Below, in pieces: positions 1 through 64,000 of a stretch of DNA of 64,000 bases (positions are counted from its first letter, which is position 1; every line of letters starts with the position of its first letter). The stretch covers positions 1 through 64,000 of the forward strand of contig JAEWMQ010000059.1 of assembly GCA_023393125.1 (NCBI GenBank), written 5' to 3'. A model generated the notes under the pieces. It was not told the origin of the DNA. It saw nothing but the letters and a program-made list of their open reading frames with translations, and made no database searches. The stretch is from Bacillota bacterium. Its GTDB lineage: Bacteria; Bacillota; Clostridia; Lachnospirales; Cellulosilyticaceae. Position numbers and translations under genes: made by a program.

Positions 1-73
1 AGCGCGAGACGGGACTCGAACCCGCGACCCTCTCCTTGGCAAGGAGATGCTCTACCAACTGAGCCACTCGCGC
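1..73 (-). tRNA. tRNA-Gly (anticodon GCC)
   Basis: Reverse complement folds as a 73-nt cloverleaf: acceptor GCGCGAG/CTCGCGC, D-arm GCTC-AGTTGGTA-GAGC, anticodon arm TCTCC-TTGCCAA-GGAGA (GCC), T-arm GCGGG-TTCGAGT-CCCGT. CCA is not encoded and the feature may begin at the window edge. Confidence 0.85.
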
Positions 74-78
74 ATAAA

Positions 79-196
79 TCTGGCAACCACTTACTCTCCC
101 AGTCCGTCTCCAGACAAGTACCATCAGCCGCTTAGGTCTTAACCTACGTGTTCGGAACGGAAACGGGTGTTTCCCCTAAGCGCATCATCACCAGAA
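79..196 (-). rRNA. rrf: 5S ribosomal RNA
   Basis: Reverse complement reads TTCTGGTGATGATGCG...CACCCGTTTCCGTTCCGAACACGTAGGTTAAGACCTAAGCGGCTGATGGTACTTG...GGGAGAGTAAGTGGTTGCCAGA. This matches the Firmicutes 5S layout (CCGAACACG-GTTAAGC core, closing helix TTCTGGTG/..GCCAGA), ~118 nt. Confidence 0.85.
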
Positions 197-228
197 ATTT
201 CGTCGTCATTTCTCTTGACGACTATTTA

Positions 229-257
229 AATATACACTATTCCATTACATATGTCAA
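229..257 (-). promoter_or_regulatory. sigma-A-type promoter for the 5S-tRNA unit (TTGACA-17-TATATT on minus strand)
   Basis: On the minus strand, TTGACA (complement of 252-257), a 17-nt spacer, then TATATT (complement of 229-234), about 30 nt upstream of the 5S 5' end. A short hairpin (gtcgtca...tgacgac, 201-224) lies between the promoter and the 5S. Confidence 0.5.
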
Positions 258-272
258 TTACTTTTTTAAAAT

Positions 273-1718
273 TTATTTTGCTAAGTCGCTATTCTTTCTG
301 TATTCTGTGGGTGAAATTCCTGTTACACTTTTAAATACCTTCATAAAGTGCTTTTCATTTTCATACCCTACTGCATAACCTACTTCTGCAACTTTCTTGG
401 TTGTATCTTGAAGTAATTCCTTAGCTTTATTAATTCTTACTTCCTTAATATAATTAACAAAGTTCATGCCTGTATATTCTTTGAAGATTTGTGAGAAACA
501 AGAATAATTCATAGAAATATGATTTGATACCATAGCCATATTTAAGTCTTTATCATAGTTCTCATAAATATAATCCACTGCCTCTTTCATCTGGGTATTA
601 TTTTTATTTTTCCCATGAGTATCGTGTATTGTATCATTTAATATTAAGAAATAGTGCTTTAGATACTCTTTATAGCTTTTATAAATATCAAATTTATAAA
701 AATGCTTAATACCTCTAAAATCTGTTGGGTTGATTACACTTCCATAATACTCTAAAATGGATTCAGTTAGCTTTCTCATAAGATTCTCAAAGTCTTTATA
801 AAGCATCTTATCAATCATATTTTCACCTAGTATGCTGTCAAATGTCTCACTTAGTTCATCATAACGTTCTGTTCCAATCAGTTGTATCAATCTAGTAACA
901 GCCTTGCTATCTATTTTTGTATTTTGCTTTATAGGTACATCATTATATCTTAAGCAAGGTAAGTTCATCATATAAGCATACTTTCTAGCAAGTAATGCTT
1001 GCTCGTATGCTATTCTAAGATGCATGGCTCCTTTATATCTACTACTTAATCCAATACTTTTTTCACTTAAACTCTCTTCTAACAAGCTTGTCTCTTTTTC
1101 AGTGCAAATAACCACATAGTGATCTTCTATTTCACACAGTATTGCTTCTGCTTCTTCAGGTAAAACAACCTGTTCATGTAAGCAAAAAATCTGGTAGTTC
1201 TCTGAATTAATCCAATGACTTTCAAAGCTTTGCTCAAAACTTTTCAATTCACTATTAGTAATAGAAGGGTTAAGTAGAATATATTTAATCTGCTGCTCTA
1301 GTATATCCTCAATAGCTTCTAGCTTTTCTGCCACCTTGTTTTTTTCCTCAATAAGTGCTTCTAAATTATTCATAATCTTATAGATGTCTTCTCTATTAAC
1401 CGGCTTTAAAATATATTCTCTTGCACCACATTTTAAAGCTTCTACCGCATAGGAAAAATCATCATATCCACTAATCACTACAATTTCAGGTGAGTCTTCA
1501 CGCCCATTAAGCTCATTTAGTAAGGCTAGACCATCCATCTTGGGCATTCTAATGTCGGTAAATAATACATCTACTTTTTGCTTCTCTATTATTGCAAGCG
1601 CCTCTTCCCCATTTTGGCATTCAAGAATCTCCTCAACTTTAGCGCCTGAACGTTTTACCATAGCTTTTAAGCCTTGTCTAATCATTTTCTCATCTTCCGC
1701 AATCAGTAATGTCTTCAC
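273..1718 (-). CDS. Two-component response regulator, CheY-like receiver + AraC-type HTH (YesN family)
   Basis: 481 aa. N-terminal REC domain (MKTLLIAEDE...DIRMPKMDGL...ILKP). C-terminal AraC HTH (…QIFKEYTGMNFVNYIKEVRINKAKELL…GYENEKHFMKVFK). Directly downstream of a YesM-type kinase. Confidence 0.9.
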   Translation of the reverse strand: MKTLLIAEDEKMIRQGLKAMVKRSGAKVEEILECQNGEEALAIIEKQKVDVLFTDIRMPKMDGLALLNELNGREDSPEIVVISGYDDFSYAVEALKCGAREYILKPVNREDIYKIMNNLEALIEEKNKVAEKLEAIEDILEQQIKYILLNPSITNSELKSFEQSFESHWINSENYQIFCLHEQVVLPEEAEAILCEIEDHYVVICTEKETSLLEESLSEKSIGLSSRYKGAMHLRIAYEQALLARKYAYMMNLPCLRYNDVPIKQNTKIDSKAVTRLIQLIGTERYDELSETFDSILGENMIDKMLYKDFENLMRKLTESILEYYGSVINPTDFRGIKHFYKFDIYKSYKEYLKHYFLILNDTIHDTHGKNKNNTQMKEAVDYIYENYDKDLNMAMVSNHISMNYSCFSQIFKEYTGMNFVNYIKEVRINKAKELLQDTTKKVAEVGYAVGYENEKHFMKVFKSVTGISPTEYRKNSDLAK

Positions 1719-1730
1719 CTTATCCCCTCC

Positions 1731-3524
1731 TTATTTGCTATATGGTATTTTTATAATGATTTTAGTAAAACATCCTTCTTTTGAAACAACTTCCAAGCCA
1801 TACTCAGGTCCAAAACAAAGCACAATACGATCTTGTACGTTTTTAAGACCAATACCATTTGAAGATTGCTTTTCTTCTACTAATTCTCCTCTTATTTTCA
1901 TCTTAAGCCTTTCGATTTGCTCCTCATTCATGCCTACTCCTGAATCAGTTACTTCTATTAAAAAGTAATCTTCTAACATCCTTCCTTTAATAAGGATTGT
2001 GGTATCCTCTGCTAATTCTTCAATCCCATGCTTAATGGCATTTTCTACTATAGGTTGAATACACATTTTAGGAACAGCTTGTTCTAAAATACGTTCTGGA
2101 AGCATGACATTCAGTATAATTTCATAGTCATAACGTAAATTTAAAAGAGCAATGTAATTTTCAACATAACCAATCTCTTCTTTTACTTTTACCTTAGGAG
2201 ACCTCCATTTCATACTATATCTAAGTAACTTTCCAAGAGAAGTAATGGCATCTGATATATCAAATAACCCTTCTATTTCTGCCATCATTTTAATAGATTC
2301 TAGTACATTATAAATAAAATGTGCATTAATTTGATTTTGAAGTGCCCTAATTTCTGAATCCTTAATCAAAGTCTGGCGATTCACCTTTTCTTTCATTAAC
2401 TCCTTGATATTAAATGCCATAGTCTGTATATTTCTTCCTAACTCGCCAATTTCACCCTTGCCAAAGTCATCAATTTTGATATCTAAATTTCCTTTTTGGA
2501 TTTCTTGAATAGCATCTAAGACCTTATAAAAGTTTTTAAAGACAATATGCGTACTTTTATTAATAAGCAAGGTTATAAGGAGTATCAGAAATGCTACCGC
2601 CAATGTTACCATTACCCTTAAAAAATCCATCTGCTTATATACTTTTTCTAGGGAATGTACTTTTACAATATAACCATTGATATTTTTTATTGGCTTATAG
2701 CCAACAACTACCTGTTCATCCCCTAATTTTGTCACTTTAACCATTTCTTCATCAGCTAGGAGCTTTAAAATGGTTTCCTCATCAAGCTGCCACTTCTCTA
2801 TATGAGAGCGTTCATCTTGATAAACTCTATTATGCTTGTCCACGAAATACATCACTTCATCCTCTGATATTTCATACATTTGAGGAAACATAACCTTCAT
2901 CGGTGTAGCTATTTCTATAATACCTATTTGTTGTCTTTTTATATCTAAATAAGGTGCTATTAAAGTAGCTAACGGTTCCTTATAAGGTGCTGCTTTTTGT
3001 ACGGCAGAAATAGTATCCTCTTCTCCAAAAAACCACATGCCCGTATCTGCTTTCTTAATAAGCTCTTGTTTATTAAAGCGACTGGCCTTATAGATAGCAG
3101 GTGCTAATTCTAGAATCTCCTTATCTAGATAAAATCTTATACTATGTATATAGGGATTAGTATTAACTAAACGCTCTATGGCCTTTATCTCTGTATTATT
3201 AAAAGCCATAATTTGATGAATAGAGACTTCTATATCATCCATGAGTTTATCAATAAACTTTTCTACTTGACCATTTAAAGTTACCGTTTGCATAGTCATA
3301 TTACAGATTTCTGTACTATTAATAAGCTGAGTATATGCTTCACTAAGTTCACTTTCCACAGCGTCTATTTGCTCCTTGATTTGTATCGATTGATAGTACT
3401 CTATACTCCCCATAGCAAATAGAATAATGGGTAAAAGGAGAATAAGCATATTCAATAGTAAGATTTTATATCTTATTTTTATTGATGATAAAAAACTCAT
3501 TAATTTATATTTTAATGAATACAT
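1731..3524 (-). CDS. Sensor histidine kinase, YesM family (2 TM, HAMP, His_kinase, HATPase)
   Basis: 597 aa. Two hydrophobic segments flank an extracytoplasmic sensing domain. His-kinase motif ...ALQNQINAHFIYNVLESI.... C-terminal ATPase G-boxes (DSGVGM, GIGLKNV). Confidence 0.9.
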   Translation of the reverse strand: MYSLKYKLMSFLSSIKIRYKILLLNMLILLLPIILFAMGSIEYYQSIQIKEQIDAVESELSEAYTQLINSTEICNMTMQTVTLNGQVEKFIDKLMDDIEVSIHQIMAFNNTEIKAIERLVNTNPYIHSIRFYLDKEILELAPAIYKASRFNKQELIKKADTGMWFFGEEDTISAVQKAAPYKEPLATLIAPYLDIKRQQIGIIEIATPMKVMFPQMYEISEDEVMYFVDKHNRVYQDERSHIEKWQLDEETILKLLADEEMVKVTKLGDEQVVVGYKPIKNINGYIVKVHSLEKVYKQMDFLRVMVTLAVAFLILLITLLINKSTHIVFKNFYKVLDAIQEIQKGNLDIKIDDFGKGEIGELGRNIQTMAFNIKELMKEKVNRQTLIKDSEIRALQNQINAHFIYNVLESIKMMAEIEGLFDISDAITSLGKLLRYSMKWRSPKVKVKEEIGYVENYIALLNLRYDYEIILNVMLPERILEQAVPKMCIQPIVENAIKHGIEELAEDTTILIKGRMLEDYFLIEVTDSGVGMNEEQIERLKMKIRGELVEEKQSSNGIGLKNVQDRIVLCFGPEYGLEVVSKEGCFTKIIIKIPYSK

Positions 3525-3616
3525 TTATTCCCCTCCCTTTTCACTATTATGTTAACTATTATAACAAATTTAAAACTTACTTACTAGTTATCCCTTGGAT
3601 AACCAGTGAGTTGTTT

Positions 3617-4957
3617 TTATTTATAAATAAGTGTATAAATAGCCTCTGGTGCAACCTCTAAACTCACATATCGTTTTTCTTCTCTTAGGGTGATATTCTT
3701 TGCTACGGCTGCTTTATTTAATACAACAATCACTTTTTCCCCATCTGGATTCATAAAACCTACTACCTCTAAATCAGCTGTATATTTAGTAGTTGCTATG
3801 CGTTTAGCACCCTTCTTAATGTATTTACTGAAATGTCCAATATAATAATAGGTTAAGCGTTTTTCATAGTCATCTTCTGTTTCACTACACATCATTGGTG
3901 CATCACAGAAGTTCCCTACATGGTTTGGCCCACCTTTATGATCAAGCACCATATTCCAGTCAATATAACCATTCATTCCCGCATTAAAATTACCAATCAT
4001 ATCATGAGCATACATATAAGCTTTTTGAATGGCATTAGCTTCGGCAAAACGACTGTACTCCACGCATCCTTCAGTAAAAAGCAATTCTTTTTCTGGGTAA
4101 AGCTCCCTCACCATTTGAATAGCTTCGAAATGATCTCCCGTATACCAGTGAAAACCTACGCCTGCTACATATTGATTGGCTTTTTCATCTCTTACTACAT
4201 CTCTGGTACGTTCATAAAGTCTCTCTTTATTGTGGTCCCAAATAAAGATTTTTACATCTTGTAAACCTTCTTCTTCAAAAATAGGACCTAGATAATCTCT
4301 TACAAAAATCATCTCTTCTTCTGCTGTATAGATACAAGAATCCCAGGTTTGAACAGCTTCTGGTTCATTTTGCACTGTTATTCTAGAGATTTCTATCCCT
4401 TCTTCTTTGTAAGTCTTTATATATTTAGCAATATATTTTGCCCAAGCAGCCCCACAGTCTGGCTTTAATTTACCACCATGGTTCATTTCACCTGTTGTTT
4501 TCATAAATGCTGGTGGGCTCCAAGGTGATGCCAGAAAGCTAATAGGCTGCTTACTGATTTCTTGCGCTTTTTTAATTACAGGGATAATATACTTTTTATC
4601 TCTTTCAATACTAAAGCTGGCAAAGTCAGTATCTCCCTCATCTTCTATATAAGCATAATTGCCAAGAGCAAAGTCACAGCTATTGATATGGGTACGGCAT
4701 AAATTATAGCCTATGCCTGCCTCTCCAAAGTAATCTTTAAGGAGCTTCATTTGCTTTTCTTCTGGCAACCTTAAAATATTATAGGCCGTTGCTTCTGTAA
4801 AAGCCCCTCCAAATCCTACAATGGTTTGGTAGCTTACTTCTGGATAAATGTTAATAACCTCCATAGCCGCATCTGTTTGATTAATAAAAGGGCGACTAGG
4901 CATCTCCTGTAAATACATATTGTTCTTCTCATTGGTAGTAATGATTCTAAGGTTCAT
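3617..4957 (-). CDS. Glycoside hydrolase family 30 (glucosylceramidase / beta-xylosidase-like), cytoplasmic
   Basis: 446 aa with no signal peptide. GFGGAFTEA motif near the N-terminus, catalytic VQNEPE, and a C-terminal beta-sandwich typical of GH30. Confidence 0.75.
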   Translation of the reverse strand: MNLRIITTNEKNNMYLQEMPSRPFINQTDAAMEVINIYPEVSYQTIVGFGGAFTEATAYNILRLPEEKQMKLLKDYFGEAGIGYNLCRTHINSCDFALGNYAYIEDEGDTDFASFSIERDKKYIIPVIKKAQEISKQPISFLASPWSPPAFMKTTGEMNHGGKLKPDCGAAWAKYIAKYIKTYKEEGIEISRITVQNEPEAVQTWDSCIYTAEEEMIFVRDYLGPIFEEEGLQDVKIFIWDHNKERLYERTRDVVRDEKANQYVAGVGFHWYTGDHFEAIQMVRELYPEKELLFTEGCVEYSRFAEANAIQKAYMYAHDMIGNFNAGMNGYIDWNMVLDHKGGPNHVGNFCDAPMMCSETEDDYEKRLTYYYIGHFSKYIKKGAKRIATTKYTADLEVVGFMNPDGEKVIVVLNKAAVAKNITLREEKRYVSLEVAPEAIYTLIYK

Positions 4958-5023
4958 ATTTTATCTCCTTTATAAAATAAGCCCAAGCCAACAAATGGGC
5001 TTAGGCTTATTTAGTTCTAATGA

Positions 5024-6673
5024 TTAGAGTCCTAATTTTTCTTTATTCTTATTCAGTATTTGTTGTTGTAATTCTACAAGTTTGCTATAGCCAAGTGCAT
5101 CACGTTCTGTAACATATTTATTAAAGATCTCATCAAACTCTGCATCTGTTTTGGCTAGTAACAATTTTGGAAGTGTTTCACCCCATAGTCTTCCTATTTT
5201 AAGACTAATTACTTCTTCTTCTGTACCAACTGATGGAGTAAGTCCTTCATATTGAGATAAGAATGTTGTATATGGGTAAGTCCATTCTTCTAATTGTTTA
5301 AGTGGTTCTTGTGGTCCTTCTGACCATTGAAGCTGCATAGCTAAGTCTTGAAGCATCCAGAATGTATCATCTGCACCATATTTTCTATCATAAGCTGTAC
5401 GATCTGTTTGAAGGAGTTCTTTTACTTCTGGCTTAACTACTGGCTTACCATCTACCATATCATAAGTTTCACCTTCTGGCCCTAAGAATACCATTTTTTG
5501 ACCATGTTCACTCATTAAATAGCTTAAGAACTCAATAGCACGGTCAGGTCTTTCACAGTTTTTAGAAATAAGTGTTACAGTCCATCCTGCAATACCACCG
5601 CCTTGTAGCACAGGATCATCTCCATTAGAATTTTTGGGTCCATCTACTGCTATATAGATGCTATTTGGATCATTGTTATAAAGGATTTTTTGTTCTGCTG
5701 CAATATCTGTTCTTTGATACATCATGGCAAAGTAACGACCTTGCGCTATTTTCTCCGCCATTTGTGAACGTTTATCAATGAAAATGTCATCAGCTAGTAA
5801 ACCTTCTCTACCTGCTTCATTAAATACTTTTAACCAATTAACGTAATCTGGATCTGTCATTCTATCATAGAGTTCACCATCTTTTTCATATGGAATAGCT
5901 AAAAAGTCTTGTAAGTATTTTTCAATTGTGTAGTTACCTGTTTCAGTAAATTCATCAAAACCAATTGGAATAAGTGGCTGTCCATTTACTTCTGGGAACA
6001 TTTCTTTTGCTTTTTTAAGAGCACCTAAGAAGCCTTCAGGCGTACTCATATCTGGACTACCAATGGCTTCATATATATCTTTTCTTACTAAGAAAGTTTG
6101 ATTTGAAGCAATGTTATCATACTTTTCATAGTCTTCAGGTGAGAATGATGAGTTTGGATAGCCATAGATATTACCATCTTCTTGTGTATACCATCCTAAA
6201 CGTGATTCATCAGCTACTTTAAAGAAATAAGGGTCATATTGCTCTGCAAGTTCATTGAGTGCATATACCATATCACTATCAATCATCTCAGCAATCTGAC
6301 CTTCCCACCAACCTAATGTTATAAGGTCTGGAAGTGTATCTGAAGCAATCATCGTATTAAGCTTTTCTGCTTCATTACCTGCTGGCACAATAAACTCTAC
6401 ATTAACACCTGTCTCTTCTGTAATTTTTTGAGAAGTTATATCTTCTCCCCATGGTGTTGTAAACCATGAGAAATTCATATACCATTGTAAATCCACTTTA
6501 TCATCACTATTTCTTTGCCAGCCTGGTTCATCTGCTGAAAGCTCAGTGCCTGTAGTTGTTGCTGGTACTTGTCCGCCTTTATCATCTGTTTTGGCTGAGC
6601 CACAACCTACAGCTGAAGTGACTAACATACAAGCCATAGTTGCTGCAAAAGTTCTTTTTAGTCTTTTATTCAT
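5024..6673 (-). CDS. Extracellular solute-binding lipoprotein of a carbohydrate ABC transporter (LplA-like, large SBP family 1)
   Basis: 549 aa. Lipoprotein signal with lipobox (…LVTSAVGCGS). Size and composition typical of LplA/YesO-like oligosaccharide-binding proteins. Upstream of two permease genes. Confidence 0.85.
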   Translation of the reverse strand: MNKRLKRTFAATMACMLVTSAVGCGSAKTDDKGGQVPATTTGTELSADEPGWQRNSDDKVDLQWYMNFSWFTTPWGEDITSQKITEETGVNVEFIVPAGNEAEKLNTMIASDTLPDLITLGWWEGQIAEMIDSDMVYALNELAEQYDPYFFKVADESRLGWYTQEDGNIYGYPNSSFSPEDYEKYDNIASNQTFLVRKDIYEAIGSPDMSTPEGFLGALKKAKEMFPEVNGQPLIPIGFDEFTETGNYTIEKYLQDFLAIPYEKDGELYDRMTDPDYVNWLKVFNEAGREGLLADDIFIDKRSQMAEKIAQGRYFAMMYQRTDIAAEQKILYNNDPNSIYIAVDGPKNSNGDDPVLQGGGIAGWTVTLISKNCERPDRAIEFLSYLMSEHGQKMVFLGPEGETYDMVDGKPVVKPEVKELLQTDRTAYDRKYGADDTFWMLQDLAMQLQWSEGPQEPLKQLEEWTYPYTTFLSQYEGLTPSVGTEEEVISLKIGRLWGETLPKLLLAKTDAEFDEIFNKYVTERDALGYSKLVELQQQILNKNKEKLGL

Positions 6674-6758
6674 ACTTTATTCCCCCTTTAGTTGATTTTA
6701 TTTAATAAAAGAATACATAATAAGTTATTACTTATTCCTTATTATCTTTCTTAACTTT

Positions 6759-7658
6759 TTACTCTTTAACTGCTCCAACCATCATCCCCTTAACAAAGTA
6801 TTTTTGAAGGAATGGATAAACACATACAATTGGTACTGTAGTTACTACCATAGTTGAGAGTTTAATAGATAAAGAGGTAGTTGATCTTGTAATATTACTT
6901 GCTGTTGCCATCATTTGTGTAGAACCACTTTCAGCTACAATTCTATATAAGAAAGTTTGAATAGGTTGTAAATTCGGATTGTTTATAAAGATAACTCCTG
7001 CAAAGTAATCATTCCAGTGATATACACCTGTAAATAAAGCAATCGTTGCAAGTACTGGTTTTGATAATGGTAAAATAATCTTAATAAATGTTGTCCAATC
7101 TGTAGCACCATCAATTGAAGCTGATTCCTCTAGTGCACTTGGTATCTCTCTGAAGAAATTAACAAATATAATGAGATTAAAGAAGTTAAATAAACCCGGA
7201 ATAATATAAACCCAAAAGCTATCTAACAAATTCATATTTTTATAAAGTAAGAATGTTGGAATAAGTCCACCACTAAAAAACATTGTGATAGTTCCCATAG
7301 CCATATAAAACTTTCTTCCTACTAAGTTACTTTTTGATAGTGGATATGCTACCATGGCTGTAAAAAATACATTCGTCGCTGTCCCTACTATAGTTCTCAG
7401 TACAGTTACACTAAAGGCCTTCATGACACCACTATTTTGAAAAACAGCCTTATAATTATCTAATGTAAACTTTCTTGGCCACCAGAAGATCCCACCTAAC
7501 ATAGCATCTGTTCCCTCATTGAGAGAATTCACTAGAATATACCAGATAGGGTAAAGTGTTATAAAGCAAATGGTTGTCATCAAAATCATATTAAACCAAT
7601 CAAAAGCGATCTCACCGTTAGTTCTTTGCTGTCTCCAGTTAATTTTTCTTAGTTTCAC
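6759..7658 (-). CDS. Carbohydrate ABC transporter permease (LplC/MalG-like)
   Basis: 299 aa, 6 TM. EAA-like loop ...EESASIDGATDWTTFIKIILPLSKP.... Confidence 0.85.
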   Translation of the reverse strand: MKLRKINWRQQRTNGEIAFDWFNMILMTTICFITLYPIWYILVNSLNEGTDAMLGGIFWWPRKFTLDNYKAVFQNSGVMKAFSVTVLRTIVGTATNVFFTAMVAYPLSKSNLVGRKFYMAMGTITMFFSGGLIPTFLLYKNMNLLDSFWVYIIPGLFNFFNLIIFVNFFREIPSALEESASIDGATDWTTFIKIILPLSKPVLATIALFTGVYHWNDYFAGVIFINNPNLQPIQTFLYRIVAESGSTQMMATASNITRSTTSLSIKLSTMVVTTVPIVCVYPFLQKYFVKGMMVGAVKE

Positions 7659-7670
7659 TTTTTCCCCTCC

Positions 7671-8639
7671 TTAAAATAATGACCTACCTTGTAATTTCTT
7701 AGTTGTAAAATTAGCTGTTACAAGTAAAACCATTGCAATAATTGATTTGAATAATCCGATAGCCGTTGCATAAGAGTAACGACCTGAACGCATACCCATT
7801 TGATAAACGTATGTATCAATAACCTCGCTGCTTGATGCATTAAGTACATTTTTAAGAATAAAGATTTGATCAAAGTTTGAGTTAAGCATATTGGCTACTG
7901 CTAGAATAAACATGATAGCAATAGTTCCTTTAATAGATGGTAATGTAATTTTCATGATTTTTTGAAGCTTAGTCGCGCCATCTACGGTAGCTGCCTCATA
8001 CATTTGTTGATCAATACCTGAGATAGCTGCAAGATAAATAATAGCAGACCATCCAAGTTCTTTCCATGTATCTGATATAACTGTAAGTCCCCAGAAATAC
8101 TTAGGATTTGCTAAGAACGCTACTGGCTCTTTTAAGATACCAAAATTAACAAGCACTTCGTTAATCATCCCTGTTTCACTAAGCCATGTAATCAATAACC
8201 CACCAAGCACTACCCATGAAATAAAGTGTGGCAGATAAGATATGGTTTGCACTGCTTTTTTAAATCTAGCTTTTCGCACTTCATTTAGTAGGATTGCAAA
8301 AAGAATAGGTAATGGAAACCCTATAATAAGCTTTAAAAAGCTAATAGCTAAGGTGTTCACCATAATATTCATGAAGTTTGGATCACTAAAGAATTCTATA
8401 AAGTGTTCAAATCCTACCCATGGCGCCGCTGAAATCGGTTTTGTTATTTTAAAGTTCTTAAAAGCAATTACAAGCCCTGTCATAGGAATATAGTTAAAAA
8501 CAATCATCCAAATGATGCCTGGTAATACCATGAGCTGTAAATACTTTTGACTTAAGAACTTCTGAAACTTGCTTTGTTTATTTTTTTTAAGAACAGTTGC
8601 TCCTTGATTTACTGACTGTGTCATCGCCGTCCTCCTCAC
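7671..8639 (-). CDS. Carbohydrate ABC transporter permease (LplB/MalF-like)
   Basis: 322 aa, multi-TM. EAA loop ...EAATVDGATKLQKIMKITLPSIKG.... Confidence 0.85.
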   Translation of the reverse strand: MRRTAMTQSVNQGATVLKKNKQSKFQKFLSQKYLQLMVLPGIIWMIVFNYIPMTGLVIAFKNFKITKPISAAPWVGFEHFIEFFSDPNFMNIMVNTLAISFLKLIIGFPLPILFAILLNEVRKARFKKAVQTISYLPHFISWVVLGGLLITWLSETGMINEVLVNFGILKEPVAFLANPKYFWGLTVISDTWKELGWSAIIYLAAISGIDQQMYEAATVDGATKLQKIMKITLPSIKGTIAIMFILAVANMLNSNFDQIFILKNVLNASSSEVIDTYVYQMGMRSGRYSYATAIGLFKSIIAMVLLVTANFTTKKLQGRSLF

Positions 8640-8849
8640 CGAATTTGTGTATCTCGTCTATGTCTTTATTATAATTGGTCAATTTGTTTGACATAATGTC
8701 TCATTTTTTGTATTAGGTGTCTAAATTTTATAAGGTATCCTTTTTTTTAGAAAGTGGTACAATAAAAGCAAAGAAGAACGCGTGAAAAATGAAAAGCGAT
8801 GAATGAAGAGTGAAGAGTCTATAATACAATAAAGAAATCAGGTGAGTTA

Positions 8850-9764
8850 ATGCATTATATGATTAAAGAGCGGCTTGTACCTTTAGAAGATAAGCCTCAA
8901 AGGGAGTTAACTATAAAGACTGTAGAAATAATGACATTAGAGGAGTGGCAAAATAGTGGTGCCGCTTCTAGTGTGCATGCAGAAAGTTTTAAGGGCTATG
9001 CGAGTATTCATTTGTGCAAATTAGAAAACTATGCTGATTATATGCTTGGGACTTTTTGTGTGCCCTCAAAACAAAACGCTAAACTGAAAAAACGTTTCAT
9101 CTATTATATTCATAAGGATGGCATTGTCTTTGTGGATGATAGTGATCTAGTCAAGGCTTTACTTGAAAAAATGAGTCATACCAGAACTTGGGATACGCCT
9201 TCCTTGGAGACTTTCTTTAGTAATTTTTTAGAACTACTTATTGATAAGGATTTGCTTTATTTAGAGGAACTCGAAAATAGAATTGCTAAGATGGAATCTA
9301 CCATTTTAAATGGAGAAATTGCTCATTTTAACCATAAGCTTATGGATTTTAGAAAAGAGCTTCTAACGCTTCATTACTATTACTCACAGCTTGTAGAAGT
9401 AGGAGAGGTCTTGGGCGAGAATGAAAATGATTTCTTTAATGAACATAACCTAAGACTTTTTGACTTTTTTACAAGGAGGGTCAGTCGTCTCCAAAATAAT
9501 GTGCAAATGCTAAGAGAATATGCCCTCCAGGTAAGAGAAGAATATCAATCCCAAATAGATATTAAGCAAAATACTACTATGCGGATTTTAACTGTAGTGA
9601 CTACCATCTTTTTACCACTTACTTTAATTGCAGGTTGGTATGGTATGAACTTTACTTATATGCCTGAATTAAGGTGGAAGTATGGCTATCCTCTTGTTAT
9701 CGCTATTAGCTTGGCTATTATTTGCTTAAGTATTTGGATTTGTAAAAAGAAAAAATTTCTATAG
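8850..9764 (+). CDS. corA: CorA-family Mg2+/Co2+ transporter
   Basis: 304 aa. C-terminal two TM helices with the signature GWYGMNF (GMN motif) followed by a basic tail KKKKFL. Confidence 0.85.
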   Translation: MHYMIKERLVPLEDKPQRELTIKTVEIMTLEEWQNSGAASSVHAESFKGYASIHLCKLENYADYMLGTFCVPSKQNAKLKKRFIYYIHKDGIVFVDDSDLVKALLEKMSHTRTWDTPSLETFFSNFLELLIDKDLLYLEELENRIAKMESTILNGEIAHFNHKLMDFRKELLTLHYYYSQLVEVGEVLGENENDFFNEHNLRLFDFFTRRVSRLQNNVQMLREYALQVREEYQSQIDIKQNTTMRILTVVTTIFLPLTLIAGWYGMNFTYMPELRWKYGYPLVIAISLAIICLSIWICKKKKFL

Positions 9765-9837
9765 TCTTCGGTTTTGTAAACCCAGAAAATATTCTTCTAG
9801 GTTTATTAGGGAATTGAAAAATTGAATCCATATTAAA

Positions 9838-9878
9838 AAACGCATTCTAGAGTCCCTCCTAGAACGCGTTTTTTGCAT
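9838..9878. terminator. Bidirectional rho-independent terminator
   Basis: aaaaaACGCATTCTAGagtccctccTAGAACGCGTtttttg. An 11/12-bp stem with an A-run upstream and a T-run downstream, between convergent corA and the MFS gene. Confidence 0.7.
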
Positions 9879-9943
9879 ACAAATAATTACTAAACAATAT
9901 AATTCCCTTTACACTTAAAAAGCATTATTCTAGCTTTCTATTT

Positions 9944-11206
9944 TTACCCCACATTTCTTACATTCCATTTAACAAATACTATAAGTCCAAGGTTAACAAT
10001 AGCTGTTACTAATAAGATCATACCAATTGGTACGCCTAGCTCAATAACTTGTCCAAATAATAACTGTCCTGGCGCAACACTTATTGTTGCAACGGCTGTT
10101 GAAAAAGCTGATACACGCCCTAATAGTTCTTCTGGTATTTCCTTTTGTATAAATGTCAAAGTAAGTACATTAGACAATGCTAAAGAAAGCATAATAGCCA
10201 TGCCACTTATAGCAAAAAGTCCTGCTAAAATGTAAGAATTAAAGTTCACAAATCCTAACACGGACATTAATATTACACCTAGTATCATAGGAAAATAGGT
10301 GTAATGAACTTTTTTTATAGTAAACATCTTTGGCTTTATACTAATCCAAAGTCCCCCTAATATCATTCCTAGTACACATATGCCTTCAACAATACCATAA
10401 ATATGTGCTGGAAGTTCCAATCTAATATTAATAAAATATGGTGCCACAATAGATAAAATCGGTACTAAGAAAATATTACATAATGCATAGGAAATGATAA
10501 TTCCTAATACTGTTTGTTTTTCCTTCTTTAAGTAGACCAAATTGCTCTTCATATCTGTAAAGGAGTTTTTTATAAAGCTTACTAAAGATCCTTTGTTTTC
10601 AGTATGAGATTTTTCCTTAACCTCTACTTCTTCTCTCTTCACCACATCTGGAATATCTAAAAATAATTCCATAATAGCTGCTGCTAAAAAGCTAACTGCA
10701 TTAATGATAATAATCAGCTTAATTCCCATTAATCCATAAAGAATTCCTGCTAGTATCGGTCCTACAAAATTAACAATAGACCCTACTTGATTCACAATAC
10801 CGTTAGCAGATGTTAAATGTGCTTCATCTACAACTTGTGGAATAGAAGCTGTTACTGCAGGTCCATAGATTGTAGAACAAATAGATAGCATAAACATGAC
10901 AATCGCCACAATGATTGCATGATCTTTCCCATTAAATAATATGAATGCATAGCCACTAATCAGCACAGCACATGCTAAATCTAGATAGACCATAATCTTT
11001 TTCCTATTCACATGATCTGAAAGTCGTCCTGCTATAGGTGCAAACAAAATATACGGAAGTGTAGATATGGCTAGTATATTAGCAAAGGTAGCTGTACTTC
11101 CTGTAAACTCTAGTAAATATAGGGACATACTAAATCTCTGAATGGCACTTCCAAAAAGTGAGATAATCTGTCCTATAACTATAATGATGAAATTCTTATT
11201 TATCAT
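9944..11206 (-). CDS. MFS transporter (EntS/siderophore-exporter-like), last gene of the siderophore ABC operon
   Basis: 420 aa, ~12 TM. Its start overlaps the ATPase stop by 4 bp (translational coupling). Confidence 0.7.
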   Translation of the reverse strand: MINKNFIIIVIGQIISLFGSAIQRFSMSLYLLEFTGSTATFANILAISTLPYILFAPIAGRLSDHVNRKKIMVYLDLACAVLISGYAFILFNGKDHAIIVAIVMFMLSICSTIYGPAVTASIPQVVDEAHLTSANGIVNQVGSIVNFVGPILAGILYGLMGIKLIIIINAVSFLAAAIMELFLDIPDVVKREEVEVKEKSHTENKGSLVSFIKNSFTDMKSNLVYLKKEKQTVLGIIISYALCNIFLVPILSIVAPYFINIRLELPAHIYGIVEGICVLGMILGGLWISIKPKMFTIKKVHYTYFPMILGVILMSVLGFVNFNSYILAGLFAISGMAIMLSLALSNVLTLTFIQKEIPEELLGRVSAFSTAVATISVAPGQLLFGQVIELGVPIGMILLVTAIVNLGLIVFVKWNVRNVG

Positions 11207-11997
11207 ATATCCCCCCTACTTAACTCATATTCGATACATACAGGGTACTCCCCTGTTTCACTTTTCTTTAAATCTGCCTCAATACCAAAGATTTCTTTCA
11301 AGTTTTCTTTATTAATGACATCTATAGGTCTTCCTTCACAAACAATCTTTCCCTTTTTTAAACCTATGATATTATCTGCAAACCTAAAGGCACTATTTAT
11401 CTCATGTAAAACAATAACAACTGTAATCTTTTTTTCTTTATTGAGTCTTTCTAATATTTCTAGTACTTCTAATTGATAGGATAAATCTAAATAGGTAGTA
11501 GGCTCATCTAACATAATAATTTCTGTTTCTTGCGCTAATGTCATAGCAATCCAAGCTCTTTGTCTTTGACCTCCAGATAAATTTTCAACTTCTCTATCAG
11601 CAAATTCACTAAGACCTGTCTGCTCTATAGCCCAATCAATCATCTCTTGATCATGACTATTAAGCCCGCCTATCATTTTTTGATGTGGAAATCTGCCATA
11701 AGCTACTAATTCTCTTACTGTAAGCCCACTTGGACAAACTGGACCTTGAGGAAGAAAGGCAACCTCTTTAGCAATATCCTTCTCTTTAATCTTTCTAATA
11801 TCCTTATTATTAATGAAAATATCTCCACGTTTAGGCTTATTAATTCTAGCTATAGTTTTTAATAAGGTGGATTTTCCGCAACCATTACCTCCGATGATGA
11901 TACTTATCTTGCCCTTTGGTAATTTTAAGTTCATCTCCTCAATGATTGTTGTATTGTCATAAGCTACAGATAAGTTTTGTATACGAATAGCGTCCAT
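11203..11997 (-). CDS. Iron-siderophore ABC transporter ATP-binding protein (FepC/FecE-like)
   Basis: 264 aa. Walker A GGNGCGKST, signature LSGGQRQRAWIAMTLAQ, Walker B IIMLDEPTTYLD. Confidence 0.9.
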   Translation of the reverse strand: MDAIRIQNLSVAYDNTTIIEEMNLKLPKGKISIIIGGNGCGKSTLLKTIARINKPKRGDIFINNKDIRKIKEKDIAKEVAFLPQGPVCPSGLTVRELVAYGRFPHQKMIGGLNSHDQEMIDWAIEQTGLSEFADREVENLSGGQRQRAWIAMTLAQETEIIMLDEPTTYLDLSYQLEVLEILERLNKEKKITVVIVLHEINSAFRFADNIIGLKKGKIVCEGRPIDVINKENLKEIFGIEADLKKSETGEYPVCIEYELSRGDI

Positions 11998-11999
11998 TG

Positions 12000-13007
12000 T
12001 TAATTCTCCTTCATCATTAAATAAATGAAATAGGGTACTCCAAATATTGATACCGTTATTCCCACGGGAATTTCAATTGGAGAAAATAGATTTCTTGATA
12101 CTGCATCTGCCAAAAGTATGATAATCACACTAATCATAGCTGATACAAGTAGGAAATTTTTATGATATGGTCCAACTAACTTTCTTGCTATATGAGGTGA
12201 TATTAGTCCTAAAAAACCAATGTTCCCTGCAAAAGCTGTAGCTGTTCCTGCTAAGATTACTGCAAAGCTTAAAAATTTCTTTCTTTCTCTTTGTAAATTT
12301 AGTCCTAAAGATATAGCGATCTCATCTGAGAGATTTAATACATCTAACTTTTTATAGTTCAGGTATACTAAAGTAAACATCACCATAACAATAGGTATAA
12401 TCACTTTGGCATAGCTCCATCCCGAGCCCCATAGACTTCCTGATGTCCATACCAGTACTCTATTATAATCACCAACGCCGCCTCTAAAAGTAAAAAAGGA
12501 AATAAAGGCATTAAGTCCTGCATTGAGGCCAATCCCTATTAACAGAAGCCTTTTAGGTTTAATCCCTTTTCTACTAGATAACATATAAATTATAAAAGAC
12601 GTTACACCTGCTCCTATAATTGCCATGGCAGGAAGTACAAAGATAGAAAGTGCACCTAGTTCACTATAATAGGCACCTGTTTGATAAGTAATGAATAATA
12701 CTGCTGCTACTGCCGCTCCAGCGTTAATCCCAATGATTCCCGTATCTGCTAAATCATTTTTAGTAATCGTTTGAAGTAGTGCACCTGCTGTTGATAAGGC
12801 AATGGCCACAAACATCCCTACTAGAAGTCGTGGTAATCTAATACTTAATACTGCAATTCTTTGAGACTTTGTACCATTTCCAAGAAGCGTCTCAATAACT
12901 TCACCCACAGAAACTTGATAGCTTCCCCAACATAAAGTAACGGCAAAAGAGATAATTAGTAAAATACTTAAAACAATTAATACTAGCTTAAATTTTCTTT
13001 TCTTCAT
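12000..13007 (-). CDS. Iron-siderophore ABC permease (FecCD family)
   Basis: 335 aa polytopic protein. FecCD-type fold with glycine-rich TM helices, between the ATPase and a second permease. Confidence 0.85.
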   Translation of the reverse strand: MKKRKFKLVLIVLSILLIISFAVTLCWGSYQVSVGEVIETLLGNGTKSQRIAVLSIRLPRLLVGMFVAIALSTAGALLQTITKNDLADTGIIGINAGAAVAAVLFITYQTGAYYSELGALSIFVLPAMAIIGAGVTSFIIYMLSSRKGIKPKRLLLIGIGLNAGLNAFISFFTFRGGVGDYNRVLVWTSGSLWGSGWSYAKVIIPIVMVMFTLVYLNYKKLDVLNLSDEIAISLGLNLQRERKKFLSFAVILAGTATAFAGNIGFLGLISPHIARKLVGPYHKNFLLVSAMISVIIILLADAVSRNLFSPIEIPVGITVSIFGVPYFIYLMMKEN

Positions 13008-13999
13008 TATCCCCTCTCCTTTCTAGCGACTGAAATGAAAAATGGTACTCCGATTAAAGCAGTGAATATACCAATTGGTACTTCATAAGGATCAAATAGC
13101 ATTCTAGCTGCAATATCTGCATAAGTTAAAAGCACTGCTCCTAACAAAAAGGAGCACGGAATATTTTTTCTATAGTCTTCTCCTAATAACTTTCTAACAA
13201 TTTGTGGCACAATGAGGCCTACAAAGGCTATATTTTTACCCACTGCTACTGCTGCAGCACACATAGGAATCATAGTCATTAGGGTAGCAAATCTTATTTT
13301 CTCTGGATTTTGACCAAGTCCAATGGCTACATCATCTCCCAGGTTTAGTATATTAATCTTAGGAGATAATAAAATGGCCACTATAAGACCTAAAATACCT
13401 ACAATACATACTAGCTTAAAGTCTGACCAACTTGCATTTCTAAATCCTCCAGATACCCAAAAGCCTATCATTTGAGACTGATTAGATAATAAACCTACGA
13501 TTGTAGTTAATGACATAAAAAATGTACTCATAGCTGTTCCTGCTAAAAGTATCTTGGTAATGGATTTATTATTGGCTTTTTTTGAAATAAAACTAAGGAC
13601 AATAATGCCTGTAATGAGTGCTCCAATAAAAGAAGCAAGCATAACATTTCTTGTATTAATAACAATGCCTGTTGCATAAAAAATAGCAATAACTAAAGTA
13701 GCTCCTTGGCTAATTCCTAATATAGAAGGCTCAGCAATAGGGTTTCTTGTTACGCCTTGAAGCATACTACCTGTTACTCCTAATATTCCTCCTGTTAATA
13801 AAACAGAAAGAGCTCTTGGAATACGTACGTCTCTTACTAACATGAGTTCTAAAGTCTCACTATAATTAAAAATACTATTCCAAATGTCAGTTAGATTAAT
13901 AGGAACAGATCCCAGCCTAACGGCTAGGATCAGTCCTACAATTAGAAGTAACAAACTTATACTACTAAAAATAATGGTACGTTTATTACTTTGTTTCAT
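13007..13999 (-). CDS. Iron-siderophore ABC permease (FecCD family)
   Basis: 330 aa. Paralog of the adjacent permease. Overlaps its neighbour by 1 nt. Confidence 0.85.
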   Translation of the reverse strand: MKQSNKRTIIFSSISLLLLIVGLILAVRLGSVPINLTDIWNSIFNYSETLELMLVRDVRIPRALSVLLTGGILGVTGSMLQGVTRNPIAEPSILGISQGATLVIAIFYATGIVINTRNVMLASFIGALITGIIVLSFISKKANNKSITKILLAGTAMSTFFMSLTTIVGLLSNQSQMIGFWVSGGFRNASWSDFKLVCIVGILGLIVAILLSPKINILNLGDDVAIGLGQNPEKIRFATLMTMIPMCAAAVAVGKNIAFVGLIVPQIVRKLLGEDYRKNIPCSFLLGAVLLTYADIAARMLFDPYEVPIGIFTALIGVPFFISVARKERG

Positions 14000-14948
14000 T
14001 TAACATTTCACCTATTTCATCTACTAATAAGTCACGACCAATTGAGCTATACCCTTGATTAAAGTATGGTGATGAATCTAAAACAACTACATTTCCTTCT
14101 TTAACAGCTGGTAAGCTATTCCAAATAGCATTACTTTCAAGTACAGCTAAATCTTCCTGTGTTGCAATAAGGAAAATGTAATCTGTATCAATAGCTGCTA
14201 ATCCTTCGTAAGTTACAACTGGAAGGCTAATATCACTTTGCTCTGGCATTCCTTGTGGTTTAGCAAGTCCCATATCTTCATATAATACGCTTCCAAATCC
14301 TGCACCATCAAATACGAAGAACTGTCCACCACTTGCTAAGAATGATAGGTAAGTAGTATCTTCACCATATTGCGCTTTGATTTCATCACCTGCTGCTTTT
14401 GCTTTTACTTCATAATCTGCTATCCATTTATTAGCTTCCTCTTCTTTGTTAAATACTTTTGCAAAAGCTTTCACATCTTCTTTCCAATCTAAAGCTTCTA
14501 ATTGAATCATCACTGTTGGTGCTATCTCACTTAATTGATCATACATTTTTTCTTGAACTGTTGAAATAACAATCATGTCAGGATTTAAATTCACAACCGA
14601 TTCTACATCCATAGTGTCTTGCATACTATAGCCTAAAATCTCTGCACCTTGTAATACATCTTCTAAATAAGTTGGGAATTTAGTGTAGTCATACGCATCG
14701 CTGTTAGCTGTTCCTACAACTTTATATCCTAAGATAGATAAAATATCACTGTTTCCACTAAGATCTACTATTCTCTCAGGATTAGCTGGTATTTCAACTT
14801 CTCCTCTTACATCCGTTACAGTAACTGTTTCCTTTTGTGTTTGAGTTTCTGTTTGATTCTCTGCTGAACCATTTGTACTACTGCAACCTACGAGCATTGT
14901 AGCTGCTACACTCATAACAAGTAATGCTTTTAATAAATGTTTTTTCAT
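13986..14948 (-). CDS. Siderophore/iron-complex periplasmic-binding lipoprotein (PBP type 2, FhuD/FepB-like)
   Basis: 320 aa. Lipoprotein signal MKKHLLKALLVMSVAATMLVGCSS. Class III SBP size. First gene of the operon, with a GGAGG RBS. Confidence 0.85.
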   Translation of the reverse strand: MKKHLLKALLVMSVAATMLVGCSSTNGSAENQTETQTQKETVTVTDVRGEVEIPANPERIVDLSGNSDILSILGYKVVGTANSDAYDYTKFPTYLEDVLQGAEILGYSMQDTMDVESVVNLNPDMIVISTVQEKMYDQLSEIAPTVMIQLEALDWKEDVKAFAKVFNKEEEANKWIADYEVKAKAAGDEIKAQYGEDTTYLSFLASGGQFFVFDGAGFGSVLYEDMGLAKPQGMPEQSDISLPVVTYEGLAAIDTDYIFLIATQEDLAVLESNAIWNSLPAVKEGNVVVLDSSPYFNQGYSSIGRDLLVDEIGEMLNETK

Positions 14949-15010
14949 TATATGCCTCCATATATTATTACCATCTTTTATCGTACGATTTTACCTGACC
15001 CAATTCTATA

Positions 15011-15025
15011 TGAGACTGATTCTCA
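15011..15025. promoter_or_regulatory. Fur-box-like palindrome in the spacer of the siderophore-operon promoter
   Basis: TGAGACTGATTCTCA matches the Firmicutes Fur box TGATAATGATTATCA at 12/15 positions. It lies between a minus-strand -35 TTGAAA and -10 TAGAAT, 63 nt upstream of the SBP start. Confidence 0.45.
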
Positions 15026-15160
15026 TTTCAATGTTTACACCCCATTTAATTATTTTATCATCTATCATAACTATTTTTTGTTATAATAGATGATATACTA
15101 TATTATGTCCTAAGTCTTTTAAACTACTTATTAAAATTTTGAAATAAAAAGGATTTATTT

Positions 15161-16168
15161 ATGATTACTAAAACAACACAAGCGTTTCAAGATAACGTCC
15201 TCAGAAATTTAACTTTAGCGCCCTATCCCATGGAACATTACACCCTTTATAAAAATATAACTAAGCCTAATCTTGGCTACTTTATTAAATATAGTAGAGA
15301 AGGTTATTATGATTTTGAAGTTGGTGACTATACAGTTCCTTCAAATTTCTCTATCTCCTTTGATCATCAAGAGGAACTTTTACGTTTTGGAACTGTTTAT
15401 ATGGGTGAAACATCATTCGAAATTGAAGATTGCCCGGTTTCTTCTTTTACACCTTCCTCCTTTTTCGTAGTTGAAAAAGGTATGAAAGGCAAACAAGACT
15501 GGAAAGAAGGTACTCACCTTCATGGCGCAGAGATAACAATTCGCAAAAAGTACTTAGACGAAATCATCAATCAACATTTTCCAAATGCAATTGACCTTAG
15601 CTCCTTTATTCCTAACCATACTTATCACTATCTTCCCTTAGAAGTAGCTTCTATTGTTCAGACCCTAAGGAGCCTAGCTGAATCCGACCGTCTAACACTT
15701 TTATATTTAGAAAGTAAAATTTTAGAGTCTCTCGCTTTACTTAGTAATGAAATTTGTTCATCTCCTCAAAATGCGTTTACAAATCAGTTCCGTTATGCCC
15801 CTATTAAAATCGGGCAAGACCGATATATCACTCTAACTGTCTCTGATGTCCACGCCATTCAAAAGGCCTATGATATTTTGACCAAGGAGGCTTGTGATCC
15901 TCCTACGATAAAAAGCTTAAGTAAACGTGTCTTTCTCAATGAGCAAAAATTAAAAGCTGGTTTCTCTGCTCACTATCATATGTCTATTAGTGAGTACACC
16001 CATTCTATTCGTATGACTATGGCAGAAAATCTACTTTCTACTACAGAGCTAAGTATCAATGAAATTGCTAAAAAAGTTGGTTATCATCACAGTAGTAACT
16101 TTGTTAAAACATTTAAAAAAAGCCACGGAAAAACACCCTTGGCCTTTAGAAAGAAAAAAGAAACATAA
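15161..16168 (+). CDS. AraC-family transcriptional regulator (Btr/PchR-like position, divergent from siderophore uptake operon)
   Basis: 335 aa. C-terminal AraC HTH (…INEIAKKVGYHHSSNFVKTFKKSHGKTPLAFRK). The N-terminal ~230 aa is a putative ligand domain. Confidence 0.8.
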   Translation: MITKTTQAFQDNVLRNLTLAPYPMEHYTLYKNITKPNLGYFIKYSREGYYDFEVGDYTVPSNFSISFDHQEELLRFGTVYMGETSFEIEDCPVSSFTPSSFFVVEKGMKGKQDWKEGTHLHGAEITIRKKYLDEIINQHFPNAIDLSSFIPNHTYHYLPLEVASIVQTLRSLAESDRLTLLYLESKILESLALLSNEICSSPQNAFTNQFRYAPIKIGQDRYITLTVSDVHAIQKAYDILTKEACDPPTIKSLSKRVFLNEQKLKAGFSAHYHMSISEYTHSIRMTMAENLLSTTELSINEIAKKVGYHHSSNFVKTFKKSHGKTPLAFRKKKET

Positions 16169-16191
16169 CTTTACTTCAAAGGGAGAAAACT

Positions 16192-17400
16192 ATGAAATAC
16201 CATTATAAACACACCATGTATGCCTCTTTTATTGGATATATTGTGCAAGCTATCATCAATAACTTTATACCTTTATTATTTTTAACTTTTCAAGCACTAT
16301 ATGATATACCCATTTCTAAAATCACTTTTTTAGTGACCTTCAATTTTGGAATACAATTAATAGTCGATTTTTTATCAGCAGGATTTATAGATAAAATCGG
16401 CTACAAGGCTTCCGTGATTATTGCCCATATTTTTTCAGCCTTAGGGCTTATATCACTCACTCTATTACCTGAATTTTTTAGTGATCCTTTTATAGGATTA
16501 TTGATTTCAGTCATGATTTATGCTGTGGGTGGTGGCCTTATCGAAGTGCTTATAAGTCCTATTGTAGAAGCTTGTCCAACAGATAATAAAGAAGCTGCCA
16601 TGAGCCTATTACATTCTTTTTATTGTTGGGGCCACGTAGGTGTAGTCTTACTATCCACCTTATTCTTTGTTTTATTTGATACTTCAGCATGGAAGGTGCT
16701 TGCACTCCTATGGGCTATCATCCCTATACTCAATACATTTTTCTTCGCAAAGGTTCCTGTTTCTCATTTAATTGAAGATAACGAAAATGGACTCACCTTA
16801 AAAGAAATGTTTTCAAAAAAAATATTTTGGAATATGATGCTTTTAATGATATGCGCTGGAGCAAGTGAACAAGCTGTTAGCCAATGGGCTTCAACCTTTG
16901 CAGAAAAAGGACTTGAGGTAAATAAGTTTATTGGAGACTTAGCAGGCCCTATGTTCTTTGCCACTATGATGGGACTATCAAGAACCTTGTATGGTAAATG
17001 GGGTGGGAAAATCAATCTTGAAAAAATGATGCTATGTAGTGGTTTTCTTTGCTTTTTAAGTTATCTTATTATTTCACTTTCCCCACTGCCTATACTAAGC
17101 CTTCTAGGCTGTGGCTTATGTGGCTTAGCTGTTGGTATTTTATGGCCTGGAACATTTAGCATGTCTTCTGCAAAAATGAAGAGAGGCGGAACAGCTATGT
17201 TTGCTTTTCTAGCACTAGCAGGAGATGTGGGCTGCTCTATTGGACCAACTGTGGTAGGTACAGTATCTGGCGTATTTAATAATAACCTTAGGGTAGGTAT
17301 TATAACTGCTACTATCTTTCCTGTCTTACTGATTATAGGCGTAATCATCTGTATGCTTATAAGCAGGCAACAAATACATAACTCGTCATATAATGATTAA
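16192..17400 (+). CDS. MFS transporter (12 TM), co-transcribed with the AraC regulator
   Basis: 402 aa, hydrophobic throughout. Starts 23 nt after the AraC stop. Confidence 0.75.
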   Translation: MKYHYKHTMYASFIGYIVQAIINNFIPLLFLTFQALYDIPISKITFLVTFNFGIQLIVDFLSAGFIDKIGYKASVIIAHIFSALGLISLTLLPEFFSDPFIGLLISVMIYAVGGGLIEVLISPIVEACPTDNKEAAMSLLHSFYCWGHVGVVLLSTLFFVLFDTSAWKVLALLWAIIPILNTFFFAKVPVSHLIEDNENGLTLKEMFSKKIFWNMMLLMICAGASEQAVSQWASTFAEKGLEVNKFIGDLAGPMFFATMMGLSRTLYGKWGGKINLEKMMLCSGFLCFLSYLIISLSPLPILSLLGCGLCGLAVGILWPGTFSMSSAKMKRGGTAMFAFLALAGDVGCSIGPTVVGTVSGVFNNNLRVGIITATIFPVLLIIGVIICMLISRQQIHNSSYND

Positions 17401-17420
17401 CTTGGGGGATTTGGCTGCAT

Positions 17421-17439
17421 AAATTGAAATTTGTAGGGG
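17421..17439. repeat. Left copy of an 18-19-nt direct repeat bounding the ORF-free block
   Basis: aaattgaaatttgtagggg matches aaatttcaatttgtagag at 18153-18170 at 16/18 positions. Confidence 0.4.
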
Positions 17440-17460
17440 CGTTTATGAAAAAAGGCTTGT

Positions 17461-17662
17461 GGGAGGAAATGGAAGGGGCAGGCCTATCTTCCAGTGTTCC
17501 GGTTCAAATTTTTTGAGGCACTAGGCTTACTTATTTGGATGAACGCACGAAAACTCCCGCTGGTCAGACACTCGTGCTAAAACCCATCCAAAACGTTCGC
17601 CAAGTGCCTCTAAAAAATTCTCCCAAGTCACCCTTCCAGATAGCCCTCCCCCTTCCATTTCA
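17461..17662. ncRNA. Candidate structured RNA: ~200-nt extended imperfect hairpin (6S-RNA-like or MITE-like)
   Basis: Outer arm 17461-17494 pairs with 17633-17662 (13 bp perfect, ~23/29 overall). There is an internal asymmetric bubble. An inner 16-bp stem pairs aattttttgaggcact (17506-17521) with agtgcctctaaaaaatt (17603-17619). Further inner stems are tggatg/catcca and gcacga/tcgtgc. GC-rich relative to flanks and ORF-free. Confidence 0.3.
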
Positions 17663-17748
17663 GCCAAACGTTGCCTAGCACATAAACGTCTCTACAGTGA
17701 GATGCACAGTGAAAAACATTATGCCCTTCCAAACGTACAAGCATAATA

Positions 17749-18130
17749 ACATATAGAGCTTCTTAATAGTTTGTTGTGGTAAAGGAGTAGCCATGCCAGT
17801 AGGGGATTGATGTGTGGTTCTTTAGATATAAGCTTAGTAATTCTTAATGGAGGGTTTCTCAGGCATCCCTTCAGCCTTAATAACGTATAAAGTTTCCTAA
17901 TAGTGGGTTATTGTAAAATAGTAGCTATATAGGGAGGCTAGTGGACTTGCTGGAAGATGCCTTGGAGCAGAGCTTAGAAACTCTTAATGAAGTAATCCTT
18001 ATGGGTTTTAGGGTGAGTGTCCCCGCGTAGCGAGTTTTCACCCGTTCATATGGATTACGAATTTAGAGTTTCTTAGCGGAGTGAGACAGCAGCTGTAAGC
18101 AAGTACACTAGTCGGACTACATAGCGGTGC
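17749..18130. repeat. Five degenerate tandem repeats (period ~60-95 bp) sharing an AGYTT...CTTAATRG core
   Basis: Cores at 17756-17768 (agcttcttaatag), 17831-17850 (agcttagtaattcttaatgg), 17891-17903 (agtttcctaatag), 17971-17990 (agcttagaaactcttaatga) and 18065-18079 (agagtttcttagcgg). Each is followed by a G-rich segment. Confidence 0.4.
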
Positions 18131-18152
18131 TTTGCTTTACGCCTTATTATTC

Positions 18153-18170
18153 AAATTTCAATTTGTAGAG
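18153..18170. repeat. Right copy of the direct repeat bounding the ORF-free block
   Basis: aaatttcaatttgtagag. See the left copy at 17421-17439. Confidence 0.4.
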
Positions 18171-18214
18171 TTAAATCATTAAGTCTGAACTTAATATAAA
18201 TAGATTTCTTTAAA

Positions 18215-18255
18215 TAGTAGAACATCAAAAAACACATCCTAACTTAGCTAGGATG
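18215..18255. terminator. Bidirectional rho-independent terminator
   Basis: aaaaaaCACATCCTAACttaGCTAGGATGTGttttttg. A 10/11-bp stem flanked by A6 and T6. It terminates the minus-strand flotillin gene and any plus-strand transcript of the upstream block. Confidence 0.8.
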
Positions 18256-18265
18256 TGTTTTTTGA

Positions 18266-20314
18266 TTAGGCCTTTGTGGTGGCCACTTCTAATTGAGTAT
18301 TTTTAATTTCTGCTAAAATCTGTTCTTTAATGCGCTCCACTTCCTCAGATTCCTGGAAACTTTCATTGCCGTTTAAAGCAGTTAGCTTTTCACTCATTAA
18401 AAGCATAATGAGGGATTCAAAAGCATTAACGCCTTGGCCTTCTCCTCCTGCTTGAATAACTGTCTTAGGTACGATGTCAATCTTACCTTCTTTAACAGCT
18501 TTAGAGAATTCACTCATCACATCGTTAATAACCTTGTACTGTGGACCACCGTAAGCATTAACTTGTTCTCTAGCAGCTATAGCTTTTGAGATACCTACTC
18601 TTGCTTCTTTATCAGCTTCGGCTTCTGCTGTTACTTTTATTCTAAATGCTTCACCTTCTGATTGCTTTTTAATCTTATAAGAATCTGCTTCTGCTAGGCG
18701 CTGAATCTTTTCAGCATCTTGTTTAGCTTTCATCAGCTCAGCTTTACCTTGGTTTTCTTGAATTCTAATATTAATATCAGACTCAGTTAAGGTGGTTTGT
18801 TGTTTAGCTACTGCTTCTGCTTCTCTTAATTCCTTTTCTTTTTCTGCTGCTTTTTGTTGGGTTTCGTAGGTCTCTAATTGCTCTTTAGCAATTTGTCTGC
18901 TGCGAAGCTGTGTAAGAATGGTTTCTATATTAGAATCTGAAGTTGAGCTACCTGGTGTACCAATAAGTACTTCTTCTAACTCTAAATTATAATGCTCAAA
19001 GCGTTCTCTCATCTCCATAGCACTTTGGCTCTGGATTTCATTTCTTTGCTGCAAGAGTTCAATGAGTGTTTTCGTTTGCCCTATATTTTTAAAGTAAGCA
19101 GAAATCATAGGATCTAAGGTTTGATCAACTAGCATCTTTACATTCCCAAAACGTTGAATAACATAAGGTGCTTTTCGATAATCAATATGGAATACAACAG
19201 ATAGTGGTAAGGTTGGCTCAAAAGCATCCTTTGTGATAAGACTAACTTCTTTAAGGTTCTCATCATATTTGTGATTCCCTGTTTGATTAGAAATCCATTT
19301 TAAAATAACATTGGTTGTAGGCACTTTTACAATGCTTCCTGCATAGGTATTAAAAGCATATTTACCTGGCATTAATGGCTCGTTCCATACCCCCCTATAC
19401 CCTTTTCCAACAAGTTCTCCGTGCTTATAATCATTACCAGAAGAATCTTCACCCTTTGCGCCAGTATAAGAAACAACTACTCCTACAAAACCTACTTCAA
19501 TGATTACTTTAGGAATATATTCAATAGTTGCAAAAAGTCTATTAATAAAATAAGTACCATCTGCTAAAACCTGATATTGTCTACCTCTATAACCACCAGC
19601 CTTTAAAAAGGCATCAATATCTTGAAAATTGTTATGATAATGTGGATCAGTTGCTACATCTCCTACTGTTGGACAAATAATATTGCCACTACCTAAAGAT
19701 GGTCCATCGTGGACCGTTACAATACCAATTTCATCTTTTTCCCCTTGAATGACAACTGGCCTAAAACCATTTCTATTTTTAATAAGCTCTGACATTTGCA
19801 TAAGCGTGTCTTGCTCTGCCCTATTACCTATTTTTAAGCAGTGCGTCTTATCTTCAGTAATAATCACAAATTGTGCTAGGTTAAAAGCATAAGTTCCCTC
19901 ACGAATAATACCTTGTTGTGGTCCTTTTTGTCCTTTATTTTGTAAAAAGGCCCTTACATTTTGAAAATTATTAGACTCTTTAACAATCCTGCCTAAAGTT
20001 TGTGTAGCTTCTAAAGACTCTCCGTCTCTTGCAAATACATAAGCTATTTTTCCTTGTGGTACTGTTACAAGAGGTACCGTATGTACCTTGTAGAGAAGTG
20101 GTGATTTAAAATGAATACCTCCTCTTAAAAGGTCAGGCTGATAACCGGCTTCTCCATTTAAAGCAATGATTTGCTCCTTTAGAGAACCTTTAGGAGACCA
20201 CCATTTTTCAACGATTCCTACTCTATCATTAGGGATAATTTTAAAACCAACGAGCCAAAAGAATAAAATAACTGCTATGATTCCTACTCCGCAACCTACA
20301 ATTATACTAATCAT
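18266..20314 (-). CDS. Flotillin / SPFH (band-7) family membrane protein, YqiK/FloT-like, unusually long (682 aa)
   Basis: N-terminal TM helix (IIVGCGVGIIAVILFFWLVGF), then an SPFH domain. C-terminal Glu/Ala/Lys-rich coiled coil (…KAAEKEKELREAEAVAKQQ…AEAEADKEARV…) typical of flotillins. Confidence 0.8.
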   Translation of the reverse strand: MISIIVGCGVGIIAVILFFWLVGFKIIPNDRVGIVEKWWSPKGSLKEQIIALNGEAGYQPDLLRGGIHFKSPLLYKVHTVPLVTVPQGKIAYVFARDGESLEATQTLGRIVKESNNFQNVRAFLQNKGQKGPQQGIIREGTYAFNLAQFVIITEDKTHCLKIGNRAEQDTLMQMSELIKNRNGFRPVVIQGEKDEIGIVTVHDGPSLGSGNIICPTVGDVATDPHYHNNFQDIDAFLKAGGYRGRQYQVLADGTYFINRLFATIEYIPKVIIEVGFVGVVVSYTGAKGEDSSGNDYKHGELVGKGYRGVWNEPLMPGKYAFNTYAGSIVKVPTTNVILKWISNQTGNHKYDENLKEVSLITKDAFEPTLPLSVVFHIDYRKAPYVIQRFGNVKMLVDQTLDPMISAYFKNIGQTKTLIELLQQRNEIQSQSAMEMRERFEHYNLELEEVLIGTPGSSTSDSNIETILTQLRSRQIAKEQLETYETQQKAAEKEKELREAEAVAKQQTTLTESDINIRIQENQGKAELMKAKQDAEKIQRLAEADSYKIKKQSEGEAFRIKVTAEAEADKEARVGISKAIAAREQVNAYGGPQYKVINDVMSEFSKAVKEGKIDIVPKTVIQAGGEGQGVNAFESLIMLLMSEKLTALNGNESFQESEEVERIKEQILAEIKNTQLEVATTKA

Positions 20315-20479
20315 TCCTTATCCTCCTTAATTTAACAACTGTATTGAATCATCTTAGTATAGTACAGATTGTGTACCATATCTATATAATAATTAAAATA
20401 TTATAAATAATTTATATTTTCTTAACACTAGATTTTCTACCTAAAAATGTTACGAACCAATTTTATTTTCCTCCCATTA

Positions 20480-20528
20480 CAAAAGCTCTATAACTAACTA
20501 AAATGATACTTCTAGTTAGCTATAGAGC
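20480..20528 (-). terminator. Rho-independent terminator after the nucleotidyltransferase pair
   Basis: AAAGCTCTATAACTAACTaaaatgatacttctAGTTAGCTATAGAGCTTT. A 17/18-bp stem immediately 3' of the stop at 20531. Confidence 0.6.
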
Positions 20529-20530
20529 TT

Positions 20531-21517
20531 TCATTTATAATAATAACTTTCGTAAATAGATTCTATTAGCTTTTGGGCTTTATCTTGTCGTGGCCTCTCT
20601 GGTAACTTGGTAAGCTGAGCTGCTTTATTAAAATGCTTTTCATAGCTATCTACAATTTTAAATATCTGGTCCCAGCTATACTCTCCATGCCTAATACTTA
20701 ATAATGTAGGTAAGTGTTTCTCTAATCTTGTGTGAATACCCTTGCCTTCTAATATATACGTGCCTGTTATCAGTATTCTTACTAAATGCATGGCATGCTT
20801 ATATAATTTACTTTCTTCTTTCTTATGATTACGATGTGTAAGCTTTTCATAGCTTTTGATAGTATTAGTCATATTGGCATAAATACTTGTGAAATCTCTT
20901 AAAGGGTAATCTTCTAAGTGAATGGTCGTTCTTAGATCTTGGCTCTCTCCATCCACATAAACGACTATACTGTCTTTATCAAAAGAAGTATAATCATCAT
21001 TAAATTGTTTAATTTGTCTGGAAATTGTAGCTGCTATATGCTGCTCCTTTAATACTTGGCTGGCACTATTTTGTGCTAGCGCATTTTGAAGTCTTCTAAG
21101 CTGAGCCATTGCATAACCACCAAAAGTATCTGCAACTTTTTGAGATAAGAAAAGCTCTGTATTGTCTCTTAGAAGCTTTCCTTGTGGTGTCATTTGATAA
21201 ATGCAATCTTCATCTATGCCTAATAATTCCAAGGTTTGGGGGTTGGCATTCAATCCTAATCTTACAAATTTCTTTAGGCCAAAGATAACTGTGTCTGTAT
21301 GAAGGTCTTCGTACTGTTCAAAGCTTTCTAATCCAAATAGTACTTCCTTTCCTTCTATGGTACAGCCACGTAAATCTATATCGCTATTTTCATATTGGGT
21401 TCCATAACCGTATGAGCCACTCACCACTAAATATAAAATTCTATCGCCTAGCGCCTTTTCGTTATTTAAAAACTCATAGTCTTTACTTTCTAATTGCTCT
21501 GTAACTTCTATTTTCAT
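20531..21517 (-). CDS. Pol-beta-superfamily nucleotidyltransferase, paralog B
   Basis: The ORF runs to 21529 (GTG). The probable ATG start is at 21517 (MKIEV…), preceded by AGGTGAG. NTase motif VSGSYGYGTQYENSDIDLRG (GS-x10-DxD). C-terminal helical region. 8 nt downstream of paralog A. Confidence 0.7.
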   Translation of the reverse strand: MKIEVTEQLESKDYEFLNNEKALGDRILYLVVSGSYGYGTQYENSDIDLRGCTIEGKEVLFGLESFEQYEDLHTDTVIFGLKKFVRLGLNANPQTLELLGIDEDCIYQMTPQGKLLRDNTELFLSQKVADTFGGYAMAQLRRLQNALAQNSASQVLKEQHIAATISRQIKQFNDDYTSFDKDSIVVYVDGESQDLRTTIHLEDYPLRDFTSIYANMTNTIKSYEKLTHRNHKKEESKLYKHAMHLVRILITGTYILEGKGIHTRLEKHLPTLLSIRHGEYSWDQIFKIVDSYEKHFNKAAQLTKLPERPRQDKAQKLIESIYESYYYK

Positions 21518-21525
21518 CACTTCTC

Positions 21526-22302
21526 TCACCTAATTAACCAATTTCTAAAACACTCATCTAATAACTTTGCCTCTTTAAGTGCTGTAGTTGGTTTAGCTTC
21601 CTGTAAATAGTCATCACAGACTAATAAAACTTTTTCTATATAACCAAGCAACTTAGTGTGAGGTCCTATGACATAAGCTTCATCTACAGTTACTTTTAAT
21701 TCTATTAAATATTTAATCTCTGATATTAACTCTAGTTCTAGATTTAAGCTTTCCATAAGCTGATTGATTTCCATTGGTGGAATACTATGATGGTTTAATA
21801 CATAATCACAAGCTAATGCACTTCGTAAAGCATAAAAGTAAGCCTTCAGTTTACCTAATGGCGTTTCCTTGATTTGTTGCACTTTGTTATAAGCTAAGCT
21901 TTTGTAGTGGTATAGTGCTGTTTTCTCATTAAAATAAATCACCGCTAATGCCATACATTGCTCTCTAAACTCCTTTTCTTCCCGATAAACAATCGGAGAC
22001 TGTAACCACTCCCATACTGTTGGGTTAGATTTTCTGATATGAATGAGTAGCTTTTTTAAATCCCAACCATCTACATCATATACCTCATCTACAGGAAGGC
22101 TTATATGGTCTGTTACTTCTCCTATGGTTAAATATTTCTCCAAAGACTGAGTATATACAAAACGACAATCATAATCTGAGTCAATCGAAGGGAACCCCCA
22201 TCCCCTACTTCCTGATTCTATGGCCATTAAAATATGAATGTGCTTTTCATTTTCCAGTTCATTTAAAGTTTGTTTAATATTATTTACAATCATTGGATTC
22301 AT
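21526..22302 (-). CDS. Pol-beta-superfamily nucleotidyltransferase, paralog A (ANT(6)/KNTase-like or RlaP-like fold)
   Basis: 258 aa. Motif AIESGSRGWGFPSIDSDYDCRFVY (GS-x10-DxD). Resembles the streptomycin adenylyltransferase core EGSR…DYDITYFV. Confidence 0.7.
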   Translation of the reverse strand: MNPMIVNNIKQTLNELENEKHIHILMAIESGSRGWGFPSIDSDYDCRFVYTQSLEKYLTIGEVTDHISLPVDEVYDVDGWDLKKLLIHIRKSNPTVWEWLQSPIVYREEKEFREQCMALAVIYFNEKTALYHYKSLAYNKVQQIKETPLGKLKAYFYALRSALACDYVLNHHSIPPMEINQLMESLNLELELISEIKYLIELKVTVDEAYVIGPHTKLLGYIEKVLLVCDDYLQEAKPTTALKEAKLLDECFRNWLIR

Positions 22303-22366
22303 TTTTTCCCTTTACCCTTCCTATAACTTTTCTTTATTATAGCTTATGTATCAAATTTTTTATGGC

Positions 22367-23011
22367 TTATTTATTCTCTTCTCTATACCAATAACTATGA
22401 AATCCATAATTTTGTATGATGCTATCTTTTGGTGTTTGTGTAATCGTAGAATAGATATTTAAGTAATCACCTATTCCAGTAAATATATTAAGCATCGCCC
22501 ATGAAATAAGGATTTGCGAAACTGATCTATTGCCATCAAACATACCCATGATCCATAATAAGTATGGTATAAAACCTAATACTAAATTAGGACATAAGGA
22601 CAACCATATAAATCTCCTGCGAGAAATAGGTGCATTACAATACACAAATGCTGCAGACTCCTCTTTTTTATACCAAATTTCTTTAATACTTTCTTTTGGA
22701 TAACAAATAGCATGTAGCCCTTCATGAATAGGAATAAGAGATAAACTTATTATACTAGCAATTAGGATGCCTCCTGCCAACTGTTTTATATTAATCTCCA
22801 AAAGCTGCACCTGCCATACTTGAATTTTTACCAGAATACCAATAATCATTATTATAAATATTGGTAAACTAATAAGTGTTCCTTTTATAAACACTTCTTT
22901 CATCGTGTTTGGTTCTTCATACTTAACAGCTATTTCAGGTAATCTCCCTGTTTTTAGTTGTTCTTCATCTTGATATCTACCCATGTACTTAATATTTTTA
23001 AACATCCCCAA
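22367..23011 (-). CDS. Membrane protein with HExxH zincin motif (DUF3267-like putative metallopeptidase)
   Basis: 214 aa, 3-4 TM. HEGLHAICYP motif between TM helices. Confidence 0.6.
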   Translation of the reverse strand: MGMFKNIKYMGRYQDEEQLKTGRLPEIAVKYEEPNTMKEVFIKGTLISLPIFIIMIIGILVKIQVWQVQLLEINIKQLAGGILIASIISLSLIPIHEGLHAICYPKESIKEIWYKKEESAAFVYCNAPISRRRFIWLSLCPNLVLGFIPYLLWIMGMFDGNRSVSQILISWAMLNIFTGIGDYLNIYSTITQTPKDSIIQNYGFHSYWYREENK

Positions 23012-23125
23012 ACTCCTATAATAAGATTATTTTTCTTTGCTTTATCTTATCATTTCTTCTTAGATATCAACCTATCTTTATTTATTTTTTATTATTCCTA
23101 ATGAATACCTATATGCCTCATTCTT

Positions 23126-23425
23126 CTAGCTTAATCCATATTCTTCAGGAGATGGCTGATTTTCTTCTAGCGTATATACCTTTCCATCCTCAGTCCTATT
23201 AATAAAGTGATAGTTGTACATTTCTCTTCTAAGTAGTGCTGCATCATTAAAAGTACATATCTCATTAATGGCTTCATTCATTTCCTTTTCTGTATACGTC
23301 TTATGAGCTTCTAATTGATTAGCTATATAAAACATAACAGCAATCTTTAGCTTTCTTTTAGATGGATACATCGATAATTTACCACTTGAATCCAGATAAT
23401 TTTTCAACCATTTTTCCATCTTCAT
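23126..23425 (-). CDS. Small DUF2087-like protein
   Basis: 99 aa. …KRKLKIAVMFYIANQLEAHKTYTEKEMNEAINEI…LRREMYNYHFINRTEDGKVY resembles the DUF2087 regulator-associated domain. Confidence 0.45.
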   Translation of the reverse strand: MKMEKWLKNYLDSSGKLSMYPSKRKLKIAVMFYIANQLEAHKTYTEKEMNEAINEICTFNDAALLRREMYNYHFINRTEDGKVYTLEENQPSPEEYGLS

Positions 23426-23445
23426 AATCTCCCTTTATATACGAC

Positions 23446-24243
23446 TTACTTTTTATATGTCACCATGACTTTTTTCCCTAACTTTTTGCCTAAGAAGTAA
23501 AAGAAATACCCTATAGGCCTTTTATAAATAGGAACTGGAACAACTTTATCATATACAGTGTCTTTTCTAATAGGATCTGTCCAATAGCTACCATCCTCTG
23601 TTTCATATTCACTCCCTTTTACATAATACAGAGACATTCCCCTAAATAAGTTATAGGGAATCATAACTAAGACACTTGGACTATGTAATTTTTCAAAACT
23701 AATATCTTGATAAAACTTTTTAGTTACCTGCTCACACTTCATTTTTGTTTTATTATTAATCCTATAATCATTCCAGCTATAAGCTGGGACTGACAAAAGA
23801 TAACACTTGTTAAAGCCTATTCCCTTCAAAAAGGATGCAATACTTTTAGCTGCTGATTTAGCCCCTACACCTCCTGTTGTCGTTATAACTAATGCTTTTT
23901 TAGTAAAGAAGTGTGGACGATGAAGAAGGTAACATAAATGATCGAAGAAGTTTTTAAGTAAGGTAGTTTCCCTTCTATTATAACTAGTCGAGGCGACTAT
24001 AATGCCATCAGCTTCTTCAATAGCATCTAACACTTGTTGAATGGTTGCATTATGGGGGCAATTACTTCCTCCTGTTCTAAAACAAAGTGAACACCCTGTG
24101 CAAAATGGTATATTGAGTTTTACTAAATGAATTTCTTCTATAATACTGTCAGGCTCTATAGTTTTTAACAAGCTTTGAACCTCTTCTGCTAACTTCCAAG
24201 TGTTTCCCTTATGCGGGCTTCCATTAATGAATAGATATTTCAT
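23446..24243 (-). CDS. Iron-sulfur flavoprotein (NADPH-dependent FMN reductase / flavodoxin-like fold)
   Basis: The ORF runs to 24273. The probable start is MKYLFINGSPHKGNT at 24243, with an AGGGGGA RBS. Cys cluster CTGCSLCF…CPHN. Flavodoxin-like Rossmann core. Confidence 0.7.
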   Translation of the reverse strand: MKYLFINGSPHKGNTWKLAEEVQSLLKTIEPDSIIEEIHLVKLNIPFCTGCSLCFRTGGSNCPHNATIQQVLDAIEEADGIIVASTSYNRRETTLLKNFFDHLCYLLHRPHFFTKKALVITTTGGVGAKSAAKSIASFLKGIGFNKCYLLSVPAYSWNDYRINNKTKMKCEQVTKKFYQDISFEKLHSPSVLVMIPYNLFRGMSLYYVKGSEYETEDGSYWTDPIRKDTVYDKVVPVPIYKRPIGYFFYFLGKKLGKKVMVTYKK

Positions 24244-24324
24244 TTTTTCTCCCCCTAATTGACAACCTCTCATTGGTTTTGTCTTACCTCTTTTGATTTT
24301 TGTTTATTCTATCTTGGTTCTGCT

Positions 24325-25785
24325 TTATTTATGAAGTATACTAAGCCATGTCCATTCACCATAATCTTCTTCTTTTAGTAATAATCGACTTATATTGACA
24401 CCTAAAAATACTAATATAGTAATGGCTACAAAAATAAAGTTTCTGGTTTCAGAGGTCATATCTAGTTGAATAAAAATTGAGTTTAAAGGTAACAATCTCT
24501 TTAAGTTACTTGTGTACAACACAAATCCAATACCAAAGTTAGTCATACCAGCTAAAAATTGAACACTAAAAATGGCTATGCTTAATCTCATGATAAAACT
24601 TTTATCTAGGACACCTTTTTTACTTTTTCTTTCTCTCAGTATCCATGTTACAGCAAAAAAAGTTACCATGTTCATACTTATGCATAATACAGTACTTGCT
24701 ATCCCTTTGCCAAACAATAGCTCCGAACTAATGAATATTGTGTTTGTTAGTGAGGTAGTAACAGAACTGCTGATTAAAACTAATAATCCAATGCTAATTA
24801 GTCCTACTTTTGAACGTTTCATCTGTACTATTATGCTCCCTATCCCTACATTTAAAACTGTAGCTACCATACCTACCAATAGGCCAACAAAAGCCCCTTC
24901 TCCTAAACTCTTTAGACCTATACTTTCTATGTTAATACCCTCTTTAAGAAACGGAGTGACTATCATCAATAATCCTAACCCACTTCCTACTAGTACAGCC
25001 AAAGAACCTTTAGATACATATTCCTCATTTTTCTCCTCAAATTTTGGAGTAAATAAGCTCCTGCCAATCATATATAGTGGTACACTTAAGACCACAAATA
25101 AAATGACTATACTTATGTTGATAAGTCTCCCTATACCCAGATCTCCATGTGACCATATATATCGCTCTGTAAAAAATAGTCCCCATTGTTCCAACTGCGA
25201 AGATCCAAATGCATAGTTTTGATCTATTCCAAAACTAAACTGAGACATTGTCATAAAATTAATCAGAGCTAAGAAGATTGCTGAAGTCCATACAATTTTA
25301 AAATTAATATTTCTTTTTCTTTCTATATATTTTAGTACAATAAGTATCAGAAACCCTAATCTAAATACAATGATTCCTAATACCACCCACCTAAAATCTC
25401 TACTTAGCCCTATATCACTTGGTACTAACTTTTCAATCCACAGGCTTAATACAATCATGGGCAATACAAATAAAAATCCCCAGAAACCTATAAGCCCATT
25501 CCTAATACGGTTATTCTTAATTGTCTTAAATACAGTTCCAATTACACCCAAGATAATAAATAACACCATTGATATCTCAGAATTAATTTTTAGAACATCT
25601 ACTAAATTATCCTTTGCATATTCAAAAGAATAATTTAGTCCTGGTATTGGTTTAACTACACAACCAACAACTACCAGTCCTATAGTGAAAAATACATAAA
25701 CCCCTAAAATGACTACTGCTAAAACTCCCCACATACTTTTTCTTATTTTTACTGGTTCTTTTAAAATCTCCTGCTCCATTATCAT
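24325..25785 (-). CDS. Polytopic membrane protein of unknown function (≥12 TM)
   Basis: 486 aa, hydrophobic throughout. No recognisable catalytic or transport signature. Confidence 0.6.
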   Translation of the reverse strand: MIMEQEILKEPVKIRKSMWGVLAVVILGVYVFFTIGLVVVGCVVKPIPGLNYSFEYAKDNLVDVLKINSEISMVLFIILGVIGTVFKTIKNNRIRNGLIGFWGFLFVLPMIVLSLWIEKLVPSDIGLSRDFRWVVLGIIVFRLGFLILIVLKYIERKRNINFKIVWTSAIFLALINFMTMSQFSFGIDQNYAFGSSQLEQWGLFFTERYIWSHGDLGIGRLINISIVILFVVLSVPLYMIGRSLFTPKFEEKNEEYVSKGSLAVLVGSGLGLLMIVTPFLKEGINIESIGLKSLGEGAFVGLLVGMVATVLNVGIGSIIVQMKRSKVGLISIGLLVLISSSVTTSLTNTIFISSELLFGKGIASTVLCISMNMVTFFAVTWILRERKSKKGVLDKSFIMRLSIAIFSVQFLAGMTNFGIGFVLYTSNLKRLLPLNSIFIQLDMTSETRNFIFVAITILVFLGVNISRLLLKEEDYGEWTWLSILHK

Positions 25786-25937
25786 GTTTCTCCCCTTTAA
25801 TACAACTTAATGCCTTGATTAATTTTATAATATTTAAAATCTTTATTCAACCATATTAATATAATGATCCCCTACTATCCAGCTAAACTAACTACATTTA
25901 AGTTTCTTTACCAAACTGCTTATTATTTTTATCAAAA

Positions 25938-25982
25938 AGGCCTATGGTCTTCTAATAACAACTAGAAGACCATAGGCCTTTT
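25938..25982. terminator. Bidirectional terminator with 17-bp perfect stem
   Basis: aaaaAGGCCTATGGTCTTCTAataacaaCTAGAAGACCATAGGCCTtttact. Confidence 0.8.
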
Positions 25983-26010
25983 ACTATTTATTTATTATGT
26001 GTCACTATTT

Positions 26011-27375
26011 TTATAATGCTTCACCGTTTGTTTCAATAACAGATTTATACCAGTAACCAGAATCTTTAATGATTCTCTCTTGATTTTGATAGTCTACATA
26101 CACAATACCAAAGCGTTCTGCATAACCGCTATGCCATTCAAAGTTATCAAGAAATGACCATTGGAAGTAACCTGCTGCTTCTATGCCATCTTCTGCTGCA
26201 CGTTTAAATTCTTTTAAATAGCGGTGTAAGAAATCAATACGGTTAGGGTCATGAACTTTACCATCTACAGATACCACATCATGGCAAGAAAGTCCATTTT
26301 CTGTGATGTAAATTGGTTTTTTATAGCGCTCATAAAGGAAACGTGGCCCCCAATAAAGAGCCTGCGGCGTAATAGGCCAGTTAAGGGCTGTTTTAGGTGA
26401 ACCTTTATCTCTTGTTAGATAAATAGCTTCTCCGTTTTCATCTGCTTTAATTTCTCTTCCTGTATAAACGTTTTGTCCAAGGAAATCAATAGGCTGAGAA
26501 ATGATTTCCATATCGCCTTCTTTGATTTCTGGTAAATAATCTTTAAATAACTTAAGACCATCTTCTGGATAATGCCCAAAGAAAATAGGGTCATTCCACC
26601 ATGTCACATTCCAAGCCCAATCTTCCCTAATTTCTTTAGGCATATCAAAAATAGAACGTCTTGCTGCTTCAATATCTTCTGGTTTTTCTGAGCATGGATA
26701 GTTCATAGAGCCTGTTGGTGCGAAGCCTATCTTTACTTCACCTTTTGCATGCTCACGAATAGTTTTTACACTATGACCATGAGCTAATAGGACATTATGT
26801 GCCATAGCTAATGTATCCCTAACAGATTGTTTAAGTCCTGGTGCATGCATCCCTTGAGAGTAACCAAAGCCAATAAAGCATTGTGGTTCGTTGAAAGTAA
26901 TAAAGTTTTTAACACGATCTGATAATCTTTCTACCACTACTTTTGTATACTCTGCAAACCAACTTGGGCTATCTGGATTCATCCAGCCTCCTTTTTTATG
27001 AAGTTCATATGGTAAATCCCAATGGAATAAGGTCACATAAGGTTCAATGCCTGCTTCCACTAATTCATCCACTAACTTGTCATAAAAAGCTAGTCCTGCT
27101 TCATTTACTTCTCCTATGCCTTTAGGTAATACCCTTGGCCAAGAAATAGAAAAGCGATAAGCTTTAATACCCATTTCTTTCATGAGCTGAACATCTTCTT
27201 TATAACGATGATAGTGATCACACGCTACCTCTCCATGATGTCCTTCAAATACTCTACCTGGTTGGGTGCAATAAACATCCCATATAGAGAGGCCTTTACT
27301 ATCTTCATAAGCCGCCCCTTCTATTTGATAAGAGGAAGTCGCTACTCCCCATACAAAATCTTTGTTAAAACTCAT
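26011..27375 (-). CDS. Glycoside hydrolase family 1 beta-glucosidase
   Basis: 454 aa. GH1 motifs: acid/base TLFHWDLP…NEP, nucleophile YITENG, and C-terminal WSF/LDNFEW. Confidence 0.9.
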   Translation of the reverse strand: MSFNKDFVWGVATSSYQIEGAAYEDSKGLSIWDVYCTQPGRVFEGHHGEVACDHYHRYKEDVQLMKEMGIKAYRFSISWPRVLPKGIGEVNEAGLAFYDKLVDELVEAGIEPYVTLFHWDLPYELHKKGGWMNPDSPSWFAEYTKVVVERLSDRVKNFITFNEPQCFIGFGYSQGMHAPGLKQSVRDTLAMAHNVLLAHGHSVKTIREHAKGEVKIGFAPTGSMNYPCSEKPEDIEAARRSIFDMPKEIREDWAWNVTWWNDPIFFGHYPEDGLKLFKDYLPEIKEGDMEIISQPIDFLGQNVYTGREIKADENGEAIYLTRDKGSPKTALNWPITPQALYWGPRFLYERYKKPIYITENGLSCHDVVSVDGKVHDPNRIDFLHRYLKEFKRAAEDGIEAAGYFQWSFLDNFEWHSGYAERFGIVYVDYQNQERIIKDSGYWYKSVIETNGEAL

Positions 27376-27485
27376 CTTTGCCGCCTCCTAGTAAGTCTTA
27401 TTTATAAGTCTTTTTTATTCTCTATTAATCACTAACAGCTCCATATCATAAATGGAAGCTGTTAGCCGCAGTGTGCTATTCTTTT

Positions 27486-30400
27486 TTACACTCTTAATTT
27501 AATATCTATTTTACTTACTTGGTGACTTCTTACATCCTCAGCCATTTTACCTACTAACTTGCCTTCGGCTACTTTGCTAGTACCATCTTTGTAAGTAAGC
27601 GTTATGTCCATCACGTGAACTGTTCCTGGTATAATATCTTTCTTCTCTGTGAAGCTATAAACGACTTCAATGTCGCCTAAGAACTGACATTTCACTGTCT
27701 TATCTTCGCCAATCAAATAGGCTGGAAGTGCTGGTGTAAAGCTTAATGTTAATACGCCTTCTTCTACTTTAAATGGTGCTTCACCAATCATCATGATTTG
27801 CCACATATGAAGGAATTCTGCTGTGGAACCACTTAATCTTGCTACAAAGCCTCTACCGTGAATCTTTTCATTAGGATTTGCACTACTTGCTATAAAGGAA
27901 GAGTTTTCTAAAATACTTCTGCCATATATCTTTGGATCAAGAAATGGTACCAGTGCATTTTTAAGTGATTCAAAGTACTCTTCATATAAACCTGTTCTAA
28001 GAAGTTCAAGTAAATATTTGTATTCCATATGAAGCCAGATAGACTCATTTTCTAACCAACCTGGTGTAAAGGCTTTGGCACGGCCTACTTCAAAAGAAGT
28101 ATCTTTTAATGGCGCGTTTACCTTATACATTTTAAGCTCTTCATCATAAAGGGCACTTGCTTTTACTTTTGCATGTAGCTCCTTAGCTACTTTTTTACTC
28201 TCGCCCACTTTTAGATATCTTACTGGTCCTTCTAAGAAGTAAGGCATATTAATCACATTAAACTGACGAGGAATGATTACATCACCCTCTTTATCATACT
28301 CACTCACTTCATAAGTGAAGTAAGTTGGGCATAGCCCTTCTCCGTAAGCTATAGCCTTTTCAGTTCCTTCATGTAATTTTTCAAGCCATGACTCTAGAAT
28401 GGTTTCTATTTCACTGTTACTAAGTGTTTGTTTTTCTCCTTCAATTCCCCATAAAACAGCCGCTCTATACGCTTCTTTCACTTCATTTACTTGATTCCAG
28501 TATTCAAGCTCTGTGATTTTTTCACCTTTATAGCGTACAAGTGCTTCTTGAATCCCTTTAATAAAAGTCATCATTTCAGTTGGTAAGGTTACGTTTTCAG
28601 GATAGGCTTTAATGATTTTTAACATAAATTCTACCATGCGGTATAACTCATAAGTTTCTGCCATGGAGGAACCGAAAATACCTGGAAGACCATTTAAGGC
28701 ATCATACCAACCTGGTTTACCACCTTCCATTTCAATCCCCATACCATATGGATCTAAGGTAGCAAATTTGTTAGTAGCTAAAATCATCATTTTTTCAAAC
28801 AGATTAGAAGTATAAGTTTCACCCTTGCCGTTCTTTTCTCTGGCTACTTTATGAGTAACCTCTGCTTTAATGTGGTGATCAACTGCATTGTATTGTCTTA
28901 CGCCATTTTCAGTTAATACATAGCGCTCACTTCTTGGTCTAACAGTTGCCCGACTTTCAAAGTAAGTATAAGTATGATCATCAAAAAGTAATGCTTTTTC
29001 TGCTTCTGGATAAATCCCTAAATAACTTTCAATTAAGTCTATATTATAAGTCCAGTGATCTGTCCAGTAGCCTTCACCAAATACAGCTTCTGTATGAGGC
29101 TCTGATACTTTCATTAATTCAGAGATAAAATCTTCTCTTGAAACTTCTAAATCAACATTGTTATCTGTAAGAGCTTTAAGCACACCACCTGGTGTAAAGG
29201 CCTTTGATAGAAGTTCTTTAAGCAGTTCATTTTCTCCTACTGTTTTTAAGATAGTCTGTTGATTCTCTTTGGTCAGTGTATAGTTAACCCCTTGTACTCC
29301 TAGTGGATTATAACCATCTAATTGAATAAGGTTATAAAAGGTTTTAACATTATAGTCTTTTACAAAATCTGCAAAATAAACATCTAAACGTCTATTTTGG
29401 TTCACATCTCTAAAGTTAGCATTCCCTTGTGAATAGAACTCTGGACTCATGCTAAAGAAGTTGTAATCTCTTTCTGTATCTCCATGTTTACGAGAATAGA
29501 CGTGATAAATATTTTCTTCTCCTAACTTTAGAGGCATACCACCACGAAGGACATTATCAAGATAAGTTTGTTTACAGTAAGCATCAAATACTGGTGAAGC
29601 TGTCTTAGTCTCTATTACCTTGCAAATATCTTCTGTAAGAGCTTTGGCTTCTTGGTATTTATTTTCAAAGTAACTGCTTCCTGTTACCTTACTTTGGAAT
29701 TTTGTAAGCTGCATCTTATTTTCTACTTGCCCAATTAAACTATAGAAAGTGTATGTTTCTCCTGGACTTAAAGTCACTATGCCACTAAAGAAACCACATG
29801 GAAGTGCATTTTGACAAATTTGTTTTTCGCTAAGGTAGGCTGCTCTGTCTTTTGTGATAAAGCCTAGTGGTCTAGTAAGAGAAGTGTTTTGCATAAAGAC
29901 TACTTCACTATCCACTACTGCTGGCAATAACTCACCTTTTTCAGTCATTGTGAGGTAGAAGTGCCCTCCCTTAACTTCTTTAACAACAGCAGAGTCTTCC
30001 ATACTAGCACGTACGGAATAAAATGGTACTTTCTCTTCCACGTCTTGAACCTGCATCCACGCTTTAACGGTTTGTCCCATCATTTTCATAGCACCTAAAT
30101 CTACACCGTATGGAATCACTTGTGGCATCCCATCTAGGAATTCTACTTGAAGGGTTTTTTCACTAATATTTTTAAGAGTTACTTGACGTACTAATCCTCC
30201 GATTTCTTCATTTGGTAAAGTAAAATAAAGAGCATTAGTTTGAATCCCTTCCATGGGATTCTTTTCTTCTACTTCCATCTCGTTAGAACCAATATACATG
30301 ACTCTCTCTACGCCTTCTTCTTTGGCGTATTCATTATAAAATGGTTCATAGTATTTTCCATCTACTTTAAGGAAAGTTCTAAAACCAACTGTACTCGCAT

Positions 30401-30605
30401 TTTGATAGGCTTGCTGAGCAGCATGGAACTCCATAATGGAGTGATTTTTATCTCTTACCCCAAAGCTTGAAACACCTTGTCCTCTATTAACATAAAAACA
30501 CCAAATAGGAATCCCCATAATACCACTAATTCCTGGTAGAAAGCTAGCAAAAGTAGGACTATTGGTGTAATCTTCTATAATAAATCTGTTATTGTTATCA
30601 AACAT
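27486..30605 (-). CDS. Large cytoplasmic glycoside hydrolase/phosphorylase-like protein of unresolved family
   Basis: 1039 aa, no signal peptide. Acidic and aromatic-rich, with a length and composition typical of large (alpha/alpha)6 GH families (GH94/GH149/GH161-like). The family cannot be assigned by eye. Confidence 0.45.
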   Translation of the reverse strand: MFDNNNRFIIEDYTNSPTFASFLPGISGIMGIPIWCFYVNRGQGVSSFGVRDKNHSIMEFHAAQQAYQNASTVGFRTFLKVDGKYYEPFYNEYAKEEGVERVMYIGSNEMEVEEKNPMEGIQTNALYFTLPNEEIGGLVRQVTLKNISEKTLQVEFLDGMPQVIPYGVDLGAMKMMGQTVKAWMQVQDVEEKVPFYSVRASMEDSAVVKEVKGGHFYLTMTEKGELLPAVVDSEVVFMQNTSLTRPLGFITKDRAAYLSEKQICQNALPCGFFSGIVTLSPGETYTFYSLIGQVENKMQLTKFQSKVTGSSYFENKYQEAKALTEDICKVIETKTASPVFDAYCKQTYLDNVLRGGMPLKLGEENIYHVYSRKHGDTERDYNFFSMSPEFYSQGNANFRDVNQNRRLDVYFADFVKDYNVKTFYNLIQLDGYNPLGVQGVNYTLTKENQQTILKTVGENELLKELLSKAFTPGGVLKALTDNNVDLEVSREDFISELMKVSEPHTEAVFGEGYWTDHWTYNIDLIESYLGIYPEAEKALLFDDHTYTYFESRATVRPRSERYVLTENGVRQYNAVDHHIKAEVTHKVAREKNGKGETYTSNLFEKMMILATNKFATLDPYGMGIEMEGGKPGWYDALNGLPGIFGSSMAETYELYRMVEFMLKIIKAYPENVTLPTEMMTFIKGIQEALVRYKGEKITELEYWNQVNEVKEAYRAAVLWGIEGEKQTLSNSEIETILESWLEKLHEGTEKAIAYGEGLCPTYFTYEVSEYDKEGDVIIPRQFNVINMPYFLEGPVRYLKVGESKKVAKELHAKVKASALYDEELKMYKVNAPLKDTSFEVGRAKAFTPGWLENESIWLHMEYKYLLELLRTGLYEEYFESLKNALVPFLDPKIYGRSILENSSFIASSANPNEKIHGRGFVARLSGSTAEFLHMWQIMMIGEAPFKVEEGVLTLSFTPALPAYLIGEDKTVKCQFLGDIEVVYSFTEKKDIIPGTVHVMDITLTYKDGTSKVAEGKLVGKMAEDVRSHQVSKIDIKLRV

Positions 30606-30881
30606 AATCGTGGCTCCTTTGGGTTAAATTTCATCTTAACCTTATTGTAAATAAAAGAAGCAACTAAAATAATGTGGCATTTTTTATTTTAGGTATCCAT
30701 TTTTTGTTATGCTTATCCTAGCAGTATAGGGAACTTCTATATAGACTTCACTAAACAAAAATCTGAGGAGAATTTATAATCTTTCTTAGTAAAACTAAGT
30801 ATTCTAAAAACTCATCTAAGGAGTAAGTAGCTGAAATATAAAAAATAGAGCTCTAAAGTACAAGCTCTAAACATTTTGCCA

Positions 30882-31277
30882 TTATAATATATCCTGTAAT
30901 GTATACTTACCAAATTCTTCAATAAACTTTTCTAATGAGGCATATACTACACTCTTAAATTTACACTCACCATTCATAAAACCACAAACGTCATCTCCAT
31001 TTAAACAAGTTACAATATTAAGATTATCCTCGGTTATCCTTAATACCTCTCCCAAATTAATCTGCTCTGGTGGAAGTCCTAATCTTAGCCCACCTGCTCT
31101 CCCTTTAATAGAAATCAAATAATCCGTCTTAGCTAATCTATGAATAACTTTCTTTAGGTGATGCTCAGAAACTTCTAATTTAGTCGCTAGCTGTTCGACC
31201 GTACAAAGTTCTTCTTGATGCTTGGCCATATATATTAAAACGCGAAACGTATAATCTGTGAACTTAGATAATTGCAT
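30882..31277 (-). CDS. Rrf2-family transcriptional regulator (NsrR-like)
   Basis: 131 aa. Rrf2 wHTH (MQLSKFTDYTFRVLIYMA…LATKLEVSEHHLKKVIHRL). Cys residues in the C-terminal half for a possible Fe-S cluster. Divergent from the globin gene. Confidence 0.8.
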   Translation of the reverse strand: MQLSKFTDYTFRVLIYMAKHQEELCTVEQLATKLEVSEHHLKKVIHRLAKTDYLISIKGRAGGLRLGLPPEQINLGEVLRITEDNLNIVTCLNGDDVCGFMNGECKFKSVVYASLEKFIEEFGKYTLQDIL

Positions 31278-31348
31278 AGTAAATCCTCCTTGCTAACCTT
31301 TTTTGATTATTGTATCAGCCTTTTTATATTTAAGAAAGGCTTTATAAA

Positions 31349-31377
31349 TTAAATGTGCATTTAACTTGCACATTTAA
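31349..31377. promoter_or_regulatory. 29-bp palindromic operator 1 (NsrR/Rrf2-type)
   Basis: TTAAATGTGCAtttaactTGCACATTTAA is a perfect 11-bp inverted repeat. The half-site AAATGTGCATTT resembles the NsrR half-site AAGATGCATTT. Confidence 0.55.
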
Positions 31378-31392
31378 TTTATGTATGTTATA

Positions 31393-31421
31393 TTAAATGT
31401 GCATTTAATATACACATTTAA
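31393..31421. promoter_or_regulatory. 29-bp palindromic operator 2 (NsrR/Rrf2-type)
   Basis: TTAAATGTGCATTTAATATACACATTTAA is a near-palindromic second copy 44 bp from the first, in the divergent promoter region. Confidence 0.5.
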
Positions 31422-31540
31422 TTCAAGAGATTAATCCTTAATTCTATTTAAAAACTATTAGTAGTCAGTATTTAGCCTTACTACTACTTCATACTTAAAA
31501 TTAAAATTAAAACAATTACAAGCAACTAGGAGGACTCATT

Positions 31541-31978
31541 ATGTTAGCCCAAAAAACAATTGATATTATTAAAAGTACAGTGCCAGCTTTAAAAGCTCAC
31601 GGCTTAGAAATTACACAGCATTTTTATCAAACAATGTTCATCAATAATCCAGAAGTTAAACCTTTATTTAATATGAATAGACAATCTTCTGGCGAACAGC
31701 CAAAAGCACTTGCCATGACTGTACTAGCCGCTGCTGAAAACATCGACAATTTAGAAGCTTTACTTCCTGTCGTTAAAAAAATAGGCACACGTCACGCAGA
31801 AGTTGGTATTCTTCCTGAACACTATCCTATTGTAGGTAAAAATCTACTTATAGCTATTAAAGATGTATTAGGTGATGCTGCCACAGATGAAGTCATTGAT
31901 GCTTGGGGTAAAGCTTATGGTGTTATTGCAGAAGTATTTATTCAAGTAGAAAAAGAGATTTATACTAATCAGGCCTAG
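31541..31978 (+). CDS. Single-domain bacterial hemoglobin (Vitreoscilla Vgb / flavohemoglobin globin-domain-like)
   Basis: 145 aa. Near-colinear with VHb: …[24 protein letters not shown]…[10 protein letters not shown]…[19 protein letters not shown]…[10 protein letters not shown]…. No reductase domain. Confidence 0.85.
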
Positions 31979-32002
31979 CTTAAAAGAAATGATATAAAGA
32001 AA

Positions 32003-32040
32003 AGGGGATATTTCAATTGTTTGTGAAATATCCCCTTCTC
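32003..32040 (+). terminator. Rho-independent terminator after globin gene
   Basis: aaaaGGGGATATTTCAattgtttgTGAAATATCCCCttctcttt. 12-bp stem. Confidence 0.75.
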
Positions 32041-32147
32041 TTTATATAACCTATTATCAAAAGTAAAAGGAACGCTACTAATTTGGCTGTAGCGGCTCCT
32101 TTTAAACAATTATTTATAGGCTTTCTCAACTAGTGACATCTATCCAA

Positions 32148-35100
32148 TTATTCTACAACATAAATCATTTTGCTATCTGGAATCCAATGTACATCTGCAC
32201 CAAACTCTTCTGATACATAGCGAAGTTTCACATAAGTTCTTGCATCTTTAATTTCTGCATCGCCTTGACGTACACTTAATACAAGTGTCTTTTCACCTTT
32301 TGTAATATTAACTTCTTTAGTTTTGCTATTCCATTTTACTTCTGCTCCTAATTGTTCTGCAATAATACGAATAGGAACCATTGTAACACCATCTTTAATA
32401 TAAGGAGCTACATCTGAAGTAATGGTTTCATCATTAAAGTAAATACGTTGGTCATTAATGCTTAATTGAAGTTTTCTTAGGTTTTCATCTTGTACTAAAG
32501 CATAATCCCCTTTACCTGTTACATAAGCAACAAAACTTTCTGCCTCTTTATTGTATGTACCGCCTAGTCTAATCATTTTGTAAGTACCATCTTTTTGCTG
32601 CTCATATTTTACAAGAGTAAGTGGTCCTTCTACTTTTACATTCTTAAGGTCAAAAGTTACTTTAGTAGCTACACTGTTATTCTCTTCTTTAGAATCTACT
32701 TTAAAGATAAACTTTTTATCTAGAACAGTTGCTTTTCCAGCTTTCTCAGTAGCTTCTTGTAATGCCTTTGATATGCTGTCGATAACTGCTTTCACCTCAA
32801 ATTTACTGTCTGCTATTTGAATAGAGTTTTGAGTAACTACTGTAGTAGACCCTGAGCTACTTGATGATCCACCACCTGATGAATCACCCCCTGTTGATCC
32901 GCCACCCGTTGATCCAGAATTAGAAAGATCAATGGATTTCTCAAAAGTAACCTCTGTTTTATCAGAGTTAATTGATCTAATGCTATCATAATAAAGAGTA
33001 GAATTTAACTCAAAATTATCGCTACTTACACCTGTAGGTACAATAGTATTACAGAATAAACCGAAGCTATCTATAGAAGATGTTTTAAATTCGTCAGTCT
33101 TGTTATCTCTAGGTATAAACTTAGAAAATGGAATAGTTACAAGTACTGGTTCATTGGCAAACTTATTGTAGTCTTCAAATTCTTGAAGATAAGCTTCAAA
33201 TACTTTACCTTCACTGGTTATTTGAACAACTACCTTTTGACTCTTACCATCTGGAATAGTCCAAAATTGAAGTGCATTAGTACCAGACCAGTCTATACCA
33301 CCTAAATTCTTAGTAACCCCTGCATAGCCATCTGCTATAAGTGTATAATTAAAAGCTAAGCCATAATTCCCTTCATAACGTTTCGCATTTAATGTTGGTT
33401 TAATACTACACCCTGCACCTTTAGCACTTGCCCATTTCCCGGACATCTCATCACTATCTCCATAGTAGGTTTCAAAGTTATCTACTATTTTTACATCTGC
33501 TGTAGCTTCTGGCATATTGAATTTCGCATTAATCGTATTGCATAGCTTATCATTTACGAATAACTTAATAGTACCCAATGTTTGACCAATTGTTTTAAGG
33601 TCTTCACTAGTAACTTTAGCTTCAAACTCACCACTTTCCTTAGCTGTTGCTATATATGTTGATTTGATATTACCATCTTTATCATATACTTTGAAACTCA
33701 CCTTATCTCCTGGAAGTACATTTCTTATAGTGGCTGTAATGGTGGTTGCTTCTAAAATACGACTTCCTGATACAGGATTTGTAATAAAGCCTGTTGGCGT
33801 AGCTTCATCTTTTACATTTACATTTAACGCAGCATAATCTCCCATTTCATTAGCAAAGACACTTCGTGAATCATTATAGAAGTCAATAAAGTTATCTAGC
33901 ATTTCATGTCCTCTTACTACGTCATCTTTTTTACTAACTACAAATGGTGTGTAATAGCCATCATTCTCACCAAAGTTAGCCCATAATAAGAAGTATGATG
34001 CACTACTTGGTGCTACTGCTTCTAATATTTCATTGTACCAATCTTTTCTTGTATTACCTGTTAATAAAAGAGCATCTTTACTACCATTTCTAATACCTGT
34101 TTCTGTTACTGCAAATAATTTATTATGCTCCTTAGCAAAACCATCTACTATTTGAATTTGATTTTTAAGATTACTGATAAAGGAATCTGTAGCTCTTGGA
34201 CTATCATGATACATATCAAAACCAATCATATCTACATAGTCATCACCTGGATAACGTTTTTCAAAATCAGCTTTGTTTTCAGCTTCTGCCCCTGGGCTGT
34301 ATACATAGATAAAGTTATGAACACCTTTTACATCTCTTAAATAATCTACTGTATAGCTATAAAGATTCTTATAAGCTTCTGCGTCACAATAAGCAGCCCC
34401 CCACCAGAACCAGCTTCCTGTATTTTCATGGAATGGTCTAAAGAGCACTGGTGTATCACCTAAAGCATGTGCATACTCCGCAATTAAATCTAAATATTGA
34501 GTATAAACACCATTTAAATCTTGTCCTGGCATAATACGCTTCACACTATCTCCAGAAGTTACTCCTGGGGTATAGCCTGAAAAGTCAATAGAACCATCTT
34601 CCAAATAACCATTTCCATCATCAATACGCTCTTGAATGATTTGGAAATTAGGCATATGAGCTGATAACGTAATAATAGCTCCATTAGCCGCTGCTTCTTT
34701 AGTCATGGTAGCACAATCAGCTACTCGCTTACTTTGAGGATCTTTTGCTTCACCTAGTTCGTTACCTGTTAATGAGAGTGTATCAATACCTACCACTGCA
34801 GATATTGAACCTGTTACGTCTTCTGTATCTGACTTAGATAAAGACTTGCTTCCTACTTTATGGTGAATGTCATTTTGATGTCCAAATAATACGCTATCAG
34901 TCTCACCTACCGCATCTAAATAAGCATAAAGCTTGGCTGTATTAGCTGTCGCCTTTTCATCCACTAATTTAACTTCTCTTGATATATTCTGAGTTATACC
35001 ATTAGCTATAATACCATTACTAGATACACTAATCGGTGTTTGAGCTTCTACCGGTATTGTAGTATTTACATAATACTCATCATTCTCTGAACCTCCTTGT

Positions 35101-36743
35101 CCAAAGGTAATATTATCAAGATAGATTGCTCCTTTATAATCTGTATTAGTACCGATTAAACCTAAAGTAAACTCTTTAATGTCTGTTTTACCGCCAATAT
35201 TTAAAGTAACTGTTCCTTTTTTAAGACCATTACCATAGTCTTTAATATTTTTTACTACAGCATAACTATTTAATACATCTTTCTCATCTACATCCTTAGC
35301 AAATACTTTTGCTTGGAAACTTCCCTTACTCATCATAGCTGGATTATATATTAAATCTATTTTTAATTGTGTATACCCTGTTAAATTAAATGCCTCATCT
35401 AAAGCACCTTTAATTTTTGCTTCACTCCAACTTTTCCCTGCATCCGCACTATAATCTAAATCAACCGCTAAAGCGCCACCTGTTTTTTCAGAGTCATACC
35501 CGATTGTAATGTCTCCGCTATATTCCCAAGCACCTTCTTTGCTCCAACCGTTTATACTATCTGGTGTATCAAATCTAAATACAATAGGATCAACCTCTGG
35601 TAAAGGTTCTTCAGGCGCTGCTTCAGTTGGAACTAAGAGGCGAACATTTGTAAGGTACATTTTTCCTGTATAGTCACAATTACTTGTTGCTATTCTTGGA
35701 ATAATTGCTTTTAATCCTTGTTCTGCTTCAATTTCCTCTGCAAATTTAACACTTAATGTTACCTTTTTATAACCATTTCCCAAAGAGGTAAACCCATCTA
35801 CCTTTACTTCTGGATTATGATTAGATTGTGTCCATGTCCAGCTATCTCCTAACTTAACAACTGCTTGCCCTTTTAAGCTTCCAGCATAAACTGCATCTTC
35901 CGGCAAAATAACATCAAACTCTAAAGTCGTTCCTGCATAAAGCTTTTCATCATATGTTGCTGATAATTCTGGCTCAATTATAATAGACCAATCTGATGCT
36001 GCATCTGCTTTGACATCATACGCTAGAGCCTTAACACCAGCTACCTCAACTGCTTTATCATCTTCTTCAAACTTATTTTCATAAACAGCTTTTAGGCTTT
36101 GCTCTTCCTGTTTTTCACCTGCTATTAACTTAACGTTATCTATATACATCTTTCCTTCATAATCACAATTACTTGTTGCTACTCTTGGAATAATTGCTTT
36201 TAACCCTTGCTTAGCTTCAATCTCTTCTGCAAATTTAATACTTAATGTTACCTTTTTATAGCCATTTCCTAAAGAGGTAAAATCATCTACTTTTACTTCT
36301 GGGTTATGATTAGATTGTGTCCATGTCCAGCTATCTCCTAGCTTAACAACTGCTTGGCCTTTTAAGCCACCTGCATAAGTTGCGTCTTCTGGCAGAATAA
36401 CATCAAACTCTAAAATAGTTCCTGAATAAAGCTTTTCATCATATGTTGCCGATAATTCTGGTTCAATTACAATAGTCCAATCGGATGTTACATCTGCCTT
36501 TACATCAAATTCTTTAGCTTTATTATCCCCTATTACTTTAGCCTCAGCATCATCTTCAAAATCATTCGTATAAACTATATTAAGTGCTTGTCCTGTTGCT
36601 GTCTTACTATATGTACTTTGCTCCTCAGCTCTTTGTACATGTTGTACGTTATTTACTGTTTCAGCCCAAATAAACTCTCCTGATAAACTTGTCCCTATTA
36701 ATGTTAGCGTTAGTAAGGATGCTTGCACCTTCTTATTAAACAT
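32148..36743 (-). CDS. Secreted multi-domain GH26 (beta-mannanase-type) with several CBM-like modules and a C-terminal Cu-amine-oxidase-N-like cell-wall-binding domain
   Basis: 1531 aa with a signal peptide. Two tandem ~155-aa CBM-like repeats and a third CBM-like module. GH26 core (…LFRPFHENTGSWFWWG…, nucleophile AVTETG). Gly/Ser linker, more beta-sandwich modules, and a C-terminal …DGVTMVPIRIIAEQLGAEVKW… domain. Confidence 0.75.
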   Translation of the reverse strand: MFNKKVQASLLTLTLIGTSLSGEFIWAETVNNVQHVQRAEEQSTYSKTATGQALNIVYTNDFEDDAEAKVIGDNKAKEFDVKADVTSDWTIVIEPELSATYDEKLYSGTILEFDVILPEDATYAGGLKGQAVVKLGDSWTWTQSNHNPEVKVDDFTSLGNGYKKVTLSIKFAEEIEAKQGLKAIIPRVATSNCDYEGKMYIDNVKLIAGEKQEEQSLKAVYENKFEEDDKAVEVAGVKALAYDVKADAASDWSIIIEPELSATYDEKLYAGTTLEFDVILPEDAVYAGSLKGQAVVKLGDSWTWTQSNHNPEVKVDGFTSLGNGYKKVTLSVKFAEEIEAEQGLKAIIPRIATSNCDYTGKMYLTNVRLLVPTEAAPEEPLPEVDPIVFRFDTPDSINGWSKEGAWEYSGDITIGYDSEKTGGALAVDLDYSADAGKSWSEAKIKGALDEAFNLTGYTQLKIDLIYNPAMMSKGSFQAKVFAKDVDEKDVLNSYAVVKNIKDYGNGLKKGTVTLNIGGKTDIKEFTLGLIGTNTDYKGAIYLDNITFGQGGSENDEYYVNTTIPVEAQTPISVSSNGIIANGITQNISREVKLVDEKATANTAKLYAYLDAVGETDSVLFGHQNDIHHKVGSKSLSKSDTEDVTGSISAVVGIDTLSLTGNELGEAKDPQSKRVADCATMTKEAAANGAIITLSAHMPNFQIIQERIDDGNGYLEDGSIDFSGYTPGVTSGDSVKRIMPGQDLNGVYTQYLDLIAEYAHALGDTPVLFRPFHENTGSWFWWGAAYCDAEAYKNLYSYTVDYLRDVKGVHNFIYVYSPGAEAENKADFEKRYPGDDYVDMIGFDMYHDSPRATDSFISNLKNQIQIVDGFAKEHNKLFAVTETGIRNGSKDALLLTGNTRKDWYNEILEAVAPSSASYFLLWANFGENDGYYTPFVVSKKDDVVRGHEMLDNFIDFYNDSRSVFANEMGDYAALNVNVKDEATPTGFITNPVSGSRILEATTITATIRNVLPGDKVSFKVYDKDGNIKSTYIATAKESGEFEAKVTSEDLKTIGQTLGTIKLFVNDKLCNTINAKFNMPEATADVKIVDNFETYYGDSDEMSGKWASAKGAGCSIKPTLNAKRYEGNYGLAFNYTLIADGYAGVTKNLGGIDWSGTNALQFWTIPDGKSQKVVVQITSEGKVFEAYLQEFEDYNKFANEPVLVTIPFSKFIPRDNKTDEFKTSSIDSFGLFCNTIVPTGVSSDNFELNSTLYYDSIRSINSDKTEVTFEKSIDLSNSGSTGGGSTGGDSSGGGSSSSSGSTTVVTQNSIQIADSKFEVKAVIDSISKALQEATEKAGKATVLDKKFIFKVDSKEENNSVATKVTFDLKNVKVEGPLTLVKYEQQKDGTYKMIRLGGTYNKEAESFVAYVTGKGDYALVQDENLRKLQLSINDQRIYFNDETITSDVAPYIKDGVTMVPIRIIAEQLGAEVKWNSKTKEVNITKGEKTLVLSVRQGDAEIKDARTYVKLRYVSEEFGADVHWIPDSKMIYVVE
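35636..36566. repeat. Intragenic tandem duplication (~465 bp x2, ~90 % nt identity) encoding duplicated CBM-like modules
   Basis: Long near-identical stretches, e.g. 35686-36040 vs 36166-36530 (tcacaattacttgttgctaYtcttggaataattgcttttaa…ccatgtccagctatctcctaRcttaacaactgcttg…). Confidence 0.8.
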
Positions 36744-37158
36744 GTAATTCCCCCCTTAAATATTTTAATTCCTATTTAAGAAATATTTTAACTCATTATT
36801 AAGTATATTTTAATATAAATTATCTTTTTTAAGCCTATTGATTTTTATTCATTAAATATATCACTTAATAACTTTGTCAGTATTTCTACCCTTAATTATA
36901 ATGAATTTAAACAATTTGTCCAATACTTTATTCAAAATTTATTATATTTAATTTAATAATCTGCATTATTACTTTAATTATTAATCTATTTTTATCTATA
37001 AATTACTTTTTCTTATTTTCTAAAAACATCTTATCCCCCTATTTTCAGTGCTTACCATTAAATCATTCCACGATAAAAGGACTGTTATAATTAACAGCCC
37101 TTTTATTTTTATGCACAAAATATTCTATTATCCTCGTAGCATTTGTTTTGCTTTCTTT

Positions 37159-38478
37159 CTATTCAAGTGTATATGTAAAGTTAGATATCACAGTTCCTGA
37201 ACCTTGAAATCCAAAATCTACTGATTTGCCTGCAGCAATAGCTTTGTTCCAAGAAACCGGAGTAATAATTAATTTATCCCCAGACTCAGTAATTGTTGCA
37301 TTCCATATATTTGTAATTTGGAAATCTGCTTTATTTACAATAAGCTTCCACTCTTCTATATTTGTACTTCCTTCATTTTTAATTGTTATTTGCATCGTAT
37401 AACCCACATTCCATGCATTAACAACTTTTGATAAACTCAATGTGTTAGAAGGTGTTGGTGTTGGTGTTGGTGTTGGTGTTGGCGTTGGCGTGGGTGTTGG
37501 TGTTGGTGTTGGAACAGAGCTATCTTTTAAGTAACTCTTTAACCATTGCAATGCAGGACGTTCTGTTCCAGAAGCAGTTATAAGGTGTGTGTTACTCTTC
37601 CATGTCTTACCTTCAATATATCCCCACAATGTAACCCCTTTTACACCTGTGTGCTCCCATAATACAGGGAATTTTTCTTTATAAAGTGCAAGTTGTGTAT
37701 TATCATCACCAGACATATCAAGCTCTGATACATAAATAGGTAATCCTGTTGATGCTAATTTATCCAAATTAGTCTTCATTGTACTAACCGAAACATAATT
37801 CATATTAAATTCATGGCACTGAATACCAATTCCATCAACTAGATTTCTCTCTTTTAACAAATTAATAATTTGAATATATTGATTAGTAGCATTGGTATCA
37901 CTAATAATACCATATTCATTAATTAACAACTTGCCTTTACAATACTTCCTTGCTTGAGTAAAGGACCAAATAACCCAATCCCATCCTGTTTCACCATCTC
38001 CACCAATTGCATCTTTATATGATGGTTTAGCATGTAGAGGTTCATTAACAACGTCTATCATATCGGCTGTTGTATATCTTGATCCTACCGCCTTAATCCA
38101 TTCCAAGACTTCTTCTTGCTGCTCTACTTTAGAAAGACTTTTGATCCAGCTAGGTTCTTGGCTACCCCATACTAATGTATGGAATTTAAAAGGATAGTTA
38201 TTTTGCTTGGCATAATTAAAATAGCTATCTAATGTAGTCCAGTTCATACTGTCTCTAGCTCCCTCAACTGCATCCCACTTACTTGCATTTTCTGGTGTAA
38301 CTTGATTCCAATAGGTTCCAAAATCACCAGGAATACTATTTCCAATGATATTACCTAAAAACTTGCTACCACTCGTCATACTAGCATAAGTATCTTGTTT
38401 TGGTATGATAGTGGCTAACACCATGAATCCTGCTACAAGAAGAGCCGTGTACTTTTTACTTAACTTCATTAATCTCAT
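37159..38478 (-). CDS. Secreted GH10-like endo-1,4-beta-xylanase with (Thr-Pro)n linker and C-terminal CBM2
   Basis: 439 aa with a signal peptide. Clan GH-A / GH10 motifs (WNQVTPENASKW, HTLVWGSQEPSW, acid/base DVVNEP, nucleophile VSELD). PTPTPTPTPTPTPTPTPTPTP linker. C-terminal CBM2-like module ending …SVDFGFQGSG. Confidence 0.7.
   Translation of the reverse strand: MRLMKLSKKYTALLVAGFMVLATIIPKQDTYASMTSGSKFLGNIIGNSIPGDFGTYWNQVTPENASKWDAVEGARDSMNWTTLDSYFNYAKQNNYPFKFHTLVWGSQEPSWIKSLSKVEQQEEVLEWIKAVGSRYTTADMIDVVNEPLHAKPSYKDAIGGDGETGWDWVIWSFTQARKYCKGKLLINEYGIISDTNATNQYIQIINLLKERNLVDGIGIQCHEFNMNYVSVSTMKTNLDKLASTGLPIYVSELDMSGDDNTQLALYKEKFPVLWEHTGVKGVTLWGYIEGKTWKSNTHLITASGTERPALQWLKSYLKDSSVPTPTPTPTPTPTPTPTPTPTPSNTLSLSKVVNAWNVGYTMQITIKNEGSTNIEEWKLIVNKADFQITNIWNATITESGDKLIITPVSWNKAIAAGKSVDFGFQGSGTVISNFTYTLE
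37456..37512. repeat. Hexanucleotide microsatellite (GGTGTT/GGCGTT x ~9) encoding the (TP)n linker
   Basis: ggtgttggtgttggtgttggtgttggcgttggcgtgggtgttggtgttggtgttgga. Confidence 0.8.
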
Positions 38479-38659
38479 AAATATTCCTCCTTAATAGAAT
38501 TTTAAATCAAACTTTCTATTTGATTTATGATGTATAGTTTTTCTCTAACACCTAATAAAATTCTAATATAGTTTCAGAATATTTTAAATATTTTTGTTTA
38601 TTATGTATGTTTTTGTGATGTATTTTGTTATTTTTTTGTTCATTTCTACCAACATTCAA

Positions 38660-39487
38660 TCACCCCTTAACAGCTCCCATTACTAAACTATCTTGCACTT
38701 GTCTATTAAGTAGCAAATAAATAACTATCGTTGGTATGGTTGCTACAACTAGTGCAGCTCCAATAGGTCCCCATTGTGTTAAAAACTGGCCTGACATAGA
38801 CTGAATACCTACTGTTAGTGTTTTCTTTGCATTATTGCTAATGAATACAGTTGCAAACATCAACTCATTCCAAGCTTGTATAAATGTAAAAATGGATACT
38901 GTGGCTATAGCCGGCTTTAATAAAGGTAGAATGACTGTTAAAAAAATCTTATAGATACTCGCACCATCTATGCTTGCTGATTCCTCTAATTCTCTTGGAA
39001 TACCTGCTACAAAACCTGCCATAATCATAATCGCTACTGGCATAGCAAAGGCTACATACGGAATAATTAATGACCATGTGGTATTTAGTATATGTAAGGT
39101 TTGCATCATATAAAATACAGGTAATAAAGCAGCATGAATAGGAATCATAATACCTATCATAAAAATAGTCATAGCTATCTTTCTAAGTTTCCATACCATT
39201 CGTTCTAATGCATAGCTGGCTGTTACCGCTACTATTATAGTTAATAAGATGGTCATACCTGTAACAATCACACTATTTAATAAGTAAATACCTACATTGC
39301 CTCCCATAAATGCTGACTGATAGTTCGAAAAAATCCAATTTCTAGGAAGTCCGGCTATATTCTCACCAAATATTTCTGCGTTATCTTTAAGAGAAAAACA
39401 CACTAACCAATAAATGGGGAACAGGCATATTATAGTCCATATGCCCAGTAATAAATATTTTAAACCTATCACTATCTTTTTACCCAT
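38660..39487 (-). CDS. Carbohydrate ABC transporter permease (MalG-like)
   Basis: 275 aa, 6 TM. EAA loop …ELEESASIDGASIYKIFLTVILPLLKP…. Confidence 0.85.
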   Translation of the reverse strand: MGKKIVIGLKYLLLGIWTIICLFPIYWLVCFSLKDNAEIFGENIAGLPRNWIFSNYQSAFMGGNVGIYLLNSVIVTGMTILLTIIVAVTASYALERMVWKLRKIAMTIFMIGIMIPIHAALLPVFYMMQTLHILNTTWSLIIPYVAFAMPVAIMIMAGFVAGIPRELEESASIDGASIYKIFLTVILPLLKPAIATVSIFTFIQAWNELMFATVFISNNAKKTLTVGIQSMSGQFLTQWGPIGAALVVATIPTIVIYLLLNRQVQDSLVMGAVKG

Positions 39488-39501
39488 GTGCTTTACCTCC
39501 T

Positions 39502-40389
39502 TTAATAACGTTTCTCTATTTGACTAAAAATGCCTCTAGCTAAACCTGTAAAAATAAAACACTCAATAATAATAAATACTGCCATAGCACTTCCATAGCC
39601 ATATCGATAACTATTAAAAATACTTTTAACCATAAGCGTACTTGGCACTTCACTTGCACCTGCTGGACCGCCATTAGTCAGTACAAATACTAAATCAAAT
39701 ACTTTAAGTGATCCTGTTACTGATAAAATAGTGCTTACCTTAAGCATGGGAATAATAAGTGGTATCGTTATCTTAGTTGCCATTTTCCTGCTACTTGCAC
39801 CATCTATTTGAGCTGCCTCATAAATATCAGGTGATATCGTCTTGATTGCAGCATATAGCAAAAGCATATGATAACCTACATACTGCCACAAAATAGGTAC
39901 AAAAGAAGCCCCTAAAGCTGTACTTGTTTCTCCTAACCAAGCTTTTGCCCACTTCCCTAAACCTATTGCTCTTAAAAATGTATTAAGTAACCCATAATCA
40001 GGATTATAAACTTTCATCCATAGCTGCCCAATAACAACCGTTGCTAATACAACTGGTATAAAAAACACCGTCCTAAAAAAGCCCTCTCCCTTAATACCAT
40101 TCGCTAAAACAAGCGCTAGTATTAAAGAAATTGGTATTTGAATCACTAATGATACTACCAAGAAAAATAAGGAATTCCTAACACCTTTAGGGAACCCATC
40201 CTTGTTATTTATAAAGAGTTCTTTAAAGTTATCCATTCCAATAAATTTAGCCGTACCAAAACCATTCCAATCTAATGTTGAGTAATATCCTGATAAAATA
40301 ACAGGTAATACGATAATTAGCAAAAAGAAGAATGTTGCTGGTAGCATAAATAGAAAAATAGCTTTCTTATCAGCGAAAATATTCTTCAT
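39502..40389 (-). CDS. Carbohydrate ABC transporter permease (MalF-like)
   Basis: 295 aa, 6 TM. …EAAQIDGASSRKMATKITIPLIIP…. Confidence 0.85.
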   Translation of the reverse strand: MKNIFADKKAIFLFMLPATFFFLLIIVLPVILSGYYSTLDWNGFGTAKFIGMDNFKELFINNKDGFPKGVRNSLFFLVVSLVIQIPISLILALVLANGIKGEGFFRTVFFIPVVLATVVIGQLWMKVYNPDYGLLNTFLRAIGLGKWAKAWLGETSTALGASFVPILWQYVGYHMLLLYAAIKTISPDIYEAAQIDGASSRKMATKITIPLIIPMLKVSTILSVTGSLKVFDLVFVLTNGGPAGASEVPSTLMVKSIFNSYRYGYGSAMAVFIIIECFIFTGLARGIFSQIEKRY

Positions 40390-40493
40390 CTCATCTCTCC
40401 CCCTCTATCACAAAGTTCTCTATCATCAAGTCCTGTTTAGAAAAGCCACTGTTAGCTTAAGTTCTGCTTAAACAACAGTGGCTTTGTATTTAA

Positions 40494-41837
40494 CTATTCA
40501 TTCATGGTTTGTAATTGTTTTACAAATTCTTCTGGTGTAATTTGTTTCGCAAATAATTCTGCTGATTTATTCATATATGTTTCAGAATCTTCCCCCTCAA
40601 GTAATGTATTCCACCATAAAGTAAAGGAATTAGAGTCCTGAATCAAATCAACTAATTGTAATGTCAGTGGATCAATTTGAGATTCATCTACATCTACTTT
40701 CCATGTTGGGATACCAGCCCCACTTAAGTATAAGTTCTTAGAAAATTTTTCAGAGATTGTTCTTAATGCATATACTGCTTCTTTAGGATGTTTTGTAGCA
40801 GCATTAACTACAAAGGTTTCAGCTACGCCACCAGTAAAATCATTAACATTGCTCTTTTCATTAATCGTTGGGAATTTAGCAATTGCGATTTTACCTTTTA
40901 CAGGACAATCATCTGCATTGATATTTCCAATTGTCCAGCTACCATTAACGTACATTGGTATTTGACCATTATAGAAAGGTACCTCCGATTCATCTCTCGA
41001 TACTCCCAAAGCACCATTCGTAAATGCACCCATGTCTACAAGTTCTTGTAATTTAGCAGCACCTTCAATAATACCCTCATCTACAAAAGAGCCTTTTTTA
41101 GTCAAAGCATTATAACATGTTTCATAACCTGCTGCTCTTGTTTCTATAATATCTAAATACATATCAATACACCATCTATCTTTTGCCCCTACTGCCATTG
41201 GTGTGATACCATTATCCTTAAATGTTTTACAAGCTGTTACTAATTCATCCCATGTTTCAGGAATTTTAACACTATATTTATTAAATAAATCTGTATTTAC
41301 AAAGAATGTACCAACTGACATTGAGTGCCCAATACCATAAATCTTTCCGTCAAATGTCATATTGGTCAGTGTACCATTTAATATTTTATCTTTCGTAGCA
41401 TCATCAAGGTACTCATCTAGTGCAAGTACTTTACCTGCATCTACGATATTCTTCATATAACCGCCGCTCCAATAAAAATAAATATCTGGCGCTTCATTAG
41501 CTGCAATTGTCGCTGTCATCTTAGTTTTATAAGTTTCATTTTCAGTTGCATCTAATACTACCTGAATATTAGGATTTTCTTCATTAAACTCTTTTACTGC
41601 TGCTTCAAATGGCGCTTTACTAGATTCACTTTCCGCTGCCCAAATGTGCCACAAATTCAAGGTAACCACTTCATCTGGGCTAGTTTCTGCTTTTTGTTTT
41701 ACTTCTGAACTTGTACTAGCAGTGTTTTCAGGTTCAGTACCATTCCCCCTTGTATTAGTACCTCCTGTACATCCTATCATTGAAAATGCCATCATGCTTG
41801 AGATTAAGAATGTTACTACCTTTTTAAATTTCCCCAT
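40494..41837 (-). CDS. Carbohydrate ABC transporter substrate-binding lipoprotein (family 1 SBP)
   Basis: 447 aa. Lipobox …AFSMIGCTGG, followed by a Thr/Ser-rich linker. Confidence 0.85.
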   Translation of the reverse strand: MGKFKKVVTFLISSMMAFSMIGCTGGTNTRGNGTEPENTASTSSEVKQKAETSPDEVVTLNLWHIWAAESESSKAPFEAAVKEFNEENPNIQVVLDATENETYKTKMTATIAANEAPDIYFYWSGGYMKNIVDAGKVLALDEYLDDATKDKILNGTLTNMTFDGKIYGIGHSMSVGTFFVNTDLFNKYSVKIPETWDELVTACKTFKDNGITPMAVGAKDRWCIDMYLDIIETRAAGYETCYNALTKKGSFVDEGIIEGAAKLQELVDMGAFTNGALGVSRDESEVPFYNGQIPMYVNGSWTIGNINADDCPVKGKIAIAKFPTINEKSNVNDFTGGVAETFVVNAATKHPKEAVYALRTISEKFSKNLYLSGAGIPTWKVDVDESQIDPLTLQLVDLIQDSNSFTLWWNTLLEGEDSETYMNKSAELFAKQITPEEFVKQLQTMNE

Positions 41838-41958
41838 CTTATCCCCTCCTGGATATATTGTAGCTTTTTACAACTAAATCCTTGATATACTTTTATTTTA
41901 TAGGCATTTTGTATTTATGTACACGTATTCAGATGTTTAAAAATAGTATTTTTTTTAC

Positions 41959-42714
41959 CTATTTTAAGTCATTCTTATGATTTTTTATTACTTTTTTATA
42001 ATCATTAATAGACATCCCCCTATTTTTCTTAAAACATTTACTAAAATAAGTAGCATCTACCACACCTACCAATTCAGCTATTTCATAAGCTTTCTTATCT
42101 GTATTTTCAAGGTACCATATAGCTCTCTCAATTCTTGCCTTTGTAAGATATTCTATAAAAGATTCGCCTACCTCTCTCTTGAATAATCTACTTAAATAAG
42201 ATGAATTTAAAAAAAAATGAGCAGCTACTGTTGATAAGGCTAAATCTTGATCACTTAAATGCTCTCTTACATACTCTAACACCTGCTGAATTACTGGCCT
42301 TGATGCACTTTCGTTTTCACTAATGCCATACTTAATCCGCCTTTCCTTCACCTTTATAATAGCTTTTTCTAAAGCTTCATTTAATTCACTTTTTCTAATA
42401 GGTTTTAAAAGATAATCAGACACCCCTAATTTGATAGCTCTTTGGGCATATTCAAATTCTTCATAGGCACTAATCATAAGAATAATCAAATCTGGATTAT
42501 AAGCTAACGCCTTTTGAGTCAACTCTAACCCATTCACAATAGGCATCTTTATATCCGTAATCACTATATCTGGATATTTTTGCTTAATCACTGCCATTCC
42601 TTCTTCCCCATTAGCAGCTTCACAAATCATATTTATCCCTAGTTCCTTATTAATAAGTAGCTTAATAAGTCCCCTTGTTTTCTCTTCATCATCAATTATG
42701 AGTACTTTAATCAT
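41959..42714 (-). CDS. Two-component response regulator, REC + AraC HTH (short YesN-like)
   Basis: 251 aa. MIKVLIIDDEE…DIKMPIVNGLEL…LLKP. C-terminal AraC HTH. Confidence 0.85.
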   Translation of the reverse strand: MIKVLIIDDEEKTRGLIKLLINKELGINMICEAANGEEGMAVIKQKYPDIVITDIKMPIVNGLELTQKALAYNPDLIILMISAYEEFEYAQRAIKLGVSDYLLKPIRKSELNEALEKAIIKVKERRIKYGISENESASRPVIQQVLEYVREHLSDQDLALSTVAAHFFLNSSYLSRLFKREVGESFIEYLTKARIERAIWYLENTDKKAYEIAELVGVVDATYFSKCFKKNRGMSINDYKKVIKNHKNDLK

Positions 42715-44501
42715 TATTCTCTACTCCCCCCTATCGGTATATAAAGCGTTATCTTCGTCCCCCTATCTTCCTCACTTTCTATACTATATAAATCTCTTCT
42801 TTCAAAAAAAATGTTCAATCGTTCAAAAGTTCCTCTTAGCCCAAAGCTTGCCTTATTATTCATAATGGATGCTATTTTTTCTCCTGCCATACCAACTCCA
42901 TCATCTTCTACTTCAAGTAAAATATAATTATCTTCTAATCTCGAACGAATGGCGATATGCCCTAATTGTTGTTTTGGTTTAATGCCATGATAAATAGCAT
43001 TTTCCACTAATGGTTGTAGTATAAGTTTTGGTACTGTATAGGATAGTACACAAGCTTCTATTTCAAAGGTAAACTGTATGGTCTCTCCATATCTCATTTG
43101 TTGCAGGTATAAATAATCTTTTACAATATTTATTTCCTCTTCAAGTGAAATAATTTCACTTCCCTTACTTAAACTAGTACGATAATAATTTCCAAAGGCT
43201 TCTAGCGCTTCACAAAGTTCGTCATTTCTTCCTGAATAAGCTAAAAACCTCATGGCATCAATAGTATTGTATAAAAAGTGAGGCTTTACTTGTTCTTGCA
43301 ACATCCTAAGTTCAGCAGTTCTCTTAAACTGCTGTTCTGCATAAATTCTTTTTATGAGTTTTTCAATCTCATCTACCATATCATTATAATGATTTTTAAG
43401 TTCACCAACCTCATCGCCTCCTGTCTTTATATCTACCTTTATAAACTTTCCAGCCTCCATCTGTTTCATTGAATGAACCAATCTTTCAATAGGTTTTGTA
43501 ATAGTGTGAGACATAATCAAACAGCTCATCATAACAAAAATACCACTCATAATAATAATAACAACAATCGCTACTTGATAAGGTTCACTCTCTAGTTCCT
43601 TTATTGGAATACTCATAATAGCCATCCAACCATATTTAGATAACACTTTGTATGAAAATAAATATCTACTATTATTTACACTCACAATACGTGATCCTGT
43701 CTCACCCTTTAATCCTTTAGGAAAAATCTCATTAATTATTTCTTTAGAGATATCTCCTTCTATAGCAATTACTTTTTGATTTTCATTCAGCAATAAAATA
43801 TTAGGACTATATCCACTTGAAATTTCATCATAATTACTTTTAAATGCTTCCTCTGAAATGTTAATCATCAATGTTCCTATAGGTTTCATTGTCACTGTGC
43901 TATTAATAATACGAATTAAAGAAATAGTATTTTCTGCCTCTCCATTTAAAAAAATATCGTCTGCATTAATCTCAATAATATAATAACCTTTTTCATCCTT
44001 TGCTCTCTCATACCAAGAAGCCTCTTCAATAGATGCAAATTTTAAAGACTTCAAAGAATGCTTATCTGAACCATATCGATGACCATAATTATCAAATACA
44101 TAAATGGACTGAACATAAGGTATAGAGTGCACCATCTCCACTAAAGCAGTCGAAACCCGATTTTGATTAGCTACTAATTCAGTATTACTCTTTTCTTTAA
44201 TAACTTGTTGAATTTCATTATTAGCTAGTATAATTCTAGAATTATTGCTAACATTAGTAATGACATTATCAATATTCGTTTCAAGTGAACTTAATGATTG
44301 TGTTATTAGGCTTACTTGTTTTTCAATAGTCATTTGATTACTTATATAAGCGTAGATAGTAAGAGATATACTTAAGGAAAAAACCAAAAAACACATATAC
44401 ATAATAGACAACTTAATTGAAATCTTCCAATCTGAATATGCTAACTTTCTCATAGTTATTCTCCTTAATATCTCAAAATAAACAAAAAAGGTGCTGTACA
44501 A
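42714..44501 (-). CDS. Sensor histidine kinase, YesM family
   Basis: 595 aa. 2 TM plus a sensing domain. His-kinase motif …QVKPHFLYNTIDAMRF…. HATPase G-boxes (DDGVGM, GLRGT). Confidence 0.85.
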   Translation of the reverse strand: MYSTFFVYFEILRRITMRKLAYSDWKISIKLSIMYMCFLVFSLSISLTIYAYISNQMTIEKQVSLITQSLSSLETNIDNVITNVSNNSRIILANNEIQQVIKEKSNTELVANQNRVSTALVEMVHSIPYVQSIYVFDNYGHRYGSDKHSLKSLKFASIEEASWYERAKDEKGYYIIEINADDIFLNGEAENTISLIRIINSTVTMKPIGTLMINISEEAFKSNYDEISSGYSPNILLLNENQKVIAIEGDISKEIINEIFPKGLKGETGSRIVSVNNSRYLFSYKVLSKYGWMAIMSIPIKELESEPYQVAIVVIIIMSGIFVMMSCLIMSHTITKPIERLVHSMKQMEAGKFIKVDIKTGGDEVGELKNHYNDMVDEIEKLIKRIYAEQQFKRTAELRMLQEQVKPHFLYNTIDAMRFLAYSGRNDELCEALEAFGNYYRTSLSKGSEIISLEEEINIVKDYLYLQQMRYGETIQFTFEIEACVLSYTVPKLILQPLVENAIYHGIKPKQQLGHIAIRSRLEDNYILLEVEDDGVGMAGEKIASIMNNKASFGLRGTFERLNIFFERRDLYSIESEEDRGTKITLYIPIGGSRE

Positions 44502-44536
44502 CCTATTCCTTAGTTGTGCAACACCTTTTTTAGTCT

Positions 44537-46513
44537 CTATTTACGTAACATTTGTTTAGCCTGATTTACTAGATTTTCTACTGCAAAGCCATACTTTTTA
44601 AATATAATACCAGCTGGTGCCGACTCACCAAAGGTATCTATAGAAATCACTTGTCCTTCAAGCCCTGTATACTTATGCCAACCGAAGCTAGAAGCTGCCT
44701 CTATCGCAATTCTCTTAGCTTTATTTTTGGGCAAGATAGACTCTTTATATTCTTTAGATTGCTTTTCAAATATATCTACAGATGCCATACTAATAGCACT
44801 TGCTTTAATACCTTCCTCAGCTAATACTTTAACTGCTTGTTCAACCAAATGTACTTCTGAACCTGTAGCAATTAAAAGAATTTCTGCTTCTTTTGGTGCT
44901 ACACCTCCTACGACATATGCACCTTTCTTAGCTTCTCCTCCTGACTTTTCAAGGAAAGGTAGATCTTGCCTTGAGAGCACAATAGCTACGGGTTCTGTTT
45001 TGCTATTTAATGCATACTCCCATGCCGCTACTGTTTCTTTTGCATCTGCTGGCCTAAAAGTTACAAGATTTGGTGTACTACGAAGCATTGCTAATTGCTC
45101 TATAGGTTGATGAGTTGGACCATCTTCTCCTACTCCTATGCTATCATGTGTTAATACATAAGTTACTGGTAGCCCCATAAGAGCTGCTAATCTCATCGGG
45201 TTCTTCATATAATCACTAAATACAAAGAAGGTTGAACAGAAAGTTTTAAGTCCACCGTGTAAAGTAATCCCATTTGCTATAGCTCCCATAGCATGCTCAC
45301 GAATACCAAAGTGGAGATTACGTCCTGAATAATCTTCACTACTAAAATCCCCCTTACCATTCATATAGGTCTTTGTAGAAGGAGCAAGGTCAGCAGAACC
45401 GCCTATTATATAATCCACTAATTCAGCTATATGATTAATCACTTCATACGAAGCTACACGTGTAGCCATTTTCTTACTTGTATCTTGATACTTGTCATAA
45501 ATATTTAGCTTTACTTCTTCTGGATTATGCCACTGCTCCCACTTCTTAGCACATTCAGGATAAGCTTTAGCATAGCTTTCAAATAGCTTGTGCCATTCTG
45601 CTTCTTTCTTAGCCCCCTCTTGGTTAAGCTCTTCGATATGAGCTTTTACTTCATCTTCTACAAAAAAGGCTTTGTTATGATGTTGTAGAAAATCTCTCAT
45701 TTCTGCTAAATTCTCTTGGCCTAATGGTTCACCATGTGCTGCAGCTTTTCCTTGTTTTTTAGGACAACCATATCCAATTTGTGTTTTAATTTCAATAAAA
45801 CTTGGTTTAGATGTATTAGCTTTAGCCATATATAATACTTTTTTAATAGCTTCTACATCATTGCCATCTTCCACTAAGAAGGTTTCAAAACCTTGTGCTT
45901 CAAAACGTGCTCTTACATTTTCTTTAAAAGCAATATTTGTACTACCTTCAATAGTAATATTATTTGAATCATAGAGTACAATAAGCTTACCTAATTTTAA
46001 TGTGCCTGCTAGAGACGCTGCTTCATAAGAAATACCTTCCATTAAACAACCATCTCCGACTAATGTATATGTATAATGATCTACAATAGGATAACCATCT
46101 CTATTAAACTCAGCGCTCAAGTGCTTTTCTGCCATTGCCATTCCTACTGCCATAGCAATCCCTTGTCCTAAAGGACCTGTTGTTGCTTCTATTCCAACGG
46201 TATGTCCATACTCTGGATGTCCTGGTGTTAAGCTTCCTTCTTGACGGAAATTTTTAAGTTCCTCTATTGTTAATCCATAATTAAATACATGTAATAAAGA
46301 GTATAATAAAGCTGAACCATGACCTGCTGAAAGAACGAAACGATCTCTATTTTCCCACTTTGGGTTTTTAGGATTATGTGCCATATCAGCCCATAAAGTA
46401 TATGCCATTGGTGCAGAACCTAAAGGTAATCCGGGATGTCCTGAGTTAGCTTGTTGAACAGCTTCTGCTGCTAATACACGAATAGTATTTATTGTCTTTT
46501 GTTCTACTTTCAT
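44537..46513 (-). CDS. tkt: Transketolase
   Basis: 658 aa. ThDP motifs …ANSGHPGLPLGSAPMAY…, GDGCLMEG, and a transketolase C-terminal domain. Confidence 0.95.
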   Translation of the reverse strand: MKVEQKTINTIRVLAAEAVQQANSGHPGLPLGSAPMAYTLWADMAHNPKNPKWENRDRFVLSAGHGSALLYSLLHVFNYGLTIEELKNFRQEGSLTPGHPEYGHTVGIEATTGPLGQGIAMAVGMAMAEKHLSAEFNRDGYPIVDHYTYTLVGDGCLMEGISYEAASLAGTLKLGKLIVLYDSNNITIEGSTNIAFKENVRARFEAQGFETFLVEDGNDVEAIKKVLYMAKANTSKPSFIEIKTQIGYGCPKKQGKAAAHGEPLGQENLAEMRDFLQHHNKAFFVEDEVKAHIEELNQEGAKKEAEWHKLFESYAKAYPECAKKWEQWHNPEEVKLNIYDKYQDTSKKMATRVASYEVINHIAELVDYIIGGSADLAPSTKTYMNGKGDFSSEDYSGRNLHFGIREHAMGAIANGITLHGGLKTFCSTFFVFSDYMKNPMRLAALMGLPVTYVLTHDSIGVGEDGPTHQPIEQLAMLRSTPNLVTFRPADAKETVAAWEYALNSKTEPVAIVLSRQDLPFLEKSGGEAKKGAYVVGGVAPKEAEILLIATGSEVHLVEQAVKVLAEEGIKASAISMASVDIFEKQSKEYKESILPKNKAKRIAIEAASSFGWHKYTGLEGQVISIDTFGESAPAGIIFKKYGFAVENLVNQAKQMLRK

Positions 46514-46638
46514 TTCCTACTTCCTTTCTCTAATAAAATTATCTAGATATCTTATCTGCAATTATCTCAGTTATTAATCTTTAAATATATGCATATGACC
46601 TTAAAAGAAAAGCCATATGCAAAATAAGGGGGCTATTG

Positions 46639-47292
46639 TTAGTTAAGCTTTTGTTCTAAACCTTCCCAATCTTTAAGGAATCTTTGAATCCCATTGTCTG
46701 TAAGTGGGTGTTTAGTCATTTGAATAATAACACCATAAGGAACAGTTGCAATATGCGCTCCTGCTTTTGCTGCATCTACTACGTGAAGCGGACTACGTAC
46801 ACTTGCTGCAATAATCTCCGTTTCAATTCCATGAATATCAAAGATCTCTGCAATGTCTCTTACTAACTGCATACCTTCTGCTCCTATGTCATCAAGTCTA
46901 CCTAAAAATGGACTAACATAAGTAGCTCCTGCTCTAGCTGCAAGTAATGCTTGTGCTGCTGAGAAAATTAAAGTTACATTTGTTTTAATACCTTTAGCAG
47001 TTAATTGTTTTGTTGCTTTTAAACCTTCTTCGGTCATAGGTAATTTAATAACAATATTTTTATGAATTTTAACAAGCTCTAATGCTTCTTCTACCATTGT
47101 AGGTGCTTCTAGTGAAATAACTTCTGCACTAATAGGTCCATCTACAATGTCTGTAATTTCTTTAATTACTGATTTAAATTCAAGCCCTTCACGAGCAATA
47201 AGAGAAGGGTTAGTTGTTACCCCACAGATTACACCTAAGTCGTTTGCCTTACGAATTTCCTCTGTATTAGCTGTGTCTACAAATAATTTCAT
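46639..47292 (-). CDS. tal: Transaldolase / fructose-6-phosphate aldolase (short TalC/Fsa type)
   Basis: 217 aa. [13 protein letters not shown]…GVTTNPSL… with a Schiff-base lysine context typical of the ~215-aa transaldolase subfamily. Confidence 0.9.
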
Positions 47293-47545
47293 TTTAGTTC
47301 CTCCTAAATAGTTATATATAAAATTTTATTGATTCAAGCATTATGTTAGCACTTCATTATGTCGTTATGTTGTCCGTACAAGTTAAATATACTACTATAT
47401 TTAAATTTTTACAATAGTATATAATTATAAAATCAAAATAATTTTATCAATCATATTTAAATCTTCTTAAAAAAGTTTTCTCAGTTACTTTTTCCGCTAA
47501 AACATAACTTTATTCATAGGTTGCTATTTCTTATCCAATAAAAAA

Positions 47546-47600
47546 ATCACATAACAATTGCTGTATCATTTACAGTTACAATTGTTGTGTGATTTTTATT
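47546..47600. terminator. Bidirectional terminator (15-bp stem) after the GntR gene
   Basis: aaaaaATCACATAACAATTGctgtatcatttacagttaCAATTGTTGTGTGATttttatt. Confidence 0.75.
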
Positions 47601-47605
47601 ATTTA

Positions 47606-48385
47606 TTATCTATGTTGTTCAATATAAAATTGGAATTGATCTGAACGATAAATGGCTTCAAAATATTCTATTATAACCTCTTTCCCCTTCATATCTGCAT
47701 AAACCTGCCCTTTAAATAACATGACAGGTGCACCTTCTTTGATTTTAAGCTGAAGTGCTATTTCCTCGTTAGCTAGAATGGCTTCTACTGTTCGCATAGC
47801 CCTAGTAATGACTATTCCATAATCTTTTTCAATCACCTTATATAAAGATTCTTTATTGAAATCCACCTTTTCAATACCTGGTACAAGGTGATAGGGAATA
47901 TGACTCTTGTTTTTATTAATAGGGGTTTCATCTCCATAAATAACACGTTCCATGTAAAAAGTCTCTTGCTCTTGATTCATTTCTAACATCTTTGCTACTC
48001 GTTTTGATGGTTTTTCTATAATGGCTTTTAATACATAAGGTTTTGGTTCTAGACCATAACGCCTAATATCTTCACTACAACCAGATAGTTTAATAAGTCC
48101 TTGCTCAAAACCACGTCCTTTTACAAAAGTTCCTTTACCTTGCTTTTTATATAAGTATCCCTCATTAACGAGTTCATCAATAGCTTTTCTAACTGTGGTA
48201 CGACTCAAGTTATAAGTCTGCATAAGCTTAGGTTCAGAAGGTATACACTCATCTACACCGATTTCTTCATTTTCAATCATATCAATAATAATATTTTTTA
48301 ATTGATAGTACATAGGTAAAAAGTTGTTTTGAATTTGCATATGGCACCTTTTCCTCGTCCGTAGTATTATATTATATCGTTTCAT
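47606..48385 (-). CDS. GntR-family transcriptional regulator (HTH + UTRA effector domain; HutC-like)
   Basis: 259 aa in the longest ORF. The more likely start is MQIQNNF… at 48340. GntR wHTH (…YNLSRTTVRKAIDELVNEGYL…). C-terminal UTRA fold. Confidence 0.8.
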   Translation of the reverse strand: MKRYNIILRTRKRCHMQIQNNFLPMYYQLKNIIIDMIENEEIGVDECIPSEPKLMQTYNLSRTTVRKAIDELVNEGYLYKKQGKGTFVKGRGFEQGLIKLSGCSEDIRRYGLEPKPYVLKAIIEKPSKRVAKMLEMNQEQETFYMERVIYGDETPINKNKSHIPYHLVPGIEKVDFNKESLYKVIEKDYGIVITRAMRTVEAILANEEIALQLKIKEGAPVMLFKGQVYADMKGKEVIIEYFEAIYRSDQFQFYIEQHR

Positions 48386-48585
48386 CTATTATACCATATT
48401 GTAACTATTCAGTGACCATAATTTCAGGACCAATGAATGATTAAAAATGAAGAATTGTTAATTAAAATCTTGACTTCTCATAATTATAAGGAATGCTTTT
48501 CTTTTATTATATCTAGTTAACTCTTAATAAACAATGAAACCCTAGCTAAATAACGATTAAGTATCTTTAACTATGGTTTTATTAT

Positions 48586-50394
48586 TTACTTTATAATTCC
48601 TACCATTCTTAGTAAATATTTCGCATTAGTAGTCTTACAACGACCTTTTTGAAGCTGATAGTCAAACTGTATTTCATTATCTTTATAATGCTCTGTAAAG
48701 TGGTAGTTATAAGCCTCTCTTTTGCTACTACTTTCAATTTCACATAGTTCAAAGTCATGAGTGCTTACCATTACTGTAATCCATGGCTTTTCCAGAGCAT
48801 GGATGGTTTCTGTAGCACCTAATATACGGTCAGCTGAATTCGTACCCTTAAAAATCTCATCAATTAATACAAGCATCGGCCTCTTGAATTCTGCTAAGGT
48901 AATCATTTGTTTAATACGTAATAACTCGGCATAAAAAGTGGAAATGCCTTCATTAACATTATCTTCAATGCGCATAGAAGTCAGTACTTCCATGCGCGCA
49001 GCTTCAAATTTAGTTGCTAGTACAGGTGCTCCTGCATATGCTAAGGCTAAGTTAATGCCTATTGTCCTTAAAAAAGTTGTTTTCCCTGACATGTTAGATC
49101 CTGTGATAATACAGGTAGCATTTCTTAACTCTAGTGCATTACCTACAGCTACTTGTTCTTGTATTAAAGGGTGTTTTAACTTAGAAAAATTAATATAAGG
49201 CTCTTTAGCTTCCTTTATTTGTGGGAAAACATAAGCTTCTTTTACTTCCCCTATTACCGCCAAGCTTAGAAGAGCCTCCATCTCACCCATTACCTTTAAC
49301 CAACGGCGAATAGATTTACCATATTGTTTATGCCACATGTAGTAGGCATCCATACAATGAAAATCCCACATCAAAGTACTGCCTAAAATCATATAACCTA
49401 AGCCATTAAATCTTACTTTTAAAGCTTCTGTTAATTGTTTAAGTCCCTTTAAAGCCTTCTTTGGACCACCCTGATCACATAAGTTTTTTTGCAATTCCTT
49501 TAAATAATCACATTTAAAGGAATTGCTCTCCATAGCATAAAGAAAAGCTTCGTAAGCCTTTATGTTTTGGCTAAACTTAATAATTGGCTCAAATATCATA
49601 TGATGCTTCCTATAGTAAAAAGCACTTAACCCTATCTGCGCTACTATACCAAGACTTCCTAGTAAATTAGTAAGTGGCGTTTGTCTATGCATAGCAATTA
49701 GAACACCAGAAAAAAGTACAATAAAAGGGAGTACTAGTGCTAGACTCTTCATTACTATACTCTGCTTCTTACCTTCCCCTTCAGCTAATTCCACAAAGGC
49801 TTCCATGGTTTGAAGTTCTATACCTTCTTCATTCTTTCCAATCATTTGGCTTAAAGTCTGAAGATGTAAGGCAAATGCTTCATCATTAAGTAGCTCTTTA
49901 ATAGCTTCTTGCCTTCTAGCAATTTGTTCATGTTTGACGCCTTGGACTAATGCTTTTGCTAATGCTTCTTTCCCATAAGGCGTATGTCCAACACAAATAT
50001 ACTGAAATAAAGAACCTTTACCTAATATATCTAAATCCTTCGTTCTAGGAATATCTTGTGTAATATAATCTTTTCCATCCTCTTTAAAACCTAACCACTC
50101 TTGTCCTAGACGTTTTACATAATCTTCTACCACTTCTTTTTTAGCTGTTTCATACTGTTTTTGGCCTTTTAGCTTATTATAATGTCTCACTAAACCAATA
50201 AAAGCTAGAAAAAGTAAAATAGCTATAACATAGTAGAAACTATGCTTGAGCTCAAAACCTGCTACTATACTTCCTACTCCTAATACAAAGCTCCCTACTC
50301 TCAGCCATCCTATTGTATTTAATTGATGTTCTAGGATCGTTAGTCCCTTATCTATCTGTTCTATATAAGATAAATATTTTTGTTTTTTCATCAA
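48586..50394 (-). CDS. Membrane-associated MutS-domain-V ATPase (MutS-related, no mismatch-binding domain)
   Basis: 602 aa. N-terminal TM helices. C-terminal MutS ATPase: Walker A ITGSNMSGKTTFLRTIG, MutS signature …STFYAELLRI…, Walker B LVLIDEIFKGTNS, STHD. Confidence 0.75.
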   Translation of the reverse strand: MMKKQKYLSYIEQIDKGLTILEHQLNTIGWLRVGSFVLGVGSIVAGFELKHSFYYVIAILLFLAFIGLVRHYNKLKGQKQYETAKKEVVEDYVKRLGQEWLGFKEDGKDYITQDIPRTKDLDILGKGSLFQYICVGHTPYGKEALAKALVQGVKHEQIARRQEAIKELLNDEAFALHLQTLSQMIGKNEEGIELQTMEAFVELAEGEGKKQSIVMKSLALVLPFIVLFSGVLIAMHRQTPLTNLLGSLGIVAQIGLSAFYYRKHHMIFEPIIKFSQNIKAYEAFLYAMESNSFKCDYLKELQKNLCDQGGPKKALKGLKQLTEALKVRFNGLGYMILGSTLMWDFHCMDAYYMWHKQYGKSIRRWLKVMGEMEALLSLAVIGEVKEAYVFPQIKEAKEPYINFSKLKHPLIQEQVAVGNALELRNATCIITGSNMSGKTTFLRTIGINLALAYAGAPVLATKFEAARMEVLTSMRIEDNVNEGISTFYAELLRIKQMITLAEFKRPMLVLIDEIFKGTNSADRILGATETIHALEKPWITVMVSTHDFELCEIESSSKREAYNYHFTEHYKDNEIQFDYQLQKGRCKTTNAKYLLRMVGIIK

Positions 50395-50675
50395 ACCCTC
50401 CTATTTACACTTCATTTATCCCACTAGAAGTAATTATTTCACAATCTTATTATATTTTAAACACTTCCTTTCACTTTTCATAGCAATATTGGTAAAATAA
50501 TATTAGTACTAGTACCTTACAAAGTATAGATGTATAAAATTAAACAAGTTTTTATGCTTCTTTTAAAAAGTTATTTATTAATACATTGACCACTATTCCG
50601 AATTATATTAACATCTAGTTGTAAATAGCTTTTTAATCAAGTCTTAACTATATTTATAAGGAGGCAATACTAATC

Positions 50676-52817
50676 ATGATTCAAAACACTTTATTACATG
50701 CACAAAAATTAGTTTCGCAAATGACTATTCAAGAAAAAATAACCCAGATGCTTTATCAATCTCCAGCTATAGAGCGTCTCGGTATTCCTGCCTATAATTG
50801 GTGGAATGAAGCCTTACATGGTGTAGCACGTGCCGGTACTGCTACCATGTTTCCTCAAGCCATTGGTATGGCTGCCACCTTCGATGAAAACTTACTTTAC
50901 CAAGTAGCAGATATAGTATCTACTGAGGGACGTGCCAAGTTTAATGCTTTTTCTAAAAAAGGGGATCGTGATATTTATAAAGGCATTACTTTCTGGGCAC
51001 CTAATATTAATATTTTCAGAGACCCTAGATGGGGACGTGGTCATGAAACATTTGGTGAAGATCCTTTTTTAACATCTAGACTTGGTATCGCTTATATTAA
51101 AGGACTTCAAGGTGAGGACAGAGAGCATCTAAAAACAACCGCTTGTGCAAAGCACTTTGCCGTTCACAGTGGACCAGAAGGTATTCGTCATAGCTTCAAT
51201 GCTGTTGTAAATAAGAAAGATTTATATGATACTTATCTTTATGCATTTAAAAGATGTGTTCAAGAGGGCGAAGTAGAAGCTGTTATGGGTGCATATAATA
51301 GAGTGAATGGAGAACCTGCATGTGGAAGTAAAACACTTCTTCAAGATATTTTACGAGATGATTGGCACTTTAAAGGACATGTTGTATCTGATTGCTGGGC
51401 TATACTAGATTTCCATGAGCATCATCATGTCACTTCTACTGTAGTTGAATCAGCTGCTATGGCCGTTAATAATGGATGTGATTTAAACTGTGGTAGTGCT
51501 TTCCTTCACTTATATGCAGCTTACGAACAAGGTTTAGTAACTGAAGAAGCTATTGATCAAGCTGTTATTAGACTTGTAGACACACGTATTCGATTAGGTA
51601 TGCTTCATGATTATCCTTCTCCATATGAAGATACACCATATGAACTTGTTGAATGCAAAGAACATATCAAGCTTTCTTTAGATGTGGCTAAACGAAGTGT
51701 TGTTCTCCTTAAAAATGATGGTTTACTTCCTTTGAAGAAAGAAAACCTTAAGTCTATTGCTGTTATTGGGCCTAATGCCAATTCAAGGGATGGTCTTATA
51801 GGAAACTATGTAGGTACTTCTTCTGAATATATTACGCCACTTGAAGGTATTAAAAATTATGTTGGCGATGATATGAGAGTATATTATGCTCAAGGTACTC
51901 ACCTTTATAAAGACAAAGTAGAGTGCTTAGCAGAAAGTAAAGACCGTTTTGCTGAAGCTATTTTAGCTGCTGAAATGGCTGATGTTGTTGTGATGTGCTT
52001 AGGCTTAGATGCTACCATTGAAGGCGAGCAGGGTGACGCTGGTAATGAATATGCGAGTGGTGATAAATTTGACCTTAACTTACCTGGTAATCAGCAAGAA
52101 TTGCTAGAAGCTGTACATGCTGTAGGGAAACCAGTTATTCTCCTTCTCTCCTCCGGTAGTGCTTTAGCTGTTAAGTGGGCTGATGAAAATGTTAATGCTA
52201 TTTTACAAACTTGGTACATAGGTGCTCGTGGTGGTAAGGCCATTACGGAATTATTATTTGGTGAGTCTTCTCCTTCTGGTAAACTTCCTATTACTTTCTA
52301 TAACTCAACAGATGAACTTCCTGACTTTGAGGATTATTCTATGACTAATAGAACTTATCGCTATATGAATTATCCTGCTTTATATCCATTTGGTTATGGA
52401 TTAACCTATACTAATATAGATTACAGTAATAGCTATCTCAATAAAACTACTATTTCTACAAAAGAAGACCTCACTGTAACAACAACTATTACTAATTCAG
52501 GCAAATATGCAATTCAAGAAAGTATACAAATTTATATTAAAGATTTAGAATCAAACACTGTTGTTCCAAATTATGCCCTTAAAGGAGTAGGTATAGTTGA
52601 CTTAGCACCTGGTGAATCAAAAGACTTTTCTTATGTCATAAAACCTAGAGACCTAGCGCTTATTAATGATGAAGGTGAATGTTGGTTAGAACCTGGTAAA
52701 TTCACACTTTATATTGGTGGCGGACAGCCTGATGCTCGTACTAAGGCACTTACTGGTCATACCATTGATGCTTTAAACTTTGAAGTAACTGGTAATGCCT
52801 GTCAATTAGAATATTAA
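50676..52817 (+). CDS. Glycoside hydrolase family 3 (beta-glucosidase/beta-xylosidase, BglX-like) with C-terminal Fn3-like domain
   Basis: 713 aa. GH3 motifs (…GFKGHVVSDCWA…, …KHFAVHSGPE…). Confidence 0.9.
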   Translation: MIQNTLLHAQKLVSQMTIQEKITQMLYQSPAIERLGIPAYNWWNEALHGVARAGTATMFPQAIGMAATFDENLLYQVADIVSTEGRAKFNAFSKKGDRDIYKGITFWAPNINIFRDPRWGRGHETFGEDPFLTSRLGIAYIKGLQGEDREHLKTTACAKHFAVHSGPEGIRHSFNAVVNKKDLYDTYLYAFKRCVQEGEVEAVMGAYNRVNGEPACGSKTLLQDILRDDWHFKGHVVSDCWAILDFHEHHHVTSTVVESAAMAVNNGCDLNCGSAFLHLYAAYEQGLVTEEAIDQAVIRLVDTRIRLGMLHDYPSPYEDTPYELVECKEHIKLSLDVAKRSVVLLKNDGLLPLKKENLKSIAVIGPNANSRDGLIGNYVGTSSEYITPLEGIKNYVGDDMRVYYAQGTHLYKDKVECLAESKDRFAEAILAAEMADVVVMCLGLDATIEGEQGDAGNEYASGDKFDLNLPGNQQELLEAVHAVGKPVILLLSSGSALAVKWADENVNAILQTWYIGARGGKAITELLFGESSPSGKLPITFYNSTDELPDFEDYSMTNRTYRYMNYPALYPFGYGLTYTNIDYSNSYLNKTTISTKEDLTVTTTITNSGKYAIQESIQIYIKDLESNTVVPNYALKGVGIVDLAPGESKDFSYVIKPRDLALINDEGECWLEPGKFTLYIGGGQPDARTKALTGHTIDALNFEVTGNACQLEY

Positions 52818-52872
52818 TCTTGTCTATATTTCATTGAATAAGAATTATGAAAATGTCACTCTTATTTACAAA

Positions 52873-52908
52873 AAGGAAGCTGTCATAAATGACAAGCTTC
52901 CTTTTTAT
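52873..52908. terminator. Bidirectional terminator between convergent genes
   Basis: aaaaaGGAAGCTGTCAtaaaTGACAAGCTTCCttttt. Confidence 0.75.
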
Positions 52909-52934
52909 ACAAATCTCTATTTACTCTAAGTCTA

Positions 52935-53606
52935 TTAATACCCTTTATAGTCTTCTACCTTATGAGTGGAAATAACTTTATTATTAATCTCTAACTCATA
53001 CGTCTCAAACTTTCCTTGTTTTATTGTTTTAAATGCATCTATGTAGGTCTTACACATATCACTCACTTGAATATCTTTTTGAGTGTAGATGTGATCTTCT
53101 TCTTTTAGATATCTAATAATTTTGATTCCCCAATCAGAGTCGACTTCATAAATCTCCTGAAGTATTCTTTCTATCATTTTCTTTGCACTTCCAAAGGTAG
53201 TAGTATTTCTTCCATTATCTTCATAAAATCCTTCAGAAGAGCTAAACAAAATTTTCTTAACATGATATCTAGCCATTACTTGGCATAATACTAACGTACT
53301 AGTTAGATTAGTATAATAATAATCTATAGGTTTATTCTTATATTCTCCTACACACTTAATACCAGCGAAATGAATAACCCCTTCTATCTCATTTTCCCTA
53401 AAAATGCGTTCTACCAATTCTTTATTGCCTAAATCCATGGCATAAAACTTAATTTTATCTAGTGCTTGTTCTTGAATACGATGAATACGATTAACATCAG
53501 ATGTTAAAAAATTATCTACTACTATTACCTCATACCCCTGTTTTATAAGTTCTGAGCATATATTAGAACCCGTGTAACCTGCTCCTCCTGTAACCAAAAT
53601 CGCCAT
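52935..53606 (-). pseudogene. Degenerate/truncated NAD-dependent epimerase (GalE-like) lacking catalytic Tyr
   Basis: 223 aa. N-terminal Rossmann MAILVTGGAGYTGS…VVDN is intact. The catalytic YGKSK of GalE is replaced by FGSAKK. The C-terminal ~100 aa substrate domain is absent or diverged. Confidence 0.5.
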
Positions 53607-53796
53607 AATATCATCTCTCCTTTACTTAATTTTGAAGATAATCAGTGACTCAAAAGTGATTTTCAATCAATATTAGATAAATACCTTGTCCTTTTTATTT
53701 TATTAACAAAACTTCGTTTCCTCAACCCAACAAATTGCATAATAAACCCTATTAATTACTAGTGATATCTTATAAATCACATGATATGCTTTAATT

Positions 53797-54286
53797 TTAA
53801 AGTTTAGTATATCCTGGTTTCAGCTCTATCGCTCGTCCTTCATACTCTGCCCAAACAGAAATATCGGCATTATTAATATACATTTTTCCATCTGTACTTA
53901 CTGTAATATGACGCATTGCATTAATATAGTGCTCAATTTCTAAATTAGTTGCATACCATACATCCTCTTGAAAGATACTCCATATAACCTTCAAGAGTTC
54001 TCCTATCTTCCCATATTTCATTAATCATCTGCTCTTTTGTAAGCTGTACTAAATATTTATGATTTTTCCCATGACAAGCTACTTCATGTCCTTCGTACAA
54101 CACTTGTAATTGACTACTTTTCACAAACCCATCTTTGTTTAGTGTTCCTGAGTTTAAATGAAAGGTTCCTTTTAATTTGTGTTTATTAAATATCTCAACT
54201 AAGCGTTCATCATATACTTGTCCATCATCATAACTAAAAGTAAGTGCTTTTCTTTTTGCTTCAGGATATAAAAAATCAAAACTCAT
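53797..54286 (-). pseudogene. Frameshifted polysaccharide deacetylase (NodB-domain) gene
   Basis: Two overlapping ORFs in different frames (53945-54286 and 53797-54021). The N-terminal part has TFSYDDG and H…H NodB motifs. The C-terminal part continues the fold. The frame breaks near 53985. Confidence 0.6.
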
Positions 54287-54350
54287 CTTAATCTCCCCTA
54301 AAAAATATAGTTATTTTTTATTAATATCAAATCCAATTATACTATATCAT

Positions 54351-55934
54351 CTATTCCTCATTCATTAAGTATTTATTTAATACGCCCTGTACAGCACCTT
54401 TTTCTGCTGCTAATTCTCGAAAATAATTTTCAACCTTAGTGCCCAAAACAACTTTATATAAATCTACCCCAAATAAATTTTCATCTGATAAAATAGGTTG
54501 TAAACCGATACTTACATTTTGAACTTTTCCCACCTCTATCCCATTCAAAAACTGTTGCATCTTATGAGCATTAGGATCTGGTCCTACATCATATTTATCT
54601 CCATGATCATTAATTCCTAACAGATATCTACACCACCCAGCAATCACTAATGGAATATACTTTAGTTGTGCTATTTCTTCATTTTGTTTATTCTCATAGG
54701 CTTTAAGTGTCTCACCAAAACGTATAGGTACCTTTAATGAAGTATCTGCAATGATACGCCATGGACTATCTAATATAAATGGATTAGGTAATCTTATATC
54801 TATGACTTCTTTAATGAAATCATAGGGATTAATAATCGCTGGACTTGCTACTACAGGTAATCCTTCTTCATAACCAAGCTTCTCTATCAACTGATGAAGG
54901 ACAGGATCACTTACTGCTTCAGCAATAGTCTTATAATCTAATAAGCACCCAAATATAGCTAAAGCTGTATGTAGTGGATTTAAACATGTACATACCTTCA
55001 TTTTTTCTGTACGCTCCACTTCTTCCCTTGTTGTAAAAATAACGCCAGCTTCTTCTAATCTTGGTCTTCCATTCGGGAAATTATCCTCTACAACTAAGTA
55101 TTGGCACTCTTCCGCATTAATAAATGGTGCAATCCATGTATTTTTACTAGTCTTCGTAATCTGCATCTCCTCAAAACCTGTTGCTATAAGCATTTCTTGA
55201 ATCTTTTGATTAGGCTGAGGTGTAATCTTGTCAATCATAGACCAAGGAAATGCTAGTTTATTAGCATCTTCTACATAAGTTTTAAATCCCACTTCTAGCT
55301 TGCCTCTTTTTATCCATTCCGCAGCGTACTTGCTCACTGCCTCATAAAGCTTTTTCCCGTTTTGTGAGCAGTTATCTAAGCTCACTAAGGCAATTGGTTT
55401 TCCTCCTTTTTTATATCTGCGGTAACATAGGTAAGTTAATTGTCCCATTAAACTCTGACTTTCTTCTGGCTCTCTTTCAAAATCTAACTCACACTCAGAT
55501 ACACAATAACCTTTTTCAGTAATAGTAAAGGTCACCATTTGCAAAGAATCTTTTTCAAAGAATTGTATCAAACTCTGCCATCCCTCAGCATCTCCTTTTA
55601 AAGATTCTATAACACTTCCTATAACTTGTTTATTTACACTACCATCACTTTTAAGTATTACCGAAATATTTAGATTGTCATACTTTTTATAAACAAGATC
55701 AATAATTTCAGTATCATAAGTTTCTACCACTATAATACCTTTTTCAGTTTTTTTCTCTTCTAATAACTGATCTTGTAAAACAGCTATAAAACCTCTAAAG
55801 ATATTACCTGCTCCAAAATGAAGCCATGTAGGGGCTGCTAAAGTAGCTGCTTTTACTTCTTCTCTATCATAAGTAAAACATTTCATGTCCTTTTGTAATT
55901 GTAATGTTGTGATTGACTCTTGATTTAGTTTCAC
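54351..55934 (-). CDS. uxuB: Mannitol-dehydrogenase-family oxidoreductase (fructuronate/tagaturonate reductase, UxuB/UxaB-like)
   Basis: 527 aa. Rossmann LHFGAGNIF…, TFTITEKGYC, LDNCSQNG, and IDKITP all match the UxuB/mannitol DH family. Adjacent to uxuA. Confidence 0.75.
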   Translation of the reverse strand: MKLNQESITTLQLQKDMKCFTYDREEVKAATLAAPTWLHFGAGNIFRGFIAVLQDQLLEEKKTEKGIIVVETYDTEIIDLVYKKYDNLNISVILKSDGSVNKQVIGSVIESLKGDAEGWQSLIQFFEKDSLQMVTFTITEKGYCVSECELDFEREPEESQSLMGQLTYLCYRRYKKGGKPIALVSLDNCSQNGKKLYEAVSKYAAEWIKRGKLEVGFKTYVEDANKLAFPWSMIDKITPQPNQKIQEMLIATGFEEMQITKTSKNTWIAPFINAEECQYLVVEDNFPNGRPRLEEAGVIFTTREEVERTEKMKVCTCLNPLHTALAIFGCLLDYKTIAEAVSDPVLHQLIEKLGYEEGLPVVASPAIINPYDFIKEVIDIRLPNPFILDSPWRIIADTSLKVPIRFGETLKAYENKQNEEIAQLKYIPLVIAGWCRYLLGINDHGDKYDVGPDPNAHKMQQFLNGIEVGKVQNVSIGLQPILSDENLFGVDLYKVVLGTKVENYFRELAAEKGAVQGVLNKYLMNEE

Positions 55935-55946
55935 TTTCTTTCCCCT

Positions 55947-57014
55947 TTAACGTGATAATTTTGTAATACCTTCCCATAAACCATTTAAATAGCATGCTCC
56001 AAGTGCACGATCATACAGACCATAGCCAGGCATTGCCACCTCTCCCCAAATCATTCTTCCATGATCTGGCCTGATAGGCCCCTCAAATCCTATATCATAT
56101 AACGCCTTCATAATCTCATACATATCCATAGAGCCATCACTAGATAAATGAGCTGCTTCTTCAAATATACCCGGACTTTCATGTTTTAAATTTCTAACAT
56201 GAGCAAAATGAATTCTTCCTTTAATACTTCTAATAATATCTGGTATATCATTCTTAGGATTAGAACCTAAAGAACCTGTGCATAAAGTAAGGCCGTTATA
56301 AGGAGTATCAACTGCTTTTAAAAAGCGTAAAATTTGTTCTTTATTTGTAATAATTCTAGGTAAATTAAAAACTGGCCAGGCTGGATCATCTGGATGAATA
56401 GCCATCTTAATTTCATATTTTTCACAAGTTGGCATGATAGCTTTTAAAAAATAAATGTAATTCTCAAATAATTTTTCTTCATCAATCTCTGCATATAAAG
56501 CAAAAAGCTCTTTTATCTTTGCCAATCTTTCTGGTTCCCATCCTGGCATTATAAAACCATTTGAATTATTATCTATACTACTGAACATCTCATAAGGATT
56601 AATAGTATCAATAACTTTTTGATTATAAGCAAGAACAGTAGAACCATCTAGCCTTACTTTTGCTAAATCAGACCTAGTCCAATCAAATACTGGCATAAAG
56701 TTATAACATACCATATGAATATCTGCTTCACCTAAGGCTGTTAAGGATTTAATATAATTTTCTATGTATTTATCTCTTTCTTTATCTCCTGCCTTGATGG
56801 CATCATGGATATTGACACTTTCTATACCTGATAAGTTAAGCCCCTCTGCTTCAATTTCATTTTTTAATGCCTTAATATTATCGATTTCCCATACTTCTCC
56901 TGGTTTTGTATCATATAAAGTAGATATAACACCTGTCACTCCTGGTATTTGTCTAATTTGTTTTAACGAAACACTATCAAATCCCTTTCCAAACCATCTT
57001 AATGTCATCTCCAT
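55947..57014 (-). CDS. uxuA: Mannonate dehydratase
   Basis: 355 aa. MEMTLRWFGKGFDSVSLKQIRQIPGVTGV… is colinear with UxuA (xylose-isomerase-like TIM barrel). Confidence 0.9.
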   Translation of the reverse strand: MEMTLRWFGKGFDSVSLKQIRQIPGVTGVISTLYDTKPGEVWEIDNIKALKNEIEAEGLNLSGIESVNIHDAIKAGDKERDKYIENYIKSLTALGEADIHMVCYNFMPVFDWTRSDLAKVRLDGSTVLAYNQKVIDTINPYEMFSSIDNNSNGFIMPGWEPERLAKIKELFALYAEIDEEKLFENYIYFLKAIMPTCEKYEIKMAIHPDDPAWPVFNLPRIITNKEQILRFLKAVDTPYNGLTLCTGSLGSNPKNDIPDIIRSIKGRIHFAHVRNLKHESPGIFEEAAHLSSDGSMDMYEIMKALYDIGFEGPIRPDHGRMIWGEVAMPGYGLYDRALGACYLNGLWEGITKLSR

Positions 57015-57039
57015 ATTGCATATACCTCCCTTTATTATT

Positions 57040-59154
57040 TTATAAATAGATATCCTTTATGATTGGCTTCATTCCTGTTAGCTCTACACTTCTTTCATCT
57101 GGCCCACAAGTACTAATAAAAAGTCTAAAATGTCTACTATCTATTAATCGCTGCCTTTCTTCATCAACAACTTCAAAAGCACTTTGTTTAATCTCAAGAG
57201 TGATTTCTACCTCATCTTGCTTTGATAAATAAATAGATTTAAATGCACATAAGCTAAAATTAGGAACTGCTAAATTTGATTCCATATCTTTAATATAGAT
57301 CTGAACCACATCATAAGTAGGTATATCTGATTGATTAGATATCTTAACCTTTACTTCATAATTCATTTCACTTTCTTTAATATTTTGTTTTACCACTACA
57401 TCCTTTACAGTTACTTTCCCATAATTTAGTCCATAACCAAATGGATACAGTGGCTTATTTTCCATATAACGATAGGTTCGACCTTTCATACTATAGTCAT
57501 TAAAATCAGGTAGTTCTTCAGTCGTCTTATAAAATGTAATCGGTAACTTACCGCTAGGTGAGCACTCTCCAAATAGTAACTGAGCTAATGCCTTCCCACC
57601 TTCTGCCCCAGGGTACCAAGTTTCTAAAATAGCATCACAATGTTCATCTGCATAATTAATATCCATAGCACTACCACTACTTAGAACTAATAGTGTTGGT
57701 TTCCCTATCTTAATCACTTCTTCGAGTAATATCTGTTGTCTTCCTATCAACTCTAAATCCTGTTTATCTCCTGCTGCAAAAGCATTCCCTGTATCTCCTT
57801 GCTCCCCTTCAATAGTTGCATCTAGCCCTAGACATAAAATAACAATATCACTTTGTTCCGCTACAATAAGAGCTTCTGCTAATCTATCATTTTCCCAAGA
57901 CAATCCAGATATACTGTTCTTAAATAAATGACAACCTTCAGAGTAATATACTCTAGCTCTACCTTCTACATAATCTTGAATACCCTCTAAAAAAGTGGTG
58001 TATCTAGAAGCTGTTCCAAAATAATTCCCTTCCAACACTTTACGGCTATTGGCTGTAGGGCCAATAACTCCAATGGTATTAATGCGCTTTAAATCTAATG
58101 GCAATATATGATTGTTCTTAAGAAGGACCATACTTCTTCTAGCTACATCTAAGGCCATATCACGATGCGCCTCACAATCATTCATTTCATAAGGAATATT
58201 ATTATATTTACATTCTTCATCAAATAACCCTAGCTTCATGCGAATAGTTAAGAGCTTCTCTGCTGCTTCAGTAATTGTTTCTTCTGTAACCAGCCCTTCA
58301 TTATACGCTTGCATCATATGTAAGTATGTATTGCCACAATTTAGCTCACACCCATTATTAATGGCTAATGCTGCAGATTCAGTTGCTGTATGAGTAACCA
58401 TATGCTCTGTGTGAAAATCACGTATCGCCCAGCAATCAGATACTACATAACCATCAAATCCCCATTTTTCTCTTAAAATTTCTCTTAATAAAACTTTGCT
58501 ACCACAAGCTGCCTCTCCATTAACGCGGTTATAAGCCCCCATAACCCCTGCTACTTTACCTTCTTTTACAGCTGCCTCGAAAGCAGGTAAGTAAGTCTCA
58601 TATAAATCTTTTTTAGAAACAATAGCATCAAAGGAGTGTCTATCTTTCTCAGGACCAGAATGCACAGCAAAGTGCTTTGCACATGCTGCTGCTTTCCAGT
58701 ATTTATAATTATCATCTCCTTGTAAGCCCTTAATAAAAGCTATACCTAATCTAGTAGTTAAATAAGGATCTTCTCCGTAAGTTTCATGTCCTCTTCCCCA
58801 TCTAGGATCTCTAAATATATTAATGTTCGGGGCCCATAAGGTCATTCCTTTATAAATATCTCTATCATCCTTTTTAATAAATTCATTATACTTTGCTCTG
58901 CTTTCTGTAGCGATGACATCTGCTATCTGATAGAGATATTCTTCATCAAATATAGCTGCCATTCCTATTGCTTGTGGGAATACAGTTGCTACTCCTGCTC
59001 TGGCAACTCCATGTAGGGCTTCATTCCACCAATTGTAAGTAGGTATATCCAGCCTTTTAATAGCTGGCGAGTCATATCTAAGCATTGAAGCTTTTTCTAA
59101 TAAATCCATTTGCTCAACTAACTCTTTAGCTCTCTCTTTAAATAATGCTTCCAT
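57040..59154 (-). CDS. Glycoside hydrolase family 3 (beta-xylosidase/beta-glucosidase)
   Basis: 704 aa. Paralog of the plus-strand GH3 (same motif set, e.g. KHFAVHSGPE, GYVVSDCWA). Confidence 0.9.
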   Translation of the reverse strand: MEALFKERAKELVEQMDLLEKASMLRYDSPAIKRLDIPTYNWWNEALHGVARAGVATVFPQAIGMAAIFDEEYLYQIADVIATESRAKYNEFIKKDDRDIYKGMTLWAPNINIFRDPRWGRGHETYGEDPYLTTRLGIAFIKGLQGDDNYKYWKAAACAKHFAVHSGPEKDRHSFDAIVSKKDLYETYLPAFEAAVKEGKVAGVMGAYNRVNGEAACGSKVLLREILREKWGFDGYVVSDCWAIRDFHTEHMVTHTATESAALAINNGCELNCGNTYLHMMQAYNEGLVTEETITEAAEKLLTIRMKLGLFDEECKYNNIPYEMNDCEAHRDMALDVARRSMVLLKNNHILPLDLKRINTIGVIGPTANSRKVLEGNYFGTASRYTTFLEGIQDYVEGRARVYYSEGCHLFKNSISGLSWENDRLAEALIVAEQSDIVILCLGLDATIEGEQGDTGNAFAAGDKQDLELIGRQQILLEEVIKIGKPTLLVLSSGSAMDINYADEHCDAILETWYPGAEGGKALAQLLFGECSPSGKLPITFYKTTEELPDFNDYSMKGRTYRYMENKPLYPFGYGLNYGKVTVKDVVVKQNIKESEMNYEVKVKISNQSDIPTYDVVQIYIKDMESNLAVPNFSLCAFKSIYLSKQDEVEITLEIKQSAFEVVDEERQRLIDSRHFRLFISTCGPDERSVELTGMKPIIKDIYL

Positions 59155-59185
59155 TCTCTCATCTCCCTCTGATTATTGATTCTGA

Positions 59186-61216
59186 CTACTTGTATACTTT
59201 TCTATTTTTGCAATCTCCCACACCAGTCTTTCTATAAAAATAGGTGTTAATCACATCGCGCCACTCTACAGCATCCTTTAGTTGAGTCTCTAAACCTTCT
59301 TTTACTGCTAAATAAAAATCTTTTTCAATCTTTGTTTCTAAGTCTTCCCATAACTCACTATATTTTATGACCTGTTCTACTCCTTCAAAATGAACATCGT
59401 AGATGTACTGTAACAACGTTCTTCCATCCTTTAATTGATATGTATACGGTACATGATGAAAAAATAACAATAATTCCTCAGGACATGTCTCTCTATCTTC
59501 ATACAGGCTTCTGTTGGGCTCTAAATACTGTGATGTGTATCCCGTTCCAGTTTTCATTGTTCGGTCAACACCAATTCCCTTGTAATCAGCATAATGATAA
59601 GTTCCCCAAGGTGAGTATTCATAACCTTCAATATTAGGTCCATAATGATGTCCTACATTAACCATCCAACCTACTCCTAATGGAACCGTATAATGTTCAT
59701 AAGTTACTCTAGAAGTTAAAAGTATCTCTTTTACAACCTTATTAATTACTTTATCCAGTCCTAAAGTAAATGTTATCCACTCATCTGCAATCTCCTCAGC
59801 AGATAAATCAGGATTCCAGCAAAGCCTTCCAAACCCATATAAATTAGCTGCTGCCAAAGGATTTCCCGTCCAACACTGGCTGTCTCCAATATTAGATACA
59901 GCTGCTATTCCTGCTACTTTATTATGAAATACTTTGCCACTTACTACCTCTTTAACAGGGCTTTCTTTCCCCTTTGCATATGTATTAAAGTCTAAACATT
60001 CCTTCCACATAGGAACTAAATAACAAATATGTTTTTGCTGTCCTGTATATTCTTGTGTTACTTGAAATTCTATCATTTGATTTGTCTTTTCAAGTGCTCC
60101 AAAGAGTGGTGATAACGGTTCTCTAATTTGAAAATCCATTGGCCCGTTCTTAATTTGTAAAATAACATTCTCCTTAAATTCCCCATCTAATCCTATAAAA
60201 TGATCATATGCCGCTCTTGCCCTATCTGTTTTTCTATCTCTCCAATCCACATGACAGTCATAAACAAAACATCGCCAGATTACATATCCGCCATGCTCCT
60301 TCAGTGCATCTGCTAACATATTGGCACCTTCTGCATGATTACGCCCATAAGTAAATGGTCCAGGTCTATTCTCAGAATCAGCTTTAACTAAAAAACCACC
60401 TAAATCAGGAATAATCGCATAGATATAGTCAACTGTCTCTTTCCACCATTGTTGTACTTTCTTATTTAACGGATCTGCACTTTCTAAATGGTCTATCTCA
60501 ATTGGAGCTGCAAAGTTAATACATAAAAACACTTGAATCCCATATGCTTCAAATATCCGTGCTATTCTTGCTACATCCTCTAGATAGTCTTTTGTAATAA
60601 ATCTAGTTTCATAGTAATGTACATTAACATTATTAATAGAAATACTATTAATTCCAACAGAAGCTAATAACCTTGCATAATCTTTTATTCTAGTCATGTC
60701 TTTGACTATTTCATTATTCTTATAGAAAATAGAATTTCCCCCATATCCCCTTTCAATACTGCCATCAATATTATCCCATTGATTAATCATTCGTATTTTA
60801 TTAGTTGGTTCTTGTTTAAGATTGATTCCTCTAATAGATAACTGCCTTCTGATGTGTTGAATCAAACCAAATACGCCATATAAAACACCTTTTGCACTAC
60901 TTGCTTTTATTAGTAAATTGTTATCCTCTTCTATTACTTCATATGCTTCATCTTTTATTTCCTGCATAGATACTAAGCTCAATGATAAATGTGCTCCTAA
61001 TGGTCTCTCTCCAACCACTTCTATACTCAAATTAAAATATTGGCTAAAAAAAAGTTTTAATTCGTTAATAGCAGTCTGTACAACAACTTCTTCTAATAAA
61101 GTTTTGCTACAATATAATTTATTACTATATCCCCATTTATACTCTTTCTCACTATTAAGCTTATAATTAAGCCAACAATCATACAGTTTATTCTTTTCTT
61201 TAATAGCAGTCATCAT
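59186..61216 (-). CDS. aguA: GH67 alpha-glucuronidase
   Basis: 676 aa. N-terminal …YDCWLNY…. Central catalytic core …LVKADSENRPGPFTYGRNHAEGANMLA…WRCFVYDC…. Typical AguA length. Confidence 0.9.
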   Translation of the reverse strand: MMTAIKEKNKLYDCWLNYKLNSEKEYKWGYSNKLYCSKTLLEEVVVQTAINELKLFFSQYFNLSIEVVGERPLGAHLSLSLVSMQEIKDEAYEVIEEDNNLLIKASSAKGVLYGVFGLIQHIRRQLSIRGINLKQEPTNKIRMINQWDNIDGSIERGYGGNSIFYKNNEIVKDMTRIKDYARLLASVGINSISINNVNVHYYETRFITKDYLEDVARIARIFEAYGIQVFLCINFAAPIEIDHLESADPLNKKVQQWWKETVDYIYAIIPDLGGFLVKADSENRPGPFTYGRNHAEGANMLADALKEHGGYVIWRCFVYDCHVDWRDRKTDRARAAYDHFIGLDGEFKENVILQIKNGPMDFQIREPLSPLFGALEKTNQMIEFQVTQEYTGQQKHICYLVPMWKECLDFNTYAKGKESPVKEVVSGKVFHNKVAGIAAVSNIGDSQCWTGNPLAAANLYGFGRLCWNPDLSAEEIADEWITFTLGLDKVINKVVKEILLTSRVTYEHYTVPLGVGWMVNVGHHYGPNIEGYEYSPWGTYHYADYKGIGVDRTMKTGTGYTSQYLEPNRSLYEDRETCPEELLLFFHHVPYTYQLKDGRTLLQYIYDVHFEGVEQVIKYSELWEDLETKIEKDFYLAVKEGLETQLKDAVEWRDVINTYFYRKTGVGDCKNRKVYK

Positions 61217-61353
61217 GCACCTCTTCTTAATAATTATTCAGAATTTATTTGTATTTTTTATATAATTATTTTATAATTTAATCATTGTATACTCCATGTA
61301 TAAACTATATAGTATTTGTACTTTTTTAACTTTTTATCACTAAGGAGCCATAA

Positions 61354-62151
61354 ATGAGTAAAAATCAAACCAATTACAATGACCTTATTATTACTATTTA
61401 TTATTTCATTTCTAGACAATGTACTTCTGAATGGATTATCGAAGAGAGTATTACTAACTTTATAGATCTTACCTATATTTATAGTGGAGAAGCCTATTAT
61501 ACGATTGACCATAAACTCTATCATGTTAAAGCCGGAGATTTACTTTGTATCCCTCCAAATAGCCTCCGCTCTGCTGTTACAAATCCTCATAATCCTATGA
61601 TGTGTTTTCCTATCAACATTCAACTTCATGACTTTAATCATAATGAGGTCATTCTTCCTTTTCCCCTTATTTCACATATTGGAATACTCGATTCACTCAT
61701 TCATTTTTATCAGGAACTCAATGTTGTATGGTTAGAGAAAAAACCTGGTTACATGTTATATGCACGCGCACTTTTTTCCTCTATTTTATATAAATTACTT
61801 TGCCTTCTTTATTATCACAATGACCTCACCTTCGTAGATTCACGAATCAAAAAAGTAATAACCTATATTTCTCAGCACTACACAGAAAAATTATCAGTAA
61901 ATCAACTAGCTGAGCTAGTTAATCTTAATCCTGTTTATCTCGGAGTCCTATTTAAAAAATGTACTGGACATTCTATTAAACATTACATTAACCAAATTAA
62001 AATTAATCATGCTGAAAATCTTTTAATGAGTGGTGAATTTACTATTACCTCTACTGCCTTAAAATGTGGCTTTGATGACATTTATTATTTCAGCAAGCTT
62101 TTTAAAGCTATTAAAGGCTATCCTCCTTCACAGGTTAACCAGTTCCATTAA
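61354..62151 (+). CDS. AraC-family transcriptional regulator (cupin-like sensor + HTH), divergent from aguA
   Basis: 265 aa. C-terminal AraC HTH (…VNQLAELVNLNPVYLGVLFKKCTGHSIKHYINQIKINHAENLL…). Confidence 0.85.
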   Translation: MSKNQTNYNDLIITIYYFISRQCTSEWIIEESITNFIDLTYIYSGEAYYTIDHKLYHVKAGDLLCIPPNSLRSAVTNPHNPMMCFPINIQLHDFNHNEVILPFPLISHIGILDSLIHFYQELNVVWLEKKPGYMLYARALFSSILYKLLCLLYYHNDLTFVDSRIKKVITYISQHYTEKLSVNQLAELVNLNPVYLGVLFKKCTGHSIKHYINQIKINHAENLLMSGEFTITSTALKCGFDDIYYFSKLFKAIKGYPPSQVNQFH

Positions 62152-62152
62152 A

Positions 62153-62206
62153 CTAAAAGAAGCCTTTTAAAGTTTTAGAACTTTAAAAGACTTCTTTTAG
62201 TTTTTT
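62153..62206 (+). terminator. Rho-independent terminator after AraC gene
   Basis: CTAAAAGAAGCCTTTTAAAGttttagaaCTTTAAAAGACTTCTTTTAGtttttt. Long nested palindrome plus T6. Confidence 0.75.
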
Positions 62207-62266
62207 ATATCATTAACTAATGACTATCCTTAGACTTCTATCATTTCTTATTTATGCTTTAATCTA

Positions 62267-63415
62267 TTACTCTTTAGTATCCCCAAGCTGAACATTCTTT
62301 TCTAGCTTTTGAATTTCCTTCTCCCCCTGCTGTGCTAGTTCTCTAAATGCTACAATAGTTTCTTTCATCTTAGGTAAAGCTTCTTGTTTATAAGTACTAA
62401 TGGCTTCTAAAGCAGACATAGTATCTGAAAAGGCGCTCTTTAGCGTTTCTACAGAAATATTGGCTTCCATAGACTGCTTATGGATATCTGCTCCTTGCTC
62501 CTTTAGCATCTTGGCTGTACCACTGATTAATTGATTGGTAGTTTGGTTAAGCATCTCTATCTTTTTAAGAACAATCTTCTGGTTATAAAGAGCACTAGCC
62601 ACCATGGTGGCAATTCTCAGTGCTGAAATGGTCACATTTTTGGCACGTTCTACGCCTCTAATCAGCTCCTTATTATTTCTCCTTATAACCTCTATAGCCA
62701 TAATCCCCTGCTGATTAACAATAATCATTTGCTGCATATCCATAATCCGTTGTCTCAGAGGAAACAAAACCTCTTCCGAAATAAATCTTATTTTATCAAC
62801 ATCCTCATTAGCTGCCTTAGCCTTATCTATCTCCACCGAAATAGCTTCATCCATAAAACTTCCCATTTCTATTTCTTTGGCTAACTTTTTCGTTAAATCC
62901 CTAAGTGCTATTTCTTCTATTTCTAAAGTAGTATTATCATTTTTTAAAGTATTTTTCCCTCTCTCTAAAGAAGCAATAATATCATTAATAACACTATCTG
63001 CTTTTTGATATTTTTCAAAATAAGCCCTAATAGGGTTAAAAAACTTACCTAAAAATCCTGTTTTACTAAAATCAATTAAGCTAGGGTCTAAATCCTTCAT
63101 CTCACGTTGCAAAGCAACTAACCCTTCAGCCACTTCACTCCCTTCTCCTCCTAGCTTAGATAAATCCTTAATAGGCACCTGCAACAAACTATTTTTCTCT
63201 GAAGACTTTCTAATTATATCTAATCCAAATTCATCTATACCCTTTAAAACAGTACTTCTTTCCTCCAATGAAGTCATATCTAATTTCACTAGACTAGCTG
63301 CATTTTGATTTGCCATATCCTTTAAAGCCACAATCTCCTGAGGAGCTGGTTTAATCTGCTCTATAACCTCTTGTTCAACTGCTTTACGATCCACTACTTC
63401 CATAGAAAAATCCAT
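62267..63415 (-). CDS. TelA-family toxic-anion-resistance protein
   Basis: 382 aa, all-helical. Colinear with TelA/YceH-like proteins. Confidence 0.7.
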   Translation of the reverse strand: MDFSMEVVDRKAVEQEVIEQIKPAPQEIVALKDMANQNAASLVKLDMTSLEERSTVLKGIDEFGLDIIRKSSEKNSLLQVPIKDLSKLGGEGSEVAEGLVALQREMKDLDPSLIDFSKTGFLGKFFNPIRAYFEKYQKADSVINDIIASLERGKNTLKNDNTTLEIEEIALRDLTKKLAKEIEMGSFMDEAISVEIDKAKAANEDVDKIRFISEEVLFPLRQRIMDMQQMIIVNQQGIMAIEVIRRNNKELIRGVERAKNVTISALRIATMVASALYNQKIVLKKIEMLNQTTNQLISGTAKMLKEQGADIHKQSMEANISVETLKSAFSDTMSALEAISTYKQEALPKMKETIVAFRELAQQGEKEIQKLEKNVQLGDTKE

Positions 63416-63429
63416 TTCATTCCCTCCTC

Positions 63430-64000
63430 TTACATCTGTGCATTAAACAAACTAGCTAGTTTGTAAATGACATCATCTGATTCCGCATTAATACTTGCTG
63501 CTTCATTAATAGAAGAAATATTGTTAAGTGCAGATATATTTGCATTATAACCAATGGTATAGACAGGAATTTTGAGAGTTCTTAAAATCCCTTCTATGTC
63601 ATTAAGTGAATGACCTCTATTGGTTTCTCCATCACTTAAAACAAATAACATCAGCTTCGCATCTGGATTTGCTACTTTTTCTTCCATTAGCATTTTAAGC
63701 GCTACAATCATGCCATCAAAAGTAGCTGTGCCTCCACTTGCTTCAAGATCCATGACTGCACCAGTAAATAAGGAGCGTTGATTAAGATCAAATTTTCCTA
63801 TAGGTAAATTAACATTCACATCATCAGAATAAGTTACTAGACCAATTGAGTTTTCTTTTCCTATATATTCAGCTCCTGTTATAAGCGATTTCTTTAAATT
63901 ATTAAGAGGCTCCCCATCCATGCTTCCTGAAATGTCTGCCACAAATACTGCTGATATTTTCTTAGTACCATTTTTCTTGTCCTTCCACAATTTTTGAGCA
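63430..64000 (-). CDS. von Willebrand factor type A (vWA/TerY-like) domain protein, 5' end beyond window
   Basis: The ORF is open to the window edge. MIDAS motif DISGSMDG. Rossmann-like vWA fold (…LVTYSDD…LSDGETN…). Confidence 0.7.
   Translation of the reverse strand, partial: AQKLWKDKKNGTKKISAVFVADISGSMDGEPLNNLKKSLITGAEYIGKENSIGLVTYSDDVNVNLPIGKFDLNQRSLFTGAVMDLEASGGTATFDGMIVALKMLMEEKVANPDAKLMLFVLSDGETNRGHSLNDIEGILRTLKIPVYTIGYNANISALNNISSINEAASINAESDDVIYKLASLFNAQM

Follow-up and report, generated by a model that had tools for sequence, protein, structure and literature searches.

We found that two adjacent minus-strand genes, A and B, in the 64,000-nt window analysed here (the whole stretch of DNA, from a Cellulosilyticum (Lachnospiraceae) chromosome) both belong to the RlaP family of nucleotidyltransferases (NTases), and that coupled short-plus-long RlaP pairs of this kind are found repeatedly in Clostridia and Bacteroidota. 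By homology, A and B probably constitute a two-gene RlaP module of RNA 3'-end nucleotidyltransferases that serves RNA/tRNA repair. The RlaP family and its RNA-repair enzyme are already known, and the recurrent short-plus-long arrangement is what is described here. No mention of paired RlaPs was found in the accessible literature, a scope outside which lies the 2016 paper of Burroughs & Aravind that reportedly defined the family. A previous sequence-only reading of the locus had called the function of the pair unknown, which is outdated, because RNA 3'-end nucleotide addition is now known for the RlaP family from the work of Carruthers, Fatma & Huang on PfRlaP and PaRlaP: a single purified Pseudomonas RlaP protein extends RNA 3'-OH ends by 1-2 NMP in vitro, with a preference for mimics of cleaved tRNA and no activity on DNA (bioRxiv 10.64898/2025.12.29.696909).

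Pfam gave PF10127 (RlaP) as the sole family of both proteins, with no match to a competing family: protein A scored 217.7 bits (E = 2.7e-64, residues 8-240) and protein B 87.8 bits (E = 1.3e-24, in two stretches), the curated gathering cut-off being 23 bits. Protein A falls in the short subfamily phrog_14344 ('YcgL-like', E = 1.2e-60) and protein B in the long subfamily phrog_388 (E = 5.4e-47); the two share 30% identity over 87 aa (BLASTP, E = 2e-4) and appear, on these comparisons, to be distant paralogues from different RlaP subfamilies. The adjacent, tightly coupled pair of paralogous NTase genes recognised by the sequence-only reading was confirmed by ORFs, motifs, BLASTP and Pfam. The motif ESGSRGWGFPSIDSDYD is present in A and SGSYGYGTQYENSDIDL in B, with 8 residues between G-S and DxD in A and 10 in B, so the GS-x10-DxD signature formerly ascribed to both proteins holds for B and not for A. 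The catalytic residues are invariant in A (G31, S32, D41, D43 and D76, among 48 homologues) and in B (G34, S35, D46, D48 and D75, among 54 sequences), and the set of B was also kept in 29 partners or singletons, including all paired clades and phage singletons. With intact G-S/DxD/D sets, both A and B are predicted to be catalytically competent. In the AF2 models (pLDDT 95.4 and 89.3 for A and B, respectively), both proteins consist of a beta-sheet NTase core and, as had been anticipated, a C-terminal domain made up of helices alone, the last of which is long. An insert of ~85 aa, composed of helices and a beta-hairpin, occupies roughly residues 150-235 of B. The Pfam match and the AlphaFold models together identify A and B as genuine members of the Pol-beta nucleotidyltransferase fold, each with a helical C-terminal domain.

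Both proteins had been thought to resemble ANT(6)/KNTase and lincosamide enzymes equally with RlaP. The RlaP resemblance was borne out for both, whereas the likeness to the antibiotic-modifying enzymes was that of a generic fold only (TM about 0.45, 14% identity). An aminoglycoside or lincosamide adenylyltransferase function would agree with the best solved-structure matches, ANT(4')/KNTase and then LinB, ANT(4')-IIb, ANT(6)-Ib and AAD(9); however, these fold matches are weak (9-15% identity, TM 0.25-0.46, rmsd 7-16 Å), and single-sequence and profile searches of the PDB detected no solved-structure relative of A or B by sequence. A high-scoring ANT(6)-type match, considered beforehand as an argument against a distinct pair, did not appear: no Pfam ANT family matched at E <= 0.01, no ANT chain was reached in the PDB profile searches and NCBIfam, whose models NCBI uses for naming resistance genes, gave 0 matches. 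Moreover, the pair is chromosomal and conserved within Cellulosilyticum, where protein A of C. lentocellum DSM 5427 is ADZ82315; it lies in no resistance cassette or mobile element, and RtcB, Ro60 and CCA-adding enzymes are encoded near its homologues. We consider an antibiotic-modifying role extremely improbable.

The coordinates of the pair and of its flanking elements are listed in Table 1. AGGTGAG covers the last sense codon and the stop of A, exactly 8 nt (GAGAAGTG, 21525-21518) lie between this stop and the ATG of B, and the SD-to-ATG spacer of gene B is 7 nt; direct reading of the sequence thus reproduced the ribosome-binding site inside the 3' end of A and the stop-to-start distance noted earlier. 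Some public gene calls start B instead at a GTG at 21529, which lengthens the protein to 332 aa and makes the two genes overlap by 4 nt. The hairpin directly after the B stop reached -32.1 kcal/mol in RNA folding (z = -8.1, 0/200 shuffles as stable), and because of this strong hairpin we regarded A-B as a self-contained bicistronic unit. The 64-nt region upstream of A is a possible promoter; a consensus promoter scan of 22303..22366 gave no convincing -35/-10 pair, so that read-through from the gene upstream of A is likewise possible. From the gene layout, we predict that A and B are transcribed together and translationally coupled. The obligate co-expression that the sequence-only reading deduced, and the heteromeric enzyme that it thought possible, are both conjectural.

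Table 1. Position of genes A and B and of associated elements in the window
Feature	Coordinates	Strand	Description	Basis
Gene A	21526..22302	-	258 aa; ATG start, TGA stop 21528-21526	ORF list
Gene B	20531..21517	-	328 aa; ATG start	ORF list
Coupling junction A/B	21518..21531	-	SD-like AGGTGAG at 21531-21525	Read off sequence
Terminator-like hairpin	20484..20529	-	20-bp stem, then UUUUGU; closes the two-gene unit	Terminator scan and RNA fold
A/T-rich intergenic region 5' of A	22303..22366	-	64 nt; RBS GGAAGGG and TATAAT hexamer	

When the neighbouring genes were compared, relatives of 87% identity were found to keep A-B and to lack DUF3267, DUF2087 and SPFH; what is conserved is the A-B pair, without its DUF3267 and SPFH neighbours. 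The zincin-like DUF3267 gene, suggested earlier to be co-transcribed, was rejected as an operon partner because it is missing from these relatives. An SPFH/Band-7 partner was an attractive idea because P. aeruginosa PaFlo8 sits in an rtc locus (PMC13086221) and SPFH was found in 3 RlaP loci. It was rejected here, since the window SPFH had no match to the PaFlo8-subfamily HMM and since the gene is deleted, with remnants left, in the 87% relatives that retain A-B. No RNA ligase, RtcB, Ro60/TROVE or WYL gene is located within the 64-kb window, and Rfam scans at gathering and permissive settings together with ARAGORN detected no Y RNA or tRNA-like RNA near the pair. The permissive Rfam matches near the pair all lay far below the gathering score, and the only scoring ncRNAs are a 5S rRNA and a tRNA-Gly at the window start.

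In agreement with the sequence-only reading, Pfam and PADLOC revealed neither a HEPN partner nor an effector or sensor among the neighbours, and that reading's suggestion of a resistance or signalling/defence module met with no matching NCBIfam or PADLOC model. An anti-phage defence or nucleotide-signalling module, whether CBASS/CD-NTase-like, Hailong HalB-like or an MNT-type toxin-antitoxin NTase, would be in line with the presence of Hailong HalB among the top Foldseek matches (E about 1e-4, TM 0.43-0.50), with the type I restriction genes that adjoin a subset of A-only loci, and with the abundance of the RlaP family in phages. HalB (PDB 9DBJ) indeed combines a Pol-beta NTase with a helical domain like A and B; its substrate differs, however, as it polymerises dATP as a defence signal, and Hailong couples HalB to a membrane effector, HalA, whereas DUF3267, the only adjacent membrane protein here, is absent from the 87% relatives. 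The NTase of MNT-HEPN systems is minimal (about 100-140 aa) and is paired with a HEPN toxin; A (258 aa) and B (328 aa) are longer and have large helical domains, and the MNT match to A/B (E = 0.16-0.76) was confined to about 25-45 residues surrounding the motif. The A and B profiles did not reach HalB, MNT or CD-NTase chains in the PDB, CD-NTase (CdnD) fold matches had a probability of about 0.1, and PADLOC v2 (2023), which predates Hailong, gave 0 matches for A, B, DUF3267 and SPFH. With no conserved neighbour at this locus, and with RNA-repair genes as the recurrent neighbours of homologues, a defence or signalling role appears very unlikely.

Homologous loci were gathered with an alignment-based metagenome scan, and the A-centred counts of pairing comprised 21 A->B loci, 6 B->A loci and 21 A singletons. 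A-B pairs are present in Clostridium manihotivorum, C. beijerinckii, Mucilaginibacter and many metagenome loci, and a genome-contig search with a single-protein query gave 2 Microbacterium loci. Most homologous pairs have a 4-nt overlap (ATGA), and others are 1-2 nt apart. Pairing tracks the A-type tree, and the partner distances of A and B co-vary (mirror-tree r = 0.60 vs a permutation maximum of 0.40). Both subfamilies are also widespread as singletons with complete catalytic sets; 79/80 viral B loci are without A, and Acetivibrio has B without A. A-B pairing is real, yet clade-specific. The neighbourhood survey proposed earlier thus found pairing conserved in other genomes across phyla, and the objection that homologues might show no conserved pairing fails.

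Such a close association could mean that A and B form a single obligate heteromeric NTase with composite active or substrate-binding sites, similar to a KNTase dimer, neither protein working alone in this lineage. The translational coupling, with its 8-nt gap and the SD within the A stop, the 4-nt overlaps in most homologous pairs, the adjacency kept in both gene orders and across phyla, and the co-divergence of the partners are all consistent with this reading, and so is the nearest solved fold, KNTase/ANT(4'), as the active sites of the KNTase homodimer lie between its subunits. However, each subfamily often occurs alone, as in the A singletons, the phage B loci and Acetivibrio; the full catalytic set is found in every clade for both, neither protein resembling a degenerate regulatory subunit; and no A-B fusion was found among the best 8,000 candidates scored from 5.8 billion proteins, none of which covered >57% of the concatenated A+B query. 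One apparent fusion, the 512-aa P0127 (PF18765+PF10127+PF01909), was rejected because it contains an exact internal duplication that marks it as an artefact of assembly. In addition, Pseudomonas RlaP is active alone, and the catalytic cleft of PfRlaP lies between two domains of one chain (bioRxiv 10.64898/2025.12.29.696909). An obligate heteromer therefore seems to us a serious though rather unlikely explanation.

The RNA-repair module is the reading to which the surroundings of the homologues point. The locus order in C. beijerinckii is Ro60/TROVE-RtcB-x-A-B, and the commonest neighbour across RlaP loci is RtcB (11 loci), followed by WYL, TROVE and SPFH; among 20 A->B loci, RtcB was present in 4 and TROVE in 3. 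Overall, RtcB or Ro60 adjoins ~30% of homologous pairs, and ~70% have no RNA-repair marker within 5 kb. A CCA-adding tRNA nucleotidyltransferase was found in 63 of the 80 viral B loci, usually directly downstream of B and often with a metallophosphoesterase.

Because A and B are homologous to the characterised Pseudomonas RlaP, we propose RNA 3'-end transfer for both. Each enzyme would most likely use NTPs to add one or a few NMPs to the 3'-OH of a broken or trimmed RNA, tRNA above all, so that nucleotides lost to ribonuclease toxins would be put back, and a ligase (RtcB-type or 5'-P-type) or a CCA-adding enzyme encoded elsewhere in the genome would then finish the repair. Labour is probably divided between the paralogues, which would differ in the RNA ends they act on, in the nucleotides they prefer or in the order in which they add them, and a physical A-B complex may or may not form. 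The recurrence of the pair, which is retained despite deletion of its neighbours, points to two specialised enzymes that may act jointly. Further, by analogy one may speculate that short and long RlaPs are a dedicated two-enzyme machine, a heterodimer or an ordered relay with two different specificities that rebuilds a defined di- or tri-nucleotide. We hold this to be a long shot; if true, such a machine would restore tRNA nucleotides removed by 'smart' ribotoxins, like the split CC- and A-adding enzymes, and repair would be more accurate than with a promiscuous single RlaP. For annotation, we suggest RlaP-family RNA 3'-end nucleotidyltransferases (putative RNA repair) for both genes, and not resistance or defence genes.

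Among known systems, in the split CCA-adding system found in some bacteria, CC addition and A addition fall to two different class II tRNA nucleotidyltransferases, the genes of which are, to our knowledge, not generally adjacent. Its likeness to A and B is a functional analogy only, in that its two paralogous NTases, both template-independent, extend the same RNA 3' end one after the other; the split enzymes belong to another NTase family (PolyA_pol head domain), and the analogy is no evidence for sequential action of A and B. KNTase ANT(4') (PDB 1KNY, 6UN8) and HalB are the nearest solved folds (TM 0.3-0.5, 9-14% identity, no sequence-profile relationship), and KNTase differs further from A and B in its aminoglycoside substrate and genomic context. 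Phage RlaPs, such as T4 NrdC.11 and phiKZ PHIKZ237 ('YcgL'-annotated, A-like) and those of Clostridioides phage AR1086-1 and many IMG/VR contigs (B-like), fall in the same two subfamilies, phrog_14344 and phrog_388, with 25-48% identity to the window proteins, and a literature search found nothing on YcgL/NrdC.11 function. Phage B genes adjoin genes for CCA-adding enzymes and for other functions in RNA or nucleotide metabolism, and phages almost always carry one RlaP type, unlike the paired locus here.

The closest comparison is with the characterised RlaP itself, a member of a family of >10,000 sequences whose biochemistry rests on one preprint; its authors name as an unresolved problem that the 3'-OH product is incompatible with RtcB, and how a promiscuous 1-2-nucleotide adder restores functional tRNA is left open (bioRxiv 10.64898/2025.12.29.696909). 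In the PfRlaP crystal, the N-terminal NTase and C-terminal helical domains form a cleft and the terminal helix packs back (bioRxiv 10.64898/2025.12.29.696909), and, with PfRlaP compared by description, the AF2 models of A and B appear to have a like NTase-plus-helical architecture. The family model and the G-S/DxD/D set are common to all of them, the Pseudomonas enzymes may be of the A or of the B type, and the insert of B sets it apart from known RlaP. RtcB/Ro60 loci house homologous A-B pairs as they do known RlaP, although the 64 kb of the window hold no ligase gene. Finally, the characterised RlaP is a single gene embedded in rtcB-rlaP-rtcA, whereas two divergent members of the family, predicted to be translationally coupled, stand side by side here.

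Genes A and B, the short and the long gene of the pair, match one Pfam family only, PF10127 RlaP ("RNA repair pathway DNA polymerase beta family"), with 217.7 bits over the full length for A and 87.8 bits in two stretches for B (curated cut-off, 23 bits), and neither matched any NCBIfam or PADLOC defence model. The adjacent minus-strand nucleotidyltransferase ORFs of the sequence-only reading, both motifs quoted for them, the AGGTGAG ribosome-binding site at the 3' end of A and the 8 nt between the A stop and the B ATG were all confirmed from the sequence. If B began at the upstream GTG (21529) instead, its product would have 332 aa and the gene would overlap A by 4 nt; public annotations are divided between the two starts, of which the ATG is favoured by its 7-nt spacing from the SD-like heptamer. 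Immediately 3' of the B stop, a terminator scan found a 20-bp hairpin followed by UUUUGU (-32.1 kcal/mol, z = -8.1; 0 of 200 shuffles folded equally well), which indicates that A-B is a compact bicistronic unit separate from the downstream SPFH gene.

Features of the window at and around the RlaP pair
Feature	Position	Strand	Basis
Gene A	22302->21526	minus	ORF, 258 aa
Gene B	21517->20531	minus	ORF, 328 aa counted from ATG
Gene A stop TGA	21528-21526	minus	sequence
SD-like heptamer AGGTGAG	21531-21525	minus	sequence
FMN reductase	upstream of pair		Pfam
DUF2087	upstream of pair		Pfam
DUF3267	upstream of pair		Pfam
SPFH/Band-7, 682 aa	downstream of pair		Pfam
MFS transporter	downstream of pair		Pfam
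MFS-SPFH gap	17401-18265
tRNA-Gly(GCC)	1-73	minus
5S rRNA	78-195	minus

The gene order of the window was kept in a 95%-identical relative, and in the 87%-identical relatives the order was FMN reductase - A - B - MFS, with only SPFH remnants (L168:8734-8961 and L169:2198-2425), which comprise ~86 nt from the 5' end and ~150 nt from the 3' end together with the terminator. The remnants of both ends indicate that SPFH was internally deleted there and the RlaP pair left intact. Because A-B is retained in these relatives without DUF3267 or a whole SPFH gene, the pair is the conserved unit, and both DUF3267, the zincin-like upstream protein that the sequence-only reading named as possibly co-transcribed, and SPFH were rejected as its partners. 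One 87%-identical relative also has, a few kb upstream of A-B, an Rpn-like gene and fragments of a polymorphic-toxin locus with Tox-REase-7, HEAT and RHS/YD-shell pieces (L168:1312-3219). The MFS-SPFH gap of the window (~865 nt, no ORF >47 aa) has 40.8% GC against 33.9% for the whole window and an imperfect internal inverted repeat (~78 nt, 74% identity), without an Rfam match or further copy; in L167, the 95%-identical relative, it is missing and only ~140-190 nt lie between MFS and SPFH, so that it appears to be an insertion. The tRNA-Gly and 5S rRNA genes (window 1-195) mark the end of an rRNA operon.

A and B are distant paralogues (30% identity across 87 aa of the catalytic core, E = 2e-4) and fall into different phage protein groups, A into phrog_14344, found in phiKZ-like jumbo phages and frequently annotated "YcgL" there, and B into phrog_388, found in Clostridioides phage AR1086-1, Bacillus phages and mycobacteriophages. 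The complete Pol-beta catalytic set was invariant in the alignments of both subfamilies (A-type: G31, S32, D41, D43, D76; B-type: G34, S35, D46, D48, D75) and was retained in 29/29 B-type proteins, covering every paired clade and phage singletons; judged by these residues, neither A nor B resembles a pseudo-enzyme. The confident AlphaFold2 models (pLDDT 95.4 for A, 89.3 for B) predict an N-terminal nucleotidyltransferase sheet followed by an all-helical domain, with an additional insert of helices and a beta-hairpin in B (~residues 150-235). Their closest solved folds were KNTase/ANT(4') and the Hailong nucleotidyltransferase HalB, at a query-normalised TM of only 0.43-0.46 for A (11-14% identity) and a weaker 0.22-0.35 for B (9-11%); sequence and profile searches of a PDB copy without the PfRlaP crystal structure returned no relative. 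Only a generic fold similarity speaks for the proposal that the pair modifies antibiotics, or acts in signalling and defence; sequence models contradict both versions, and so does genomic context.

RlaP was named by Burroughs & Aravind (2016), as some PF10127 genes lie in RNA-ligase operons (cited in the introduction of Carruthers, Fatma & Huang, bioRxiv 10.64898/2025.12.29.696909). That preprint, which also describes the PfRlaP crystal structure, examined the RlaPs of Pseudomonas fluorescens and P. aeruginosa whose genes lie between rtcB and rtcA. These enzymes add 1 or 2 NMPs (or dNMPs) to RNA 3'-OH ends and do not use DNA; their preferred substrate is a cleaved-tRNA mimic, at the 3' end of its 5' half. 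The authors proposed that they replace nucleotides that RloC and other "smart" ribotoxins take away. The words "tandem", "paralog" and "dimer" are absent from the preprint text. RlaP function, predicted since 2016, was demonstrated biochemically in late 2025 for a single subgroup.

The short-then-long arrangement recurs in Clostridium manihotivorum (258 + 330 aa), in C. beijerinckii (Ro60/TROVE - RtcB - 108-aa gene - A - B) and in the Bacteroidota member Mucilaginibacter gotjawali (251 + 354 aa). A metagenome scan with the A-type alignment gave 80 loci, whose genes were classified with locally built A-type and B-type HMMs; of the A-centred loci, 21 were A->B, 6 were B->A and 21 were clear singletons, the remainder being undeterminable. 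Pairing closely tracked the A-type NJ tree, in which one large clade is wholly A->B, the window falls with Clostridial A->B pairs, B->A forms a separate clade and the other clades are all singletons. Pairing is conserved among homologues in other genomes, but only in particular clades. The majority of pairs have a 4-nt overlap (ATGA), indicating translational coupling, and the distances of A and B partners correlate (r = 0.60; maximum of 2,000 label permutations, 0.40), consistent with co-inheritance. A Microbacterium (Actinomycetota) A-type gene (L005/L006:5860-6639, ~178 bits with the A-type HMM) lacks a B partner; the ORF after it encodes 546 aa. When the B-type alignment was searched against IMG/VR viral contigs (280 confirmed matches, 80 loci retained), B occurred without A in 79/80; cellular B genes were paired in 4 further lineages and alone in Acetivibrio clariflavus and one other contig. 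A 187-aa ORF without a Pfam match ends 2 nt ahead of one B-type singleton (L176:4435-4998) and could be a degenerate or highly divergent partner.

That A and B form a heteromeric enzyme is a less likely reading. It is favoured by their coupling, their co-divergence and the analogy with dimeric KNTase, and weakened by four points: both types are commonly singletons, each carries a full catalytic set, one RlaP by itself shows activity in vitro, and a concatenated A+B query gave no fusion protein among the matches listed. The one apparent fusion, the 512-aa ENA metagenome protein P0127, was rejected since residues ~33-199 are exactly duplicated, an assembly or gene-call artefact mimicking two domains in precomputed Pfam annotation. 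We consider it improbable that the two enzymes work as a relay or a heterodimer in which their specificities complement each other.

RtcB was the commonest neighbour of A-type genes (11 loci, mostly adjacent), followed by WYL regulators, Ro60/TROVE and SPFH/Band-7; within ~5 kb of A->B loci, RtcB was present in 4/20 and TROVE in 3/20. RtcB, TROVE and WYL genes are all absent from the 64-kb window, and neither a Y RNA nor a tRNA-like RNA was found close to the pair. Viral B genes had a CCA-adding tRNA nucleotidyltransferase (PolyA_pol head + HD) in 63/80 loci, typically directly downstream, and a class-V aminotransferase and metallophosphoesterase upstream. A conserved phage cluster (L099:3145-7359; ~60 similar IMG/VR loci, L099-L166) encodes, in this order, metallophosphoesterase (196 aa), class-V aminotransferase/cysteine-desulfurase-like protein (404 aa), B-type RlaP (340 aa) and an HD-domain CCA-adding enzyme (448 aa), and looks like a tRNA-repair or tRNA-modification cassette. 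Type I restriction genes were found near A-type genes in one sublineage (L016, L019, L030, L037), where HsdS and HsdR precede an A-type singleton (e.g. L030:1603-7434) followed by a conserved 350-aa protein that matches no Pfam family and by a TPR protein of 203 aa, possibly a defence-island context for single RlaPs.

The best-supported reading of A-B is two co-expressed, putatively active RlaP enzymes. Its established parts are RlaP membership, intact active sites, translational coupling, pairing conserved at the level of clades, and RNA-repair genes beside homologous loci. We infer that both would act on damaged 3'-OH ends of RNA, above all of tRNA, and extend them by nucleotides before ligation or CCA restoration by partner enzymes encoded elsewhere in the genome, and that the two subfamilies may divide this labour. 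Each protein belongs to a named family as an ordinary member, already in public genomes under generic annotation. Look-ups of exact sequences put the window in Cellulosilyticum: the Cellulosilyticum lentocellum DSM 5427 proteins ADZ82315 and ADZ82317, which share 90%-identity clusters with gene A and the SPFH protein of the window, are only a "nucleotidyltransferase domain-containing protein" and an "SPFH domain-containing protein". We found no mention of the recurrent, translationally coupled short-plus-long RlaP pair in the accessible literature, and it is a reasonable target for biochemistry. The pair is a nuance of gene arrangement within a known kind of system.
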